Part shown: one piece after another, positions 1 through 59,305 of the stretch
How positions within the stretch are numbered: the stretch's first letter is position 1
Layout of the letters: every line of letters begins with the position of its first letter
Assembly (NCBI GenBank): GCA_964600295.1
Contig: CAZRIY010000004.1
Location: forward strand, 1-59,305
DNA length: 59,305 bases
Direction: 5' to 3'
DNA from: an uncultured Candidatus Saccharibacteria bacterium
GTDB lineage: Bacteria; Patescibacteriota; Saccharimonadia; CAZHVB01
Program-made: the position numbers and the translations under genes
The notes under the pieces: generated by a model
Databases searched by the model: none
What the model was told of the DNA's origin: nothing
What the model saw: the letters and a program-made list of their open reading frames with translations, nothing else

Positions 1-29
1 GCACTTGCCACTTGGGCAACTTCTTTGAC

Positions 30-106
30 TGGAGGGCCTGGAGGGATTCGAACCCTCGACACGCGGCTTAAGAGGCCGCTGCTCTAACCAACTGAGCTAC
101 AGGCCC
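30..106 (-). tRNA. tRNA-Lys(CTT)
   Basis: Reverse complement GGGCCTGTAGCTCAGTTGGTTAGAGCAGCGGCCTCTTAAGCCGCGTGTCGAGGGTTCGAATCCCTCCAGGCCCTCCA; cloverleaf, CTT anticodon, encoded CCA. Confidence 0.96.
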
Positions 107-204
107 ATATCGGAGAAGATATCGACATCCGCAATTTTACCAATAGTTAAACAAAATTGCTTGCTGCACTAATTATCGATTGTGAGATTTCTTACAAAAA
201 ACGC

Positions 205-233
205 TTGACATTCAACGCTTATGGTTAAATAAT
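205..233 (+). promoter_or_regulatory. sigma70-type promoter driving the 240-630 unit
   Basis: Perfect TTGACA (205-210), 17 bp spacer, AATAAT (228-233); GCTTATG element in the spacer. Confidence 0.6.
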
Positions 234-239
234 GAAAGT

Positions 240-630
240 GTTTCACGTTGGCACGAGTCAACGACACAAGAAACAAAGAGCAGTAACCAGAAACCGAAAT
301 ACAAATCCAGAACCAAAGTTACAGCTCGGCACATTAAAAGCAGAGGGTTGCCTAGCCACGGATATCCTAAATTGCATATTTCGAAAGGCGATTCCGCCCC
401 TTAGATTGCGCCTTGCTGCGCAATGAGTCCCGGCGGTCCGCCAGAAAATGTTCCATTGAAGGTTCCACCAGGGGGCAACGAGGCGACCGGTAAGGTCAAC
501 GGATCAAACACATTTGACCAACCGTTCAGACCAACCGGTCGCCTCGTCCGCTCATCCACACCACCCAACTCTCTGCTTTTCTCTCTCGAAAACAAATAAT
601 TAAGCGACCCGAAGATCCGGGTCGCTTCTT
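240..630 (+). ncRNA. putative large structured non-coding RNA (unit A)
   Basis: 15-bp closing stem 336-350/566-580, perfect 14-bp stem 478-491/534-547, several small hairpins, promoter upstream and terminator hairpin at 602-630; no convincing ORF. Confidence 0.55.
602..630 (+). terminator. intrinsic terminator-like hairpin
   Basis: AAGCGACCCG-AAGATC-CGGGTCGCTT followed by CTT. Confidence 0.65.
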
Positions 631-646
631 AATGCTGACTGAAATT

Positions 647-667
647 AAAAAAACGGCCATTTGGCCG
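647..667 (-). terminator. Rho-independent terminator
   Basis: Minus strand CGGCC-AAAT-GGCCG followed by T7. Confidence 0.7.
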
Positions 668-1036
668 ATTAAATAGGGTGTGATGAGGCGGGGGCGGGAG
701 GTGTCGTGGTGATAGGTTTCTGACCGTGAGGTCAGTCCTTGTCTCCTCGACACTCTCCCGATTCCCGCCATCTGCAGGGATGATCTTTCCGGGTTGCCCC
801 TTCGGGATATCCCCACAATTGGTGGAGACGCTCTCCGATTTCCCGACCTACATCGAGCCGAAGCTCTTTGTAAGATCTCCTACTTAAAGATTTTGGCCGT
901 TGGCCTCTGTCTTTAAGAGTGACTAAGGTTGTCGGAAAAGATAGGTTTCGTGCGCACCATGATCTGGAACCGAGGTTCCTCGTCTAGATGTGCCTTATCG
1001 GCTATCAGCATTTTCATGTTCGCTCCACCAGGAGTG
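647..1036 (-). ncRNA. putative large structured non-coding RNA (unit B)
   Basis: Minus-strand promoter (1042-1071) and terminator (647-667) bracket many hairpins: long stem 687-769, C-UUCG-G and G-GCAA-C tetraloops on the minus strand, CTTAAAGA/TCTTTAAG stem. Confidence 0.55.
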
Positions 1037-1041
1037 AAATC

Positions 1042-1071
1042 AGTATACGCTTTGGTTAATTGTTGTTGCAA
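1042..1071 (-). promoter_or_regulatory. sigma70-type promoter for unit B
   Basis: TTGCAA (1071-1066), 18 bp spacer, TATACT (1047-1042). Confidence 0.55.
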
Positions 1072-1176
1072 GCATAAGCATTCAGGAATTTCTACAGGTT
1101 ATCCACAGAATTACAGATGACTGTAATTGTAGGCATATAAAATCTAGATTTTATTGACGCTTGGCGTTTATAATTT

Positions 1177-1944
1177 GTGGAAGTGAATGAACTTAATTTA
1201 AAAATTGATTTGCGCATGGCCGTAGCCGGATTGCTGATTGTGATTGCGGTGATGCTGGGTATTTGGCGGCCGTGGGATTCTTCTCAGCCAACCAGAACGA
1301 TCACAGTCACCGGTGAGGGCTCTATCAGCGCAGCACCGGATGAATTTAGTTTTGCCCCCTATTATCAAGCCAGCGGCACCGATTCTAACGAGGCCCTAAA
1401 CAAGGTTACCAAAACCGGCAACGAGGTGGTTGCCAAGGTCAAAGAATTTGGTGTCAAGGATGAACAAATAACCACCCAGATTACATCTGGTGGATATGAT
1501 TATTTGGAGGGTGCGCCCAGAGACGCCGACTCTGTATCGATACGGAACCAATCCTATAACACGGCCACTTTCAGCCTTACCATTACTGTTGATAACAAAG
1601 ACCTGGCCCAGAGGATATTGGACCATCTATTGACCACATCTTCAGTTAGCGGAGTTTTTCCCACCAGTACTTTCAGGGATGATACTCGCACTGATCTGGA
1701 GCTTGATGCTCGAAAAAAGGGATCGGAGAACGCTCGGCGCAAAGCCAAGGAAACGGTTAAGGAGTTGGGCGCCAGACTGGGCAGGGTTGTTAAAATATCC
1801 GAGCTAAATCAATTCAGGGGGCCAATAATTCTAGACTCTGCGTCTGAAGGCGCATCCGCCAAGAGAGGCGTCACGTCGCCGCGATTGGAAACCGGCAGCC
1901 AAGACTTAAGTTTTACAATTACAGTCGAATACGAAATCAAATAG
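1177..1944 (+). CDS. SIMPL/DUF541 domain membrane-anchored protein
   Basis: N-terminal TM helix, RTITVTGEGSISAAPD and ARRKA...LGARLGRVVKISE motifs, C-terminal ITVEYEIK. Confidence 0.85.
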   Translation: MEVNELNLKIDLRMAVAGLLIVIAVMLGIWRPWDSSQPTRTITVTGEGSISAAPDEFSFAPYYQASGTDSNEALNKVTKTGNEVVAKVKEFGVKDEQITTQITSGGYDYLEGAPRDADSVSIRNQSYNTATFSLTITVDNKDLAQRILDHLLTTSSVSGVFPTSTFRDDTRTDLELDARKKGSENARRKAKETVKELGARLGRVVKISELNQFRGPIILDSASEGASAKRGVTSPRLETGSQDLSFTITVEYEIK

Positions 1945-1975
1945 ATCTGGCACGGCCTATGGTCCGATTTTCGAA

Positions 1976-2251
1976 CTAATGCGATGCTGTCTTAGCTGAT
2001 CGGTAAGCATCCACGGCAAAAGCAAATTGATAAAGGAGCAATGCAGCAAATAACGGAAGCCACTCAGCAATTTGAAGATTACGAACAGATTCGTCTACAG
2101 CTCTATCGATAATTTGCGGAAGTGGCAAGAACCAGAAAAGCAGTTCTGCAATTAGGACCATCCAACCAAATACTATTCGTTGCTTCAAGTATAGATAGGC
2201 AGAACCGGGAAGCAAGAAATTCATTATGGCCGCAAGAGTTGGGCTCTTCAT
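1976..2251 (-). CDS. small membrane protein (TM2-like)
   Basis: KSPTLAAIMNFLLPGSAYLYL motif, 2-3 hydrophobic helices; TATAAT 6 nt before ATG. Confidence 0.7.
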   Translation of the reverse strand: MKSPTLAAIMNFLLPGSAYLYLKQRIVFGWMVLIAELLFWFLPLPQIIDRAVDESVRNLQIAEWLPLFAALLLYQFAFAVDAYRSAKTASH

Positions 2252-2288
2252 AGTAAAATTATACTATTAAACTGATTTAGTAGAGGGA

Positions 2289-2365
2289 TGGCACGCCCGG
2301 CAGGACTTGAACCCGCGACCTTCTGGTCCGAAGCCAGACGCTCTAATCCACTGAGCTACGGGCGC
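2289..2365 (-). tRNA. tRNA-Arg(TCG)
   Basis: Cloverleaf GCGCCCGTAGCTCAGTGG...TCTGG-CTTCGGA-CCAGA...GGTTCAAGTCC...GCCA. Confidence 0.95.
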
Positions 2366-2390
2366 ACGTTTATAACTTTAGCAGAAGTGT

Positions 2391-3071
2391 TTACCAATTA
2401 ATCGCTTTGCGAGGCTGGTCGGCTATTCTTTTCTTTAGTTTACTGCGTAAAGCTTTTCGTCTGTTGTTTGCAGTTCGCTTTTTTCGTACATACTCTGAGT
2501 TTTCTCGAGGATCACCATTTTGTGGTTTTGGGGGTTGATAAAAAATCTTTTCTAATTCTGCAACTGTAAACGTATCGCTTTCTAGATCGCGCCAGTCAAT
2601 GCCAGTTAATTTTATGACCCCGCTCTTACCCTCGCGGCTGAGCAGATTGATAAACCAATATTCAGCTACACCCCGCCTATCTCGACTCATATCAGCCAGT
2701 TCTTTTTTGCGTTCATCAACGGCCACTTTTTCCTCATATGGGGCAGTTGGGATACGGCCAAAATTCCGCTCGGCATATCGACCCATCGCCTTTTTGAAGA
2801 ATTTTTGATAGTTGTGTGACTTTTCGTCTTCAATGTTAGCGTTATGAAGTTCGCCTTCATTTTTTCTAGCATCGCTAATCAGTTCGAAGACAGCGTCTAG
2901 CATCTCTTCGGGCGTTGTATCTGTAATTATTTCGGGTTCAGTATAGCTTCCCCGGGATGTAGGCTCGGGAAAATGAGGTACCGGCTCAACATCTACTATC
3001 GGCTTTGGTGAATCTGGAATGTGATGTTCCGTAAAGAAAGTACCTTGGTCTGGTTGTTGATTTGGGTTCAT
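2391..3071 (-). CDS. hypothetical protein
   Basis: 226-aa ORF with Pro/acidic N-terminus and basic C-terminus; -10-like element just before ATG; no recognisable family. Confidence 0.6.
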   Translation of the reverse strand: MNPNQQPDQGTFFTEHHIPDSPKPIVDVEPVPHFPEPTSRGSYTEPEIITDTTPEEMLDAVFELISDARKNEGELHNANIEDEKSHNYQKFFKKAMGRYAERNFGRIPTAPYEEKVAVDERKKELADMSRDRRGVAEYWFINLLSREGKSGVIKLTGIDWRDLESDTFTVAELEKIFYQPPKPQNGDPRENSEYVRKKRTANNRRKALRSKLKKRIADQPRKAINW

Positions 3072-3193
3072 AGACTCATTTTATAGCATAAACATTATGA
3101 AAAATCAATACTTTGATCGTGTGTCGCCAGTGTATAGGACTGCAGATACGATTCGTGCTAAGCACACCATAGGGTGTAGGAAGCTAAGCGTGC

Positions 3194-3526
3194 CTAATGT
3201 TTTTGGCGTTTGCGTGGCCCACCAGTCGGTAAAGTAACTCTAGCAGGATGGTTTTGCCGAGTTCGTTCTCGATGTAGAGGATGTCTCTCTTGCTCATTTA
3301 GCCCTCCCCAAATACCTTCGCGCTGGTTTGTACGAAGAGCCCATTCTAAGCACTGCTCACTAACCGCACACTCATTGCAATAGGATTTGGCTTCTGTCTC
3401 GCGTGTTTCTCTCTGCACTGAGTTCTCATTACCCGAGGGAATAAAGAAAATATCCGGATCAACGTCCTCTTTTTGGCATTCGCCGTCGAATATAAAGTTG
3501 GGATATATCTCTGCGGAGTTCTCCAC
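3194..3526 (-). CDS. whiB: WhiB-family Fe-S transcription regulator
   Basis: C..DPDIFF..AKSYCNECAVSEQCLEWAL..GIWGGLNEQER: four Cys plus G[IV]WGG. Confidence 0.9.
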   Translation of the reverse strand: MENSAEIYPNFIFDGECQKEDVDPDIFFIPSGNENSVQRETRETEAKSYCNECAVSEQCLEWALRTNQREGIWGGLNEQERHPLHRERTRQNHPARVTLPTGGPRKRQKH

Positions 3527-3541
3527 AGATTAATTATAGTG

Positions 3542-4840
3542 CTATTCGGTGGGTAGGGGAAAGCCTAGGGCAAGGGCTCTAATTTCATCTCCTAACTTGC
3601 GCAAGACTTTAGTATCATTATGTTTTTTGAGAGCTTTGTAAAGCCATTCAGCTAGTTGGATCATTTCAACTTCTTTCATACCGCGGGTGGTGATTGCTGG
3701 TGTACCTAGCCGAATACCGCTGGGGTCAAAGGGCGGGCGTGGATCATCAGGAATAACATTTTTGTTAACCGTTAAGCCAATTTTATCTAGCGCTGCTTCT
3801 GCCACTCCGCCACTGATGCCAAAGGATTTTTGGATATCAATCAGTATCAGGTGATTATCGGTACCGTTGGTAATTAGACGAAAGCCCCGATTCATTAGTT
3901 CCGTGGCCAGGGTTTTGGCGTTATTCAGAACTTGCTGGGCATAGATATTAAAAGCGGGGCGGGCAGCTTCGCCAAAGGCTACTGCCTTGGCCAAAATAAC
4001 GTTCATGTGCGGTCCACCCTGCAATCCGGGAAAAACCGCTCGATCGATTAGGGTTGGTAGGTTTCGTACTTTCTTGTCTGCAGCCTTGAGGGGATTAGTG
4101 GCTTGGCCTTGGGATAAAATTAAGCCACCGCGTGGTCCGCGCAAAGTTTTATGGGTGGTAGCAGTGGCGACTTGGAAGCCCGCCTGCAGGGGATTGGCCA
4201 AAACCCCTCCAGCAATTAGACCAGCCAAGTGGGCAATGTCGGCCATGGCCACCGCCCCTACTTCCTCGGCGATTGCAGCGAATTTGGCATAATCTAGCTC
4301 GCGCGGGTAGCTAGAGAAACCGGCCAAAATAATCTTGGGCTTATGCTGCTTGGCCAGGGCTCGAATTTGATCGTAGTCTAGCTCCCCGGTTTCTATATTC
4401 TTCATCCCGTAGCGGACAAAATTGTAGAGTTTGGCCGGTAGCGTTAAGGGGTGGCCGTGCGTCAGGTGCCCACCGTGCGATAGATCCATGGCCAAGATGG
4501 TATCGCCAAGCTCAGCCCATGCAGAGTAAACCGCCAGGTTAGCTGGAGCCCCGGATAATACCTGAACATTGGCGTGATCGGCGGCAAATAGCTTTTTTGC
4601 GCGGTCAATTGCCAATTGCTCGATTTGATCGGTATTAATCTGGCCTCCGTAGTAGCGTTTACCGGGATAGCCTTCGGCATATTTATTGGTAAATACCGTA
4701 CCCAAGGCCTCGAGGACTGCGGGGCTAACGTAGTTTTCGCTGGGGATTAATTCTAAGCCTTGGTTTTGCCGCTTGGTTTCGGCTTCTGCCAGCTTGGCCA
4801 GCTCAGGATCTTGACGAGCCAGATGTGAATAATCGGTCAT
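3542..4840 (-). CDS. glyA: serine hydroxymethyltransferase
   Basis: LIPSENY, NKYAEGYPGKRYYGG, TTHKTLRGPRGG PLP motif. Confidence 0.98.
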   Translation of the reverse strand: MTDYSHLARQDPELAKLAEAETKRQNQGLELIPSENYVSPAVLEALGTVFTNKYAEGYPGKRYYGGQINTDQIEQLAIDRAKKLFAADHANVQVLSGAPANLAVYSAWAELGDTILAMDLSHGGHLTHGHPLTLPAKLYNFVRYGMKNIETGELDYDQIRALAKQHKPKIILAGFSSYPRELDYAKFAAIAEEVGAVAMADIAHLAGLIAGGVLANPLQAGFQVATATTHKTLRGPRGGLILSQGQATNPLKAADKKVRNLPTLIDRAVFPGLQGGPHMNVILAKAVAFGEAARPAFNIYAQQVLNNAKTLATELMNRGFRLITNGTDNHLILIDIQKSFGISGGVAEAALDKIGLTVNKNVIPDDPRPPFDPSGIRLGTPAITTRGMKEVEMIQLAEWLYKALKKHNDTKVLRKLGDEIRALALGFPLPTE

Positions 4841-4882
4841 TTGCCATAGTGTAGCAGTTTCAAAATCGCTACAATGGCGCGT

Positions 4883-6184
4883 ATGATATCCAAGCTAATC
4901 GTGGAGGGTGGCCGCCCCCTCTCCGGAGAAGTAGCCGCCAGCGGAGCCAAAAATTCGGCCACCAAACTGATGGTGGCTTCACTACTGACCGATGAGCCGG
5001 TAGTGCTATATAACCTACCTCTGATAGGCGATGTCGATATTACCAGTCAGATTTGCCAAGCCATCGGCAGCCGACTGGAAATCACAGACCATACTCTTAC
5101 CATCCATACCCCCAAGATCATTAGCACCAAAGTTAAAGAGCAAACTCGCAGTAATCGCCTATCGGTATTGGCGCTAGGACCGCTGCTGCAGCGCGCTGGC
5201 GAAGCTGAGCTGCCAGTTGTCGGCGGCGACAAATTGGGGGCCCGCCCGGTCGATTACCATATCGGCGCTCTTAGACAAATGGGTGCTGAGATTGAGGAAA
5301 CTTCGGCTGGCTACAAAGCTAGAACTAAGGGGCTTAAAGGAGCCAAAATTGAGTTGCCCTACCCGAGCGTGGGTGCTACTGAAAATATTATCCTGGCTGC
5401 TGTACTAGCCAAGGGTCGAACGGTGATAAACAACGCGGCTACCGAACCAGAGGTAATAGAAATGGTGATGATGCTCCAACGTATGGGGGCCATTATCGAA
5501 TTTCGGACCAATCGGTCGGTAGTAATTGACGGCGTTGAACGTTTGCATGGCACTGCCTATTACATTATGCCCGACCGTCTAGAGGTAGCATCTTGGGGTC
5601 TGTTGGCGCTGGCTACCAATGGAAAAATTGCCGTCCACAATTGTCGTCAAACCCACCTAGTGACCTTCTTAAATACCATCCGGCGGCTGGGAGCTGACTA
5701 CCACATAGCTGGTGACACTATTACATTTAAAAGGGCGGGGGTACTACGTCCAGTTGAAATTGTGACTGACGTCTGGCCAGGGTTTTCCAGCGATTGGCAG
5801 CAACCTCTGGGAGTAGTTCTGACGCAGGCCGATGGTCAATCGGTGATTCACGAAACGGTTTATATAAACCGTTTTGAATATACCAAAACTTTACAAAAGA
5901 TGGGTGCCAAGATTGAATTGTTTAATGCTACTAAAAGTGGCTTAGGAAAGGAATTAAATAAAACTCACTATAGCCAAAGCGCTCGTTTTGCTGGCCCAAC
6001 CAATCTACATGGCACAAGCATAGACATCCCAGATATTAGAGCCGGTATGGCCCAGCTAATTGCAGCTTTAACCGCCAGCGGCAGTTCAACCATTGATGGT
6101 ATGGAGCACATACTGCGCGGCTATGAAGACCCACTAAATAAACTAAAAGCGGTTGGCGCTAAATTTCGAACCGTTGAGAGTTAG
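4883..6184 (+). CDS. murA: UDP-N-acetylglucosamine 1-carboxyvinyltransferase (Cys-to-Asp variant)
   Basis: SGAKNS, GGDKLGARPVDYH, SVGATENI, DIRAG motifs; start placed at ATG 4883 after a TACAAT. Confidence 0.95.
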   Translation: MISKLIVEGGRPLSGEVAASGAKNSATKLMVASLLTDEPVVLYNLPLIGDVDITSQICQAIGSRLEITDHTLTIHTPKIISTKVKEQTRSNRLSVLALGPLLQRAGEAELPVVGGDKLGARPVDYHIGALRQMGAEIEETSAGYKARTKGLKGAKIELPYPSVGATENIILAAVLAKGRTVINNAATEPEVIEMVMMLQRMGAIIEFRTNRSVVIDGVERLHGTAYYIMPDRLEVASWGLLALATNGKIAVHNCRQTHLVTFLNTIRRLGADYHIAGDTITFKRAGVLRPVEIVTDVWPGFSSDWQQPLGVVLTQADGQSVIHETVYINRFEYTKTLQKMGAKIELFNATKSGLGKELNKTHYSQSARFAGPTNLHGTSIDIPDIRAGMAQLIAALTASGSSTIDGMEHILRGYEDPLNKLKAVGAKFRTVES

Positions 6185-6531
6185 TCTCGGCTGCGAATTA
6201 CAAAGCCGATTGTCTTTTTGGGAACGGCATTGTTAGCCCGACGGGCATATGTGCCAACCGCAGCTAGTATCACGAAGCCGATGAACATATAGGCTACCGC
6301 CGCAAACAAGGTAGATAGCTCGACATTAAAGCCATCGCCAAGTCTAACCGTTGGAAACCATTCCAAAAAGGGATCAAGCACAGGGTGTGACTGGTCGTAG
6401 ACCCAATCCACAAATCGATTTGTTGCATCTGCATTCAGCAAACGCAATAAAAATCTTCCACCTAAAAGCATGCCAACAATCCACATGGTTGTTTGGGTAA
6501 CCCAACCGACCACCATATCTGGTTTTGCCAT
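6181..6531 (-). CDS. YggT-family membrane protein
   Basis: RFLLRLLNA..NRFVDWVYD.SHPVLDPF..ELSTLFA pattern. Confidence 0.8.
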   Translation of the reverse strand: MAKPDMVVGWVTQTTMWIVGMLLGGRFLLRLLNADATNRFVDWVYDQSHPVLDPFLEWFPTVRLGDGFNVELSTLFAAVAYMFIGFVILAAVGTYARRANNAVPKKTIGFVIRSRD

Positions 6532-6724
6532 AACCTCTCCTTTACTTTATATTAATGATCTTATTATATACCCAAAATTAGAATTTGGGCTTGGGAAAGG
6601 TAAACATTAGGGGTATGTATATTTCTTGATAACTTTTTAAGCAATAGTAATGGGTGTTAGAGCATCAATCAAAGATGGCATTAGAAAGCCACTTCATGCG
6701 TATACAAGCAGACCGCCTGATGCA

Positions 6725-6943
6725 TCACCTAGCGTCAAACTGGCGGTAATCTTCTGCTCCGCCGACATCTTGATGGGGATAACTAAAATCGCTTGGCAGA
6801 GGGATATCTGATCCTCTTCCGTTCGCGGGAACAAATGGGAGCGGTTTAGAGACCGGCCGATAGCGAGCAACGATGTAGACTGCTGTAAGCAGCAAGAGTA
6901 GCAATGGCAAAGCAACTAGCCATGGCTTGCCGGCTATTTTCAT
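6725..6943 (-). CDS. possible small membrane-anchored protein
   Basis: ATG start, one strong N-terminal TM helix, directly follows 6960-7160. Confidence 0.45.
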   Translation of the reverse strand: MKIAGKPWLVALPLLLLLLTAVYIVARYRPVSKPLPFVPANGRGSDIPLPSDFSYPHQDVGGAEDYRQFDAR

Positions 6944-6959
6944 TTTCCCGAGACTTAAT

Positions 6960-7160
6960 TTAGTAAGCGCTGCCGTCAGACAAGAAGAAGTAATAAATCA
7001 AAAAGTAGACTACCGCGCCAACAACCAAGTAAAGTACGATCCAAAACCAGGTGGGCTTTTTGCCGTAGCCGCCTTTGGCGGGCGGCTTTGCGCCAGATTC
7101 GGTCACTGGCTGTGACGGCTGCTGATTTTCTTGATCTTGTGGTGTTAAGCTATCATCCAT
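6960..7160 (-). CDS. small single-TM protein
   Basis: Acidic/Gln N-terminus and WIVLYLVVGAVVYFLIYYFF helix; AGGGG RBS upstream. Confidence 0.7.
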   Translation of the reverse strand: MDDSLTPQDQENQQPSQPVTESGAKPPAKGGYGKKPTWFWIVLYLVVGAVVYFLIYYFFLSDGSAY

Positions 7161-7200
7161 AATATTTCCCCTTTATATAAAATCACTATATCATAAGCGT

Positions 7201-7593
7201 TTATTTACGCGGCTGGGTAATGCGGGGAGGGGCGCCATATTGCGGCTGTATAAAGTTACTCGGCTTAGTCTTGGGTAGCTGGTTTACCCCTTCCACTAGC
7301 CATTTAGCGCCCGAGGCACCTACTATTGGAACATGTTGGGCATAAGCCAGAGCATTGGCCACACTTATCCCAATCCGCAACCCGGTAAATGAACCCGGTC
7401 CCTCAAAAACAACCAATCCAGAAAGCTGGCTGAGATTGCCTCCGGCTTGCTTCAGTAGGCCGACAATACGAGACAATATGTCTTGGGATAATTGCCGGTC
7501 TGCTTGCCAAATATCATTCCGGACGGTATTGCCGGATTTATCAAGCAAGTAAATCTCGGCGATTGGCTGGTCAGTCTTGATGGCTAGGATCAT
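7201..7593 (-). CDS. tsaB: t6A biosynthesis protein TsaB (short form)
   Basis: MILAIKT start, GPGSFTGLRIG motif; adjacent to tsaE. Confidence 0.9.
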   Translation of the reverse strand: MILAIKTDQPIAEIYLLDKSGNTVRNDIWQADRQLSQDILSRIVGLLKQAGGNLSQLSGLVVFEGPGSFTGLRIGISVANALAYAQHVPIVGASGAKWLVEGVNQLPKTKPSNFIQPQYGAPPRITQPRK

Positions 7594-8063
7594 TTCAGCG
7601 TCTCGATTAGGCTTTGGGCTTTTTCGCCAATAGCCCTAAACCGAAGTTCCCGGCTTTCTTCGCTTTCGGTAATGAGATTGATTTGCAGCCGCTCGGTTGG
7701 AAGAGTGTTTTTAACAATTTGCGCCCACTCAATAACCGCTATGAATTTGTGGTTGGCCAAAACCTCGGCCAGCTCTTGGCCAACCACACCAGCATCATCT
7801 AGCCGGTGAAAATCGAAGTGATGAATCTCCAGCGCCTGGCGGCCGTGGTAAATCCGGCTAAGAGTAAAGCTGGGGCTTTGGACCTTGTCTTGGCTATTTA
7901 TGCCCTCTGCTAAGCCGCGAACTAGAACGGTTTTGCCACTACCCAAATCTCCAACTAGCTCGATAACTTCCCCGCCAGCCAGTTTACGGCCCAGCGTGCG
8001 TCCGATTGCCAAAGTATCGGCGTAAGATTTGGAAACGATTTCTGATGTCTTAGCGAAACTCAT
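7590..8063 (-). CDS. tsaE: t6A biosynthesis ATPase TsaE
   Basis: GDLGSGKT Walker A, VQSPSF, HFDFHRL, IEWA. Confidence 0.95.
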   Translation of the reverse strand: MSFAKTSEIVSKSYADTLAIGRTLGRKLAGGEVIELVGDLGSGKTVLVRGLAEGINSQDKVQSPSFTLSRIYHGRQALEIHHFDFHRLDDAGVVGQELAEVLANHKFIAVIEWAQIVKNTLPTERLQINLITESEESRELRFRAIGEKAQSLIETLK

Positions 8064-8409
8064 ATGCTCCGTATAGTAGCGCCAGAGTGGCTACCACGGC
8101 AATAATTCTGTTTGATAGCGGCGTTGTGGGAATAGTAGCAGCCACACTTTGGGGATTGGTACCTCCGCGCTGCTCGGCTGCAATTTTGCGACAACGATTA
8201 GTTTCGGGATTGCGTTCCTGCCCTTCTGCGCAGGGTTTAAGTTCCGACTCGGCAGACGCAACCGCACGACAACGATTGGTCTCTGGATTACGCTCCTGCC
8301 CTGGTTTACATGGGGTCAGCGTGGAAGTGGTATTAACAATAGATCGGCAACGGTTGGTCTCGGGATTTCGGGTATACCTACCCTGTTTTTCGTCAATGAA
8401 ATTGGCCAC
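8050..8409 (-). pseudogene. likely C-terminal remnant of a surface protein with RNPETNRCR repeats
   Basis: Three 26-aa-spaced Cys repeats and a C-terminal TM helix, no signal peptide, GTG start abutting the promoter of the divergent gene. Confidence 0.5.
8188..8370 (-). repeat. 3x tandem coding repeat, 78-bp period (RNPETNRCR)
   Basis: Peptide RNPETNRCR at residues 14, 40 and 66 of ORF 8050-8409. Confidence 0.9.
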
Positions 8410-8425
8410 AAGGTATAATTTAAAT

Positions 8426-8956
8426 ATGCTTGTCCAGTCAAAACAATTAAATGGGGCGCGAATTGTCAGTTTGCATACTGGTCATGCCATTGGCAGCCTG
8501 GGTGCGCCGATTATCAACCCCCATAAGCTGCTAGTGGATGGTTTTTATGTCAACCTGCCAAGGGGTAAAAATCAGCCGATGGTGATGTTAACCCAAGATA
8601 TCCGCCAATTCGACCAAGGAAGTCGGGTTTTCATTAACTCGGGCGATGAGATTGTACCAGCCACTGAGTTATTGCGCTTAAAAGAGATTATGTCTCTCAA
8701 TTTTTCATTGGCCGACAAACCAGTGCGCAGCGCCAGTAAAAACAAATTAGGCAAGGTTACAGAATATGTGGTAGAAACTACTGGCTGGACAGTGCAAAAA
8801 CTCCATGTTAAACAACCCTTATTCAAAAGTCTTTCAACCGGCACATTAATAATCGATCGGTCACAAATCATCGAGGTCAACGACCGCCAAATTACTGTTA
8901 GTGATGCGGCAGTAACCACGCCGGCGGTGGCTCCTAGCCGGGTGCCCAATGGCTAA
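8426..8956 (+). CDS. tandem PRC-barrel domain protein
   Basis: L.GARIVSLHTGHAIG and PVRSASKNKLGKVTEYVVE barrels; start at ATG 8426 after TATAAT rather than 8087. Confidence 0.8.
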   Translation: MLVQSKQLNGARIVSLHTGHAIGSLGAPIINPHKLLVDGFYVNLPRGKNQPMVMLTQDIRQFDQGSRVFINSGDEIVPATELLRLKEIMSLNFSLADKPVRSASKNKLGKVTEYVVETTGWTVQKLHVKQPLFKSLSTGTLIIDRSQIIEVNDRQITVSDAAVTTPAVAPSRVPNG

Positions 8957-9131
8957 GCAGAAGAAAAAGCGTAATAAAAAATACCAGGTCGCGGCGGCGA
9001 CGCCGACGGTTCATCGTTTTGTAGCCGAAGTCGAAGCCAAGGCCGACCGCAAAAAAGTTTGGAAAAGACGGCTGCTTTTAGGCTTTATCGGACTGGTTCC
9101 GCTGCTGCTTTTGGCTTGGTGGCTGTTCTAG
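8949..9131 (+). CDS. small basic single-TM protein
   Basis: MAKQKKKRNKKY start coupled to the upstream stop; C-terminal TM helix. Confidence 0.65.
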   Translation: MAKQKKKRNKKYQVAAATPTVHRFVAEVEAKADRKKVWKRRLLLGFIGLVPLLLLAWWLF

Positions 9132-10545
9132 CGTTCGGAGCAGTAGTTAGCAGCGGGAATTCAAAGCCAAAGGTACTTCCCTTGCCTTCAGCACTCTCAA
9201 AGATAATTGAACCGCCCTGCATTTCCACCACCATCTTGGCCATAAACAGACCCAGCCCGGTACCGTCGGGGCGGGCTTTTTGGGCATTGACTGCGCGGTA
9301 GAACTTGGCAAATAGACGTTTTTTCTCGTTTTCTGGAACGCCAATGCCGTGATCGATCACTCTAAAACGGGCTTTATTATTAATTTCGTCTATTTTGACC
9401 TCGACAGTAGAATCCGGCGCGTAGTAAATGGCATTATCAATCAGATTCATAATGACTTGGCGAAGTTTGCCTTCATCCAGAAGCAGCTGGGGTAGTTTTG
9501 TTTCCGAAGCTTGATACTTAATTACCACGTTTCTGGCAGCAGCCACCCGCTTTAACTGTAAAATTTCATCCTTGACGACGGCATCCAGATCCAGGGAAAC
9601 CTTTTCAATTACCAGTTTACCGGTATTGATTCGGGAAACGTTGAGCATGTCGGCGATCAAAAAGACCATACGTTCGGCACTAGTATAAGCTAGCTCGGTA
9701 AACTCTGACTGCTTGGGCGCCAGCTTACCAGCATCCCCTTCGCGCAACATTGAAAGGTAGCCTTTGATGGAAGTTAGCGGCGTACGGAGTTGGTGCGATG
9801 CCATGGAGATAAACTCATCCTTGGCTTCGTCCAGCTCTTTAAGCCGGAAGTTTTGAATGCGCAGCCGCTTGGTGGCTTCTTGAATTTCTTCGTATAAAAT
9901 CTTGTTATCAATCGCAATACCCACTACACCAATTAGCCTATCTATTAAATTGCGCTGGTAAAGAGTGAGTTCTTTGGTTGTTTTCCTTGTTCCAACGGTT
10001 AATATTCCAATCAACTCGCCCCTCGCCACTAAGGGACATACAAATACTGTTTTGACATCCAGCATGGGGTCCAGCTCTTGGGCGATGTGCCGATTGGGGG
10101 CTAGAGAAAACAGATTAGAGAATTGTCTTTCGATTCGAATTTTACGATGCTCGGCAGCTTGGGTTAGGACTCCCTTGCGTCGAAGCGGTGATTTTAGACC
10201 CTTTAGCTTTTTAATAATCTCGTTGGCGTCAAAATCGTTATCGCCCCGGGTCGATGTAAACACGAACGCATCCATCACCAAGTTCTTCCTTTGTTTGTCG
10301 GATAAAAAGATGGCTGCCAGGGTTATAAAAGTAGTCTCATCGAGCAGAGTTTGCAGTATCCGTTGTGAGGCTTGCGATGTAGTACTGGTTTCGCTAAGAA
10401 CAATTTCATCGATTTTTCTGAGCAGTTGTAGGGTTTTATTCCGCTCAGCCAGCTCTAGATTTTGCTTATAGAGTTCCGAGGTAACGTGCTCAATTTCACT
10501 TGCAACGGGTTTGCTAGCAGTCTTCGCTGGCTTAGCTGCTTTCAT
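9085..10545 (-). CDS. GAF-domain sensor histidine kinase (cytoplasmic)
   Basis: GAF, H-box EFISMASHQLRTPL, N-box NLIDNAIYY, DHGIG and GTGLGL G-boxes; no TM segment. Confidence 0.95.
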   Translation of the reverse strand: MKAAKPAKTASKPVASEIEHVTSELYKQNLELAERNKTLQLLRKIDEIVLSETSTTSQASQRILQTLLDETTFITLAAIFLSDKQRKNLVMDAFVFTSTRGDNDFDANEIIKKLKGLKSPLRRKGVLTQAAEHRKIRIERQFSNLFSLAPNRHIAQELDPMLDVKTVFVCPLVARGELIGILTVGTRKTTKELTLYQRNLIDRLIGVVGIAIDNKILYEEIQEATKRLRIQNFRLKELDEAKDEFISMASHQLRTPLTSIKGYLSMLREGDAGKLAPKQSEFTELAYTSAERMVFLIADMLNVSRINTGKLVIEKVSLDLDAVVKDEILQLKRVAAARNVVIKYQASETKLPQLLLDEGKLRQVIMNLIDNAIYYAPDSTVEVKIDEINNKARFRVIDHGIGVPENEKKRLFAKFYRAVNAQKARPDGTGLGLFMAKMVVEMQGGSIIFESAEGKGSTFGFEFPLLTTAPNARTATKPKAAAEPVR

Positions 10546-10568
10546 TAGCTAAAGTATAGGTTCTTAGC

Positions 10569-10841
10569 CTATCTCAGTAAACTTGGTACTTCTTGGGGTG
10601 ATAATTGACTAATCAAACTGCCAACCGCTTCTTTGGAAACCTCAACCGATGTTTGACCAAAAAGATTGCGGTATTGTTCCACTAAACCATCCACAACTGA
10701 AGCTTTATTGCCTTCGATCGTTACATGATGGTCATCCAACTTTAATCCTGGAACCTTTCGGGCTTGTTCTAGAGCTACAGGACCTATAATAGTTTCCTGT
10801 TCGGTTATGATCTTTTCGGCTACTTGTTCAAATACGTCCAC
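10569..10841 (-). CDS. small helical protein associated with the kinase
   Basis: 90-aa ORF packed between the membrane protein and kinase (KIITEQETIIGPVALEQARKVPGL). Confidence 0.7.
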   Translation of the reverse strand: MDVFEQVAEKIITEQETIIGPVALEQARKVPGLKLDDHHVTIEGNKASVVDGLVEQYRNLFGQTSVEVSKEAVGSLISQLSPQEVPSLLR

Positions 10842-10847
10842 GATTGA

Positions 10848-11669
10848 TTATTCCTTTATCTGATTATAGGTGGTCTTTAGCTTCAAAAGAGCCACCGCCA
10901 TAATAAAATAGGAAACCAAGTAAATATAATCATTCCAGCCGCCAGCATACCAAGTTTCTTGTTGAACCTGATAAAGAAATGTAAAATCGGCAATATATTG
11001 GACTAGTAGAGCAAACATTATAAATAGGATCTTGTTTTTCATAACCCCACCCAATAACCTTCGTGATAAGAGGTAGGCCAATAGAGCAATAGATATGTAA
11101 ATTGCCTGGCCAAGTGGGTACCCGAAATCTAGCAAAACCGTGATCGGTGCAGACCAATCGAATTCATAGCCTCGTAGAAAAACAGCGTATGAAGTTATCA
11201 GTAGAATCAGGGGGATTACAAGCACCTTGAGTTTACTGCCGATTGAGCCCAGTGAAAATTTAGCTCCGGCGGCTTTCGCCAATAAGATTATCCCGTAAAT
11301 ATATAGCAAAACGCTTCCAAAATAACCAACGTCACCTAATGATGGGTATGGTACGGCTGTATCTTGAAAGTATATATAATAAGTGTAGGCTAGTTGCCCG
11401 AATTCTTGAGCCAGCAAGCCCAGAGAAAACATCAGAATTGCACGGCCCAAAACACTTTTTGATCCACCCCATTTTCTTGAGATAAATAATCCATTGACAC
11501 CTCCGACCAGAGCCATTAGACCGTAGGTTACTGTGAATCGGGTATTATTCAGATCTGCGCTACCCTCCGCCTCGAGAACGAAGCGGATGAAAATCCACCA
11601 TATAGAAAATCCTAAGAATAATAACAAAGTGATCAAGAAACTTCTGTCTCTGAGTAAACTTTTCTTCAC
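10848..11669 (-). CDS. polytopic membrane protein (about 8 TM), possible sensor module
   Basis: Multiple hydrophobic helices, VPYPSLGDVGY and DFGYPLG motifs. Confidence 0.8.
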   Translation of the reverse strand: MKKSLLRDRSFLITLLLFLGFSIWWIFIRFVLEAEGSADLNNTRFTVTYGLMALVGGVNGLFISRKWGGSKSVLGRAILMFSLGLLAQEFGQLAYTYYIYFQDTAVPYPSLGDVGYFGSVLLYIYGIILLAKAAGAKFSLGSIGSKLKVLVIPLILLITSYAVFLRGYEFDWSAPITVLLDFGYPLGQAIYISIALLAYLLSRRLLGGVMKNKILFIMFALLVQYIADFTFLYQVQQETWYAGGWNDYIYLVSYFIMAVALLKLKTTYNQIKE

Positions 11670-11727
11670 TATATTAAGCTTATGTTGATACAGATAGCTT
11701 AGTCAAGGTAAGTTACAATTGCTAATC

Positions 11728-12639
11728 ATGGCAGATTCTTTCCCAGATTTTAAGAAAATCGAGATTAGTGACAAGGACAAGATCGAGATAATTTGTTCCC
11801 CCCACGATCCTTATTCGGATTTTAATTTTACGAGCCTCTGGACATGGAATACTGATGATAGCCTTGGGATATCGTTTTTCAATAAGAACCTGGTCATTAA
11901 AATACCGGATTACATAACCAATAGACCGGTTCTATCCTTTTTGGGCACACATCTTGTAGATGAGACAATAAAAACTTTAATAAAATACGCAGATAGGCAC
12001 GGGCTGGATAATACCCTGAAGTTAATACCAGAATTAGTTATAGAACATATAAGCCATCAGAAACAGTTTGCTATAGCTGAGGATGCAGATAATCACGACT
12101 ATGTGCTGGGTGTCGATGAGATAGCAACTTTTGCCGGCGGGAAGTATTACGACAAACGTAACTTGGTTAATCGCTTTGCCAGAGCACATCCGGATCACCT
12201 TTGTTCAGACTTGGACTTGTCAGATAAAAAAGTTTGGACAGAGATTAACCAGTTATTTGACATCTGGGCGGATACCGCCAAACAGACTCAAGCTGAATCT
12301 GCCAATGAGAAGATCGCAATTAACAGATTGTTGACATCTGCGGAAACCTTGGGTGTTAGATGTCTGGGGTGCTACGTGAATAATAAGCTAGTGGGATTTG
12401 CTGCTTATGAAGTTTCTTATAATAAATTCGGGTTTATTAGTTTTGAAAAGGCAGAAAAAAAATACTCGGAAGCGGGGCTTTATGCCGTGCTGAACCACGA
12501 AGTAGCTAAAAAACTTAAAAAAATGGGCTGTAAATATATTAACTTCGAACAAGACTTGGGAATTCCGGGCCTAAAGACGGCCAAGCAACTTTGGCGCCCA
12601 ATAAAATTTCTCAAAAAGTATGCCGTTAAATTAGGGTAG
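11728..12639 (+). CDS. DUF2156 / aminoacyl-phosphatidylglycerol synthase C-terminal-like transferase
   Basis: SDFNFTSLWTW, DYV, G.KY..KRN.VNRF, FEKA, INFEQDLGIPGLKTAK..WRP motifs. Confidence 0.85.
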   Translation: MADSFPDFKKIEISDKDKIEIICSPHDPYSDFNFTSLWTWNTDDSLGISFFNKNLVIKIPDYITNRPVLSFLGTHLVDETIKTLIKYADRHGLDNTLKLIPELVIEHISHQKQFAIAEDADNHDYVLGVDEIATFAGGKYYDKRNLVNRFARAHPDHLCSDLDLSDKKVWTEINQLFDIWADTAKQTQAESANEKIAINRLLTSAETLGVRCLGCYVNNKLVGFAAYEVSYNKFGFISFEKAEKKYSEAGLYAVLNHEVAKKLKKMGCKYINFEQDLGIPGLKTAKQLWRPIKFLKKYAVKLG

Positions 12640-12644
12640 GATTT

Positions 12645-13538
12645 TTAGTTTGTTGGGTTTAATAAGATAATTCCCGATAGCATAATGGCCATGAAAATTA
12701 ACTTCTTAAGAACGTGTCCCTCGGTTGCTTCTCTGAGGTAGTTAGGAAAAAATCGATATAAAATTATGGCTAAAATTAATATATAGATCGGTAGTACATT
12801 GCCCAAAACCGTTACTAATGATACCGGCCCATTACTTATAGCCAATTTCTGAGTTAACTCGGCTACAATATTGAGCCCTTCGGTAATGGCAAAAAACAGC
12901 AACCATTTTCGATAGTTCTTTCTAAATTTTGAGACGAACGACCGACCGCCTTTGAATGCAGTGGCAAAGAACAGACTCGCTAGGCCCATACCTATTGCCA
13001 GGTATACGTACCCACTCCAAAAATCAACAATCTCAAATACATGCTTGATGGCTATTAAAGATACGGCAAAAAGAACTGAAGCCATCGCGATAAGACCCAG
13101 TGCTCGCGAAAATTTCCATTTGCGAATATCGTTGGCCGATATACCAAAGGCAGCCAAAATAATGATGCTTATTCCTAAATACTGCATGCCAGATAACTTT
13201 TCGCCCAAAATAAGGTATGCCAAGACCGACACCACTGCTGGAGCTAAGCTAAATAGAGCTATTACTACAGAGGGAGCTTCGACTTTCAGGGCTTTGAAAT
13301 AAAAGAAATAATAGGAGACAGTCAAAAATCCCGCCAAAATACCTATTGCAATAGTTAGTGCTGACGGCACAGCCAAATCTATAAAAAATAAACTTATCAG
13401 TGGTAATAGACCGAATATTCCCGAAATTATGGTGCCGTAAAATGGGCTTTTATAAACATGTCGCACCAAATTATCATCAATAATTACCACCAACGCCAGA
13501 ATTAGCGGCGCTAGTAACGCTAACGTGAACCAGCCCAT
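12645..13538 (-). CDS. EamA/DMT-family transporter
   Basis: Ten TM helices, YFKALK...LILGEKLS..QYLG and GPVSLV motifs. Confidence 0.9.
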   Translation of the reverse strand: MGWFTLALLAPLILALVVIIDDNLVRHVYKSPFYGTIISGIFGLLPLISLFFIDLAVPSALTIAIGILAGFLTVSYYFFYFKALKVEAPSVVIALFSLAPAVVSVLAYLILGEKLSGMQYLGISIIILAAFGISANDIRKWKFSRALGLIAMASVLFAVSLIAIKHVFEIVDFWSGYVYLAIGMGLASLFFATAFKGGRSFVSKFRKNYRKWLLFFAITEGLNIVAELTQKLAISNGPVSLVTVLGNVLPIYILILAIILYRFFPNYLREATEGHVLKKLIFMAIMLSGIILLNPTN

Positions 13539-13581
13539 GGCTTGTATTATAGCTCGAAGCTATTGCGATGCTGGTTTAGCT

Positions 13582-14274
13582 CTAAGCTTTTTGATGGACC
13601 AGTACTATCTGGTTAAAGCGTGGGTCACCATTCTGAGCTGGAATTATCTGTTGTCCTATCCATCCTTGAGAAAGCAGCTCCCGCAGATGGGCTTCATCGC
13701 TTGTAAGTACCTCTTTGCGCAATTCGCCCAATTGCCATTCGCCGTCGAGCCGTTTAACCATCTGGAGCCAGTGGTCTAAGCCATTCGGTTCATTCAGTAC
13801 GTAGCTTACAGCTTTATAGCCATGCCTCATGTACAAACTCAAGCCTCGAGCATTCAGCGGATCTACCTTAAGCGTGCACTTAGCCAAGCCGCGCTGGCGG
13901 GCAACAGCTTCAGCGTAATCTAAGAAACCTGTGCCAATACCTCGATCGCGATATTCCTTCCGCACTACCAGATTGGCAATTTCTAATGAATCTGAATCTG
14001 GATCGGGCGCAAACCAATATGTGGCAACCCATTTGTCTCCATCAAGTAAAACGCCAAAAATAGAGCCATGCTCCATGGCCCCCCTAATTTCCTCCGGTTT
14101 GAAATAGGGTGGGTTATGGTTGGATGGCGTCTCAGAATCGAAATAAACCTCCCGATCAAACTCTAGATAGTCGTCAATATCCTTGGCTCCAAGTACAAAA
14201 TGTTGAAGATTTGGCTCAAGGCCGTGAGCTTCTGTAGATGTGGAGAGTGTATTTATTTGCTCGGTCGGTTGCAT
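13582..14274 (-). CDS. GNAT N-acetyltransferase with C-terminal extension
   Basis: VVRKEYRDRGIGT acetyl-CoA motif A; LKVDPLNARGLSLYMRHGY motif B. Confidence 0.9.
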   Translation of the reverse strand: MQPTEQINTLSTSTEAHGLEPNLQHFVLGAKDIDDYLEFDREVYFDSETPSNHNPPYFKPEEIRGAMEHGSIFGVLLDGDKWVATYWFAPDPDSDSLEIANLVVRKEYRDRGIGTGFLDYAEAVARQRGLAKCTLKVDPLNARGLSLYMRHGYKAVSYVLNEPNGLDHWLQMVKRLDGEWQLGELRKEVLTSDEAHLRELLSQGWIGQQIIPAQNGDPRFNQIVLVHQKA

Positions 14275-14345
14275 GATAAATATAATAACATAAGCTTGTT
14301 ATGTTGTACAGTTTATTGTAATCGACAATGAATGAATGTGTTTTA

Positions 14346-14879
14346 TCAGCGGCGAGGGTTCTTTAGGGTACGGGTTATTTTATCGATTAATGAGGGGGTG
14401 AACTCCCAAGGATGGGCATAGAAAACGGCTATGGCTAAGGCGCAAATCGGCGTGCCGTCGCAAACTTCTCCGACGATTTTCATTTTTTTCGTACCCCACT
14501 CAATATTTCGTCTCGCTTTCGAAATTGAATCTAAACTATCTGTAAGATCCTGTTTAACGGAACCTTCACTAAAATTCTCGTGTTCAACCAGTAGACCTCG
14601 GCCAGTTTTTTTATCCTGTACCCAGCCAATTCCAGCCCAAGCCTCAACATTCGGAGTACTAATACGGTGATCTGCCATGACCACATACAGCCGATCTCCC
14701 CAATCCCCCGGTGTATCTTTGATTGGCCCATCGACGGCAATTACCTCACTAGCGGGCGGAATAATGGAGCTAAGTCGGATCAGATTATAATTGGCTACAC
14801 CGGCTTTGATTAGAGCATTATCGAAAGCCGCCAATCGAGTTGGCCCCTTGCCTACTGCAGCCGTTAGGTAGATTTTCAT
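14346..14879 (-). CDS. pyruvoyl-dependent arginine decarboxylase
   Basis: G.GPT.LAAFDNAL..AGVANYNLIRLSSIIPP containing the Ser-Ser self-cleavage site. Confidence 0.88.
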   Translation of the reverse strand: MKIYLTAAVGKGPTRLAAFDNALIKAGVANYNLIRLSSIIPPASEVIAVDGPIKDTPGDWGDRLYVVMADHRISTPNVEAWAGIGWVQDKKTGRGLLVEHENFSEGSVKQDLTDSLDSISKARRNIEWGTKKMKIVGEVCDGTPICALAIAVFYAHPWEFTPSLIDKITRTLKNPRR

Positions 14880-14968
14880 ATTTTTTTATTTTACAGCTTT
14901 TCCTCTTATTTTACTGTGACGATTTACCTATTTAGAGTCAAGTGATTACTCCAGTACCATGCGTTTTG

Positions 14969-14977
14969 TGGTATAAT
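14969..14977 (+). promoter_or_regulatory. extended -10 promoter of the precursor/ATP-grasp operon
   Basis: TGgTATAAT about 60 nt upstream of a GAGAGGGG RBS and ATG 15039. Confidence 0.6.
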
Positions 14978-15038
14978 ATGTAATTACCACTAATGAGGAT
15001 GGTTCGCTGGTAATAAGTAATAAAGAGAGGGGAACGAA

Positions 15039-15260
15039 ATGGATGAAGCAATGAGTCAAATCATCCAGCCTGAAGAGGTTGCGAAAACAGAAATCGATAA
15101 TTCAACGCAGCAACCATTGGACAGAGAGCGAACTGCTCAATCTGTTGGCAAAACCTTATTCGAAAGACTAGCAACACCCCACGATCTTGAAAATCTAGAT
15201 CCAGCCCGAACCCACATTGTTACGACCCAGCCGGGTGGATCACAGGGCATAGACCCCTAA
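15039..15260 (+). CDS. putative graspetide (RiPP) precursor peptide
   Basis: Strong RBS, 73 aa, LFERLA leader-like motif, Thr/Ser-rich C-terminal core ending in Asp-Pro, upstream of an ATP-grasp ligase. Confidence 0.65.
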   Translation: MDEAMSQIIQPEEVAKTEIDNSTQQPLDRERTAQSVGKTLFERLATPHDLENLDPARTHIVTTQPGGSQGIDP

Positions 15261-15341
15261 AGATTGCTTCGGCCTTTCTGTCAAACTTGAGGTCCCAGTG
15301 GATTGCGAAGCGATTGCTGTAGTTAACGGGAGACTAATTAA

Positions 15342-15899
15342 TTGTCATACGCTTATTTTGACTTAGGAAAAAAATTTCCCGGTCATACTCAAGTTATATA
15401 TGAAGAAATTCGTGATCAACTGGTTAAGCTCGCTATAGACGATCAATCGGCGCGTAAAAACCTACCGAAACAAGCTACCAGTAAGCAGCTAAAAGAGCTC
15501 GAGAAAGAAGATCAAAAACGGACCGCGGAGATGATGGATCTTCTCAAAGTCTGTGGCACACCAAGTGCCGAGAACATAGGCCTGGATGGTTCAAGAGCAG
15601 TCTGGGTACTTTCAATCCATACTGATGTCTCAACCATGAAAAAAATTCACAAAATCTTCCAGAGCCTTTATAAGAAAGGCAAGGGGGGCGTATTTTACTG
15701 GGGCATACCATTTCTGGTTGATAGGATTAGGGTAGAAGAGGGCAAAAAACAGTTATACGGTACTCAATATCATTTTGACAAGAAAAATACATTGCGTAAT
15801 TTTCCGATCCTAAAACCCCAGCTTGTAAATCAAAGGCGGGCAGAGTACGATTTGCCGCCAATCGAAGGTGAGTTAGATGAGCTCAATAAGCAGCACTGA
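15342..15899 (+). CDS. DUF6624-like protein
   Basis: DDQSAR, G.P....IG.DGS.AVW....H, LVDRIRV..GKKQLYGTQ, VNQRRAEYDLPP motifs. Confidence 0.8.
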   Translation: MSYAYFDLGKKFPGHTQVIYEEIRDQLVKLAIDDQSARKNLPKQATSKQLKELEKEDQKRTAEMMDLLKVCGTPSAENIGLDGSRAVWVLSIHTDVSTMKKIHKIFQSLYKKGKGGVFYWGIPFLVDRIRVEEGKKQLYGTQYHFDKKNTLRNFPILKPQLVNQRRAEYDLPPIEGELDELNKQH

Positions 15900-16863
15900 G
15901 AAAAACATTTTTATAGCAAGTAGTAGTGTTGATAAGGCACATTACCAACCTGTGGCCAATATACTGGCTGACCGAGGATTTAACCCCACAGTCTATGAGG
16001 CTGATCGAGTTGCAAGCGGACTCGCTTCGCTGTCTATACACCTAGATGAAGTTAATGGTCTAAGTATTGTATATGACAGTGAAGTTATTCAGCCTGGCAA
16101 TATAGATGCCGCTTGGTACCGACGTCCAGAAGCTTTCGACTATCACGAACAGGATAAAGCCAAGTTACTGACTTTAGAATACGAGGCAGATCAATCACAG
16201 GCCATAATATGGAATTCGATACCGGAATCAGTTTGGTTAAACTCTCCGTATAAGAACAGGCAAATTGAGGAAAAAATTGGTCAGCTAGTAATGGCGCAAA
16301 ATTTTGGCTTCAAGGTACCCGAAACTTTTATTAGTAACCAATGGGAAGAGATAAAGGAACAGTTACCGGGAGAAGTTATCTTTAAAATGAGACGAGGCTT
16401 GCTATATGAAGATGACTCAGCAAAAGCGCTGTTCACTACTATACTTGAACCAGAGAAGATCGATGAATTGATGAGTTCCAATGTGCCGTTTCCAGGAATG
16501 TTTCAGTCATATATCTCAAAAGCCAGGGAGTGGAGAGTTACCGTTGTAGGAGATCGTTCATTTGAAGCAGCTATTTACACTACAGAAGAGGCCAAGGACG
16601 ATTGGAGAAAACACCAGTTTGGATCGGACGTAAGGTTTGCAAAAGAAAAATTTCCAGATGACATTAAAGAAAGGTGTATAAGATTTTTGGGCCACGTGGG
16701 ATTACGGTTCGGGGCCTTTGATTTTGTAGAAAGCCATGATGGAGAGATAACCTATCTCGAGCTTAATCCTAATGGACAGTATATGTGGTTAGAAAAAGAT
16801 TTGGGCTTCCCTATCTCTGAAGCAATTGCTGACGAATTAACAACTATAGCCACCGGTTCGTAG
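15877..16863 (+). CDS. MvdC/MvdD-type ATP-grasp peptide macrocyclase
   Basis: WYRRP, WLNSP, K..QL..A...GFKVPET.ISN, P.MFQSYI.K..EWRVTVVG, DWR, FGAFDF, LELNPNGQYMWLE. Confidence 0.88.
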   Translation: MSSISSTEKNIFIASSSVDKAHYQPVANILADRGFNPTVYEADRVASGLASLSIHLDEVNGLSIVYDSEVIQPGNIDAAWYRRPEAFDYHEQDKAKLLTLEYEADQSQAIIWNSIPESVWLNSPYKNRQIEEKIGQLVMAQNFGFKVPETFISNQWEEIKEQLPGEVIFKMRRGLLYEDDSAKALFTTILEPEKIDELMSSNVPFPGMFQSYISKAREWRVTVVGDRSFEAAIYTTEEAKDDWRKHQFGSDVRFAKEKFPDDIKERCIRFLGHVGLRFGAFDFVESHDGEITYLELNPNGQYMWLEKDLGFPISEAIADELTTIATGS

Positions 16864-16920
16864 AGTTTGTATCGATCGGTTTGTTTGATATAGTCCCTGA
16901 AATAACATAAATTTAAGATT

Positions 16921-17295
16921 ATGGCCAAAACAAAACTTGCCATTATTGAAGATGATGTGGCAATTGTCCAGATGTACCGTATGAAATTTGAATCTGAGGG
17001 ATTTGAAGTCAAAACTGCTGGCGATGGTATGGCCGGGCTAGAGATAGCCAAGGATTTTCAGCCCGATGTTATCCTGCTAGATTTGATGATGCCCCAAATG
17101 GGTGGCGCTGAAATGTTGGAAAAATTGCGTAAAGAGAGCTGGGGCAAAGACGTTAAAGTTATTATCCTAACCAATATGGGCGCCAGCGAAGCCCCGGCCA
17201 GCCTTGAAGATCTAGAGGTAAAGGACTTCATTGTTAAGGCCGATATGACGCCGCGGCAGGTAGCCGACCGAGTAAAAGCCGTTCTAGCTAGTTAA
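16921..17295 (+). CDS. single-domain response regulator (REC)
   Basis: IIEDD, LLDLMMP phospho-Asp, ILTN, FIVK; no output domain. Confidence 0.95.
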   Translation: MAKTKLAIIEDDVAIVQMYRMKFESEGFEVKTAGDGMAGLEIAKDFQPDVILLDLMMPQMGGAEMLEKLRKESWGKDVKVIILTNMGASEAPASLEDLEVKDFIVKADMTPRQVADRVKAVLAS

Positions 17296-18002
17296 TGCAA
17301 GTAACATTTAGGGGCAAGCACCCCGAAGCCGCTGGTATTTATACCTTCGAGTGGGAACCTAGCGAGACTTTTAATTTTACCGCCGGGCAATTTATCAAAT
17401 TACTCCTGCCCCACGATAATCCGGACGAACGCGGCGAGATGCATTTTTTTACGGTGTCGGCTTCGCCCACTGAGGCAAATCTAGCCAATACTACCAAGTT
17501 TAGCCAGCCCAGCAGTACCTTTAAGCAAACTTTGCGATCGCTGGAGCCAGGCACCAAAGTGGAAATGACTGGGCCATATGGTGAATTTGTTTTGCCCGAA
17601 GACACCGAGCAAAAACTAGTCTTTGTGGCCGGCGGTATTGGTGTAACACCCTATCGCAGTATGCTAAGATTTTTAACCGACAAAGGCCAGACACGGCCGA
17701 TCCAGCTACTGTATGCAGCCAATCAACCCCAAGAATTGGCTTTTCGTCAGTTATTTGACTATCTGCCCCAGCCGATGGAAGTAACCTATTTGATAAGCCA
17801 GGCTGACTCAGAATGGTCTGGCCAAGTCGGTCAACTGAGTGGTCAAAAAATCCAGGAATTGGCGAATGGGCTCAAGGATAAGCTGACTTACCTTTCTGGT
17901 CCCAAGCCGATGGTGCAAACTTTTAAAGATCAGTTGCTGGCGCTTGGTATTAGCGAAGATAAGATAATGACCGACTTCTTTCCAGGCTATACCAAAATTT
18001 AA
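17295..18002 (+). CDS. FNR-family FAD/NAD(P) oxidoreductase
   Basis: FTAGQF, GPYGEF, FVAGGIGVTP, YLSGP..MV motifs. Confidence 0.9.
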   Translation: MQVTFRGKHPEAAGIYTFEWEPSETFNFTAGQFIKLLLPHDNPDERGEMHFFTVSASPTEANLANTTKFSQPSSTFKQTLRSLEPGTKVEMTGPYGEFVLPEDTEQKLVFVAGGIGVTPYRSMLRFLTDKGQTRPIQLLYAANQPQELAFRQLFDYLPQPMEVTYLISQADSEWSGQVGQLSGQKIQELANGLKDKLTYLSGPKPMVQTFKDQLLALGISEDKIMTDFFPGYTKI

Positions 18003-18004
18003 CC

Positions 18005-18847
18005 ATGAATTACACACATTTTTTAAACGGCCAATGGGTTAAAAATAGTGATCTCAAAATCCCGGCGGCCGATTTAGCGGTCCTGCGAGGCTACGCCGTA
18101 TTTGACTATTTGCGTACCCATGGCCGCAAAACCCTAAGGCTTGAGGATAACCTTAATCGCTTTTTTGAATCAGCCAAACTTTTGGGATTAAAAGTCCCCT
18201 ATCCACGGCAACGGGTGGCTAGCATTATTAATGAAGGCATTGTCCACAACCCTACTGGTGAGCTGGGCATTCGCTTTGTATTAACGGGCGGGGCTGGCGT
18301 AGACAGCAAAACTCTTGGCCAACCAAATTTTTTTATCATCTATTCCGACCCAGCCTGGCCCACTCAGCAACAATTTAGACAGGGCGTAAAGGTAGTAACA
18401 CTGGCTTCCCCTCGGTATTTGGCCGCTGCCAAGCATACAGATTACGCCCTGGCTATCAAAGCTAATCAGGCCGCCGCAAAACATGGTGCGGTTGAGGCTG
18501 TTTATATAGACCCTCCCGGCTTTAAAAACCCCAAAATCTACGAAGCCACCAATTCAAACCTTTTCATAATTAAGCAAAACGGAGTAATTACCCCCAAAGA
18601 AGGTGTTTTACCTGGGGTTACTGCAAAGATCGTGCTAGATTTGGCCGCTGCCTTAAAAATCCCAATTAAACAGCAAGCTATTACACTTAAAGAAGCATTG
18701 AGCGCAGATGAGTCCTTTCTAACATCGGCTGTTAAGGGTATATTGCCGGTTGTCCAAATCGACGATAATACTATCGGCCATGGTCAACCCGGACCAGTTA
18801 CCCAGCAGCTCCTCCAAGCCTTTAACGCCCTCATTAAATCCTTATAG
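18005..18847 (+). CDS. class IV PLP aminotransferase (IlvE/D-amino-acid transaminase-like)
   Basis: LRGYAVFDYLRT, AKHTDY, EATNSNLF, LPGVT, ADESFLTS. Confidence 0.9.
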   Translation: MNYTHFLNGQWVKNSDLKIPAADLAVLRGYAVFDYLRTHGRKTLRLEDNLNRFFESAKLLGLKVPYPRQRVASIINEGIVHNPTGELGIRFVLTGGAGVDSKTLGQPNFFIIYSDPAWPTQQQFRQGVKVVTLASPRYLAAAKHTDYALAIKANQAAAKHGAVEAVYIDPPGFKNPKIYEATNSNLFIIKQNGVITPKEGVLPGVTAKIVLDLAAALKIPIKQQAITLKEALSADESFLTSAVKGILPVVQIDDNTIGHGQPGPVTQQLLQAFNALIKSL

Positions 18848-18873
18848 AAGTTTTACACGATCGTGTAAAACTT
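18848..18873. repeat. perfect 26-bp palindrome between convergent genes
   Basis: AAGTTTTACACGATCGTGTAAAACTT is its own reverse complement. Confidence 0.9.
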
Positions 18874-18888
18874 TCGCAATCTAGATGG

Positions 18889-19428
18889 TTATTTGATTTC
18901 GGCGGCTTCGAAGACGGAGTGGAATGGAATCATCACCTTCTCTAGCTTGGCGGCAGCTTGCCCCTGACTGCGGTCAACCATCACTAGGGCCGCTACCATC
19001 TTCATACCTTCTTCCAGTAGTAGCTGTATCGACTCGTATAGCGAGTTGCCAGTAGTGGTTACGTCGTCTACTACCAAAATGGTGTCGTTGCGCGTGACTG
19101 GGCCGACTATGCGCCCCAGCTCGGCGCCGTGGTCCTTACTGGCTTGGCGAATACTAAAGCCTTTGGTTCTAGTAGCAGCTGCTATGATCAGCGCTAGTGG
19201 GTCGGCCCCCATAGTCAAACCACCCACCGCGGTGAACTTTAGTTTGTGCTGGCTCAAAAACTGTTTTAGGCATAGTTGTAAAATGTCGATATTCTTGCCA
19301 TCAAGCAGCACCTGACTCATATCAAAATACTGGTTCGAGGTTTGCCCTGATGCCAGTTTGAATTTACCCTCTTTGTAGGCTTTGATTTTGATTAGTTTTA
19401 AGACTTCATTCCTGGGATTCATTGCCAC
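18889..19428 (-). CDS. pyrE: orotate phosphoribosyltransferase
   Basis: G.FKLASGQ.S..YFD, GGLTMGADP, KDHG, VVDDVTTTG PRPP motif. Confidence 0.92.
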   Translation of the reverse strand: MAMNPRNEVLKLIKIKAYKEGKFKLASGQTSNQYFDMSQVLLDGKNIDILQLCLKQFLSQHKLKFTAVGGLTMGADPLALIIAAATRTKGFSIRQASKDHGAELGRIVGPVTRNDTILVVDDVTTTGNSLYESIQLLLEEGMKMVAALVMVDRSQGQAAAKLEKVMIPFHSVFEAAEIK

Positions 19429-20212
19429 CAGCCGCCTTTATAAGATTGGCAAACAGCGCACAGACCGTTAGCGGCCCTACTCCACCAGGCACCGGAGACA
19501 CCCTGACTGTTTCTGATTGATAAAGTGCCGGGTCAACATCGCCAACAACTTTGCCACCTGCTTCGCTGGTGCCGGCATCGATAATTACAGCATCCTTCTT
19601 TATAACATTGGGTTTTATTAAGCCCGGTTGTCCGGTAGCGCTAATAATTACGTCGGCCGTCCGGATTTTTGTATCCAGGTCGTTAGTGTACTCATCTGCA
19701 GTTGTAAATTTTATGTGCGATCGCTCTAAAATTTTAGCAAGTGGCTTACCCACCAACCTACCTTGGCCAATCAGCAGTACGGATTTATTCTCCAGATCAA
19801 TTTTATGTTCTGCCATTAACCAGATGATTGCGGTCGGCGTCGACGGATCAAACGGGCTATTCGGCTTAAGCCCATCTACATCTTTGCTATCAGCGACCAT
19901 CTCAATAATTTTATCGGTATCCAACTGATCTGGCAGTGGCAGTTGGACAATAATACCTTGGACCGAAGCATCACTATTTAGATCATTAATGGTGACTGGC
20001 AGTTTGGTTGGATCGATATCATAGACATCGACTATCACTTCGACTTCGCCACCATAACGCTGTTTGGCACCGATGTAGGTACTACTAGCGGTATTTTGAT
20101 TAGCTTTAATAATGGCCAGCCTGGGTCTAATCCCCTGTTCAAGCAACCGTTTAACCGCCTGTTTTTGGCGCTGCTTGATTGACTCGGCGATCGAATTGCC
20201 AGATAACAACAT
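19406..20212 (-). CDS. folD: methylenetetrahydrofolate dehydrogenase/cyclohydrolase
   Basis: GIIVQLPLP, KDVDG, IDAG, SPVPGGVGPLTV. Confidence 0.95.
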   Translation of the reverse strand: MLLSGNSIAESIKQRQKQAVKRLLEQGIRPRLAIIKANQNTASSTYIGAKQRYGGEVEVIVDVYDIDPTKLPVTINDLNSDASVQGIIVQLPLPDQLDTDKIIEMVADSKDVDGLKPNSPFDPSTPTAIIWLMAEHKIDLENKSVLLIGQGRLVGKPLAKILERSHIKFTTADEYTNDLDTKIRTADVIISATGQPGLIKPNVIKKDAVIIDAGTSEAGGKVVGDVDPALYQSETVRVSPVPGGVGPLTVCALFANLIKAAGGNESQE

Positions 20213-20234
20213 CCGCTTTATATTAACAAATTAA

Positions 20235-21233
20235 CTATTTACTAAGGGTTTGTTTGCGAACTTGGGCTTCGAGTTCTTTGAAGATTTTGGCATTGTCTTT
20301 GAGAAATTGCTTGGCAGCTTCGCGGCCTTGGGCAATTTTTTGACCTTTATATTCGTACCAAGCACCACTCTTGTTGACCAGTTCAAATTTGACGGCGAGG
20401 TCGAGAAGGTCGCCAGATCGGGAAATGCCTTCGTTGTACATAATGTCGAATTCGGCGACTTTAAACGGCGGGGCTACCTTGTTTTTGACTACTTTGACCC
20501 GCACGTGGTTGCCCACCACTTCATCGCCATCCCGAATCTGCTCGGTACGGCGGATTTCTAGGCGGACCGAAGAATAATATTGCAACGCCTTGCCGCCAGT
20601 TGTGGTTTCAGGGTTACCGAACATTACGCCGATCTTCATCCGCAGCTGGTTGAGAAAAATTACCGCTGTTTTACTTTTACTAATAGAGCCGGTGAGTTTG
20701 CGCAAAGCTTGGCTCATCAAACGCGCCTGCAAGCCCATATGGGAATCTCCCATCTCGCCCTCTAACTCGGCCCGCGGAGTTAGCGCTGCCACAGAGTCGA
20801 TAACAATCACATCAAGTGCGTTGGAACGTACTAGGGTTTCGGTAATATCAAGGGCTTGCTCGCCGCTATCGGGCTGGGACAATAATAAATCTTCTAGCTT
20901 GACTCCAATTATTTTGGCATATTCGGGGTCCAGAGCGTGCTCAGCATCTACAAAAGCCGCCTGGCCACTGACCTTCTGAACCTCGGCAATTACATGCAGC
21001 GCCAGGGTGGTTTTACCACTAGCTTCAGGTCCGTAGATTTCGATCACCCGGCCCTTGGGAACACCACCACCCAGTGCTAAATCTAGCGATAGACTGCCGG
21101 TGGGCATGGTTTCAACGTCAATGTTGTGGGCTTCACCCAGCCGCATTATCGAACCTGTGCCAAACTGTTTCTCGATTTGGCTAACCGCCAGTTTGAGCGC
21201 TTGGAGACGATTTTTATTGGGTTGAGTAGGCAT
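20235..21233 (-). CDS. recA: recombinase A
   Basis: [39 protein letters not shown]. Confidence 0.99.
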
Positions 21234-21432
21234 AAACTAACGTACTGCCTCCTGCTTATACCAGAATTGTAACATCACTATTGGTTTAAAGCTTAAGGGG
21301 TTTATATAACGGCTTTATCAACGTCCAAGGACGTAACCCTTTTTACAAAGGGTAAATCGGAGATATTCCGATAAAGCCGTTGAAAGCTGTAAAGACTTAA
21401 GAATTATCAATTTGCAGCTTATAATGGGCAGC

Positions 21433-23229
21433 ATGGATTTGCCCGACACCACGGTTCGTGAAGTTTTGACTGAGGCCAAAAAACTGGCACCCGAAAAACT
21501 CAACGAACTAACCAAACTGGCCGTCAAGGATCATAAGTCTCTCCAAGCACTGCTTTATGATCGCAAATTGATCAGCGAAAAAGAGCTGACCAAGCTATAC
21601 GGGCTAAATATCAAAGTTAAGTATGTTGATTTGGGCAATCTCAAGATCGATACCAAACTGCTGGCTAAAATTCCCGAGCACATCGCTCGGCGGTATCAAA
21701 CAGTGGTCTTTGCCGCCACCGCCGACCGAGTCAAACTGGCCATGACCGATCCCGAGGATGTCCAGGCAATCGACTACCTGAAGAAACTATTGGGTAAAAG
21801 CCAGGTCGAAATTTACATCGCCGCCAAAGCCGATATCCAGCACATTCTCGATCAATACAAGGGCGAGCTGGAGAGTGAAATTACCAAGGTCATCCCCGAG
21901 GATCAGGAAGTCAGCGAGGAAGTTAGCGCCGAGGAAGTTTCCGAAGATTCACCTGTAGCCAAGACAGCTAACCTATTGATTGAATATGCCATTAAGGCTG
22001 GGGCATCCGATATCCATATTGAGCCAAGAGAAGCCTTGGTCCAGGTACGTTACCGCATCGATGGTGTATTGCGGGAGGCCGAAACCCTACCACGCAAGCT
22101 GCTGGCCTCTCTGGTATCCCGGATTAAAATTATGGCCAATCTCAAAATTGATGAGCATCGCAAACCCCAAGACGGCCGCTTTAAGATTACCGGCAATGAT
22201 CGGATGGTGGCTATTCGAGTTTCGGTAATTCCGGTAATGGATGGCGAGAAGATCGTGATGCGGCTGCTGGATGAATCGAGTCGCGCGCTAACGTTGGAAG
22301 AGCTGGGCTTTAATAGTTCGGCCCTCGACCGCATGCAGCGGGCGATGAGCCAGCCCCACGGGTTGATTCTGGTGACCGGCCCTACCGGCAGTGGTAAATC
22401 AACTACCCTCTACAGCATCCTGTCGATGCTCAACACCCCCCAAGTCAATATTTCAACGGTTGAAGACCCGGTAGAATACCGCATTGCCGGGGTTAATCAA
22501 ACCCAAGTTAACCCAGTAGCCGGCATGACCTTTGCTTCTGGGCTCAGGGCTCTCTTGCGCCAGGATCCCAACATCATGATGGTGGGTGAGATTCGGGATA
22601 AAGAGACCGCCGATCTAGCCATTCAGGCGGCTTTAACCGGACACTTGGTGCTATCCACCCTGCATACCAATAACGCCGCGACTACCCTGCCCCGCTTGCT
22701 AGATATGGGCGCCGAACCATTTTTGATCGCCTCTACGGTGCGAGTGGCTGTTGGCCAGCGTTTGGTGCGCAAACTCTGTACCAATTGCCGGGTGGAATTT
22801 CGACCGACCGAACAGGAATTGTCCACGTTGCGCGGGCAATTTCAGCTGGATAAAGCCATCGAGCAGCTGCAGCAGGAAGCCAAATTATTGGCTGCTCACC
22901 AAGGAAGTGGAACCAAGGGCGCCAAGCCTGATGATCACCTGCTGGCTAGCCTGCAGCAATTGAAAAAAAGCGGCACCCCCACGCTGTGGCGGGCTGGACC
23001 TGGCTGCGAAGTTTGTAGTACCACTGGCTACAAGGGGCGCTTGGGCATCTACGAAGTCTTGGAAGTTACCGAAGAAATCTCCAAACTTATCGTCAGCAAT
23101 GCCGTTAGCGACCAGATTCAGACCAAGGCCATTGAGGAAGGTATGATTACTATGCAAAACGATGGTTTGATGAAAACCCTGGCCGGACTAACCACCATTG
23201 AAGAAATCCTACGAGTAACCCGCGAATAA
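21433..23229 (+). CDS. pilB: type IV pilus assembly ATPase PilB/GspE
   Basis: ASDIHIEP, GPTGSGKST, LRQDP..IMVGEIRD, Cys4 zinc site; start placed at ATG 21433 after TATAAT. Confidence 0.95.
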   Translation: MDLPDTTVREVLTEAKKLAPEKLNELTKLAVKDHKSLQALLYDRKLISEKELTKLYGLNIKVKYVDLGNLKIDTKLLAKIPEHIARRYQTVVFAATADRVKLAMTDPEDVQAIDYLKKLLGKSQVEIYIAAKADIQHILDQYKGELESEITKVIPEDQEVSEEVSAEEVSEDSPVAKTANLLIEYAIKAGASDIHIEPREALVQVRYRIDGVLREAETLPRKLLASLVSRIKIMANLKIDEHRKPQDGRFKITGNDRMVAIRVSVIPVMDGEKIVMRLLDESSRALTLEELGFNSSALDRMQRAMSQPHGLILVTGPTGSGKSTTLYSILSMLNTPQVNISTVEDPVEYRIAGVNQTQVNPVAGMTFASGLRALLRQDPNIMMVGEIRDKETADLAIQAALTGHLVLSTLHTNNAATTLPRLLDMGAEPFLIASTVRVAVGQRLVRKLCTNCRVEFRPTEQELSTLRGQFQLDKAIEQLQQEAKLLAAHQGSGTKGAKPDDHLLASLQQLKKSGTPTLWRAGPGCEVCSTTGYKGRLGIYEVLEVTEEISKLIVSNAVSDQIQTKAIEEGMITMQNDGLMKTLAGLTTIEEILRVTRE

Positions 23230-24446
23230 TGGCTGATTTCCAATACACCGCTAGAACCGCCGAAGACAGCTTGCAGAAGGGGGTAATTGTAGCCGGCGAC
23301 CGAGCGGCTGCCATTAAAGCCCTGGGCGAGCGCCGGCTGAGCCCAATTCTGGTCAAGGAAGCCAGCCGGGGCAAGGGGTTAGCACGAATCAAAATACCTT
23401 TTTTGAAACCGCGAGTTAAAGCCAGAGATTTGGTGATAATGACCAGACAGTTATCGACCATGATCAACGCCGGGGTACCAATTGCCAAATCCCTGCGGAC
23501 GCTTAGTGAACAAACCGAATCGGCGGCCCTCAAGACTGCTATGGGTGCAATTATCGCCAGAGTCGAAGATGGTGACCCGCTATCCGATGCTCTGAACCAA
23601 CACCCCAAGATTTTCTCTAGTGTCTACGTCAATATGGTCAGAGCCGGAGAAGCCGGAGGTATTTTGGACCAGATTCTGGACCGCTTGGCTTTCCAGGAGG
23701 AAAAGGATCACGACATCAAGGGTAAAGTTCGGGGAGCGATGATTTACCCGGCGGTCATCACCGCGGTAACTTTTGGTGCCTTCATCTTCCTGATGACGGG
23801 TATTGTGCCCAAACTACAAGACATCTTTGATGAGTTCGGCAGCAAATTACCCCTGCAAACCCGAGTCATGTTGGGTATTAGCCATTCCCTGCAAAAATAC
23901 GGTTGGCTAATGGCTTTAATTGGGATTGGGCTAGTTATTGTCTTGATGCGGCTAACCAAAACTAAAGTTGGACGTTGGCGCTGGCACAAACTACTTTTAA
24001 AGTTACCGATTTTTGGCAATATTATTCTCAAGGTTAACACGGCCCGCTTTGCCCGCACCTTTAGCTCGCTAACCAGCGCCGGGGTATCGGTTCTCGACGG
24101 CTTAACCGTTACGGCCCATGCCTTGCGCAACGTGATTATCCGCGATGGAGTCGAAAAAGCCGTAGTTAAGGTCAAAAATGGCCAGCCAATTTCCACCGCA
24201 CTGGCCGAAGCCCATATTTTCCCAGCTATGGTGCCGGAAATGACAGCTGTCGGTGAGGAGACCGGACAAGTCGATCAAGTGCTTGGCAAAGTAGCTGATT
24301 TTTATGAAAAAGAGGTTGACCGAGTGGTCGGTAGTATCACTTCAATCATCGAGCCGCTGCTGATTATTTTTCTGGGTGGTTTGGTGGGGCTAATCGTGGG
24401 TAGCGTATTCGGACCGATTTCCAACCTTAGTAACATTGTGGAATAG
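23229..24446 (+). CDS. pilC: type IV pilus platform protein PilC/GspF
   Basis: RQLSTMINAGVP, AGEAGG.LD, A.IYP, GEETG, IEP. Confidence 0.95.
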   Translation: MADFQYTARTAEDSLQKGVIVAGDRAAAIKALGERRLSPILVKEASRGKGLARIKIPFLKPRVKARDLVIMTRQLSTMINAGVPIAKSLRTLSEQTESAALKTAMGAIIARVEDGDPLSDALNQHPKIFSSVYVNMVRAGEAGGILDQILDRLAFQEEKDHDIKGKVRGAMIYPAVITAVTFGAFIFLMTGIVPKLQDIFDEFGSKLPLQTRVMLGISHSLQKYGWLMALIGIGLVIVLMRLTKTKVGRWRWHKLLLKLPIFGNIILKVNTARFARTFSSLTSAGVSVLDGLTVTAHALRNVIIRDGVEKAVVKVKNGQPISTALAEAHIFPAMVPEMTAVGEETGQVDQVLGKVADFYEKEVDRVVGSITSIIEPLLIIFLGGLVGLIVGSVFGPISNLSNIVE

Positions 24447-24461
24447 AGGCTGTTGCCAGGA

Positions 24462-24488
24462 TTGACAGCTAATCATAAGCGGTATAAT
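24462..24488 (+). promoter_or_regulatory. probable strong promoter of the major pilin
   Basis: TTGACA and TATAAT (short 15-bp spacer); AAGGAGGA RBS downstream. Confidence 0.55.
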
Positions 24489-24537
24489 CTGATAACTAAA
24501 CCAACCTAAATAATCCAATCAAGGAGGATACGAAGAC

Positions 24538-24939
24538 ATGAAAATACTAAGAAACAATCGTGGTTTTACGATTGTAGAGTTATTGGTGGTGATCGTGGTG
24601 ATTGCCATTCTAGTAGCCCTAACTCTGCCCAACCTATTTGGCTTGCAGCGCCGGGCTCGGGACGACGATCGTAAAAACGACCTCAAAAACATCCAGAGCT
24701 CGCTGGAAACCTACTACAGCGATAACAACGTCTATCCAGACGCCATGGCAGACTTGGTGCCAGACTACATGCAAGCGGTGCCCAACGATCCGCAGGGAGC
24801 CGGGTACACCTTCGCACCCGCGCCAGCCGGCTGCACCGACAACTGCACCAGCTGGAGTCTGACAGCGAATCTCGAGAACGACAACGACCCTCAAGCTGAC
24901 GGTAGTGGTAACTACGTAGTCAGTAGCGTCAATCAGTAA
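24538..24939 (+). CDS. pilA: major type IV pilin
   Basis: G|FTIVELLVVIVVIAIL class III signal; own promoter, RBS and terminator. Confidence 0.9.
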   Translation: MKILRNNRGFTIVELLVVIVVIAILVALTLPNLFGLQRRARDDDRKNDLKNIQSSLETYYSDNNVYPDAMADLVPDYMQAVPNDPQGAGYTFAPAPAGCTDNCTSWSLTANLENDNDPQADGSGNYVVSSVNQ

Positions 24940-24959
24940 ACTCGAATACGGGTCACAAC

Positions 24960-24993
24960 AAAAAGGTCGGTTGATCGGAAAGCCGACCTTTTT
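24960..24993 (+). terminator. intrinsic terminator after the pilin gene
   Basis: AAAAGGTCGGTT...AGCCGACCTTTTT. Confidence 0.85.
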
Positions 24994-25006
24994 AGATTAG
25001 GAAACT

Positions 25007-25417
25007 ATGAAATCACAGCACCCACCAACCCGACAGCAGGGATTTAGTCTAGTCGAAATCGCCGTCGGACTGGTGGTTGTCGGTATAATTATCATCTCGC
25101 TATCCAATGTTTTTGTTAGCATCGGGGTTATCCAGCGCCAAAGCGATCATCTGAGCCTGGCCTCCCGGATTGCTGAACAAAAGATTGAAAGCCTGCGCAA
25201 TAATCATTACAACAGCCTACCTTTAAGCCCGCCCGCCATCGATTTTACCAGCGAACTGCCCGATAGCTTGGCTAGCCCGCGCTTGGCCCAAGTTTACGTC
25301 AGCGAACCGGAAGCCGGCATGAAACGGCTAGAAGTGACCATTACCTACCGGGAGGGAGGACGTTCCAAAACCGTTCAGCTATCCGCTTTGATCGGCAATA
25401 TCGGGATTTCCCAATGA
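25007..25417 (+). CDS. minor pilin (PilV-like)
   Basis: G|FSLVE prepilin motif; AEQKIESLR. Confidence 0.85.
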   Translation: MKSQHPPTRQQGFSLVEIAVGLVVVGIIIISLSNVFVSIGVIQRQSDHLSLASRIAEQKIESLRNNHYNSLPLSPPAIDFTSELPDSLASPRLAQVYVSEPEAGMKRLEVTITYREGGRSKTVQLSALIGNIGISQ

Positions 25418-26082
25418 GGCAGCGTTACCAAGCTGGGCTAACCATAGTGGAGCTGGTGGTATCGGTAACGATTATAGCTACGCTGACGCTGCTAATTATG
25501 AACTTCTTGGTGGATAAATACGTGGAGAATACGCGGGCCAACGCCAAGGCTGACCTGCAGCTGCAGATGCAACTAACCCTGGATTTGATCAATCGCGACG
25601 TCAAATACTCGGCCAATGTTGATGATATCAACCGCTGGGAAGACAACTATGCCCCGGGGTCTCCAGCCGATAACTTTAGTTGGGTCAGCGACGCCGATAC
25701 TCTGGTATTGGCCCAACCGGTTCAGAATTCGGCCGGCGAGATTATTTATGACGACCCCCAAACCTACGTCAGTTATAAAGACAATTTAATTTATTACATC
25801 GGTGGTGACAACCGGCTGTACCGCCGGACCGTAGCGGCACCGGTTGGCGGTAACGCAGCCCAGACTACTTGCCCACCGCCAGGTTCTGGAGGCTGCCCGA
25901 CCGATTCGCGGCTAACCGAGAATGTCACTATCTTTAACTTAACTTACTACGATGCCAATGATAATCAGGTAGCACCCGATGAGGCTCGCTCGGTGCGGCT
26001 TAATCTAAAAGTTAGCAAAACGGTCTTTGGCCGCGACTTGCAGATCGAACAATCGATTCGGACGGTTTTTCGCAATGAGTAA
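25414..26082 (+). CDS. minor pilin (PilW/PulJ-like)
   Basis: G|LTIVEL prepilin motif, Cys pair. Confidence 0.85.
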   Translation: MRQRYQAGLTIVELVVSVTIIATLTLLIMNFLVDKYVENTRANAKADLQLQMQLTLDLINRDVKYSANVDDINRWEDNYAPGSPADNFSWVSDADTLVLAQPVQNSAGEIIYDDPQTYVSYKDNLIYYIGGDNRLYRRTVAAPVGGNAAQTTCPPPGSGGCPTDSRLTENVTIFNLTYYDANDNQVAPDEARSVRLNLKVSKTVFGRDLQIEQSIRTVFRNE

Positions 26083-27433
26083 ACTCAGCCCCAGACAATC
26101 TGGAGTGATCGTACCCACGATGATATTTATTATGATGCTGCTATCGATTTCGGTACTGGCGCTATCGACCTTTGCCATCAACCACTTCAGCCGCGTTAGC
26201 GACAATCTGACTGCCACCAGCGCTTTGCTGGTTGCCGAAGCCGGAGCCGAACAAACTCTTAATGAAATTAACCAAGATAATAATTTTGCGGGATATGCTT
26301 CCGAACAGACTTTTTTTGATAATTCGACGCAGGGGCGCGCTAGCTACCAGACAGTGGTGGCTGCCGGCAGTGTTAGCAACGAAAAGATCGTTACTTCTAC
26401 CGGGCGGGTTTACTTGCCCCAAAGCGATAGCTCACCCAGATTTACCCGCAAAGTCAGGCTGACGGTGGTCGGAACCACCCCGACTAGCTATTCGGTTATA
26501 ACCGGGCCGGGGGGATTGATCATGAGCAACAGTGCTACCATCGCCAATGGTGATGTTCACATCAATGGTTATCTAACCATGAGCAACTCTTCGCGCATTG
26601 GCAGCGCCACCAACCCAACTCGGGTCTGGGTGGCTCACATTAACTGTCCTGACGGTGGTGGAGCCACTTTCCCCAGCCAATGTACTAGTGGCCAACCGAT
26701 TACGCTCAACCATACCGCCCACATTTACGGCGAAGTGCGGGCCACCAACCAAACCAACGGTGCTGGTATGAGCCATCCGGGTCTGATCGCCGGTGGCACT
26801 GCCCCAGCCGTGGGGCTACCCGCTCATGATCGAGCAGCCCAGATTGTGTCGGCTACCAATATCATGACCGGCTCGGCTGCCAGTTGCAGCGGATCCCAGA
26901 CCCGCAACTATCCCGCCAACGTCCATATCACCGGCGCTGTCACTATCAGCAATAGCTGCCAAGTCACAGTCAACGGCGACGTCTGGATTGATGGCGCCTT
27001 TACTATCCGTAATTCATCCTCGATTCGCGTAGCCGCTGGCGTAACGGCTCAACCAACCGTGATGGTCGACGGAACTGCCGCTACCTTTAGCAATTCTTCT
27101 TCAATCCTGGCCAATTCGGCCAACATCGGCCTTCAATTTATTACCTATCGCAGCGCCGCGGCCTGTTCGCCCAACTGTTTGGATGTTACGGGCAACGATT
27201 TGTTCAACTCGCGTAATTTGAACACCGTTGATCTCAACAATTCCAGCCTGGGGGCCGGTTCGATCTTTTACGCCCGTTGGAGCAAAGTGACACTGGGTAA
27301 CAGTGGTAGCATTGGTGCCATCATCGGCCAAACCGTCCAGCTCAGCAATTCCGGCAACATTTCCTTTGGGTCTAATCTATCATCCGGTCAAAGCGTTTGG
27401 ACGATTAAAAATTACCGCCAAGTCTTCGATTAG
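26075..27433 (+). CDS. PilX-like minor pilin with large beta-solenoid/adhesin C-terminus
   Basis: G|VIVPT (no Glu5), A...AEAG, repeated xSNSxxI units; start at ATG 26075. Confidence 0.8.
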   Translation: MSKLSPRQSGVIVPTMIFIMMLLSISVLALSTFAINHFSRVSDNLTATSALLVAEAGAEQTLNEINQDNNFAGYASEQTFFDNSTQGRASYQTVVAAGSVSNEKIVTSTGRVYLPQSDSSPRFTRKVRLTVVGTTPTSYSVITGPGGLIMSNSATIANGDVHINGYLTMSNSSRIGSATNPTRVWVAHINCPDGGGATFPSQCTSGQPITLNHTAHIYGEVRATNQTNGAGMSHPGLIAGGTAPAVGLPAHDRAAQIVSATNIMTGSAASCSGSQTRNYPANVHITGAVTISNSCQVTVNGDVWIDGAFTIRNSSSIRVAAGVTAQPTVMVDGTAATFSNSSSILANSANIGLQFITYRSAAACSPNCLDVTGNDLFNSRNLNTVDLNNSSLGAGSIFYARWSKVTLGNSGSIGAIIGQTVQLSNSGNISFGSNLSSGQSVWTIKNYRQVFD

Positions 27434-27489
27434 TAGTGAGTCCGGCACCTCTCGGGTATACTACAAAAAGGTAACGCTTAGTTTAAAAA

Positions 27490-28569
27490 GTGCAAACACC
27501 GCTTATTTATCGTCCCAAATCAGTTTTTGGTCTCGATGTGGGACGCACCACCATCAAGATCGCCCAGGTTAAAGCGACCCACAGCGGAGTTGAGGTGACG
27601 GGTTACGCCTATGCTAAATTTGATCAATCGGCCACTCAAAACGGCGAGATCGTTAAGCCGGATCTGGTAATCAACACCATTCATGATCTGTTCAAACGCA
27701 ACTTGGTGGGTAAGATTTCCACCAGTCGGATTGTGGCTTCGGTACCGATTGCCCACATTTTTACCCGCGTGCTGCAGCTGCCAAAGCTGGCCGATAAGGA
27801 TTTAGCCGAAGCAGTTAGGTTGGAGGCCGAACAATACGTACCCGTCTCTAGCAAAGATTTGTATATTGACTATCATCAGCTACCCCAGTCAGCCGCCGCG
27901 GCGGCTGGCAGCAAGGAGCCGACGCATCCGGTGTTGATGGTGGCCGTGCCCAAGAAAATTGTAACTTCCTATTTGACCATCTTTGACCGGCTGGGGCTGG
28001 AGATCGAAGTCATTGAGCCCAATATGTTTGCTAATCTGCGGGTGATTGATTTTAGTACTCCCCTGCTGGGATCGAAATTGGTGATTGATTTCGGTGCCCG
28101 CTCCAGCGATCTGGCCATTTACGATACGGCCGTCAGGCTGACCAGTACTATTGATACTGGTGGCGACAACATTACCCAGACTATTGCCGCTACCCTCAAA
28201 CTCTCTAATCAAGAAGCCAATCAGCTCAAGATTCGCTATGGTATTGCCAAAAGCCGCTGGCAGGAACGGCTGGCTACCGCGCTTCAGCCAATTCTGAGCA
28301 ACTTTGCCACCGAGGTACAAAAAATGATGCGCTACTACCAACAACACAATCAGGGTACTAAGAATGTTGATCATATAGTTTTGGTGGGTGGTGGCGCCAA
28401 TATGCCAGGCTTGGCTGATTTTTTGTCTCATCTAACTGGAGTATCCGTTCAGATCTGCAACCCCTGGACTAAACTAAAAGTGAAACCGCTTCAACCGCCG
28501 CCCACCAGCGAAACCACTATTTACGCTACGGCTCTGGGGCTGGCATTAAAGGAAATTATCCGTGATTAA
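27490..28569 (+). CDS. pilM: type IV pilus assembly protein PilM
   Basis: GLDVG, EAEQYVP, IDFGA, LVGGGANMPGL, ALGLAL actin-like motifs. Confidence 0.92.
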   Translation: MQTPLIYRPKSVFGLDVGRTTIKIAQVKATHSGVEVTGYAYAKFDQSATQNGEIVKPDLVINTIHDLFKRNLVGKISTSRIVASVPIAHIFTRVLQLPKLADKDLAEAVRLEAEQYVPVSSKDLYIDYHQLPQSAAAAAGSKEPTHPVLMVAVPKKIVTSYLTIFDRLGLEIEVIEPNMFANLRVIDFSTPLLGSKLVIDFGARSSDLAIYDTAVRLTSTIDTGGDNITQTIAATLKLSNQEANQLKIRYGIAKSRWQERLATALQPILSNFATEVQKMMRYYQQHNQGTKNVDHIVLVGGGANMPGLADFLSHLTGVSVQICNPWTKLKVKPLQPPPTSETTIYATALGLALKEIIRD

Positions 28570-29107
28570 TATCCTGCCTCCTGAGCTCAAGGCGCAAATT
28601 AACTATTCTAAGCGCAATTCGCTACTACTCAAACGGCTGGGCTGGGTTTGGCTAGTTGGTATTCTGCTGGCAGCACTGGTCATCGGCAGCTTGTGGTACG
28701 CCAACCGCCAAATAATGAATTACGAACAAACTTTGGCTGCCAGACGCGGCCAGCGGGCTGATTATCAAGCTATCGAAGTCAAGGTTCAATCCCTCCAAGC
28801 TAACCTGGGGCTAATTGAAAAACTCTTGAATGAAAAAACCCACTACTCCAATTTGCTCGGGGATTTGGCAGCGGCCCTGCCGACCGGTTCCTACATTACC
28901 CATATGAGTCTAACGGGTGATGATAAAAAGCCTCTGGAACTAGCGGTTAATGTCGATTCTTTCAATCGAGCTGCTGAGGTTAGAAATGGTTTGATTGGAT
29001 CTGCTCGTATTAAAAGTGCCGATATTCAAAGTATTGCCAAGAACGATGAAGGCAGTGGTTTTGTGGTGGCCATAGTGGCTGCCTTCGAAACGGGGCAAGC
29101 CCGATGA
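28562..29107 (+). CDS. pilN: PilN-like protein
   Basis: INILP motif, single TM, coiled coil, follows pilM. Confidence 0.85.
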   Translation: MINILPPELKAQINYSKRNSLLLKRLGWVWLVGILLAALVIGSLWYANRQIMNYEQTLAARRGQRADYQAIEVKVQSLQANLGLIEKLLNEKTHYSNLLGDLAAALPTGSYITHMSLTGDDKKPLELAVNVDSFNRAAEVRNGLIGSARIKSADIQSIAKNDEGSGFVVAIVAAFETGQAR

Positions 29108-29658
29108 AAGCCAAGCAGCTGTTCTGGGTAGTTGTGGCTTTGTTGGTGCTGAGCGTAGTGGGCGGGCTTGGCGGCTTTTGGCTTAGCCATCAAATGCTAG
29201 GTACCCGGATCACCAAATTGCAAAGATTAACGGGCGACATTTTGCTAGAGAATGACCAAATTAACCGGCTCAAGAAACTGGATGCTGACTATCGACAAAT
29301 TGAGCCCTTAGCCCAAAAGGTGGCTTCGGTCTTACCGGCCCAAAAAGCTCAGGCCGATGTAGTTGCCCAAATTGCTACCATCGTCCGCAACAATGGTTTG
29401 GAGCTCGGGGGCTTAACTTTTGAATCTACTAAGGGTTTGCCGGATGAGCGCTCTCAAACCCAAGCCGGGTCACTGTCTGGTATTTTAATCATGCCAGTTC
29501 GCTTTCAGACTACCAGTAGTTATGCCCAGTTACAGTCAATGCTGCTTAACTTTGAGCAACAACAGCGCTTCATGCGCGTCAGTACTTTGGAAATCAGTCG
29601 CTCGGACAAGGGCCAACTTTTGGCGAATATAACTTTGGAGGTATTTTTGAAGCCATGA
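29104..29658 (+). CDS. pilO: PilO-like protein
   Basis: TM plus coiled coil, VLP, SY..L...L..FE...RF pattern. Confidence 0.8.
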   Translation: MKAKQLFWVVVALLVLSVVGGLGGFWLSHQMLGTRITKLQRLTGDILLENDQINRLKKLDADYRQIEPLAQKVASVLPAQKAQADVVAQIATIVRNNGLELGGLTFESTKGLPDERSQTQAGSLSGILIMPVRFQTTSSYAQLQSMLLNFEQQQRFMRVSTLEISRSDKGQLLANITLEVFLKP

Positions 29659-29924
29659 AGCAGAAACTGCTAGCCGGGTTTATTAAGTATCGTTTGAGTC
29701 TAATCTGGCTGCTGCTACTGGGTCTTTTTGGTTACAGTCTATTTCGGCTAGGCGCCATTAGTAATCCCGCGGCTGATCCCGCCTATCTCAAGGATCAGCA
29801 AAAGACTCAGGCTACTAAGTTTGAGATCAAAGATAGTTTGCGCAGCCAACTCGAGCAGCTGGTGGATACGCCGGTTGACACCCGGCCCCAGGGTTTGGGC
29901 CGTCCCGACCCCTTCAATCCTTAG
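29655..29924 (+). CDS. small pilus accessory protein (PilP-like)
   Basis: N-terminal TM, C-terminal GRPDPF motif. Confidence 0.65.
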   Translation: MKQKLLAGFIKYRLSLIWLLLLGLFGYSLFRLGAISNPAADPAYLKDQQKTQATKFEIKDSLRSQLEQLVDTPVDTRPQGLGRPDPFNP

Positions 29925-30460
29925 TTTTGTGGCGCGTGGGTTTTTTCGTATTCCTCTTGAGCATCGTTGACTATTTTGGCTGCCAGATGAGGGCCTTTGG
30001 CCAGCTTAAAAGTAAAGTTATTTTGTTCACCAGCCGTCTCAATAACTAGTGTCCCAAAATTGAATAGACTTTCCAAGATATTCCGCTGTTTGACGGTCAC
30101 CTCTTGGATCTGGTTCAAATTAATCTGCGAGATATCTTGATTGAAAAGGCTGCGCTTAGTAACATCAATAATCCGCTCGTTCGTAATCTGCAGCCGGTTG
30201 CCTAGGTAAACGCTTATCATCACTACCAGTAGTAGGGCCACCAAAATCACCAAACCAATTACGCCAAGGATAGCTAAACCTACCGGCACCGACTCAGCCA
30301 GCGAATCACGGAAGCGCGCCATCAAATAAACAGCCGTCAATACCCCGAAGAAAACGATAACGCCGCTGGCTATCAGCGGCACCAAACCAATTTTGGTTCG
30401 CCTGATTTCATGCAGGATTTGCTCCCCTGGTTCTAGTTCAAGAATTTGATGGTGGGGCAT
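29921..30460 (-). CDS. bacterial PH-domain membrane protein
   Basis: LEPGEQI, two TMs, ITNERII, IQEV, FNFGTLVIETAG; start at ATG 30460 after TATAAT. Confidence 0.88.
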   Translation of the reverse strand: MPHHQILELEPGEQILHEIRRTKIGLVPLIASGVIVFFGVLTAVYLMARFRDSLAESVPVGLAILGVIGLVILVALLLVVMISVYLGNRLQITNERIIDVTKRSLFNQDISQINLNQIQEVTVKQRNILESLFNFGTLVIETAGEQNNFTFKLAKGPHLAAKIVNDAQEEYEKTHAPQN

Positions 30461-30588
30461 ATCTAAATTATAACGGCTTGGGCGAGCACCAGCGAGCTCA
30501 AACGGCTTCAAGCTGCTCTCTCCGGCAGACTGGTTATTTTGGTTATAGCCGTTGAAAACTATAAAGGCTTTCGGATTTTTATTGCAGC

Positions 30589-31725
30589 TTATATAGTCAA
30601 TCTAGTAGCCTGAACATATTGGCTTGGGCTAGCAATCTGGGCAGACTGGGTATACAGTCCAAATCCAATTCGATCAATATCGATCTTGGCCAGTTCGGCA
30701 GTTTTAATCTCCAAACCAGCGGCGTGCTGGTTAATCAATTTCCAAACTCTTAGTAGGGTGATTTTGGCTTGGGGTAGCGCGGGACAGCCAAGGAACCGTG
30801 GGTCCAGACTAATAAAGTTGTTGAACCATTCAAGCCGTAATCCCATAGTCAGTGGCTGTTTTTGGAGTAACTGGTTGATTAATACCTTGGCGGCCGGACG
30901 ATAAAGCTTGATGTCGGCGGACCGGGCATAGTTCAGACCGAACAAGACTGCTAAGGTTAACTGGCAATGGGCCAGCCACCAGGCACTTCTGGCAGCGGCT
31001 AAACTTTGCTCCTTCACCACAGTTGATAATAACGAAGCTGCAGGCGTTTCGAGTTTGGGTTGCCAGTCCGCACTAAATCGTGCCGCTAACGCCAGGTGGG
31101 CTCGATCTAAAAAATTTGTCGATAAATGGGCCTGGACAAGCTCTACCAGTCTGATCAATTTTACTACTCCATCGTTATCAAGTTGGTCCGTTAACAGGCT
31201 GTTGGCGTACCAAGCAAGCCAGTCGGCCTGCCAGACGGATAGTGACGGCCGTGGTGTTTGCCAAATTGTTGGTTGGGCCGAAAAAACGCCGGAGCGAATA
31301 TTAATCAAACTCAGTTTCAAATCCAGATGGGCAGATAGACGTTTTGAGTTACTACCATAGGTCCAGTCCAATTGCTGTTGGTCGCCATAAACTGAAGTGG
31401 GACGTACCCACCCTGAGTGAGTACGCAATAGCTGGCGCCAGGAGGTAGCTGGTAATCTTCGCAAATTTCCGCCCAATAAACGATTTGGTCTTACATCTTG
31501 GAGATTTGGGAGTTTTATTAAGATTTGATTAGTCTTAACTTTAGCCTGGTTTGCCGGGAACCAATTGGCCGGAATCGCCTGTTTTGACCCGATAAAATCG
31601 GCATGGGCATTGGCCAGCCACCAATGTCCGAAATTGGCTTCCAGCCAGACTCCAAGCTGGGGGTAATAGCTATAGCTAATCGGCTTAGAGAAGCTGGTCT
31701 TGTGCTTTTGAGCTACTTTTGGCAT
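30589..31725 (-). CDS. hypothetical protein
   Basis: 378-aa Trp/Leu-rich ORF overlapping the ruvB end; no family recognised. Confidence 0.55.
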
Positions 31726-32707
31726 ATCCCAGATGCTGATAGGTCTTGGCTGTTACCTTGCGGCCTCGTGGAGTTCGTTCTAGCAAGCCGATCTTCATTA
31801 GATATGGTTCATAGACGTCTTCGACTGTAGCCCTATCTTCCGACACCAAGGCCGCCACAGTTTCTACACCCACTGGTCCGCCACCATGTTTTTCAATTAC
31901 AGCCCTTAACAGTTGGCGATCGGCAGGCTCGAGCCCAAGTTCGTCAATTTCTAACATAGCCAAGGCTTTCTTGGCCAGTTCTGGAGTAATTATATTGTCT
32001 CCCTCAACCTGAGCCAGATCGCGTACCCGGCGCAGCAAGCGATTGGCAACCCGGGGAGTTAGCCTGGCCCTTTGAGCAATGATAGCGGCAGCAGCTTTGG
32101 GCAGTTTGACCTTAAAAATCCGGGCCGAGCGGCTTAAGATTTGCTCGATTTCGGGCTGGCTATAGAATTCCAATCGATGCACCATTCCAAATCGATCACG
32201 CAGAGCATTGGATAGGGAACCTACGCGAGTCGTGGCACCGATGATCGTAAATTTCGGCAAATCAAGTTTGAGCGAACGGGCGGAGGGACCTTTGCCCACA
32301 ATAATGTTTAAATGAAAATCTTCCATGGCTGGATAGAGAATTTCCTCTACCGTGCGGGGCAGGCGGTGGATTTCATCAATGAACAGAATTTCGTGTTCCC
32401 CCATATTGGTTAGCAACGATGCTAAATCGCCAGCGCGTTCGATGGCTGGTCCGGAAGTTACCCTAAGATTGGTATTGATTTCTTTGGCAATAACCCCGGC
32501 TAGAGTGGTTTTACCTAGCCCAGGAGCACTGTAGAGCAAAACATGGTCAATTGGCTCCTGGCGTTGTTTGGCGGCAGAAATAGCTAAACGTAAATTTCGT
32601 TTAACCGTAGCCTGACCAACGTAGGAATCGAAATCTACCGGGCGTAAATTCGCGTCTTCGACTTCAGGTTCCTCACCGGCACGGTTATCCAAGATGCGCT
32701 CGATCAC
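31685..32707 (-). CDS. ruvB: Holliday junction branch migration helicase RuvB
   Basis: [31 protein letters not shown]. Confidence 0.98.
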
Positions 32708-33270
32708 TTTGCCGCCTCTTTAAGTGCTAACTTAATGCGTTCTTCGTCGGTTTTGATATCTGGGGGGACAGCGGCGGTGGCGGCTTGGGCGGTTTGAGCC
32801 GAATAGCCCAGCTGCCGCAAAGCTTCGTAAACTACATTACCCCTGAATTGGGAGGACAGCAGCCTAGCCCCACCCATCACTTTATTGCGCAGTTCCACTA
32901 TGATACGGGCGGCGGTGCGGTCACCAACACCCGACACTCCGCGCAGAATTTCACCATTTTCTGTGGCAATGGCGGATCTAACATCATCAGCAGATACCGC
33001 CGATAGGATCGTCAGTCCCATTTTGGGACCTACTCCAGAAACGCTAATTAACTGTTCGAACAGTAATTTGGTTTCGGGTTGGACAAACCCATAGAGATCA
33101 CTAGCATCTTCACGCAGGTGCTGATAGATGAACAGCTTGAGGTTTTGGCCAACCGTGGCTTTAACAAAGTCGGGGGCGGTTAACCTAACTTCGTAGCCGA
33201 TACCATTCACTTCCAAAATAATACTATCGGCCAGTACGTGGCTGGTCTTTCCGCTGAGAGTAGCAATCAT
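32704..33270 (-). CDS. ruvA: Holliday junction branch migration protein RuvA
   Basis: MIATLSG, GIGYEV, LYGF, VSGVGPK HhH. Confidence 0.96.
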
Positions 33271-33277
33271 GCCCTAA

Positions 33278-33751
33278 TTATGATTTGAGCGTGGCTGAAT
33301 GACAAATGGCGATAGCCAAAGCATCGGCTGCATCATCGGGTCGGGGAATATCGGATAGTTTCAATAATTTCTTAACCATTTCCTGAATCTGTTTTTTGTC
33401 GGCACGCCCATAGCTAGTTATGGCCTGCTTGACTTGCAATGGTGTGTATTCCGTTACCGGTAAATGGTGTTGAGCGGCAAGCAGCAAGATCACCCCCCGA
33501 GCATGGCTAACCGACATAGCGGTGGACACATTAGCGGCAAAGTAAAGCAGCTCAACCGCCATTTGCGCAGGCCGGTATTGACTGATTATTTGACCAATCT
33601 CCTCATAGATTGTGGCCAGTCGACCTGCCAAGGGTTCTCCCGCGGGCGTTTTGACTACACCCGCTGCCACAAACTCAATACTCCCCTTGCTGGCCTCGAT
33701 CAGCCCAAAACCGGTAGTTGCTGTACCAGGATCGATTCCTAGAATATGCAT
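33278..33751 (-). CDS. ruvC: crossover junction endodeoxyribonuclease RuvC
   Basis: ILGIDPG, EYTP.QVK, DDAADALA. Confidence 0.97.
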   Translation of the reverse strand: MHILGIDPGTATTGFGLIEASKGSIEFVAAGVVKTPAGEPLAGRLATIYEEIGQIISQYRPAQMAVELLYFAANVSTAMSVSHARGVILLLAAQHHLPVTEYTPLQVKQAITSYGRADKKQIQEMVKKLLKLSDIPRPDDAADALAIAICHSATLKS

Positions 33752-33754
33752 CGT

Positions 33755-34492
33755 CTAGGCCATTTCCAGAAGTTCGGCCGGCATATCAAAGTTGCTATAA
33801 GTGGCAGTAACATCATCTAGATCTTCCAGGCCCGACATTAGCTTGAGAATTTTGCTGGCTTGGGCCGGGTTGGTCACCAGCACCGGCTGTTTGGGGACAA
33901 AACTTAATTCGGCAGAAATCAGCTGCAGGCCGGCGGTCTGTAATTTGGATTGAACAGTGTCTAGGCGCTTGGGATCGGTGTAAATACTCAGTACCCCACC
34001 ATCAACCTCAACATCCTCGGCTCCGGCATCAATAGCGGATAAACTAGCTGTCTCAGTATCAACTGGTTCCAATTGGATCACACCCTTTTGGTCAAATTGA
34101 TAGGTTACCGCTCCAGGCTCGGCAATTGATCCACCATGCTTATTAAAAATTGTCCGGACATCAGCGTACGTTCGATTCTTATTATCGGTAGCACAGTTAA
34201 CTATGATCGCCACACCTCCCGGTCCATAACCTTCATAAGTTGTCTCTTCTAGCTGAACTTCACCGGCGGTGCCGGCTCCCCTGGCAATGGCCTTATCGAT
34301 GCTAGCATTGGGCATATTAACCGTCCTCGCCTTATCGACTGTCAGCCGCAATTTAAAATTGCTACCAGGGTCACTACCTCCCCGAGCGGCTATGGCAATT
34401 GCCTTGGCTAGTTTGGTGAAAGTTTGTCCACGTTTGGCATCGACGGCACCTTTTTTGCGCCTAATAGTGGACCACTTGGAATGGCCTGACAT
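33755..34492 (-). CDS. yebC: YebC/PmpR family protein
   Basis: MSGHSKW start, YEGYGPGG, TDN.NRT. Confidence 0.96.
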   Translation of the reverse strand: MSGHSKWSTIRRKKGAVDAKRGQTFTKLAKAIAIAARGGSDPGSNFKLRLTVDKARTVNMPNASIDKAIARGAGTAGEVQLEETTYEGYGPGGVAIIVNCATDNKNRTYADVRTIFNKHGGSIAEPGAVTYQFDQKGVIQLEPVDTETASLSAIDAGAEDVEVDGGVLSIYTDPKRLDTVQSKLQTAGLQLISAELSFVPKQPVLVTNPAQASKILKLMSGLEDLDDVTATYSNFDMPAELLEMA

Positions 34493-34531
34493 ACAAATAG
34501 CGTACAAGAGTTCGGGGTGGGGGGTCTAGCG

Positions 34532-35458
34532 TCAGGGAATCAACGAGGCGAAAACTACGGTGTTATGGCTATAAGCACCACTGGTGCGGCTAAATTGGCC
34601 ACTGCAAGTTATTAGACGCAAACTAGCGTAGTCGGTATTGCCGTAGACCTCGTTGGTGGGAAAGGCTGACTGATCAAACTGCTTAAGTGAATCAACTCTA
34701 AATTTGACCGTTACTCCGTCGGAGCGGTCGACTTCAATTTCGTCACCGGGTTTTAGCTGTCCCAGGCGGTAAAATACAGCAGCTCCCAAATAATTATCAA
34801 CGTGGCCAACAATAACGGCGGGCCCAATTTGGCCAGGCGTGGGCGCGTATCGGTACCAACCGGCTACATCGTACTCCTTGGGGACTTCCATGGAGCCATC
34901 GGCCTGTTTACCCAATTCGACAAAACCGGTATTTACAGCGATGACTGGAATCCGCAGCTGTTTGGGTGCAGAGCGGGGCATGCCCCGGGGTTCAACCTGC
35001 ACATCTAGTGGAATGGGTGGAGTGGCAATTGAGGAGGTGGTAGCAGGTGGTGGTACTTCAGCCCTAATCACTTGTAAGCCAAAAAGAACCGAACCGATTA
35101 GACCGCCAACAATTAAGATTAATACTAATGCCGCTTGCAGTCGCAACGGAATTATTAGCTCACGCGGACCAGATCTGGTTTTGGTTTTGGGGCGGGAGCG
35201 TCTGATAACTGTTTTTGGTTTGGGCGCAAACAGTAAAACCTCCAAGACTTTTCGCCTGGTCAGTGAAATAGCCAGGGGCTTCCGGGGCTTGGTCACCTTT
35301 CGGGTGGGATTCCGGGGTGGAAAGAACTGGATAGCCAATACTCTATGGCGCCTGGGGTTTGACCCAGGGCGGCTTGATTTAGTCTTGGTCTTGACAGATG
35401 AGGACAGTCCGCCTAGAGCGGACTGTCCTTTCCGTCGTTTGGTTGGGCGTTTAGCCAC
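34532..35458 (-). CDS. class F sortase with long basic N-terminal extension
   Basis: TM helix, AGWY, PG..G.AVIVGHVD, LRLITC catalytic motif. Confidence 0.9.
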   Translation of the reverse strand: MAKRPTKRRKGQSALGGLSSSVKTKTKSSRPGSNPRRHRVLAIQFFPPRNPTRKVTKPRKPLAISLTRRKVLEVLLFAPKPKTVIRRSRPKTKTRSGPRELIIPLRLQAALVLILIVGGLIGSVLFGLQVIRAEVPPPATTSSIATPPIPLDVQVEPRGMPRSAPKQLRIPVIAVNTGFVELGKQADGSMEVPKEYDVAGWYRYAPTPGQIGPAVIVGHVDNYLGAAVFYRLGQLKPGDEIEVDRSDGVTVKFRVDSLKQFDQSAFPTNEVYGNTDYASLRLITCSGQFSRTSGAYSHNTVVFASLIP

Positions 35459-35476
35459 GAGTTTCTTGCTCCCTGG

Positions 35477-35938
35477 CTAAAGTACGTGCTTGCGTAAGCG
35501 GTACAAACCGTAGGCAGCACTGGCTAGCGAACCGCTGAAGCCAAACAATGGAGCAGCTGCGGCACCGGCACCGGCCTTTACAGCTCCTTCAGGAGCTTGG
35601 ACCTGCTGTACTACCGTTGTTCGCTCAATCACACAGGTTGGCGAAAAGTTGGCCGTCTGGCTGCTACTGTTGCCCTGAGTAACAGTATTGCTATTGTTAG
35701 CAGTACCCAGAATAGCAGTCGCATCGTTGCCGTTCTGGTCATTGTCGTTGTCCAGTACAGCTACCTGCGTGGGTACAAAAATACCACTGCAGTTACCACT
35801 AACTGTGGTAGTAGTGTTACCAACATTATTTAAGTTGTTGTTGGTGGTTTGCGCATGAGCAGCTGAAGGCATCCCCAAGCCTACGGCTGCAGCCATGAAC
35901 AAGCCCACGGCACTTAGTAAATATTTAGTTCTGGACAT
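35477..35938 (-). CDS. secreted Asn/Thr/Gln-rich probable sortase F substrate
   Basis: AGGAGGAGG RBS, signal peptide ending AHA, C-terminal PEGAVKAG plus hydrophobic stretch and basic tail. Confidence 0.75.
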   Translation of the reverse strand: MSRTKYLLSAVGLFMAAAVGLGMPSAAHAQTTNNNLNNVGNTTTTVSGNCSGIFVPTQVAVLDNDNDQNGNDATAILGTANNSNTVTQGNSSSQTANFSPTCVIERTTVVQQVQAPEGAVKAGAGAAAAPLFGFSGSLASAAYGLYRLRKHVL

Positions 35939-36060
35939 AATCGTCCTCCTCCTCATTAAAGTAACTCTATATCCTTCAATATATTTCCATTCTCTGACCT
36001 TTGTCAATACAATTTACTCTATACCAAGCCATAATCGTAAGCGTTTAACACACTATCTGG

Positions 36061-36660
36061 CTACTCGATGATGGTATAAGTGTTCAGTCTGGTCTTATCT
36101 AAACGTCGATGTATGGCAATGATTATTAGCAACAGTAAGCCATAAATCAGTACCAATTGAGTTGTAGTAAGACTAAGTCTGGTAGCCGCCCAAGGTAAGT
36201 CTGCTAGTCGCTCAATAGCAATAACTACAAAAGTTAAAACGGCCAGAGCCGGCCAGGCTATCCAGGCCGCAATGCCCATTATGGCCATGCCCGCTATCCC
36301 AGCCACAAAGGTTAAAAGCATAGCCAGAGGAATGAGGGGTAAAACTATGGAATTGGCCAGCGGGGCAACTAGGGAGGCTTGGCCAAATATAAAAACAATT
36401 AGGGGTAGAGTCATTAGTTGTGCCGCCAATGTTTCCATCACTAGCTGTAGCCATGCCCGTGGCTGGCGACCACCAAACCAGCGCGCTACTACTAAAGGCG
36501 ATAGCACCATTACCCCAAAGAATGTCAGAAAAGATAAGTACCGGCCCAAACTGACCAGTACCGTAAAGGCGGTGATAGCTATTAGCTGCCAGGCGATTAC
36601 CAATCCCCTACCACCCATCCATAATCCAACCAAAGCAGTAGCCGCGGTTAGCTGAACCAA
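36061..36660 (-). pseudogene. comEC: ComEC/Rec2 fragment (apparent internal deletion)
   Basis: LSFL.FFG, ETLAAQLMTLP and SLVAPLAN..VLP C-terminal Competence-domain motifs; only 199 codons, SG.H core absent, in-frame stop just upstream. Confidence 0.6.
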
Positions 36661-36709
36661 GGTGGTTCTTGACCATCCCTTGCCTGACTGCTAGACCATG
36701 GTTTACAAA

Positions 36710-37150
36710 CTACTTATTACTTATTCTTTCGAATAACCCGCGACGGTGTTTTTCCTTAGTCACTTGATGATTTAGTGCATCGGTAGTTTTGGTGGCATTA
36801 GCTAGGTGAAGCTGGCGGAAATGTTCATCCATTAGTTTGATCTGCTCATCAGTCATCTCCTCAAGATCAATCAAATCATCCCGCGCGCTGCGGCTGGCCC
36901 TTAGTAACTCATCTAGTTTTAGCTGCATGGCTTTGGCATCGCGGTTCTGGGTATTTTGGATCAAAAAGACCATTAGAAAGGTCACGATGGTAGTTCCGGT
37001 ATTGATAACCAACTGCCAGGTATCAGAGAAATTAAAAATAGGACCGGTAGTAGCCCAAACCACCACAATCAGCAAAGCCAACAGAAAGGTGACTGGAGAA
37101 CCCACGCGGGCCGAAATCCTGACCGCTAGACGATGAAAAAATTCATTCAT
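36710..37150 (-). CDS. low-affinity iron permease (Fet4-like) family protein
   Basis: FSDTWQLVINTGTTIVTFLMVFLIQNTQNRD..A.QLKLDEL. Confidence 0.93.
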   Translation of the reverse strand: MNEFFHRLAVRISARVGSPVTFLLALLIVVVWATTGPIFNFSDTWQLVINTGTTIVTFLMVFLIQNTQNRDAKAMQLKLDELLRASRSARDDLIDLEEMTDEQIKLMDEHFRQLHLANATKTTDALNHQVTKEKHRRGLFERISNK

Positions 37151-37187
37151 TGGATTTGCTCAAGAACTAGCCTAATCATAGCACCCA

Positions 37188-37763
37188 TCAGAGGATAATT
37201 ACCGAAGCAATGGCAAAATAGATTACTAGACTGACTAAATCTTGAATAGCGGTGGTAAAAGGGCCAGCACCAACTGCCGGATCAACCTTTTTAAAACGTT
37301 GCAGCAGGGTGGGGATAAGCAGGGCCAGCAGTGCCGCCGTAGTAATGCTGCCCAACATCGCTAAGCCAACGGTCAGGGCGATAGTTGGCGAATCTAACCA
37401 AATCATGGCAAATAGCCCCAACAGCAATCCGCTGGCCGAACCGATGATTAGTCCCAACAAAAGCTCCTTGATAAGATACACCGACAATTTAATTTTTTCC
37501 CGATGGCGGCTGAGGTTGCGAATATATATAGTTTCGGTCTGGGTGCCCACCGCATCGCTCATATAAACAATAATCGGGATGAAGAAAGCCAAACTGACTT
37601 GGTTGGCCAAGACCTTCTCAAATTGGGAAACCACCAAAGTAATGATTGCTCCCACCCCTAAGCCAACCAGCAGCCAGGGCAAACGCAAACGAACCAGCAG
37701 CCCAACCTCTTCGGTGGCATCGTCTGCATAAATATAATGCTCTAGGTAGCGCCGTCTCATCAA
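37188..37763 (-). CDS. MgtE-type Mg2+ transporter, membrane domain only
   Basis: RLPWL, LAFFIP, GTQT, DPA..AGPF.T..QD. Confidence 0.88.
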   Translation of the reverse strand: MMRRRYLEHYIYADDATEEVGLLVRLRLPWLLVGLGVGAIITLVVSQFEKVLANQVSLAFFIPIIVYMSDAVGTQTETIYIRNLSRHREKIKLSVYLIKELLLGLIIGSASGLLLGLFAMIWLDSPTIALTVGLAMLGSITTAALLALLIPTLLQRFKKVDPAVGAGPFTTAIQDLVSLVIYFAIASVIIL

Positions 37764-37819
37764 TTAATTGTATAGCCAAACCCCCGAGAAGTGCTAACGG
37801 CTCTACCTTAATGTCAGAT

Positions 37820-38335
37820 TTAGACTACAGCTGGTTCCAGGCGATGGGCTAAAGCCTCGAAAACAGTAACTGCTTCCTCGGTTAGGTCAGCGTCTGGCAT
37901 TTCTTCATCGTTAAAAAACAGTTTCCCTTTAAAGTCGGCAATTTGAGCCTCAATCGTGCCTGCCTGACTTTGGTACATTAATTTAGAAAACTCATAGCGA
38001 TCAGATTCAGAAATCGCCGTATCATTAAACGGCTCATCATCTTCTCTAACTTGGCGCTTGATTTCTACTTCAGAGCCATCGGTGTATTTGAGGTGTAAGC
38101 GTGCCTCACCAAAGCGGCTTAGGTATGGAAAAGTCTTTGATTGATCGAGCTGCATAGGCTGGAATTCGATCTTTACGGGAGTGTCCGGCTTACCAGCTTC
38201 GAGACGCTCGATTGCCTGATGGAGTTTATCGATATCGTCGTTAAGTAACCTGCTTACGATCTTACCAGCCTGCTGGGCGCGATCGATTAATTCTTCTGGT
38301 GAAGTTGTGGTAAGACCAGTTTGTTGCTCAGTCAT
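37820..38335 (-). CDS. hypothetical acidic protein
   Basis: 171-aa ORF with TATACT just upstream. Confidence 0.6.
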   Translation of the reverse strand: MTEQQTGLTTTSPEELIDRAQQAGKIVSRLLNDDIDKLHQAIERLEAGKPDTPVKIEFQPMQLDQSKTFPYLSRFGEARLHLKYTDGSEVEIKRQVREDDEPFNDTAISESDRYEFSKLMYQSQAGTIEAQIADFKGKLFFNDEEMPDADLTEEAVTVFEALAHRLEPAVV

Positions 38336-38394
38336 TTAACGATAGTATAAACTTTCTTCTCTGGGGTGCAAGCATGAGAATTTACTTCAGTTTC

Positions 38395-38530
38395 TGGAGG
38401 GCCCCGCCTTACGGCAGGCAGGCTGGAGGGATTACTTTGTATATCCGTCACCGTCCTCGAAGCAAGTCTTCTGTGGGCGCTAGCCTGTTATCCGAACCCG
38501 CCCTCCGGGCAATCGGGTTCTCATCGAGAT
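38395..38530 (-). repeat. interrupted duplicate of the tRNA-Lys 3' half
   Basis: TGGAGGGC+[20-bp insert]+CTGGAGGGATT+[59-bp insert]+CGAACCC reconstitutes the tRNA-Lys 3' end. Confidence 0.7.
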
Positions 38531-38566
38531 CTTTCAGAAATCTCGGCTGAAGCCGATCGAAATTTC

Positions 38567-38643
38567 TGGAGGGCCTGGAGGGACTCGAACCCTCGACACG
38601 CGGCTTAAAAGGCCGCTGCTCTAACCAACTGAGCTACAGGCCC
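38567..38643 (-). tRNA. tRNA-Lys(TTT)
   Basis: Cloverleaf nearly identical to 30-106 but with TTT anticodon; encoded CCA. Confidence 0.96.
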
Positions 38644-38691
38644 GCGTCGGGCTATATTAGCTAGACTATCTAATTTTAGCAACAAGCTGAG

Positions 38692-39189
38692 TTAAATTTT
38701 GGATTTGGATTTTTTGCCCTTATCCTTGCGTCGATAAAAACTATCGATAATTACCATCAGAGCACCCAAAATTAACAAACCAACTTGGAATTGTAACAGC
38801 TGAAAAGCAATTATTGAGCGGCCGGTAACGGCCAGACGCCACCCCTCCGGAAGGTATTTAAGAATGCTGGCCAGTAATAATAAGGTAGTGGTAGTCGTAA
38901 ATAGTAGAGCTTTGGGTAACCCCATTTTTTTGCGATCGTTAAGATGGTTTACGCCCAAAATTAGTGTTGGTAGCAGCAAAAATAACAGCTGCAAACTATT
39001 AAGCGCGGCTGGTCGAGATAGCCAACTGGCGCGTGGAGCCAAATATTCATAAACCGGTACAGCCACAATCTCAGCTAGCACAATGCCAATAAACAAACCG
39101 AAAGTAATAAATTTTAAGTGGCTCTTGAGATGTAAGATCAGTGCGCTAACGCCGATGATAACCAGACTAATAATTAGATCAGTACTCAT
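38692..39189 (-). CDS. integral membrane protein
   Basis: About five TM helices, basic C-terminal tail. Confidence 0.7.
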   Translation of the reverse strand: MSTDLIISLVIIGVSALILHLKSHLKFITFGLFIGIVLAEIVAVPVYEYLAPRASWLSRPAALNSLQLLFLLLPTLILGVNHLNDRKKMGLPKALLFTTTTTLLLLASILKYLPEGWRLAVTGRSIIAFQLLQFQVGLLILGALMVIIDSFYRRKDKGKKSKSKI

Positions 39190-39222
39190 AGTTAAAGCAT
39201 AACCGACGGAGTTACCACTAGT

Positions 39223-39702
39223 CTAGCGAAGATGAAGGGTCGCGGTTTGACCAGTCGACCAGCCATATTCTACGGCCACCCTCGCGTTAACCTCTAGCAC
39301 ATATTTTGCGGGTTTGTCGGGTTGGACAACCTGGGGGTAACTTTCAGGCTTTAAACCGCTAACAATCGTAATAATCCGATAATTTTCGTCCAGCCAGATA
39401 ATATCCAAATCAAAACGCATCCCTTTCATCCAGATACCGTAATAGTCCGGAGTATCAAAAATAAATAGCATGCCGCGATCTTTTGGCAAACTATCGCGCT
39501 CTGATAGGCCTATTACTCTTTCTGACTCTTCATCGGCTATCTCCACGCCGATTTGGTGTTGATTAATACTAACGTTTGGTTTATCCGGAAGCTTGGTAGC
39601 GGTTGGCTTATCGTGCCCGCCCAAACTGGTAAATGCCGCTATGCCAATAGCTACCACCGCCAGAAGACCGGCTATCCATGGAGATAGCTTTTTTAGATTC
39701 AC
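39223..39702 (-). CDS. DUF192 family protein
   Basis: VEIAD, GLS.R..L, GMLFIF, WMKGMRFDLDIIWLD, YVLEVN. Confidence 0.92.
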   Translation of the reverse strand: MNLKKLSPWIAGLLAVVAIGIAAFTSLGGHDKPTATKLPDKPNVSINQHQIGVEIADEESERVIGLSERDSLPKDRGMLFIFDTPDYYGIWMKGMRFDLDIIWLDENYRIITIVSGLKPESYPQVVQPDKPAKYVLEVNARVAVEYGWSTGQTATLHLR

Positions 39703-39704
39703 TC

Positions 39705-40628
39705 CTAAGCTCCTACGATATCTTTTTTAGGCTTGCGGACGGCATTTTTTTCGGCATATTTTATTATCGATTCGGCGACGTTAATTTCGGTAGTTTTCTC
39801 AATCCCCTCTAATCCGGGCGAAGAATTTACCTCTATGATCAATGGACCCCGCTTAGAGCGAATCAAGTCCACTCCAGCAATATCTAATCCCAGACGCCTA
39901 GCGGCCCGCATAGCCAACAAACTTTCATCTTTGGTTAACTCTACTTTTTCTCCGCGTCCGCCCAAGTGAAGATTGGAGCGAAAATCTTCATCTAGCCCTT
40001 GCCGTTTCATGGCTGCGACTACCTTTCCGCCAACCACAATAGTTCTAATATCCGCACCGCCCGATTCTTCGATAAATTCTTGGATCAAAATTGGCGCGTT
40101 TATACTATAGAAAGCTTGAATTACAGATTTAGCAGCCTTGCGGGTCTCGGCAATTACCACACCGGCACCATGAGTTCCTTTGGCCAATTTGATTATCACC
40201 GGCACTCCGCCGACTTGTTCCAAAAGGTCATCAATATCGTCTGGCCGGTTAGCCACAGCTGTTTTGGGGGTTGGTACTCCGTCGCGCGCCAGCAACTGCA
40301 TACTACGAACTTTATCCCGTGAGCGTACGATGGCGATCGACCTGGATGTAGTGAAAGTCCCCCGCATTTCAAATTGCCTGACGACCGAGGATCCATAATT
40401 TGTATACTGGGCGGCAATTCTAGGAATAACTACATCAAGTCTGGGTACCCGCTCGCCTTTGTAATGAACGTCAGGTTTGCGTTCCTCTATCTCCATGTAA
40501 CAGCGAGTGTAATCCAATAACAACGGCTCATGACCCCGTTCTTTAGCCGCTTGGATTAAACGCAGGGTGGAGTAGAGACGCCGACGAGAAATTTCATCTG
40601 GCCCACGCGATAGCACTGCAATCTTCAT
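39705..40628 (-). CDS. rimK: RimK alpha-L-glutamate ligase
   Basis: MKIAVLSR, YST.RL, SRDK, GTHG.GV, QEFI, DIR, FRSNLHLGG, EVNSSPGLEGIE. Confidence 0.93.
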   Translation of the reverse strand: MKIAVLSRGPDEISRRRLYSTLRLIQAAKERGHEPLLLDYTRCYMEIEERKPDVHYKGERVPRLDVVIPRIAAQYTNYGSSVVRQFEMRGTFTTSRSIAIVRSRDKVRSMQLLARDGVPTPKTAVANRPDDIDDLLEQVGGVPVIIKLAKGTHGAGVVIAETRKAAKSVIQAFYSINAPILIQEFIEESGGADIRTIVVGGKVVAAMKRQGLDEDFRSNLHLGGRGEKVELTKDESLLAMRAARRLGLDIAGVDLIRSKRGPLIIEVNSSPGLEGIEKTTEINVAESIIKYAEKNAVRKPKKDIVGA

Positions 40629-40640
40629 GACTCTTCCTTA

Positions 40641-41063
40641 TTACCCAACATATTTGTCCACGTCAACTATGTATTTACCGCGCAAAAACCTACGTCCCAG
40701 CAATACCGGCGCACGCATGTCGGTACGATCCGACAGTGAGATTTCGATAACGTGGGTTTGACCATCCACTACCACCTCGGTTTCGATTACATAGCGATCT
40801 TCGTGAAAGCCATTGGTACTTCTAAAAGTATTCTTGGTGTAGTGATTAAATACTACTGGTTTGTGCGAAAAATCAGGATGCCTGAGATCTAAGGGCACAA
40901 AAGACAAATATTGTTTTCCGCCCTGCTCGACCAATTTGACGTCGGTGCAATGCAGCGTACCGCGGTAAGCACCAGTATCTATCTTGGCCAGCACGTTCTT
41001 TAGGCCAAGCTGGGGAAAGTCTACCACCACTTTGCGACTGATGATTTGTTTGGGATTAGTCAT
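40641..41063 (-). CDS. RimB-like retropepsin-fold protease (RimK-associated)
   Basis: AKIDTGA, SLSDRTDM..PVLLGRRFL. Confidence 0.88.
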   Translation of the reverse strand: MTNPKQIISRKVVVDFPQLGLKNVLAKIDTGAYRGTLHCTDVKLVEQGGKQYLSFVPLDLRHPDFSHKPVVFNHYTKNTFRSTNGFHEDRYVIETEVVVDGQTHVIEISLSDRTDMRAPVLLGRRFLRGKYIVDVDKYVG

Positions 41064-41976
41064 GATTACTCTCTAGCTTATTTTGCATAAACTCATGGAA
41101 AGCTTTGATTTTATCTTCTACACAAGCTCCCGTAATAATTTGTGGTACTTTGTTGACTTCCAAAATATAGTGCTTACCGGTGTTCTTGTCTATTATTACA
41201 TCAACTCCAGATAGATCCCGTTTTCGCACTTGAGAGGATTTTATAGCATCCGCCAGAGCCACTTCGGACAAATCATCATTGTTAACCAACCTAGCAGCAG
41301 CACCGGCCGAAGTGTTATTTAGATGTGAGTTGGCCGCAGCTTCACGCTTTATTACTAACCCCACTTTGTTGCCGGCTACCAATACCCGGTAATCGCCGTC
41401 ATTGGGGATATAGTTTTGCAATACAAAATCTAATTCTGGATTATCATTGAGGTACCCGGTTAGTTCAGGAATATTTTTTACTAAAAAATTACTGTTGCCC
41501 TTTTTGGCGTCAACTGCTTTCAAAATTAGGGGAAATTTAAATTCCTGGCCAGCCTTGGCAGTTTTAATAATTGCTGAATGTGGGCCCAAGAAAGTATCGG
41601 GAATTGGTATCCCAGCTGACCACATTAAGAGGTAGCCCACCAATTTGGTGAAGGCTCGGCTTGAATATACCTCGGCATCAATGAACGCCACGCCCATTTT
41701 TTTTAGATAAATTGCTGCGGCCGTAGCCCGTTCAAATTCCTTTTTCCACATTCTAAAAAATACTAGATCGTACCCTGCCAGATCCTTTTTGGTGCGCGGT
41801 TCAAACACCCTGGCTTGACCATTTACAATCTTAAATTCCAAATTATCTAGAGCGGCATAGTCGGCTTGATATCCATACTTGGGCGATTGTTTGTTAAGCG
41901 TATTAACAAATCCATCATAGTTGGGTGAATCATGCTTGGGTTGCCGGTAGCTAAATAGAACCAGAACTTTTTTCAT
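41056..41976 (-). CDS. second RimK/LysX-family ATP-grasp ligase
   Basis: GIPIPDT, FPLILK, LQNYIP..GDYRVLV, NNTSAG, GVD, LEVN. Confidence 0.85.
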   Translation of the reverse strand: MKKVLVLFSYRQPKHDSPNYDGFVNTLNKQSPKYGYQADYAALDNLEFKIVNGQARVFEPRTKKDLAGYDLVFFRMWKKEFERATAAAIYLKKMGVAFIDAEVYSSRAFTKLVGYLLMWSAGIPIPDTFLGPHSAIIKTAKAGQEFKFPLILKAVDAKKGNSNFLVKNIPELTGYLNDNPELDFVLQNYIPNDGDYRVLVAGNKVGLVIKREAAANSHLNNTSAGAAARLVNNDDLSEVALADAIKSSQVRKRDLSGVDVIIDKNTGKHYILEVNKVPQIITGACVEDKIKAFHEFMQNKLESNHD

Positions 41977-43751
41977 AAGCTATCCTCCCTGAGTTTCCTT
42001 TCGATTAATGGGCGCAAGGCTTCCCAGGGCGCCGGTGCCCAAATTGCTTTAATCAACTCTGCGCGGTTAAGCAAGCCAACCCTCCCCAGCTTATTAAGTG
42101 TACCTATGTTTATTCCACCCACTAACAGAAGCTTTTTATCTTCTCCTGTTAGAGATTGGGCCACCAGGGATTGCTCTAAATAGTGCAGGGGCTGACTATC
42201 GGCAACCATACCTGGTCCAGTAAACATTCCACCCTTGCGGAAAATTCGTCGGGTGCTGCTAAAAGCTATCTCAGCCCTTTTGGTGAGATCCTCGGTGGGT
42301 TCGGCATGGCTCGCGCTATCAAAATAGGCTTTCCAGGCCTCGAGAAAAGAACCGCCGTCTAGTCTAGTTCTAACCGCTGCGAGATAGTGGCGCTTGGCCG
42401 GGCGTTTATCACCAAATAATACCTGCTTGGCTTGCTCTTCATACCATAACCCTCCCGCCTCAAACATAACTGAAGCCCGATCAGTGCCAATTTGTTGAGC
42501 GAGTTCTAGCTCCATAAGCTGTCCTTTATTCTCGTGCTGAACCACATGTGCAAATTCATGGCAAGCCAGCACAGCCGCTCGAATCACGTTTCTCTTAAAG
42601 CTGGCGGGTACTTTAACAAAACCTTGTCGGCCGTTGACACTCATGGTGGTAACCTTCTCTGTCAATATAACCTGCCACTTACCATCCGCTGGTCTGCCCC
42701 CTCTTCGTAAGTCGACATCTGGATCTTGACTTAATAGACCATGCTCCTCGAGCAGTCCCTCCAGCCAAGATTTTATTTCATCGGCCTGTATCTTTATCCC
42801 CTCAAGTCGCCCAACATCCTCTTTACTGAAATGTCCTGCTTCTACCTCGCCTTCGGTTTGCTTCGATATTAATTCGAGAAGGTCAGGATTGACTATGGTA
42901 TAGACTCCGGTAATGGGATCGGTAACAACTCCATTGCGGAAACGATCATAGCGCTCAGCCGCTCCGCCAAAGTTAGGTTCTTGCTTAACCGGCAGAAGGG
43001 CGTTGATTTTATTAGATAATTTCTGCAAATCCGTTTGGTCACTGATTGCGGCTTGGCGAGTGAATTCCAGAGCATCCGGCAATGCGCCTGCCAATAACCA
43101 ATTAATTTTTTTCAGGTAGAGCTCGGCAATGACTACCTTCGCTTCTACCTCAAGTGTCATTGGCTGCCCTCGTAGATCTCGCCAAACAGCGCGGTAATAG
43201 GCTTTAACCTGTCTGAGACTTTGAACTTTGGCCTGCAGTTCGCCTGGATCAAAAATAATCGCCAGGGAGTCAGGTAAATCAATGCCGTCAACTGTGGCAA
43301 AATTACGCTCGGCAAATTGCTTGGCTACATAAGTGCGGGCATATCTCAGCGAGCTACCAGCTAATTTTTCAAATTCCTCCACCTTTACTTTTGACCAGTC
43401 AACTCCGGCCAGATGCTGCGCGAGTTTCGCCTCTGAAGCAAAAATAGCTTCTGGTATCTCCCTAAACACACCCCTTAGTTTTTCCTGCCCCTCGGCGCTA
43501 AGAAAATAGCGAGGGTAAAAACCAGCCTTATCGTCTGGCATTTGCCAAACCTCCTCTAATGGAGGTATCTCGGTTTGCTCTAATATTTCAGAAGCTGCCA
43601 GGTACTCGCGCCCCATAGCTTCAGAACGATAGAGCTGGTGTTCAAATGCTAAAACTTCCCGCTTTTGTTCGGGGGATAATTGGTTTTGAGACTGGTATTC
43701 AAGCTCTATGGCTCCTGGGCGCGAACCATAGAGACCAATTTGTTCTGCCAT
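41973..43751 (-). CDS. DUF1704/MATCAP-like zinc metallopeptidase
   Basis: HEFAH zinc motif, downstream FEAGG glutamate, AF..TRRIFR and YLE motifs; start placed at MAEQ 43751. Confidence 0.6.
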   Translation of the reverse strand: MAEQIGLYGSRPGAIELEYQSQNQLSPEQKREVLAFEHQLYRSEAMGREYLAASEILEQTEIPPLEEVWQMPDDKAGFYPRYFLSAEGQEKLRGVFREIPEAIFASEAKLAQHLAGVDWSKVKVEEFEKLAGSSLRYARTYVAKQFAERNFATVDGIDLPDSLAIIFDPGELQAKVQSLRQVKAYYRAVWRDLRGQPMTLEVEAKVVIAELYLKKINWLLAGALPDALEFTRQAAISDQTDLQKLSNKINALLPVKQEPNFGGAAERYDRFRNGVVTDPITGVYTIVNPDLLELISKQTEGEVEAGHFSKEDVGRLEGIKIQADEIKSWLEGLLEEHGLLSQDPDVDLRRGGRPADGKWQVILTEKVTTMSVNGRQGFVKVPASFKRNVIRAAVLACHEFAHVVQHENKGQLMELELAQQIGTDRASVMFEAGGLWYEEQAKQVLFGDKRPAKRHYLAAVRTRLDGGSFLEAWKAYFDSASHAEPTEDLTKRAEIAFSSTRRIFRKGGMFTGPGMVADSQPLHYLEQSLVAQSLTGEDKKLLLVGGINIGTLNKLGRVGLLNRAELIKAIWAPAPWEALRPLIERKLREDSL

Positions 43752-43809
43752 AATAAATCCCGGCTTAAGTTCTATACCATACAACAAAACGGGTTTTATA
43801 TCAAGAGAT

Positions 43810-44880
43810 TTAGCGATTCCAGAAGGCCTTTTTATCCCCACCCTTGGCGAACTGCTGCAATAGTTCCTTTTGCTTGGTCGTCAGTTTCTTGGGAATCATA
43901 ACCTGAAGGGTAACTAGATGATTACCGCGGCGTGAGCCGTGCGGTACACCCCTGTTACTTAGCTTAAAGGATTGGCCGGCTTGGGTCCCTGGTGGCACTT
44001 TCATCTTAACTGGTCCGTCAATAGTATCAACTTCCATCTCGGCCCCCAGTACAGCATCTACCATATCAATAGTTTGTTCGCTGGCAATATCGTAACCCCG
44101 ACGGTTGAATTTGGGGTGGGATTTAACGTTTACCACTACATAGAGATCGCCTTTGTGTCCACCGGTGACTGCTTCGCCCTGACCAGTTAGGCGAACGGTG
44201 GCTCCATCAGCGATACCGGCTGGAATCTTCAAATTTATAGTCCGGGTGGTATCAATAGTGCCAGCACCCTGGCAGCGGGCGCAGATTTTTTCTGGTACTT
44301 CACCCCTGCCGTCACAGCGAGCACAAACAGCGGTTTGCTGAATACTGCCAAGGATGGTGTTTTGGGTGCGCACCACCCGGCCGCTGCCCCCGCAAGTTTG
44401 GCAAGCTTCAAGTTTGGCCCCGGGTTCGGCGCGGGAGCCCTTGCATCGATCGCAAACATCTTTCAATTTCAGTGTTAGCTTCTGAGTAGTACCAAAAACT
44501 GCATCTTTAAAATCAATCGAAATGGCTACTTCAATATCTCGAGCTCTGGTTTCGCGCCGAGTACGAGTGGGCGCACCGCCACCAAAGAAAGTACTAAAAA
44601 TATCCCCCAAATCGAGGTCCAAATCTATCCCGGCACCGCCAAAGCCTTGGGCCCCTCCAAACTGAGCCCCGCTAAAACCGTGACCAAATTGGTCGTATTG
44701 TTGACGCTTATCCGGATTTTTTAGAACCTCGTAAGCTTCGCTGACTTCCTTAAACTTCTCGGCATCACCGCCCTTATCTGGGTGCAATTCAACGGCTTTT
44801 TTACGGTATGCACGCTTAATCTCATCAACCGAAGCAGATTTGCCCAACCCCAGAACTTCGTAATAATCCCGCTTGGCCAT
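43810..44880 (-). CDS. dnaJ: chaperone DnaJ
   Basis: J domain HPD, G/F region, four CxxCxGxG-type repeats. Confidence 0.97.
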   Translation of the reverse strand: MAKRDYYEVLGLGKSASVDEIKRAYRKKAVELHPDKGGDAEKFKEVSEAYEVLKNPDKRQQYDQFGHGFSGAQFGGAQGFGGAGIDLDLDLGDIFSTFFGGGAPTRTRRETRARDIEVAISIDFKDAVFGTTQKLTLKLKDVCDRCKGSRAEPGAKLEACQTCGGSGRVVRTQNTILGSIQQTAVCARCDGRGEVPEKICARCQGAGTIDTTRTINLKIPAGIADGATVRLTGQGEAVTGGHKGDLYVVVNVKSHPKFNRRGYDIASEQTIDMVDAVLGAEMEVDTIDGPVKMKVPPGTQAGQSFKLSNRGVPHGSRRGNHLVTLQVMIPKKLTTKQKELLQQFAKGGDKKAFWNR

Positions 44881-44889
44881 TAGTTAATC

Positions 44890-46818
44890 TTACTCTTTCT
44901 TGTCACTATCCCCGACGGTTTTATCTTCGTCGACGACCTCACCCTCCACGGGCTCGCCTCCACCTTCGCCAGAGGCTTCGGAGGGCTTCGATTCGCTTGT
45001 TTTCCCGTCGGTTTTTTGAGCTTCTTGATGGATTTTGGTGCCAATTGGCTGAACCTTATCCATTAGCTCTTTGGTGGCCTTCTCTAATTCCTCTTTGCTA
45101 TCAACTTCGATTTTGTCTTTGGCGGCTTTGGTGGCTTCCTCTACCGTTTTCTTATCCTCATCCGAAAGCTTATCTGCGTTATCCTTGATCATTTTTTCGC
45201 CGGTATAGATAGCGCTGTCAAGTTGATTGCGAGCTTCGGCCAATTCGCGCTTGCTTTTGTCCTCATCGGCGTGGGCCTCGGCCTCTTTTTGCATTTTTTC
45301 TACGTCTTCTTTGTTAAGATTGCCCGAACCTTCGATGGTAATCGATTGCTCCTTACCACTAGCCTTGTCCTTGGCGGTAACATTTAATATTCCGTTGGCG
45401 TCGATGTTAAAAGTCACTTCCACTTGAGGTACGCCGCGTGGAGCTGGTGGAATGCCATCCAAGATGAAACGGCCCAGGCTTTTGTTATCACCCGCCATCT
45501 CGCGCTCGCCCTGCAGCACGTTAATCTCTACCGACGGCTGATTATCGGCCGCAGTTGAAAAACTTTGGCTCTTGCTGGTAGGCACCGTGGTATTGCGCTC
45601 AATTAATTTGGTAGAAATACCACCCTCAGTTTCTAACCCCAAAGATAGGGGAGTAACATCCAGCAGCAATACGTCTTTAACCTCTCCGCCCAGTACACCA
45701 GCTTGGATGGCCGCTCCCACCGCCACCACTTCGTCGGGGTTAACCCCTTTTAGCGGTTCTTTGCCAAAGATTTGTTTCACCTTGGCTTGAACGGCTGGCA
45801 TCCGGGTCATCCCGCCGACTAAGATCACTTCGTCAATGTCTTTTGGCTCGAGTCCCGCGTCCTTCAGGGCTTGCCTGGAAGGACCTTCGGTTTTGTCAAT
45901 TAAATCACCCACCAGCTGTTCCAACTTGGCCCGAGTTAGCTTGTACTCAAAGTGCTTGGGACCAGAAGCATCGGCGGTAACAAAGGGTAGGTTGATTTCA
46001 GTGGTGCTAGTACCCGAAAGCTCAATTTTGGCTTTCTCGGCGGCTTCTTTTAACCTTTGCACAGCGGCCTTGTCGCCAGACAGGTCCAGACCTTGGTCTT
46101 TCTTAAATTCCTCTAGCAGATGGTTAACAATGGCGTTGTCAAAATCCTCTCCACCCAGGTGGGTATCACCATGCGTACTCTTAACTTCGAATACTCCCTC
46201 GCCGAGTTCTAAAATTGAAACGTCAAACGTACCGCCACCCAGATCGTAAACCGCAATTTTTTCTTCCTTCTTCTTATCCAAACCATAGGCCAAAGCGGCA
46301 GCGGTGGGTTCATTAATGATACGTTTGACCTCTAATCCAGCAATCTTGCCGGCATCTTTGGTGGCTTGGCGTTGGGAATCGTCAAAATAGGCCGGCACGG
46401 TAATTACCGCCTCCGTTACCTTATCGTTGAGGTATTTCTCGGCATCGGCTTTAAGCTTGCCCAAAATCATGGCCGAAACCTCTTCTGGGCTATGCTCTTT
46501 ATCGCCCATTTTGACCTTAACTCCACCGTCGGATTTGACGATTTCATACGGCATCAATTTGACGTCTTTTTGAATTTCTTCATCCTCAAAATGGCGCCCA
46601 ATCAAGCGCTTGACCCCAAAAATTGTATTGGTTGCGTTTACCACTGACTGACGCTTGGCCGTTTGCCCCACCAGCCGTTCACCGTTTTTATTGACGGCTA
46701 CTACCGATGGAGTTGTTCGGCCGCCCTCGCTGTTGGGAATAATCGTTGGCTGGCCGCCTTCCATGGCAGCCATTGCCGAGTTGGTAGTTCCCAAATCAAT
46801 TCCTAAAATTTTAGCCAT
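44890..46818 (-). CDS. dnaK: chaperone DnaK
   Basis: [23 protein letters not shown]. Confidence 0.99.
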
Positions 46819-47299
46819 TCTTCCCCTCCTTTTTGACTTTAACTAAGCTTGGTCTTAAAACCTGGTTCCCCATCTTATAGCCAGTTTGAATTTCTTCGCC
46901 AACAACTTCTGTATTTCCCCGCCCATCTTCAAACCCTACGGCTTCATGCAGTTGGGGGTCAAATTTCTGTCCCCGAGCAGCAATTTTTTCCACGCCCAGC
47001 TCTGCAAGTACTTTCTCCGTCTGTTTTAATGTCTGGACTACGCCAGTCGCCCAGGAGTTAGCCCCTAACTCTTTGGGTAAGTGGTTAGCGGCGCGCTCCA
47101 GATTGTCGATTAGGGGCAGCAATTTAGCAATTACAGCCTGCTTGGCAATACTCATGATTTGGCTTTGTTCCTCTTCACTGCGCCGGCGGTAATTGACAAA
47201 ATCGGCATGCACCCGCTGCAAATCAGCGGTGAGTTCCTCAATCTTCGAGTCTAAATTGGATTGTTTCACTGATTGGTTACTAGTTACTTTTTTAGGCAT
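46811..47299 (-). CDS. grpE: nucleotide exchange factor GrpE
   Basis: [20 protein letters not shown]....VLRPSLVKV. Confidence 0.96.
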
Positions 47300-48008
47300 T
47301 TAGTACCTCCTCTAGAGTGTTCCCCACGCTCTCTACCAGATTCATTACCTGTGGATAACTTTGCCGGGTGGGGCCAATCACGCCAACGTAGCTTTCATCG
47401 CTGAGGGGAGAAACAAAGCGCGAAATGATTAAAGATAGGCCACTGGTTTTACCAATTGGATTCTCCTGACCGATGTAAACATTTACCCGCTCGTGGGGTT
47501 CCAATTCTCGCAACCACGGCTCCAAATTATCCAACAGCCGGGCTACCTCATAAACTTTTTGGCTCTGACTAAACTCAGGCTGGGCAAATAGCTGCGATAA
47601 ACCGCTCATATAGAGCAGCGGACCCATCATGCCAATTCCCAGGTTATGGGTTACCTCTACCAACGAGTCAACGGCCGACTTGATGGTCTGATCTGGTCCC
47701 CCAGCCGTACTTATACGTTGTTCCAGGGCTCTTTCAATCCGATCTTCGTCACGTTTACGGCGAGCCGCTTCGGCTTTGGCCTGCAGGCGATCAACATAGT
47801 AGCGATATCCCTTATCGGTGGGGATACGCCCAGCGCTAGTGTGGGGGTGCGTGATATAGCCCAACCGCTCTAATTGAGCCATTTCCGCCCTAATCGTGGC
47901 CGAAGAATAGCCAAATTTTCGGCTCAATACCAGCGAACCCACCGGATTGGCGGTTTGAATGTAATACTCAACAATAGCGTATAAAAGTTTATCTTGTCGG
48001 GGTGTCAT
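47292..48008 (-). CDS. hrcA: heat-inducible repressor HrcA (short form)
   Basis: RQ..LL.AIVE.YI...PVGS, SSATIR, HPHTSAGRIPTDKGYR, IGPTR. Confidence 0.93.
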   Translation of the reverse strand: MTPRQDKLLYAIVEYYIQTANPVGSLVLSRKFGYSSATIRAEMAQLERLGYITHPHTSAGRIPTDKGYRYYVDRLQAKAEAARRKRDEDRIERALEQRISTAGGPDQTIKSAVDSLVEVTHNLGIGMMGPLLYMSGLSQLFAQPEFSQSQKVYEVARLLDNLEPWLRELEPHERVNVYIGQENPIGKTSGLSLIISRFVSPLSDESYVGVIGPTRQSYPQVMNLVESVGNTLEEVLNA

Positions 48009-48054
48009 AGCACTCGCTTAACTCAGTTACAAAGTTCTAGTTTATGATAAGATC

Positions 48055-48081
48055 TTAGCACTCACCAGTCAAGAGTGCCAA
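48055..48081. promoter_or_regulatory. CIRCE operator
   Basis: TTAGCACTC-N9-GAGTGCCAA upstream of hrcA; extra half-site TAGCACTC at 48008-48015. Confidence 0.92.
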
Positions 48082-48638
48082 CCGGCAAAAATAATCTTTT
48101 CGACATCAGTAATGGCTTTCTCGAGTACATCGTTGACTATTACGTGATCAAATTCGGCTTGACCTATGGCAATTTCTTCATGGGCATCCGCCAGCCTTAA
48201 CTGAATTGACTCTTCATTGTCCCCATGGCGTTTACGAATTCGGCGTTCCAGCTCTGCCGTACTTGGTGCATTAACAAATATCAGAACAGCTGCTGGTAAT
48301 TTTTGTTTTACGGTGAGTGCACCCCTAACATCAATTACCAAAACAATATTTTTACCGGTAGCCAACTCATTTTTTATTTCTGAACGCAGGGTAGCGTAAT
48401 AATGATCATGTATCTGAAAATATTCTAGAAACTCCCCAGCCGCCAGTTTTTGTGCGAACACTTCTGCTGTAAAGAAAAAATAGTCCTGGCCTTCCACTTC
48501 ACCTGGCCGCGGTTGGCGAGTAGTAGCCGAAACGGTTTTGATTATTTGGTTTGGATATCTTTCTAATAATGCATCCACCAGAGTATCTTTGCCGGCACCA
48601 CTCGGACCAGAAATTACAAATATCCGCCCCCGTTTCAT
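48069..48638 (-). CDS. gmk: guanylate kinase
   Basis: GPSGAGKDT, TTRQPRPGEVEGQDYFF. Confidence 0.96.
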   Translation of the reverse strand: MKRGRIFVISGPSGAGKDTLVDALLERYPNQIIKTVSATTRQPRPGEVEGQDYFFFTAEVFAQKLAAGEFLEYFQIHDHYYATLRSEIKNELATGKNIVLVIDVRGALTVKQKLPAAVLIFVNAPSTAELERRIRKRHGDNEESIQLRLADAHEEIAIGQAEFDHVIVNDVLEKAITDVEKIIFAGWHS

Positions 48639-48671
48639 AAACCTAACTATAGCAAACGCTTTAGCTCCTGG

Positions 48672-48693
48672 ACCTGCCTGCCGGCAGGCAGGT
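48672..48693. repeat. 22-bp perfect GC-rich palindrome (candidate miniature mobile repeat)
   Basis: ACCTGCCTGCCGGCAGGCAGGT; a 17/20 copy lies at 38403-38422. Confidence 0.85.
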
Positions 48694-48712
48694 TAATTCG
48701 GTAGCTGTGATT

Positions 48713-48934
48713 CTATAGTTCTTCTTCAGCCCGTAATATGCCGCGTCTGACTAAATCTGCTTCGGGATCAGCTACCCCATTGTTGACCAACTTACCGTAA
48801 ATGTAGCTCAGTGCTTCGTCAAATTCACAATCCTTAATAAAGACGCGGTCACCTTCATCCAGCACATCGGCACATGCCATAATCACTTCTTCAACAGTTA
48901 CTTCATGTTCGTGGGGTGGAAGCAATTCAGACAT
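48713..48934 (-). CDS. small acidic hypothetical protein
   Basis: 73 aa, ATG immediately after the lepA stop. Confidence 0.6.
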   Translation of the reverse strand: MSELLPPHEHEVTVEEVIMACADVLDEGDRVFIKDCEFDEALSYIYGKLVNNGVADPEADLVRRGILRAEEEL

Positions 48935-48935
48935 C

Positions 48936-50723
48936 TCAATCCTTCCTTAGCAGAGCGCTGAAAGCCTCGGATGGCAGCTCAATTTTGCCGATCTTCTTTA
49001 GTCGAGCCTTGCCGGCTTTTTGTTTGGCCCAAAGCTTGCGTTTACGGGTAACATCCCCCCCATATAAATTCGCGGTCACGTTTTTCCCCAAGGCTTTTAC
49101 ATCCTCCCGAGCTATTATTTTACCGCCAATCGCAGCTTGCAGACTAACCTCGAACTGCTGGCGAGGTATTACTTCTTTGAGTTTGCCCAATACCAAGCGG
49201 CCCATACTTACTGCTTCGCCCTTATGGATAATCTGGCTCAAAGATTCTAAAACTTCTCCGGCTATCAAAATATCCAAACGTACCAAGTCTTCAACCCGGT
49301 AACCGGCTATGTCATAGCTAAATGAGCCGTAACCACTGGTAAGGCTTTTTAGCCGATCATAAAAATTGGTGATTATTTTTGCCAGAGGTGCTTCAAAGCT
49401 AATCATGGCTACCCGCTCATCTGGATAAGCAATGTTGGACTGATACCCACGGATCTCGTTAATTAACTGAACCACTTGACCAACGTACTGTTGGGGGGCT
49501 ATAGCCTCACCGGTAATCCAGGGCTCGCGGATTTCTGCTAGCTTTGAACGGTCTGGCAGTTGATTAACTGATTGAATCACTTCCACCATTCCGTCAGTTT
49601 TCAGAATTTCATAATCGGTTGAAGGGTTGGTAACAATTAATTCCAGCCCAAATTCCCGCTCTAATCTTTCCTTAATTATTTCTAGATGCAGCAGCCCCAA
49701 AAATCCAATACGGAAACCGAAGCCTAAGACCGGCGAACTCTCCGGACTAAATTGCAAAGCCGCATCATTAAGTTTGAGCTTGGCTAAAGATTCCTTCAGT
49801 AGGGTGTGATCCTCATTAGATATGGGGAAGAAACTGGCAAAAACATAGGGTTTAACTGCTTGGTAACCCGGTAGGGGACGAGTGGCCGGTTGGCGCTGGC
49901 TGGTTAGAGTATCCCCCACTTGGGCCTGATCGAGCGTTTTAAGGTTAGTGACCACATAGCCAATTTCACCGGACGATAATTCTTTGGCTCGGGTTCGTGT
50001 GGGTGTTAACCAACCAACTTCCAAAGCTTCGCCGGCGGCCCCGCTGCCCAACAGGCTAATTTTATCAGCGGCGGTTAGTTTACCGTCTACTACCCTGACG
50101 TAGAGAATCACCCCACGGTACTCATCATAGGCCGAATCAAATACTAATCCTCGCAACGCACCGTCCGATGAGCCAGTTGGTGGCGGTACCTGGTCAATAA
50201 CTGCTTGGAGAATCTTATCTACCCCTGCACCGGTTTTGGCCGAGACCTTAATTACCTTTTCTGCTTTAGTACCTATTAATTTGGCCAGCTCCCTGGCTAC
50301 ACCCTCGGCATCGGCTGCTACCAGATCGATTTTGTTGACGATAGGTATTATTTTTAGACTCGCAGCTCTAGCCAAATAAGTATTGGCTAATGTTTGGGCT
50401 TGGATGCCTTGGGATCCATCCACTACCAGCAGTGCACCCTCGACGGCGGCCAACGAACGCGAAACTTCGTAAGTAAAATCAACGTGCCCTGGCGTATCGA
50501 TTAGATTAATGTTGTACCCGCGCCAATTCATTCTCACCGGCTGTAGCTTGATGGTAATCCCGCGTTCTCGCTCGAGATCCATGCTATCCAGCACTTGAGC
50601 GCGCATTTGCCGGGGGGCGATAGTACCAGTTAGTTCTAGCAAGCGGTCTGCCAGGGTCGATTTGCCGTGATCAATGTGGGCAATAATACAGATGTTACGG
50701 ATCAGAGCGAGGTCTTGGCTCAT
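48936..50723 (-). CDS. lepA: elongation factor 4
   Basis: AHIDHGKSTLADR, DTPGHVDF, GFLGLLH, YGGDVTRKRKL. Confidence 0.98.
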   Translation of the reverse strand: MSQDLALIRNICIIAHIDHGKSTLADRLLELTGTIAPRQMRAQVLDSMDLERERGITIKLQPVRMNWRGYNINLIDTPGHVDFTYEVSRSLAAVEGALLVVDGSQGIQAQTLANTYLARAASLKIIPIVNKIDLVAADAEGVARELAKLIGTKAEKVIKVSAKTGAGVDKILQAVIDQVPPPTGSSDGALRGLVFDSAYDEYRGVILYVRVVDGKLTAADKISLLGSGAAGEALEVGWLTPTRTRAKELSSGEIGYVVTNLKTLDQAQVGDTLTSQRQPATRPLPGYQAVKPYVFASFFPISNEDHTLLKESLAKLKLNDAALQFSPESSPVLGFGFRIGFLGLLHLEIIKERLEREFGLELIVTNPSTDYEILKTDGMVEVIQSVNQLPDRSKLAEIREPWITGEAIAPQQYVGQVVQLINEIRGYQSNIAYPDERVAMISFEAPLAKIITNFYDRLKSLTSGYGSFSYDIAGYRVEDLVRLDILIAGEVLESLSQIIHKGEAVSMGRLVLGKLKEVIPRQQFEVSLQAAIGGKIIAREDVKALGKNVTANLYGGDVTRKRKLWAKQKAGKARLKKIGKIELPSEAFSALLRKD

Positions 50724-52303
50724 GGTTCGATTTGATGGCGTCGAAAAATGAAAGCAGCGATGTGTTCAATTACCTGTTCGGCCTCGCGCAAACCGATAAA
50801 CCATCCCACACCCAAATAAGTCAGGACGCTAACCGAACCAATAATGCCAAACTTGGGAGCCAGCGCCCAAAAACCGGTTTCGCCCGAGATCAGCGGAAAG
50901 GCATGTCGCACCATCAGATAAGCCACCAGCGAAGCTACCAAGGTAGCAAATATAATTTTAACTAGATTGACTACCGACTTGGCATTAATGAAGGCACCCA
51001 GTCGAGAGCGCATTACCCCAAATAACACCAGCGCTTCAATACCTGCCACCAAAGACTGGGCCATAGCCAGACCGCGGATGCCGTAAATTTTGACAAATAG
51101 CAGGGCCGCTACCACGTTGATGCCTAACGAAATAATGCTGGTGTAGAGCGGAGTTCGGGTATCCTGATAAGCATAAAAAACTCGTGAGATCAGCCGGATT
51201 AAGCATTGAAAAATTATTGCGCCGACGAACCAGCCCAGGATGCTAGCGGTTGTCGGATCACCAAATCCAAACAGTAAACGCACAATGTAACCCCGCAAAA
51301 TCAGGAACAGCGCAGCGGTTGGAATGACCAGCCAAAGCATGATTCGGACGGTTTCGCCGATCTGTTTTTTAAGGGCCTCGGTACTACCGCTAGCAGCTTT
51401 TTCAGAAATTCGGGGAAAGGTAGCGGTAGCAATGGTAGCTCCTATTAAAGTAATTGGCAGGTTCTTTAAATTAAAGGCGTATTGGTAAGCTGCAATTGAC
51501 CCAACCGCTAGACCAGATGCAATTGCTCGTTCAATTACAGCACTTAGGTGCTCTACACCCTCATCGATAGATCGTGGCATCATAAGTCTGAGAACTTGCC
51601 GAAAGCCGCGATTCTTCCAGAAAATTCGCAGCTGATAAGTGTAGCCCAGCCCGATTAGTCCCAAGTACTGGATGCCCATTTGCAGGGCAGCACCAACCAC
51701 CGCTCCCACAGCCACGCCCTCGATACCGTAGCTGGGTGATAGGCCCAAAATACCGACAATAATTCCCAAATTGTAAACTACCGGAGCCATGGCAAAAAAG
51801 AAGAAGCGGCCGAAGGCTTGCTGCATACTGGCAAACACACTGGAAATCGAAAACAAAAAGGGGTTGATAGCTAAGATTCGGGCTAAAGAAACCGCGATAT
51901 CGTGGCGAGCTTGATCAAATTTGGGTGCTACTGCCCACATCAGGGGGTCGGCGAAGACGAAAATTAAGATCGATGCCAAGAAAGTCGAGATAGCCAAAAA
52001 ATTGAGCATACTCGAGGACAACTCCCAAGCCGAACGGTGGTTGCCCGCTACTAGACGTTCGGTGAGAACCGGAATAAAGGTAACTGCTAATGCGCCCGAT
52101 ACCAGCAGATAAAAAACCAGGTCTGGTATTGAAAAAGCCGCAAAGTAGGCATCAAGAGTATCGGTTAAACCAAAGCGGGCAGCCAGCAAACGGTCACGGA
52201 TTAAACCCAGTATGGCGCTGACAAAATACGAGCCGGCCAGCAGTGCCGCGGCCGTACTAATTTTTATATGACGGTTGGCTCGAGCTACAACCTTATCTAT
52301 CAC
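50720..52303 (-). CDS. murJ: lipid II flippase MurJ/MviN
   Basis: ILGLIRD, DAYFAAF.IPD, GAL..FIP, FYAYQDTRTP; about 14 TM. Confidence 0.95.
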   Translation of the reverse strand: MIDKVVARANRHIKISTAAALLAGSYFVSAILGLIRDRLLAARFGLTDTLDAYFAAFSIPDLVFYLLVSGALAVTFIPVLTERLVAGNHRSAWELSSSMLNFLAISTFLASILIFVFADPLMWAVAPKFDQARHDIAVSLARILAINPFLFSISSVFASMQQAFGRFFFFAMAPVVYNLGIIVGILGLSPSYGIEGVAVGAVVGAALQMGIQYLGLIGLGYTYQLRIFWKNRGFRQVLRLMMPRSIDEGVEHLSAVIERAIASGLAVGSIAAYQYAFNLKNLPITLIGATIATATFPRISEKAASGSTEALKKQIGETVRIMLWLVIPTAALFLILRGYIVRLLFGFGDPTTASILGWFVGAIIFQCLIRLISRVFYAYQDTRTPLYTSIISLGINVVAALLFVKIYGIRGLAMAQSLVAGIEALVLFGVMRSRLGAFINAKSVVNLVKIIFATLVASLVAYLMVRHAFPLISGETGFWALAPKFGIIGSVSVLTYLGVGWFIGLREAEQVIEHIAAFIFRRHQIEP

Positions 52304-52385
52304 TCGGGCACCCTTTTGCGGTTATAAAAGTCATTATTATTACCTACGCCCGAGTTTACTACACCTGGTGGTAAAAGGTGCTGGG

Positions 52386-54245
52386 CTAAGCCGCAGCTGG
52401 TCTGGGTATCTCCGCCCCTTTGAGGAGAGATAGGATATTTTCTTCCTCTAGCGTCTCATGGCTCAGCAGCTCCTTGGCTAGTTTCTCTAGGAGCTGGCGG
52501 TTGTGGGCAATCACCGCTCGGGCTCTGGCAGTTGCCTCTTTGAGTAGCTTGAAAATCTCGCCATCAATAGTGTTAGCAGTGGCTTCAGAATAGGTTTTGG
52601 AGTGCATAAATTCGCGGTCCAATAAGAAAGTGTGCTCATCATTATCGAGCGATTGATTCGGCAGAGATGAACTCATGCCGTACTTGACTACAATATCCCG
52701 AGCGATTTGGGTGGCCCGGCGCAGATCATTGCCGGCACCGGTGGTAACTTTATCTGGGCCGTACATCATTTCTTCGGCCACCCGGCCGCCCATAGCCATG
52801 GCCATTTCATCCTTAAACTCGGACAAACTTTTATAACTGCGGTCCTCTACGGGCAGACTCCAAGTTATACCGCCAGCCTGTCCACGAGCCACAATTGTCA
52901 CTTTGTGAATGGGATCAGCATCGGGTAGTACATGCCCTACCAGGGCGTGTCCGCTTTCGTGATAGGCGGTTAGCTCTTTTTCGCGTTCGCTCATAACTTT
53001 GCTCTTGCGTTCTGGCCCAATCGCCACTTTTTCAAAAGCATCATCTAGATCTTTGGTAGTAATTTCTTTACGGCCACGGCGGGCAGCCAAAATAGCGGCT
53101 TCGTTGGCAACATTGGAGATGTCGGCTCCGCTCATACCGGCGGTTTTGCCAGCTAGTCCTTCCAGCTTGGCTTCAGCGGATAAAGGTTTGTTTTTAAGGT
53201 GGACTTTCAAAATTTCCAGCCGGGCTTTGCGATCGGGCAAATCTAAAATCACTTGCCGATCAAAGCGGCCGGGGCGCAATAGCGCGGGATCAAGTACGTC
53301 TGGCCGGTTGGTTGCCGCCAGCACGATTACATTAGTTCCTTGCTCAAAACCATCCATTTCTACCAAGATTTGATTGAGGGTTTGCTCCCGTTCGTCGTGT
53401 CCCCCGCCCAGTCCGGAACCACGGCGGCGACCGACCGCGTCGATTTCATCAATGAAAATAATGCAAGGGGCATTCTTTTTACCCTTCATAAACAGGTCGC
53501 GGACTCGGCTGGCGCCTACGCCAACAAACATCTCCACAAATTCGGAGGCCGAAATATTAAAAAATGGTACGCGGGCTTCGCCGGCTACGGCGCGCGCCAA
53601 CAGCGTTTTACCGGTACCGGGTGCGCCCACCATTAGCACTCCCTTGGGAATACGTGCCCCAAGATCCAGAAACTTCTTGGGAAACTTTAAAAATTCCACA
53701 ATTTCTTGTAACTCCTCTTTGGCCTCTTCTGAACCCGCAACATCAACAAAGGTGATTCTTTTTTCCTCCGTACCACTGCCGAAAACCCTGGCCTTACTTT
53801 TGCCGAAGCCCAACGCCTGCTGATTAGACCCTTGGGCTTGGCGCATCATGAAATAGAAGAAGCCCATAATCAGAAAAATCGGTAAGAGAGAAACCAAAAA
53901 AATATCCACCCAGCGTCCGGCGCCACCACTGGGGTTCTTGGTTTCGATGGTTACTTCGGAGGGGTTAATGCCGTATTCGGTTAAACTAACGGTTGGATCT
54001 TCCTTAAAGGTAACCAGTTTAGGGGCATCTTTATTCTTAAGCGTTGCCGTAAGTGTATTACCCTCAACCTCAATTTTTTCGATTTCTTGATTTTTTACCT
54101 TGGCAATAACTTCAGATAGTGTCACCTCTTCAGTATTGCCGGTCGGCACTGCTGAGGCCAAAATTACCAGCCCCACCAGCAAACTGACTACAATTATACC
54201 GAGGTTGCGCGATGGCTTTTTATTGACAATTTTTCGGGGATCCAT
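52386..54245 (-). CDS. ftsH: ATP-dependent zinc metalloprotease FtsH
   Basis: [28 protein letters not shown]. Confidence 0.98.
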
Positions 54246-54279
54246 AGATTTCTACTCTAATATATAATTTAGCCGGCTG

Positions 54280-55197
54280 CTAGTGAGCCAACTGATTTTT
54301 GACCAGACGGAGGATATCATTATCGCTTTCGGCTCGCAATTGGTTGGTTAGGTTTAGGCTGCTCTTGCCCGCAGTTTTGGCAAAAAGTGCCAGTCGCCGC
54401 AAATGTTTGCCATCGAGTTGACTACCAAGGCCGGCGGCCGCCAGGCGTAATATATCGGCCAGCTGACGGTTTTCTAGCATAATCAAATCGTAACGACGAA
54501 ACTTAATTGAGCTGGGTTTAACTTCGGCAAGTCTATTTAGTATGGCTTGTGATTTCTCTAACTCCCGCTGGTTTAACCGAGCCAGCCGCTGTAAATCTTT
54601 GGTTAGCCATCCGCGATGGAGTAAGGGAAGTGTGCGGTGACGGATAAAATTGCGGACAATTTGTAAATCTTGATTAGTGGGATCTTCCCGCCAGTCTAAC
54701 TTTTGGACCCAGGCGTACTTAATTAGTTCAGCTTTGGTTAAATCAAGCAAGGGCCGAATGATCTTCTGGTGCAGCTGCATCGGTGTCATACCCCAGCGTT
54801 CAGCCCCCCTCCCGACATTAAATACCGCTGTTTCCAGCGCATCATCTAGATGATGCGCCGTGATAATGGCTGCGGCCTTAGTTTGGGTTTGAACTTGCTC
54901 CAGCCAGCGATAGCGAGCCTGTCGCGCGACATCCTCGCTGGATTTACCCAGCTTGGCCTGCTTAGTTATAAAACGTAGGCCATACTTGTGGCTTAACGTT
55001 TTGACAAACAGACGATCTTCGGCTGAATCCCGACGCATTCCATGATCAAAGTGAGCCACGATCAGTAGATATCTTCGCTTCTTGGCAGTTTTGGCCATGA
55101 TATCAAGCAAGCTCATTGAATCCACCCCGCCCGAAATAGCTAATACGTATTTGGCTGCGGAGGGATAATTTACTTTATCGGCAATAGTCTTGGGCAT
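54280..55197 (-). CDS. tilS: tRNA(Ile)-lysidine synthetase
   Basis: SGGVDS PP-loop, HFDHGMR, ARY, AHH.DD..ET, RPLL, EDPTN, RN.IR. Confidence 0.95.
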   Translation of the reverse strand: MPKTIADKVNYPSAAKYVLAISGGVDSMSLLDIMAKTAKKRRYLLIVAHFDHGMRRDSAEDRLFVKTLSHKYGLRFITKQAKLGKSSEDVARQARYRWLEQVQTQTKAAAIITAHHLDDALETAVFNVGRGAERWGMTPMQLHQKIIRPLLDLTKAELIKYAWVQKLDWREDPTNQDLQIVRNFIRHRTLPLLHRGWLTKDLQRLARLNQRELEKSQAILNRLAEVKPSSIKFRRYDLIMLENRQLADILRLAAAGLGSQLDGKHLRRLALFAKTAGKSSLNLTNQLRAESDNDILRLVKNQLAH

Positions 55198-55278
55198 AAA
55201 AATGGTGGTGTTAATTGAACATCTTTCGAACCCACAATTCAGACAAACGATCCAGAGGCTTCACGATCTCATTGATAA

Positions 55279-55563
55279 CTAGGTGACACAATGTATCCAG
55301 GATACGATATACCAGCAAACAAACAGAATTAGTGTTATGAACGAAGCGTGCAAACCGATTGACCATGAATGCGACCTTATGGTGGCATGGTGTTGCGCCA
55401 TGGAGAACATCAAGCCGGCACCGGCCAGTGTCAACGTCACTGGCCAAAAATGTACATCACAATCAACAAGCATATAGAACGAGGTGGCTGTGAGTAAGAC
55501 CCCGATAGCTGTGAATGATCTAATGCTTGGGTGCGCAAATTCGCGCGAGATTTGTTCTTTCAT
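55279..55563 (-). CDS. small membrane protein
   Basis: ATG start, three hydrophobic segments. Confidence 0.5.
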   Translation of the reverse strand: MKEQISREFAHPSIRSFTAIGVLLTATSFYMLVDCDVHFWPVTLTLAGAGLMFSMAQHHATIRSHSWSIGLHASFITLILFVCWYIVSWIHCVT

Positions 55564-55715
55564 CTGCCGCTTTCATCTAGTACATCAATATTCGAGCAAT
55601 TCGTAAAGAACTGGGCACGAGGATCAGGGGTGTGGTTCGAATGAGAGTATTTATTGGGTTCGAACAATCCCTCGAAAATGGCTTCTGAGCAGCAAGAACG
55701 AGGTTCTTGTTCACT

Positions 55716-55790
55716 TGGTGGCAGTGGGTGGATTTGAACCACCGACCAACGGCTTATGAGTCCGCTGCTCTACCCCTGAGCTACACTGCC
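55716..55790 (-). tRNA. tRNA with CAT anticodon (elongator Met or Ile2)
   Basis: GGCAGTGTAGCTCAGGGG...CTCATAA...GGTTCAAATCC...ACCA; G1-C72 paired, so not initiator. Confidence 0.92.
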
Positions 55791-55827
55791 CCCAGTTATC
55801 TGATTATAACGATATCAATGAACATTT

Positions 55828-56733
55828 TTAAGCGGCAGCGCGGATTTGGTTGATTTGATCGTGTAAGAATAAGGCAGCTTGCCTCACTGCCTGTTTGTAA
55901 CTTTGGCCGGCGTGCGGCTTGGGGTAAACAATCCCTCGCGACGAATTGATAATTATCCCCCGGCCGCGCCCATCTAAGCCGTTCGCTACCGCCTCTTGTA
56001 AATTACCGTGTTGCGCACCAATTCCCGGAACCAACATCGGCAGCTCACCAACGGTTTGGCGCACTACGCTTAGAGCATCGGGGTCAGTAGCAGCCACCAC
56101 TACAGCGCAATTATTGTTGTAATTCCAATCAGCAACTACTTCCGCGGCTATAAAGCGATAAAGATCGTCGGTTTGTAACATGTTCGTCTGTGGATCGTAA
56201 TCCTGTACTCGCTGTTTTTGGAGCCGGCCATTCATTTCGCCCGACGTTCGGACCAATACTATTACTCCCTTATCGGCCTGTTCGGTAAAGGGTCGCATGG
56301 CGTCCGGGCCACCAAACGGCACTACCGTAACTGCATCCGCTCCTATTCTCTCGAAACTAAATACGGCATTAGCCTCGTTGGCCTCGGCTATTCCGCCGGC
56401 CCATTTTGCGTCTAAAATTACCGGCATATTACGATCTCGATGTTTGATGTACTTAACAGTATGCGCAAGTGCTTCCACACCAACCGATCCTAGGGGAAGA
56501 TAAAAACTTAGATCTGGCTTATAGGCGGCCGCCACGTCAATCGTGGCATCAACTATCAAATTATTAAAATTTATGACGTTCCAGTAAGCAAAGCTTTGAC
56601 GAAATTCATCTGGCAATTTGTCCGGGTAGAGATCCAATCCAACAGATACAAATTTATTTTCGTCCCATTTGGCTTCCAGCATTTCGTTGAAGGTTAAATC
56701 TGGTTGGGGCTCAGTCTCTGGACTAACTATCAT
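55828..56733 (-). CDS. pyrF: orotidine-5'-phosphate decarboxylase-like protein (type 2)
   Basis: VGLD, AYKP, ILDAK, LVRTS, LVPGIGAQ.G, INSSRGI; second Asp of DxKxxD missing. Confidence 0.8.
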   Translation of the reverse strand: MIVSPETEPQPDLTFNEMLEAKWDENKFVSVGLDLYPDKLPDEFRQSFAYWNVINFNNLIVDATIDVAAAYKPDLSFYLPLGSVGVEALAHTVKYIKHRDRNMPVILDAKWAGGIAEANEANAVFSFERIGADAVTVVPFGGPDAMRPFTEQADKGVIVLVRTSGEMNGRLQKQRVQDYDPQTNMLQTDDLYRFIAAEVVADWNYNNNCAVVVAATDPDALSVVRQTVGELPMLVPGIGAQHGNLQEAVANGLDGRGRGIIINSSRGIVYPKPHAGQSYKQAVRQAALFLHDQINQIRAAA

Positions 56734-56784
56734 CTCTAGCGTTCAGTTTGGGGGCAGTGCAAATTTTTGGCAAGCTTAAGCGAT

Positions 56785-58500
56785 TTACCAGGAGCCACCG
56801 CCTCCGCCCGAGGATCCTCCACCCGATCCACTGCCGGACTGGGTGGGTGTGAAACTTGATGAAACCGAGCGGCTAAAATCGCTGCCCAGTGAGCTGGCAA
56901 AAGCCACCGAATGGAAACTACCGGATGGCGATGAGTACCAGCCGCCTTGTTTGGTTATATCCATACCCTCGAATTGCTTGGCCCATTGCCGCTCTACCCC
57001 CAGCGCCACCGCATAGGGCAAGAATTGATGAAACTGCTTGGGATTCTTGGTTGGCGCGTTATGGAACTGCAGTCGGTCTTTCTCGGTAAAGGTTAAAAAT
57101 GTCTTAAAACCTTCGACTTCGGCCCATTGCTCATAGCCAGCTTGGCTAAGCTGGGTACGTAAGCTAATTATCCAGCCAAAGATTACGCCGATAAAAGCTG
57201 TTACCCAAGAAAAAATAACCAAAGGTTGGCTAACCCCATTTCTCCAAGCAATGAAATTTAGAACCGATACCGCCACTACCAGAATCAAACGTGGTCGGAT
57301 GTACCAGGGAAGCCGCCGTTTTGACGACTTGGTGTAATAACCGTTTGCTTCTAAACGCTGCTCTATTTGCTTCTTGGCGGTTTCAATTGCGCTGCTGGCT
57401 TTGCTAGCAATAATTTCATCCAGCGCTACCTTCTTACTTGACCCATCATTAAAGATCATATCCAGCAACTGTTTTTCATAATCGCGCGCTTGTTTGTAGT
57501 TCTTTAGTAAATGAAAGCGGTACTTGGCTTTGCGAAACAGCCCCTTGGACTGAGTCTGCTCAATTTTGATAAAACCGCGGATCGCCAAATCAATTAGGGT
57601 GGCGCTAATTTCGGCCATAGTGGCCCGGTTATCATTCAACATGCCAATTTCGGCCGGGGACAGTTTATCTGGTGATTCGTATTGCGGTACCACAATTTGT
57701 TGGGATAGTTGATAGCGGTGCTTGGCCCAAGACCACAAGCGCTTGAATATTCCATACAGTAGCGCACCCACACCTACTATAAAGCCAAGTATAGGCCGCC
57801 AATCGGGTGGTGGTGGGTCTTGCGACGCCAAATAGGTGGAGAATGAATTTGGAGTAAGTAGTAAGTCCGCGGTTAAACCTTCGCCGGAATCAAGCGCTAA
57901 ATCTTCGAAAGTGCGGCTGTTGGCTTCGCCTCGGATGCGACAATTTTGGTCGGTTGAACCAACCGGCCCGCTGTAACAAACCTGTCTTAAGATCTGTACC
58001 TGAGGCTCAAAATTTACCGTAATTTGGGCCAGCTCAATCGGAACCTCCCAGTAATTGCCGGTTAGATTCCAGTTAAAGAAATCGCCCGCCGGATCGCGCT
58101 CGACTACCGGCCACATCTGATAATTAATCTCATAACGATGCAGCCCACTAATAGTTCTATTTGGGTTGCCCAGCCGTATAACCTGATACTCTCCCTCGCG
58201 GCTAAGTGCAACCTCGGCTTCGGTTCCGTCCTGTTTGGCGCCCAAGAATTTGAAGTTGTAATAGTAGAACTGGTTAGAATCCCCAGCTTTGGTGCGAAGA
58301 GGCACGAAACGTTTAATACCGTGGCGTTCAAAGTTTACGAAATCATAGTCGATGGTCTCGGTAATGGTGGCCACATTATCCCGGCTGACGTTGATCTGAC
58401 TAACGAATTTGGGAATTTCTTCGCCGCCACTATGCGCCAGTAATACCAACGGCATTGCCAAGACCAGTAGTGCGAGGGCAAATTTTGACAGTAACCTCAT
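56785..58500 (-). CDS. DUF2207 family membrane protein
   Basis: Signal peptide, TITETI.Y.F, HGI.R, WN.TG..W, LIDLAIRG, LPYAVALG, Gly/Ser tail ending GGGGGSW. Confidence 0.92.
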   Translation of the reverse strand: MRLLSKFALALLVLAMPLVLLAHSGGEEIPKFVSQINVSRDNVATITETIDYDFVNFERHGIKRFVPLRTKAGDSNQFYYYNFKFLGAKQDGTEAEVALSREGEYQVIRLGNPNRTISGLHRYEINYQMWPVVERDPAGDFFNWNLTGNYWEVPIELAQITVNFEPQVQILRQVCYSGPVGSTDQNCRIRGEANSRTFEDLALDSGEGLTADLLLTPNSFSTYLASQDPPPPDWRPILGFIVGVGALLYGIFKRLWSWAKHRYQLSQQIVVPQYESPDKLSPAEIGMLNDNRATMAEISATLIDLAIRGFIKIEQTQSKGLFRKAKYRFHLLKNYKQARDYEKQLLDMIFNDGSSKKVALDEIIASKASSAIETAKKQIEQRLEANGYYTKSSKRRLPWYIRPRLILVVAVSVLNFIAWRNGVSQPLVIFSWVTAFIGVIFGWIISLRTQLSQAGYEQWAEVEGFKTFLTFTEKDRLQFHNAPTKNPKQFHQFLPYAVALGVERQWAKQFEGMDITKQGGWYSSPSGSFHSVAFASSLGSDFSRSVSSSFTPTQSGSGSGGGSSGGGGGSW

Positions 58501-58596
58501 TACCGCCATTATAACTCCATCACATTGCTACTGAATTAGTTCAGTATTTCAGAGAATATAAAAAATCCACCTAAAAGATGGCTGGGAACTTGCTTT

Positions 58597-58671
58597 TGGT
58601 AGCGGGGGCAGGATTCGAACCTGCGACCTTCGGGTTATGAGCCCGACGAGCTGCCACTGCTCCACCCCGCG
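58597..58671 (-). tRNA. initiator tRNA-fMet(CAT)
   Basis: CGCGGGG 5' end with unpaired C1, GGG/CCC anticodon-stem pairs, CAT anticodon. Confidence 0.96.
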
Positions 58672-58732
58672 CCGTTTGGATCATTTTGTTTTAGTCAAGC
58701 TCTAGTCTAGTGGCGGGGGTAGCAGATGTCAA

Positions 58733-59188
58733 TTAGCCGTTTCGAGGTTCGCGTTTGAAAAGGAAAAACAGCCAATGTTCTAAATTATTTAGCGCTTTTT
58801 GGGTCGGGGATTGGATTACCTCCGTCTGTACCCCAGTTGGTATCTTGGAGGGGAAAATAACCACTTTCTCGCCCGGTGCCTGCAGACCCAATTTATCGCG
58901 GGCTTCCTTTTCGGCAAAAGCGTCGGTTCGATAATAAGCTATCTGATATTCCAGTTCCTGATTTTTTAGTTTCTGCAATTCAATTTCTGCGGCTAAAGAA
59001 TCCACTTCCTTCTGCAATTTGTAGTTGCGGCTGATTACCTGCAAAGTGGCAAAACCCATATAGCCAATAATTAACAGGGCTATTAAGTTAACTAGGTTGC
59101 GTCGATTGAAGTATTGTCTGGTTTTGCGCCACATTTTTATTTTTGGTAAGCTTAAGCTCTTAATTATATCTGTAAACAATCTAAGCAC
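58733..59188 (-). CDS. septum formation initiator (FtsB/DivIC family)
   Basis: TM, coiled coil, EKEARDKLGL..PGEKV; true start may be Met at 59134. Confidence 0.88.
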   Translation of the reverse strand: MLRLFTDIIKSLSLPKIKMWRKTRQYFNRRNLVNLIALLIIGYMGFATLQVISRNYKLQKEVDSLAAEIELQKLKNQELEYQIAYYRTDAFAEKEARDKLGLQAPGEKVVIFPSKIPTGVQTEVIQSPTQKALNNLEHWLFFLFKREPRNG

Positions 59189-59229
59189 AAAATTGTAAAC
59201 CGAGCGTCAGCTGTTTACAATTTTGGGGT

Positions 59230-59305
<76 letters not shown>

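Follow-up and report, generated by a model that had tools for sequence, protein, structure and literature searches.

The window analyzed here is a 59,305-nt stretch of contig CAZRIY010000004.1 (assembly GCA_964600295.1) from an uncultured Candidatus Saccharibacteria bacterium, whose genome is referred to below as G000. Near the left end of the window, a gap of 1,070 nt (positions 107–1176) in which no ORF is credible separates tRNA-Lys(CTT) from the first credible gene to the right, which starts at 1177 and encodes a SIMPL/DUF541 protein. This confirms the report of about 1 kb without a credible protein gene in an earlier note on this DNA (hereafter, the preliminary description). ORFs of at least 80 aa cover 93% of the 715-kb genome. 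The longest ORF within the gap has 96 aa (526–816, minus strand) and crosses both terminators listed below, and neither code 25 nor reading of TAG as Gln opened anything convincing within the gap. Two predicted transcription units, A (plus strand, ~238–635) and B (minus strand, ~1036–647), converge on central terminators. The features are as follows.

30–106, minus strand: tRNA-Lys(CTT), the left neighbor, called by ARAGORN and Rfam
205–233, plus strand: putative unit A promoter, with -35 TTGACA (205–210), spacer block GCTTATGGT (217–225), and -10 AATAAT (228–233)
238–635, plus strand: unit A RNA, ~395 nt, ends predicted from promoter and terminator
602–627, either strand: hairpin AAGCGACCCGAAGATCCGGGTCGCTT, predicted to terminate A and, as a backup, any read-through from B
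647–667, minus strand: predicted unit B terminator, CGGCCAAATGGCCG then T7, with the hairpin at 654–667
647–1036, minus strand: unit B RNA, ~390 nt, ends predicted
1042–1071, minus strand: putative unit B promoter, TTGCAA/18/TATACT
1091–1107, minus strand: DnaA-box-like pair upstream of the B promoter, TGTGGATAA (1107–1099, perfect), then CC, then TGTAGA...

Both units were also located, by synteny, in G001, the sole other genome of the family. G001 represents a sister genus, and its protein-coding DNA was 69% identical to that of G000 in the one matched block compared. On G001 contig C36, the units converge on a bidirectional terminator and lie between tRNA-Arg(TCG) and a truncated tRNA-Lys. 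A pattern scan of genome contigs returned 45 stretches, and the sole one from Saccharibacteria was this G001 contig.

Promoters, terminators, and a candidate DnaA-box pair

The promoter scan scored the unit A site (TTGACA/17/AATAAT) at 11/12 and the unit B site at 9/12. Two promoter-like sites in the 2.5 kb scanned is by itself a chance-level count (3.1 +/- 1.6 in shuffles); the sites are credible because they are kept in G001. The G001 unit A promoter (L065 4423–4395) reads TTGACA/17/TATGGT, and its TTGACA, the 6-nt gap, and GCTTATGGT are all identical to those of G000. The G001 unit B promoter is TTGCAT/17/TATACT (L065 3542–3570). The inward-facing promoters of the preliminary description (205–233, plus; 1071–1042, minus) were at the exact positions, and both are kept in G001. 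By our own reading of the letters, TGG-TTAAAT at 222–230 may instead serve unit A as an extended -10 element.

Back-to-back terminators had also been described between the units. The two hairpins (602–627 and 654–667) are real, but the plus-strand reading on which unit A would depend was not listed by the terminator scan. The scan listed both hairpins on the minus strand, that at 602–627 with 11 pairs and the tail AATTATTTGT; read on the plus strand, the 602–627 hairpin is followed by CTTCTTAATG, a weaker T tail. G001 has one bidirectional terminator at L065 4030–4059, and its match to the B terminator is a small hairpin followed by T7 (L065 ~4001–4020).

DnaA boxes were called with the DnaA-box consensus. 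The whole genome of G000 has seven perfect boxes, including that at 1107–1099, and the 1.1-kb gap has one perfect box and one 1-mismatch box and no more. The corresponding pair in G001 is TGTGGATAA-AA-TGTGGATAT, which lies 26 nt ahead of the B -35 element, compared with 27 nt in G000. The combined pattern of DnaA box and B promoter occurred in 2 of 401 class genomes, and a reversed-pattern control gave none. The gap was considered as oriC and rejected; dnaA (C1:187250–187726) is on another contig, C1, where two perfect boxes lie close to it.

Stability of the predicted folds

Both units were predicted to fold much more stably than shuffled sequence (z of -6.75 for A and -6.97 for B; none of 100 shuffles was equally stable). 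A separate control gave -7.7 for A on the plus strand and -6.5 for B on the minus strand, next to -5.9 for RNase P RNA and -4.7 for tmRNA of the same genome. The claim that both units are structured is thus borne out by z scores as strong as those of these two RNAs. Thirteen random 400-nt genome windows had a mean z of -0.64 (sd 1.2, minimum -2.8), and five of the seven other ORF-free gaps in the genome had z between -1.5 and +1.3. The G001 copies scored -8.93 (A) and -5.61 (B). The opposite strands also fold well (-4.8 for A on the minus strand and -6.1 for B on the plus strand). On the proposed strands, both units are A-rich and U-poor.

Unit A in two genera

The predicted minimum free energy (MFE) structure of unit A consists of the following parts, all on the plus strand.

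238–327: hairpins P1 (238–267) and P2 (278–327), with an A-rich linker between (MFE helices)
336–350: 5' strand of the long-range helix P3, AAAAGCAGAGGGTTG, which pairs with 566–580
360–462: inner multi-hairpin domain of ~100 nt (MFE)
473–553: long G+C-rich hairpin P5, with a 14-bp perfect stem (478–491/534–547)
566–584: 3' strand of P3 and invariant block CTCTGCTTTTCTCT (571–584), then AAACAAATA; G000 and G001 do not differ in this 14-mer

The A sequences of G000 and G001 (A0 and A1) resemble each other beyond chance. Their local and global alignments had z of 6.4 and 6.0, with none of 200 shuffles reaching the scores, while reverse-complement and cross controls ranged from -1.4 to 3.0. Joint folding with alifold gave -57.7 kcal/mol, compared with a mean of -14.8 and a minimum of -19.4 for 12 shuffles and -20 to -29 for four cross pairs. 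At the 5' end, two hairpins and a linker of AAACAAA type occupy the same places in G001, with different stem sequences. The inner domain, 109 nt in G001, occupies the same place and has the word CCTTAGA in common; its helices cannot be confidently aligned.

P3 has 15 bp in both genomes and reads AAAGCAGAGAACAAA / TTTGTTCTCTGCTTT in G001. Nine pairs are invariant, one has a one-sided change (G-U to A-U), and four consecutive pairs have two-sided changes that preserve pairing, for which a rough estimate of chance origin is ~0.02. The G001 P5 stem (CGAGGTGGTCGA / TCGGCCACCTCG; 12 pairs) has three two-sided changes and one one-sided change (to U-G), a count that depends on the alignment, since MAFFT favors a different register. 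MAFFT alignments of whole units likewise disagree with the structures. The covariation comprises ~7 two-sided changes between two genomes, both metagenome bins, and so has low power. The G-U pair of P3 in G000 and the U-G pair of P5 in G001 would become mismatches on the opposite strand, and the strand assignment of A is supported because these pairs in conserved helices fit the proposed strand only.

With at most one mismatch allowed, 102 of 401 class genomes have the 14-mer, including G000 and G001. Among 30 inspected loci (28 from other genomes and the two themselves), it was accompanied by an upstream partner helix in G000 and G001 only. On these comparisons of sequence and predicted fold, unit A is well supported as a structured RNA.

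Unit B in two genera

Two parts were distinguished in the predicted fold of unit B, both on the minus strand.

820–1030: long-range helix (1030–1023 with 827–820), enclosing two sub-domains of ~67 and 109 nt
687–817: 3' module, with a hairpin (817–773), a long G+C-rich hairpin (769–687), and a C/A-rich tail

In G001, a 7-bp long-range helix whose sequence is unrelated encloses sub-domains of 72 and 119 nt, and helix topology is the same in the predicted folds of both genomes. A single-sequence model of the B 3' domain (R2) placed the G001 B copy at the top of its interval (11.9 bits, E = 0.0077 in 1,051 nt). Alignment of B0 with B1 was better than chance globally (z 4.6, 0 of 200 shuffles), and its local z was 1.5 (17 of 200). 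Their joint-fold energy of -30.8 is no better than that of shuffles (minimum -31.7), and MAFFT alignments of the 3' domains lack a common long hairpin. The matching topology, with the DnaA-box pair and promoter kept in both genomes, supports unit B moderately as a structured RNA, while the statistics on its sequence and structure are weak.

Comparison of the two units with each other

The preliminary description proposed that the units share the word CTCATC(C)ACACC after the long hairpin and may belong to one structural class. The word is indeed present in both units and nowhere else in the genome, but G001 does not preserve it exactly, and A and B are no more similar in sequence than expected by chance (119 of 300 shuffles reached the score). 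A single class is at most weakly suggested: beyond the chance-level similarity, a model of the A core gave B a score at noise level (5.1 bits; E = 0.18 over 3 kb), and the topologies differ, with the long hairpin lying inside the long-range helix of A and outside that of B. For the B 3'-domain model, the A 3' domain was the best non-self match at another locus (E = 0.12 over 64 kb; 14.0 bits). In its own interval, the A copy of G001 ranked second (E = 0.065 over 1 kb; 8.7 bits). A and B are probably different RNAs, for which these two matches hint weakly at a loosely similar 3' module and no more.

Distribution among relatives

The preliminary description had suggested checking Rfam and related genomes. 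Rfam gave no match to the units (see below), BLAST found no homolog in up to 400 class genomes, and the G001 pair came to light through synteny. BLASTN with 200–1080 had no match in 60 relatives, and with 236–1040 against 400 class genomes it returned just five matches of 20–27 nt (E = 0.003–0.008; one in G244), which is chance level. A search of sequencing runs for this DNA returned one holder, probably the source sample, and no RNA run. No comparable ORF-free gap was present in the tRNA-Lys neighborhoods of 30 loci of relatives. The single-sequence model of the A core (R1) matched only itself in its own genome and nothing in 149 class genomes, negatives that are weak because R1 also missed the true G001 copy. 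R1 and R2 found nothing at E <= 0.1 in 57,882 bases of other Saccharibacteria loci, namely SIMPL-neighbor loci (two distant metagenome loci and eight from relatives) and 10 tRNA-Arg/tRNA-Lys intervals.

Comparison with known RNAs

Rfam 15 (4,227 models), searched with the whole window at the gathering threshold, returned nothing but six tRNAs. Between 100 and 1250, E <= 10 admitted 11 weak matches, all at least 30 bits below gathering; the best reached 21.3 bits, the lowest E (0.43) belonged to a 21.2-bit match, and the matches were microRNA or terminator look-alikes. The G001 interval gave tRNAs and noise only, and the copies themselves nothing at E <= 1. RNase P RNA and tmRNA were rejected as identities of the units, as both were found elsewhere with strong scores (C1:38564–38932, 230.9 bits, and C1:30992–31387, 112.3 bits, respectively).

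SRP RNA was likewise rejected. RF00169 and RF01854 each matched nothing in the genome and none of 31 genomes (G000 and 30 relatives). SecY is present in the genome, and searches for Ffh (PF02978, PF00448, and TIGR00959) found no M domain, SRP54-type GTPase, or ffh. FtsY is absent, and so, in all six frames, is the TKxDG motif. SRP RNA is excluded because the genome is without Ffh and FtsY. Loss of SRP in CPR bacteria, with ffh and ffs missing in Parcubacteria, is published (PMC4508563). The SRP genes that figure in PMC10768705 carry APY09_ tags and are set against a host baseline, and we took them to be host genes.

Among the remaining large bacterial RNAs, 6S RNA is an abundant regulatory RNA that forms a ~180-nt rod with a large central bubble, binds sigma-70 holoenzyme, and templates product RNA. 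The units resemble it as free-standing, ORF-less genes with a terminal helix that closes the molecule, but at ~390 nt they are about twice as long, their predicted folds are branched and multi-domain, and RF00013 had no match in the whole genome. OLE, GOLLD, ROOL, and raiA RNAs, of which the second and third are often found near tRNA genes, have hundreds to thousands of representatives each. Like the units, they are several hundred nucleotides long, multi-domain, ORF-less, and free-standing, with long-range helices; in contrast, the units occur in two genomes of one family and have no Rfam match and no common motifs with them. The comparison with these RNAs was made through the Rfam scan.

The predicted layout, in which two convergent RNAs of a few hundred nucleotides end at common or adjacent terminators, is also that of type I toxin-antitoxin pairs such as txpA/RatA of Bacillus subtilis. 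The units differ in lacking a conserved ORF or hydrophobic peptide, and complementarity between A and B was no better than in shuffles, for which reason an A-B duplex was rejected. A CsrA-type sponge was also rejected, as GGA counts were inconsistent (11 versus 6.5 expected in B0, 6 versus 7.5 in B1). The candidate DnaA site of B, in which a perfect 9-mer and a box-like repeat are one helical turn apart and the spacing to the promoter is kept in both genomes, resembles DnaA-controlled promoters such as that of autoregulated dnaA; here the predicted product would be a structured RNA rather than a protein. Keyword searches of the literature found no description of RNAs like A and B, nor of a DnaA-controlled RNA of such size and architecture.

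Alternative explanations

Some features could point to small protein genes with long structured UTRs, or to decayed remains of protein genes. A 34-aa ORF in B starts at ATG 1017 with GGTGGAG 5 nt upstream, a 58-aa ORF in A (423–599) has its stop 2 nt ahead of the terminator hairpin, and the A ORFs of both genomes end in SLLFS. This last similarity is confined to the tail, which the invariant 14-mer encodes; the starts of the A ORFs differ, and their frames differ at the conserved P5 arm (anchors 100 versus 75 nt apart). Nothing in G001 corresponds to the 34-aa ORF of B, the units of the two genomes have no conserved ORF (the best B0/B1 ORF pair scored 24), and the changes in P3 and P5 keep base pairs and not codons. 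The 58-aa and 96-aa translations, the two searched, had no protein relatives, and three ORF translations had no Pfam family match. We therefore consider a coding origin very improbable. That one or both units belong to a known family so divergent that Rfam missed it (6S, ROOL, GOLLD, OLE, raiA, or HEARO) also seems quite improbable. The 6S role is unfilled in this genome, unit A has a closing helix with an internal long hairpin, and RNAs such as GOLLD and ROOL do occur near tRNA genes. The size and multi-domain fold are, however, unlike the 6S rod and bubble, no Rfam match fell below the E of 0.43 at this locus or reached E <= 1 in the G001 copies, and RNase P RNA, tmRNA, and SRP RNA are accounted for as described above.

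The conserved features might instead act as DNA, as a DnaA-binding locus with hairpins, the transcripts being incidental or the fold a by-product of G+C-rich palindromes. The perfect box and its box-like neighbor 2 nt away are kept in both genomes, and the opposite strands fold well too. Against this, the origin is probably on C1 with dnaA and its two perfect boxes, the gap has so few boxes, the G-U pairs of the conserved helices can form only in RNA of the proposed strands, and promoters and terminators are placed as for discrete transcripts; this reading is improbable. We would give a small chance to A and B being cargo of a variable tRNA-flanked slot, either part of a mobile or defense-type cassette or remnants of one (for example, guide or partner RNAs with a protein gene that is now lost or located elsewhere) and not housekeeping RNAs. 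In other Saccharibacteria, tRNA-Lys(CTT) adjoins tRNA-Arg(TCG) with an interval that varies from <0.1 kb to 2.8 kb and holds unrelated ORFs in 10 of 10 other fetched genomes. Since this slot varies between families, A and B could be accessory cargo rather than core genes; moreover, each unit is complete in itself, having a promoter and terminator of its own, and the neighbors of the units differ between G000 and G001, with an inversion between them. However, no tRNA-derived boundary repeat lies within 107–2288, neither genome has a recombinase, reverse transcriptase, or nuclease gene next to the units, and there is no second copy of the units in G000. Phage and plasmid collections had no match, two exact words were absent from viral contigs, and the units stay together with conserved promoters across two genera.

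Two candidate noncoding RNA genes and their possible roles

Units A and B are probably real RNAs of uncatalogued families. We think it fairly probable, from the sequence evidence assembled here, that the gap consists of two independently transcribed ~390-nt structured ncRNA genes whose families lie outside Rfam and are restricted, on present sampling, to one sparsely sampled Saccharibacteria family. Each unit has the conserved promoter and conserved terminator of its own that are generally looked for in an ncRNA gene, and unit A has, in addition, compensatory changes (four two-sided in P3 and three in P5, from two sequences). The preliminary reading of the locus as a pair of undescribed large ncRNAs is upheld by the lack of Rfam matches and conserved ORFs, the strong folds, the recurrence in G001, and the compensatory changes in A.

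Such RNAs would act in trans as stable molecules, most likely as protein scaffolds or decoys. A is probably recognized through the invariant base of P3 together with the unpaired pyrimidine-rich tail CUUUUCUCU...AAACAAAUA. The unpaired C/A-rich tract that follows the long hairpin may offer both RNAs another contact. For B, the candidate box pair 26–27 nt upstream of the -35 element probably confers control by DnaA, and the level of B would then be linked to replication status. Carried further, A and B could be the RNA cores of two lineage-specific RNP regulators in an epibiont with a minimal genome, with a DnaA-switched B reporting replication or cell-cycle status; we offer this reading tentatively and regard it as unlikely to be right as it stands.

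The narrow distribution of the units, in two metagenome bins, limits how much weight they can bear. Patescibacteria genomes are among the smallest and densest of bacteria, and their ncRNAs are almost uncharted. Here, ~0.8 kb of a 715-kb genome appears to be spent on two RNAs kept across two genera, which suggests a function worth the cost. Large bacterial RNAs with no assigned function are few, and A and B are two candidate additions to them. Both units offer experimental handles: for A, the 14 invariant nucleotides where a covarying helix begins, and for B, the conserved DnaA-box pair, through which a regulator and its presumed target can be tested together in a group whose gene regulation has been little explored.

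Two convergent units in a gap free of credible protein genes

The genome that contains the window (G000) comprises 715 kb in 11 contigs, is 97%-complete with ~49% G+C, and has 93% of its sequence covered by ORFs of at least 80 aa; the window is its entire contig C4. Between tRNA-Lys(CTT) and the SIMPL/DUF541 protein gene lies a gap of 1,070 nt, in which the longest ORF (96 aa) spans both terminators and no credible gene appeared when TGA or TAG was read as sense. About 1 kb without a credible protein gene had been reported in the preliminary description, and its promoters and terminators were also recovered, by consensus scan:

30-106: tRNA-Lys(CTT), ending at 106, left flank of the gap; one of two tRNA genes bounding the slot
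205-233, plus strand: promoter-like site of unit A (11/12)
627-602, listed on the minus strand: terminator-like hairpin
667-654, listed on the minus strand: terminator-like hairpin
1071-1042, minus strand: promoter-like site of unit B (9/12)
1177: start of the SIMPL/DUF541 protein gene, the first credible gene right of the gap
2289-2365: other tRNA gene bounding the slot

On the plus strand, 602-627 has a weaker tail, which is why the scan assigns the two hairpins to the minus strand. Promoter-like sites in the scanned 2.5 kb were no more numerous than in shuffles.

Unit A (238-640, plus strand) and unit B (645-1036, minus strand) gave folding z scores of -6.75 and -6.97, respectively, and none of 100 shuffles was as stable in either case. 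A separate control within the genome gave -7.7 for A, -6.5 for B, -5.9 for RNase P RNA, and -4.7 for tmRNA; 13 random 400-nt windows had a mean of -0.64 (sd 1.2, minimum -2.8). Five of seven other ORF-free gaps ranged from -1.5 to +1.3, and a tRNA-containing one reached -3.4/-3.9. Folding is also strong on the opposite strands (-4.8 for A, -6.1 for B) and by itself cannot assign the strand.

The seventh of these gaps, of ~600 nt (G000:C3:49932-50532), had z scores of -5.1 (minus) and -3.2 (plus), had no Rfam match at E ≤ 0.01, and may be a further structured RNA.

Comparison with known RNA families

At gathering threshold, an Rfam scan of the window returned tRNAs only. A permissive scan of 100-1250 gave 11 matches, all microRNA or terminator look-alikes far under gathering (top score, 21.3 bits; lowest E, 0.43, for a 21.2-bit match). 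The reported lack of RNase P, tmRNA, and SRP resemblance also held: RNase P RNA and tmRNA are both on contig C1, and a search of G000 and 30 relatives (31 genomes) with SRP RNA models gave no match. The 6S RNA model matched nowhere in G000. Known families were dropped as explanations on these results and on the same outcome for the copies in a related genome described below.

Since no SRP RNA model matched in G000, SRP RNA was a passing candidate for the units. It was excluded because the genome has no ffh, Ffh M domain, or SRP54-type GTPase domain; SecY is present. The TKxDG motif was not found in six frames of G000. P-loop fragments aside, none of 31 class genomes had the SRP54-type GTPase domain of Ffh and FtsY, and at E ≤ 1e-10 neither did any of 101 phylum genomes (G000 and 100 more). 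Parcubacteria have been described as having lost ffh and ffs (PMC4508563), so the missing SRP here extends a known trait.

A counterpart of the locus in a sister genus

The BLAST search proposed in the preliminary description returned no relatives among 60, later 400, class genomes (BLASTN), but synteny recovered both units in G001 (84% complete), the sole other genome of the family, which was queried with 9-kb DNA. Phage and plasmid collections gave no match to the units, nor did viral contigs to two exact words; R1, a covariance model of the A core, found only itself in G000 and nothing in 149 class genomes, and the only sequencing run containing the DNA was the probable source sample. Contig C36 of G001 carries the neighboring glyA block (69% identical over one matched block compared), tRNA-Arg(TCG), and a tRNA-Lys cut off at the contig end, with ~1 kb lacking a credible ORF between tRNA-Arg and a small ORF. 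That interval contains the following features (coordinates of locus L065):

plus strand, ~445 nt: unit B, promoter TTGCAT/17/TATACT
4030-4059: bidirectional terminator
minus strand, ~367 nt: unit A, promoter TTGACA/17/TATGGT

The anatomy is the same as in G000, the folds are strong (z = -8.93 for A and -5.61 for B), and neither unit matches Rfam.

Conservation of unit A

By sequence comparison, unit A is conserved as RNA. The A sequences of the two genomes aligned with z scores of 6.4 (local) and 6.0 (global), which none of 200 shuffles reached; in controls with reverse complements or across units, z was -1.4 to 3.0. A structure-aware joint fold reached -57.7 kcal/mol, whereas 12 shuffles averaged -14.8 and went no lower than -19.4, and four cross pairs gave -20 to -29. 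Two 5' hairpins and an A-rich linker precede a long-range helix that encloses a domain of ~100 nt and a hairpin of ~80 nt, and an unpaired pyrimidine-rich tail, AAACAAATA, and the terminator follow in both genomes.

The 14-nt block CTCTGCTTTTCTCT, identical in the two genomes, is the 3' strand of the 15-bp helix that closes ~240 nt. Nine pairs of this helix are invariant. In addition, one G-U pair becomes A-U, and four pairs in a row differ on both sides yet still form (GGUUG/CAAC(U) to AACAA/UUGUU), a compensatory change in A. In the long hairpin, three pairs of the 12-bp core differ on both sides and one has become U-G, a count that depends on the alignment register; MAFFT favors another register. 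Read from the opposite strand, the G-U pairs would turn into A-C mismatches, which supports the promoter-defined strands. The sole look-alike ORF pair (58 and 86 aa) has just SLLFS in common, encoded by the 14-mer, and is out of frame at the conserved hairpin arm because these anchors are 100 and 75 nt apart.

The A promoter retains TTGACA and, after a gap of 6 nt, the spacer 9-mer GCTTATGGT (217-225; L065 4403-4411, minus strand) without a single change, and the -10 hexamers differ. GCTTATGGT occurs eight times in G000 and could be an operator or a portion of an extended -10 (TGG-TAATAT/TGG-TTAAAT).

Conservation of unit B and its upstream DnaA-box pair

Unit B is less clearly conserved. The global alignment was above shuffles (z = 4.6; 0/200), the local one was not (z = 1.5; 17/200), and the joint fold (-30.8) was no better than shuffles (minimum, -31.7). 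The topologies match: a long-range helix of unrelated sequence encloses two sub-domains (67 and 109 nt long in G000, 72 and 119 nt in G001), and a short hairpin, a ~80-nt G+C-rich hairpin with a 6-bp tip, a tail rich in C and A, and a small T7-tailed terminator follow in the same order. R2, a model of the G000 B 3' domain, had its top match in the G001 interval at the expected B site (11.9 bits; E 0.0077 in 1,051 nt); across 57.9 kb from other Saccharibacteria loci it had no match at E ≤ 0.1.

The strongest point for conservation of B is the predicted DnaA-box pair upstream. TGTGGATAA, a perfect DnaA box, is followed 2 nt on by a second box-like 9-mer; the pair lies 27 nt (G000) or 26 nt (G001) upstream of the -35 of an otherwise conserved promoter. 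Of 401 class genomes, 2 contain the combined pattern, and a reversed-pattern control gave no occurrence. G000 has only seven perfect boxes. Two of these adjoin dnaA on another contig, and the locus was dropped as oriC on that account.

Relationship between the units

The proposal that A and B form one structural class fared less well. Their sequence similarity is at chance level (reached by 119 of 300 shuffles), R1 scores B at 5.1 bits, and the long hairpin is inside the closing helix of A but outside that of B. When R2 was run over 64 kb, however, its best match away from the B locus was the 3' domain of A (14.0 bits; E 0.12), and in the G001 interval the A copy ranked second (8.7 bits; E 0.065). 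In all four RNAs, the long hairpin is followed by an unpaired tract rich in C and A, and the base composition is alike (A ~ C > G > U). These features weakly hint at a common 3' module, and at no more than that.

Interpretation and alternative explanations

The comparison points to two free-standing units with conserved predicted promoters and terminators, strong folds, and no conserved ORF, in line with the earlier suggestion of a pair of undescribed large ncRNAs, both of which recur in G001. We lean toward reading A and B as real ncRNA genes with a function, from two new families of narrow distribution, with higher confidence for A alone and lower for B; the evidence base of two metagenome bins limits the weight of this reading. 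Small-protein genes were dropped, as the 58- and 96-aa translations had no relatives in a protein collection, the B units share no ORF, and none is conserved between the genomes.

The setting keeps open that the pair is accessory cargo of a tRNA-flanked slot. The tRNA-Arg(TCG) to tRNA-Lys(CTT) interval holds 0.5 to 2.8 kb of unrelated ORFs in 10 other class genomes, and the two tRNA genes are adjacent in some further ones; the pair thus occupies a slot whose contents vary. Between G000 and G001 there has also been an inversion, and the genes next to the units are not the same. Against cargo, no tRNA-derived boundary repeat was found at the locus, no recombinase adjoins the units, and G000 has no second copy.

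As ncRNA genes, A and B would be of the same kind as large orphan structured bacterial RNAs. Both would be stable RNAs that work in trans, most likely binding proteins as scaffolds or decoys. Recognition would probably involve the invariant base of the A closing helix with its CU-rich unpaired tail, as well as the tracts rich in C and A; the level of B probably follows DnaA. Our confidence in this mode of action, including the DnaA link, is much lower than in the genes themselves. A CsrA-type sponge role and A-B pairing were tested and dropped. The main interest lies in large structured RNAs in a minimal CPR genome, with B offering a testable link to DnaA.

Other observations at the locus

A 16-nt direct repeat, ATAATTTG(T/C)GGAAGTG, at 1170-1185 and 2109-2124 flanks the SIMPL gene together with a portion of the ORF after it. 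In G001, which has no SIMPL gene, ATTTGTGGAAAAG directly follows tRNA-Arg (L065 3441-3453). These sequences may be edges of an inserted gene unit.

The end of contig C3 (G000:C3:59310-59351) falls within a tRNA-Lys 3' half near-identical to window 30-71, and the G001 contig too breaks within tRNA-Lys (L065 4865-4920). The tRNA-Lys genes CTT (30-106) and TTT (38567-38643) are 97% alike, and such near-identical genes probably cause the assembly breaks.

Chance matches to the helix pattern in genome contigs included seven of 45 from Cloacimonadota (L103, L107, L113, L122, L126, L132, and L135). In four of these, both strands match, as inverted repeats AGAAAAGCAGAG...CTCTGCTTTTCT separated by ~230-255 nt, which may be a small repeated element that has nothing to do with A and B.
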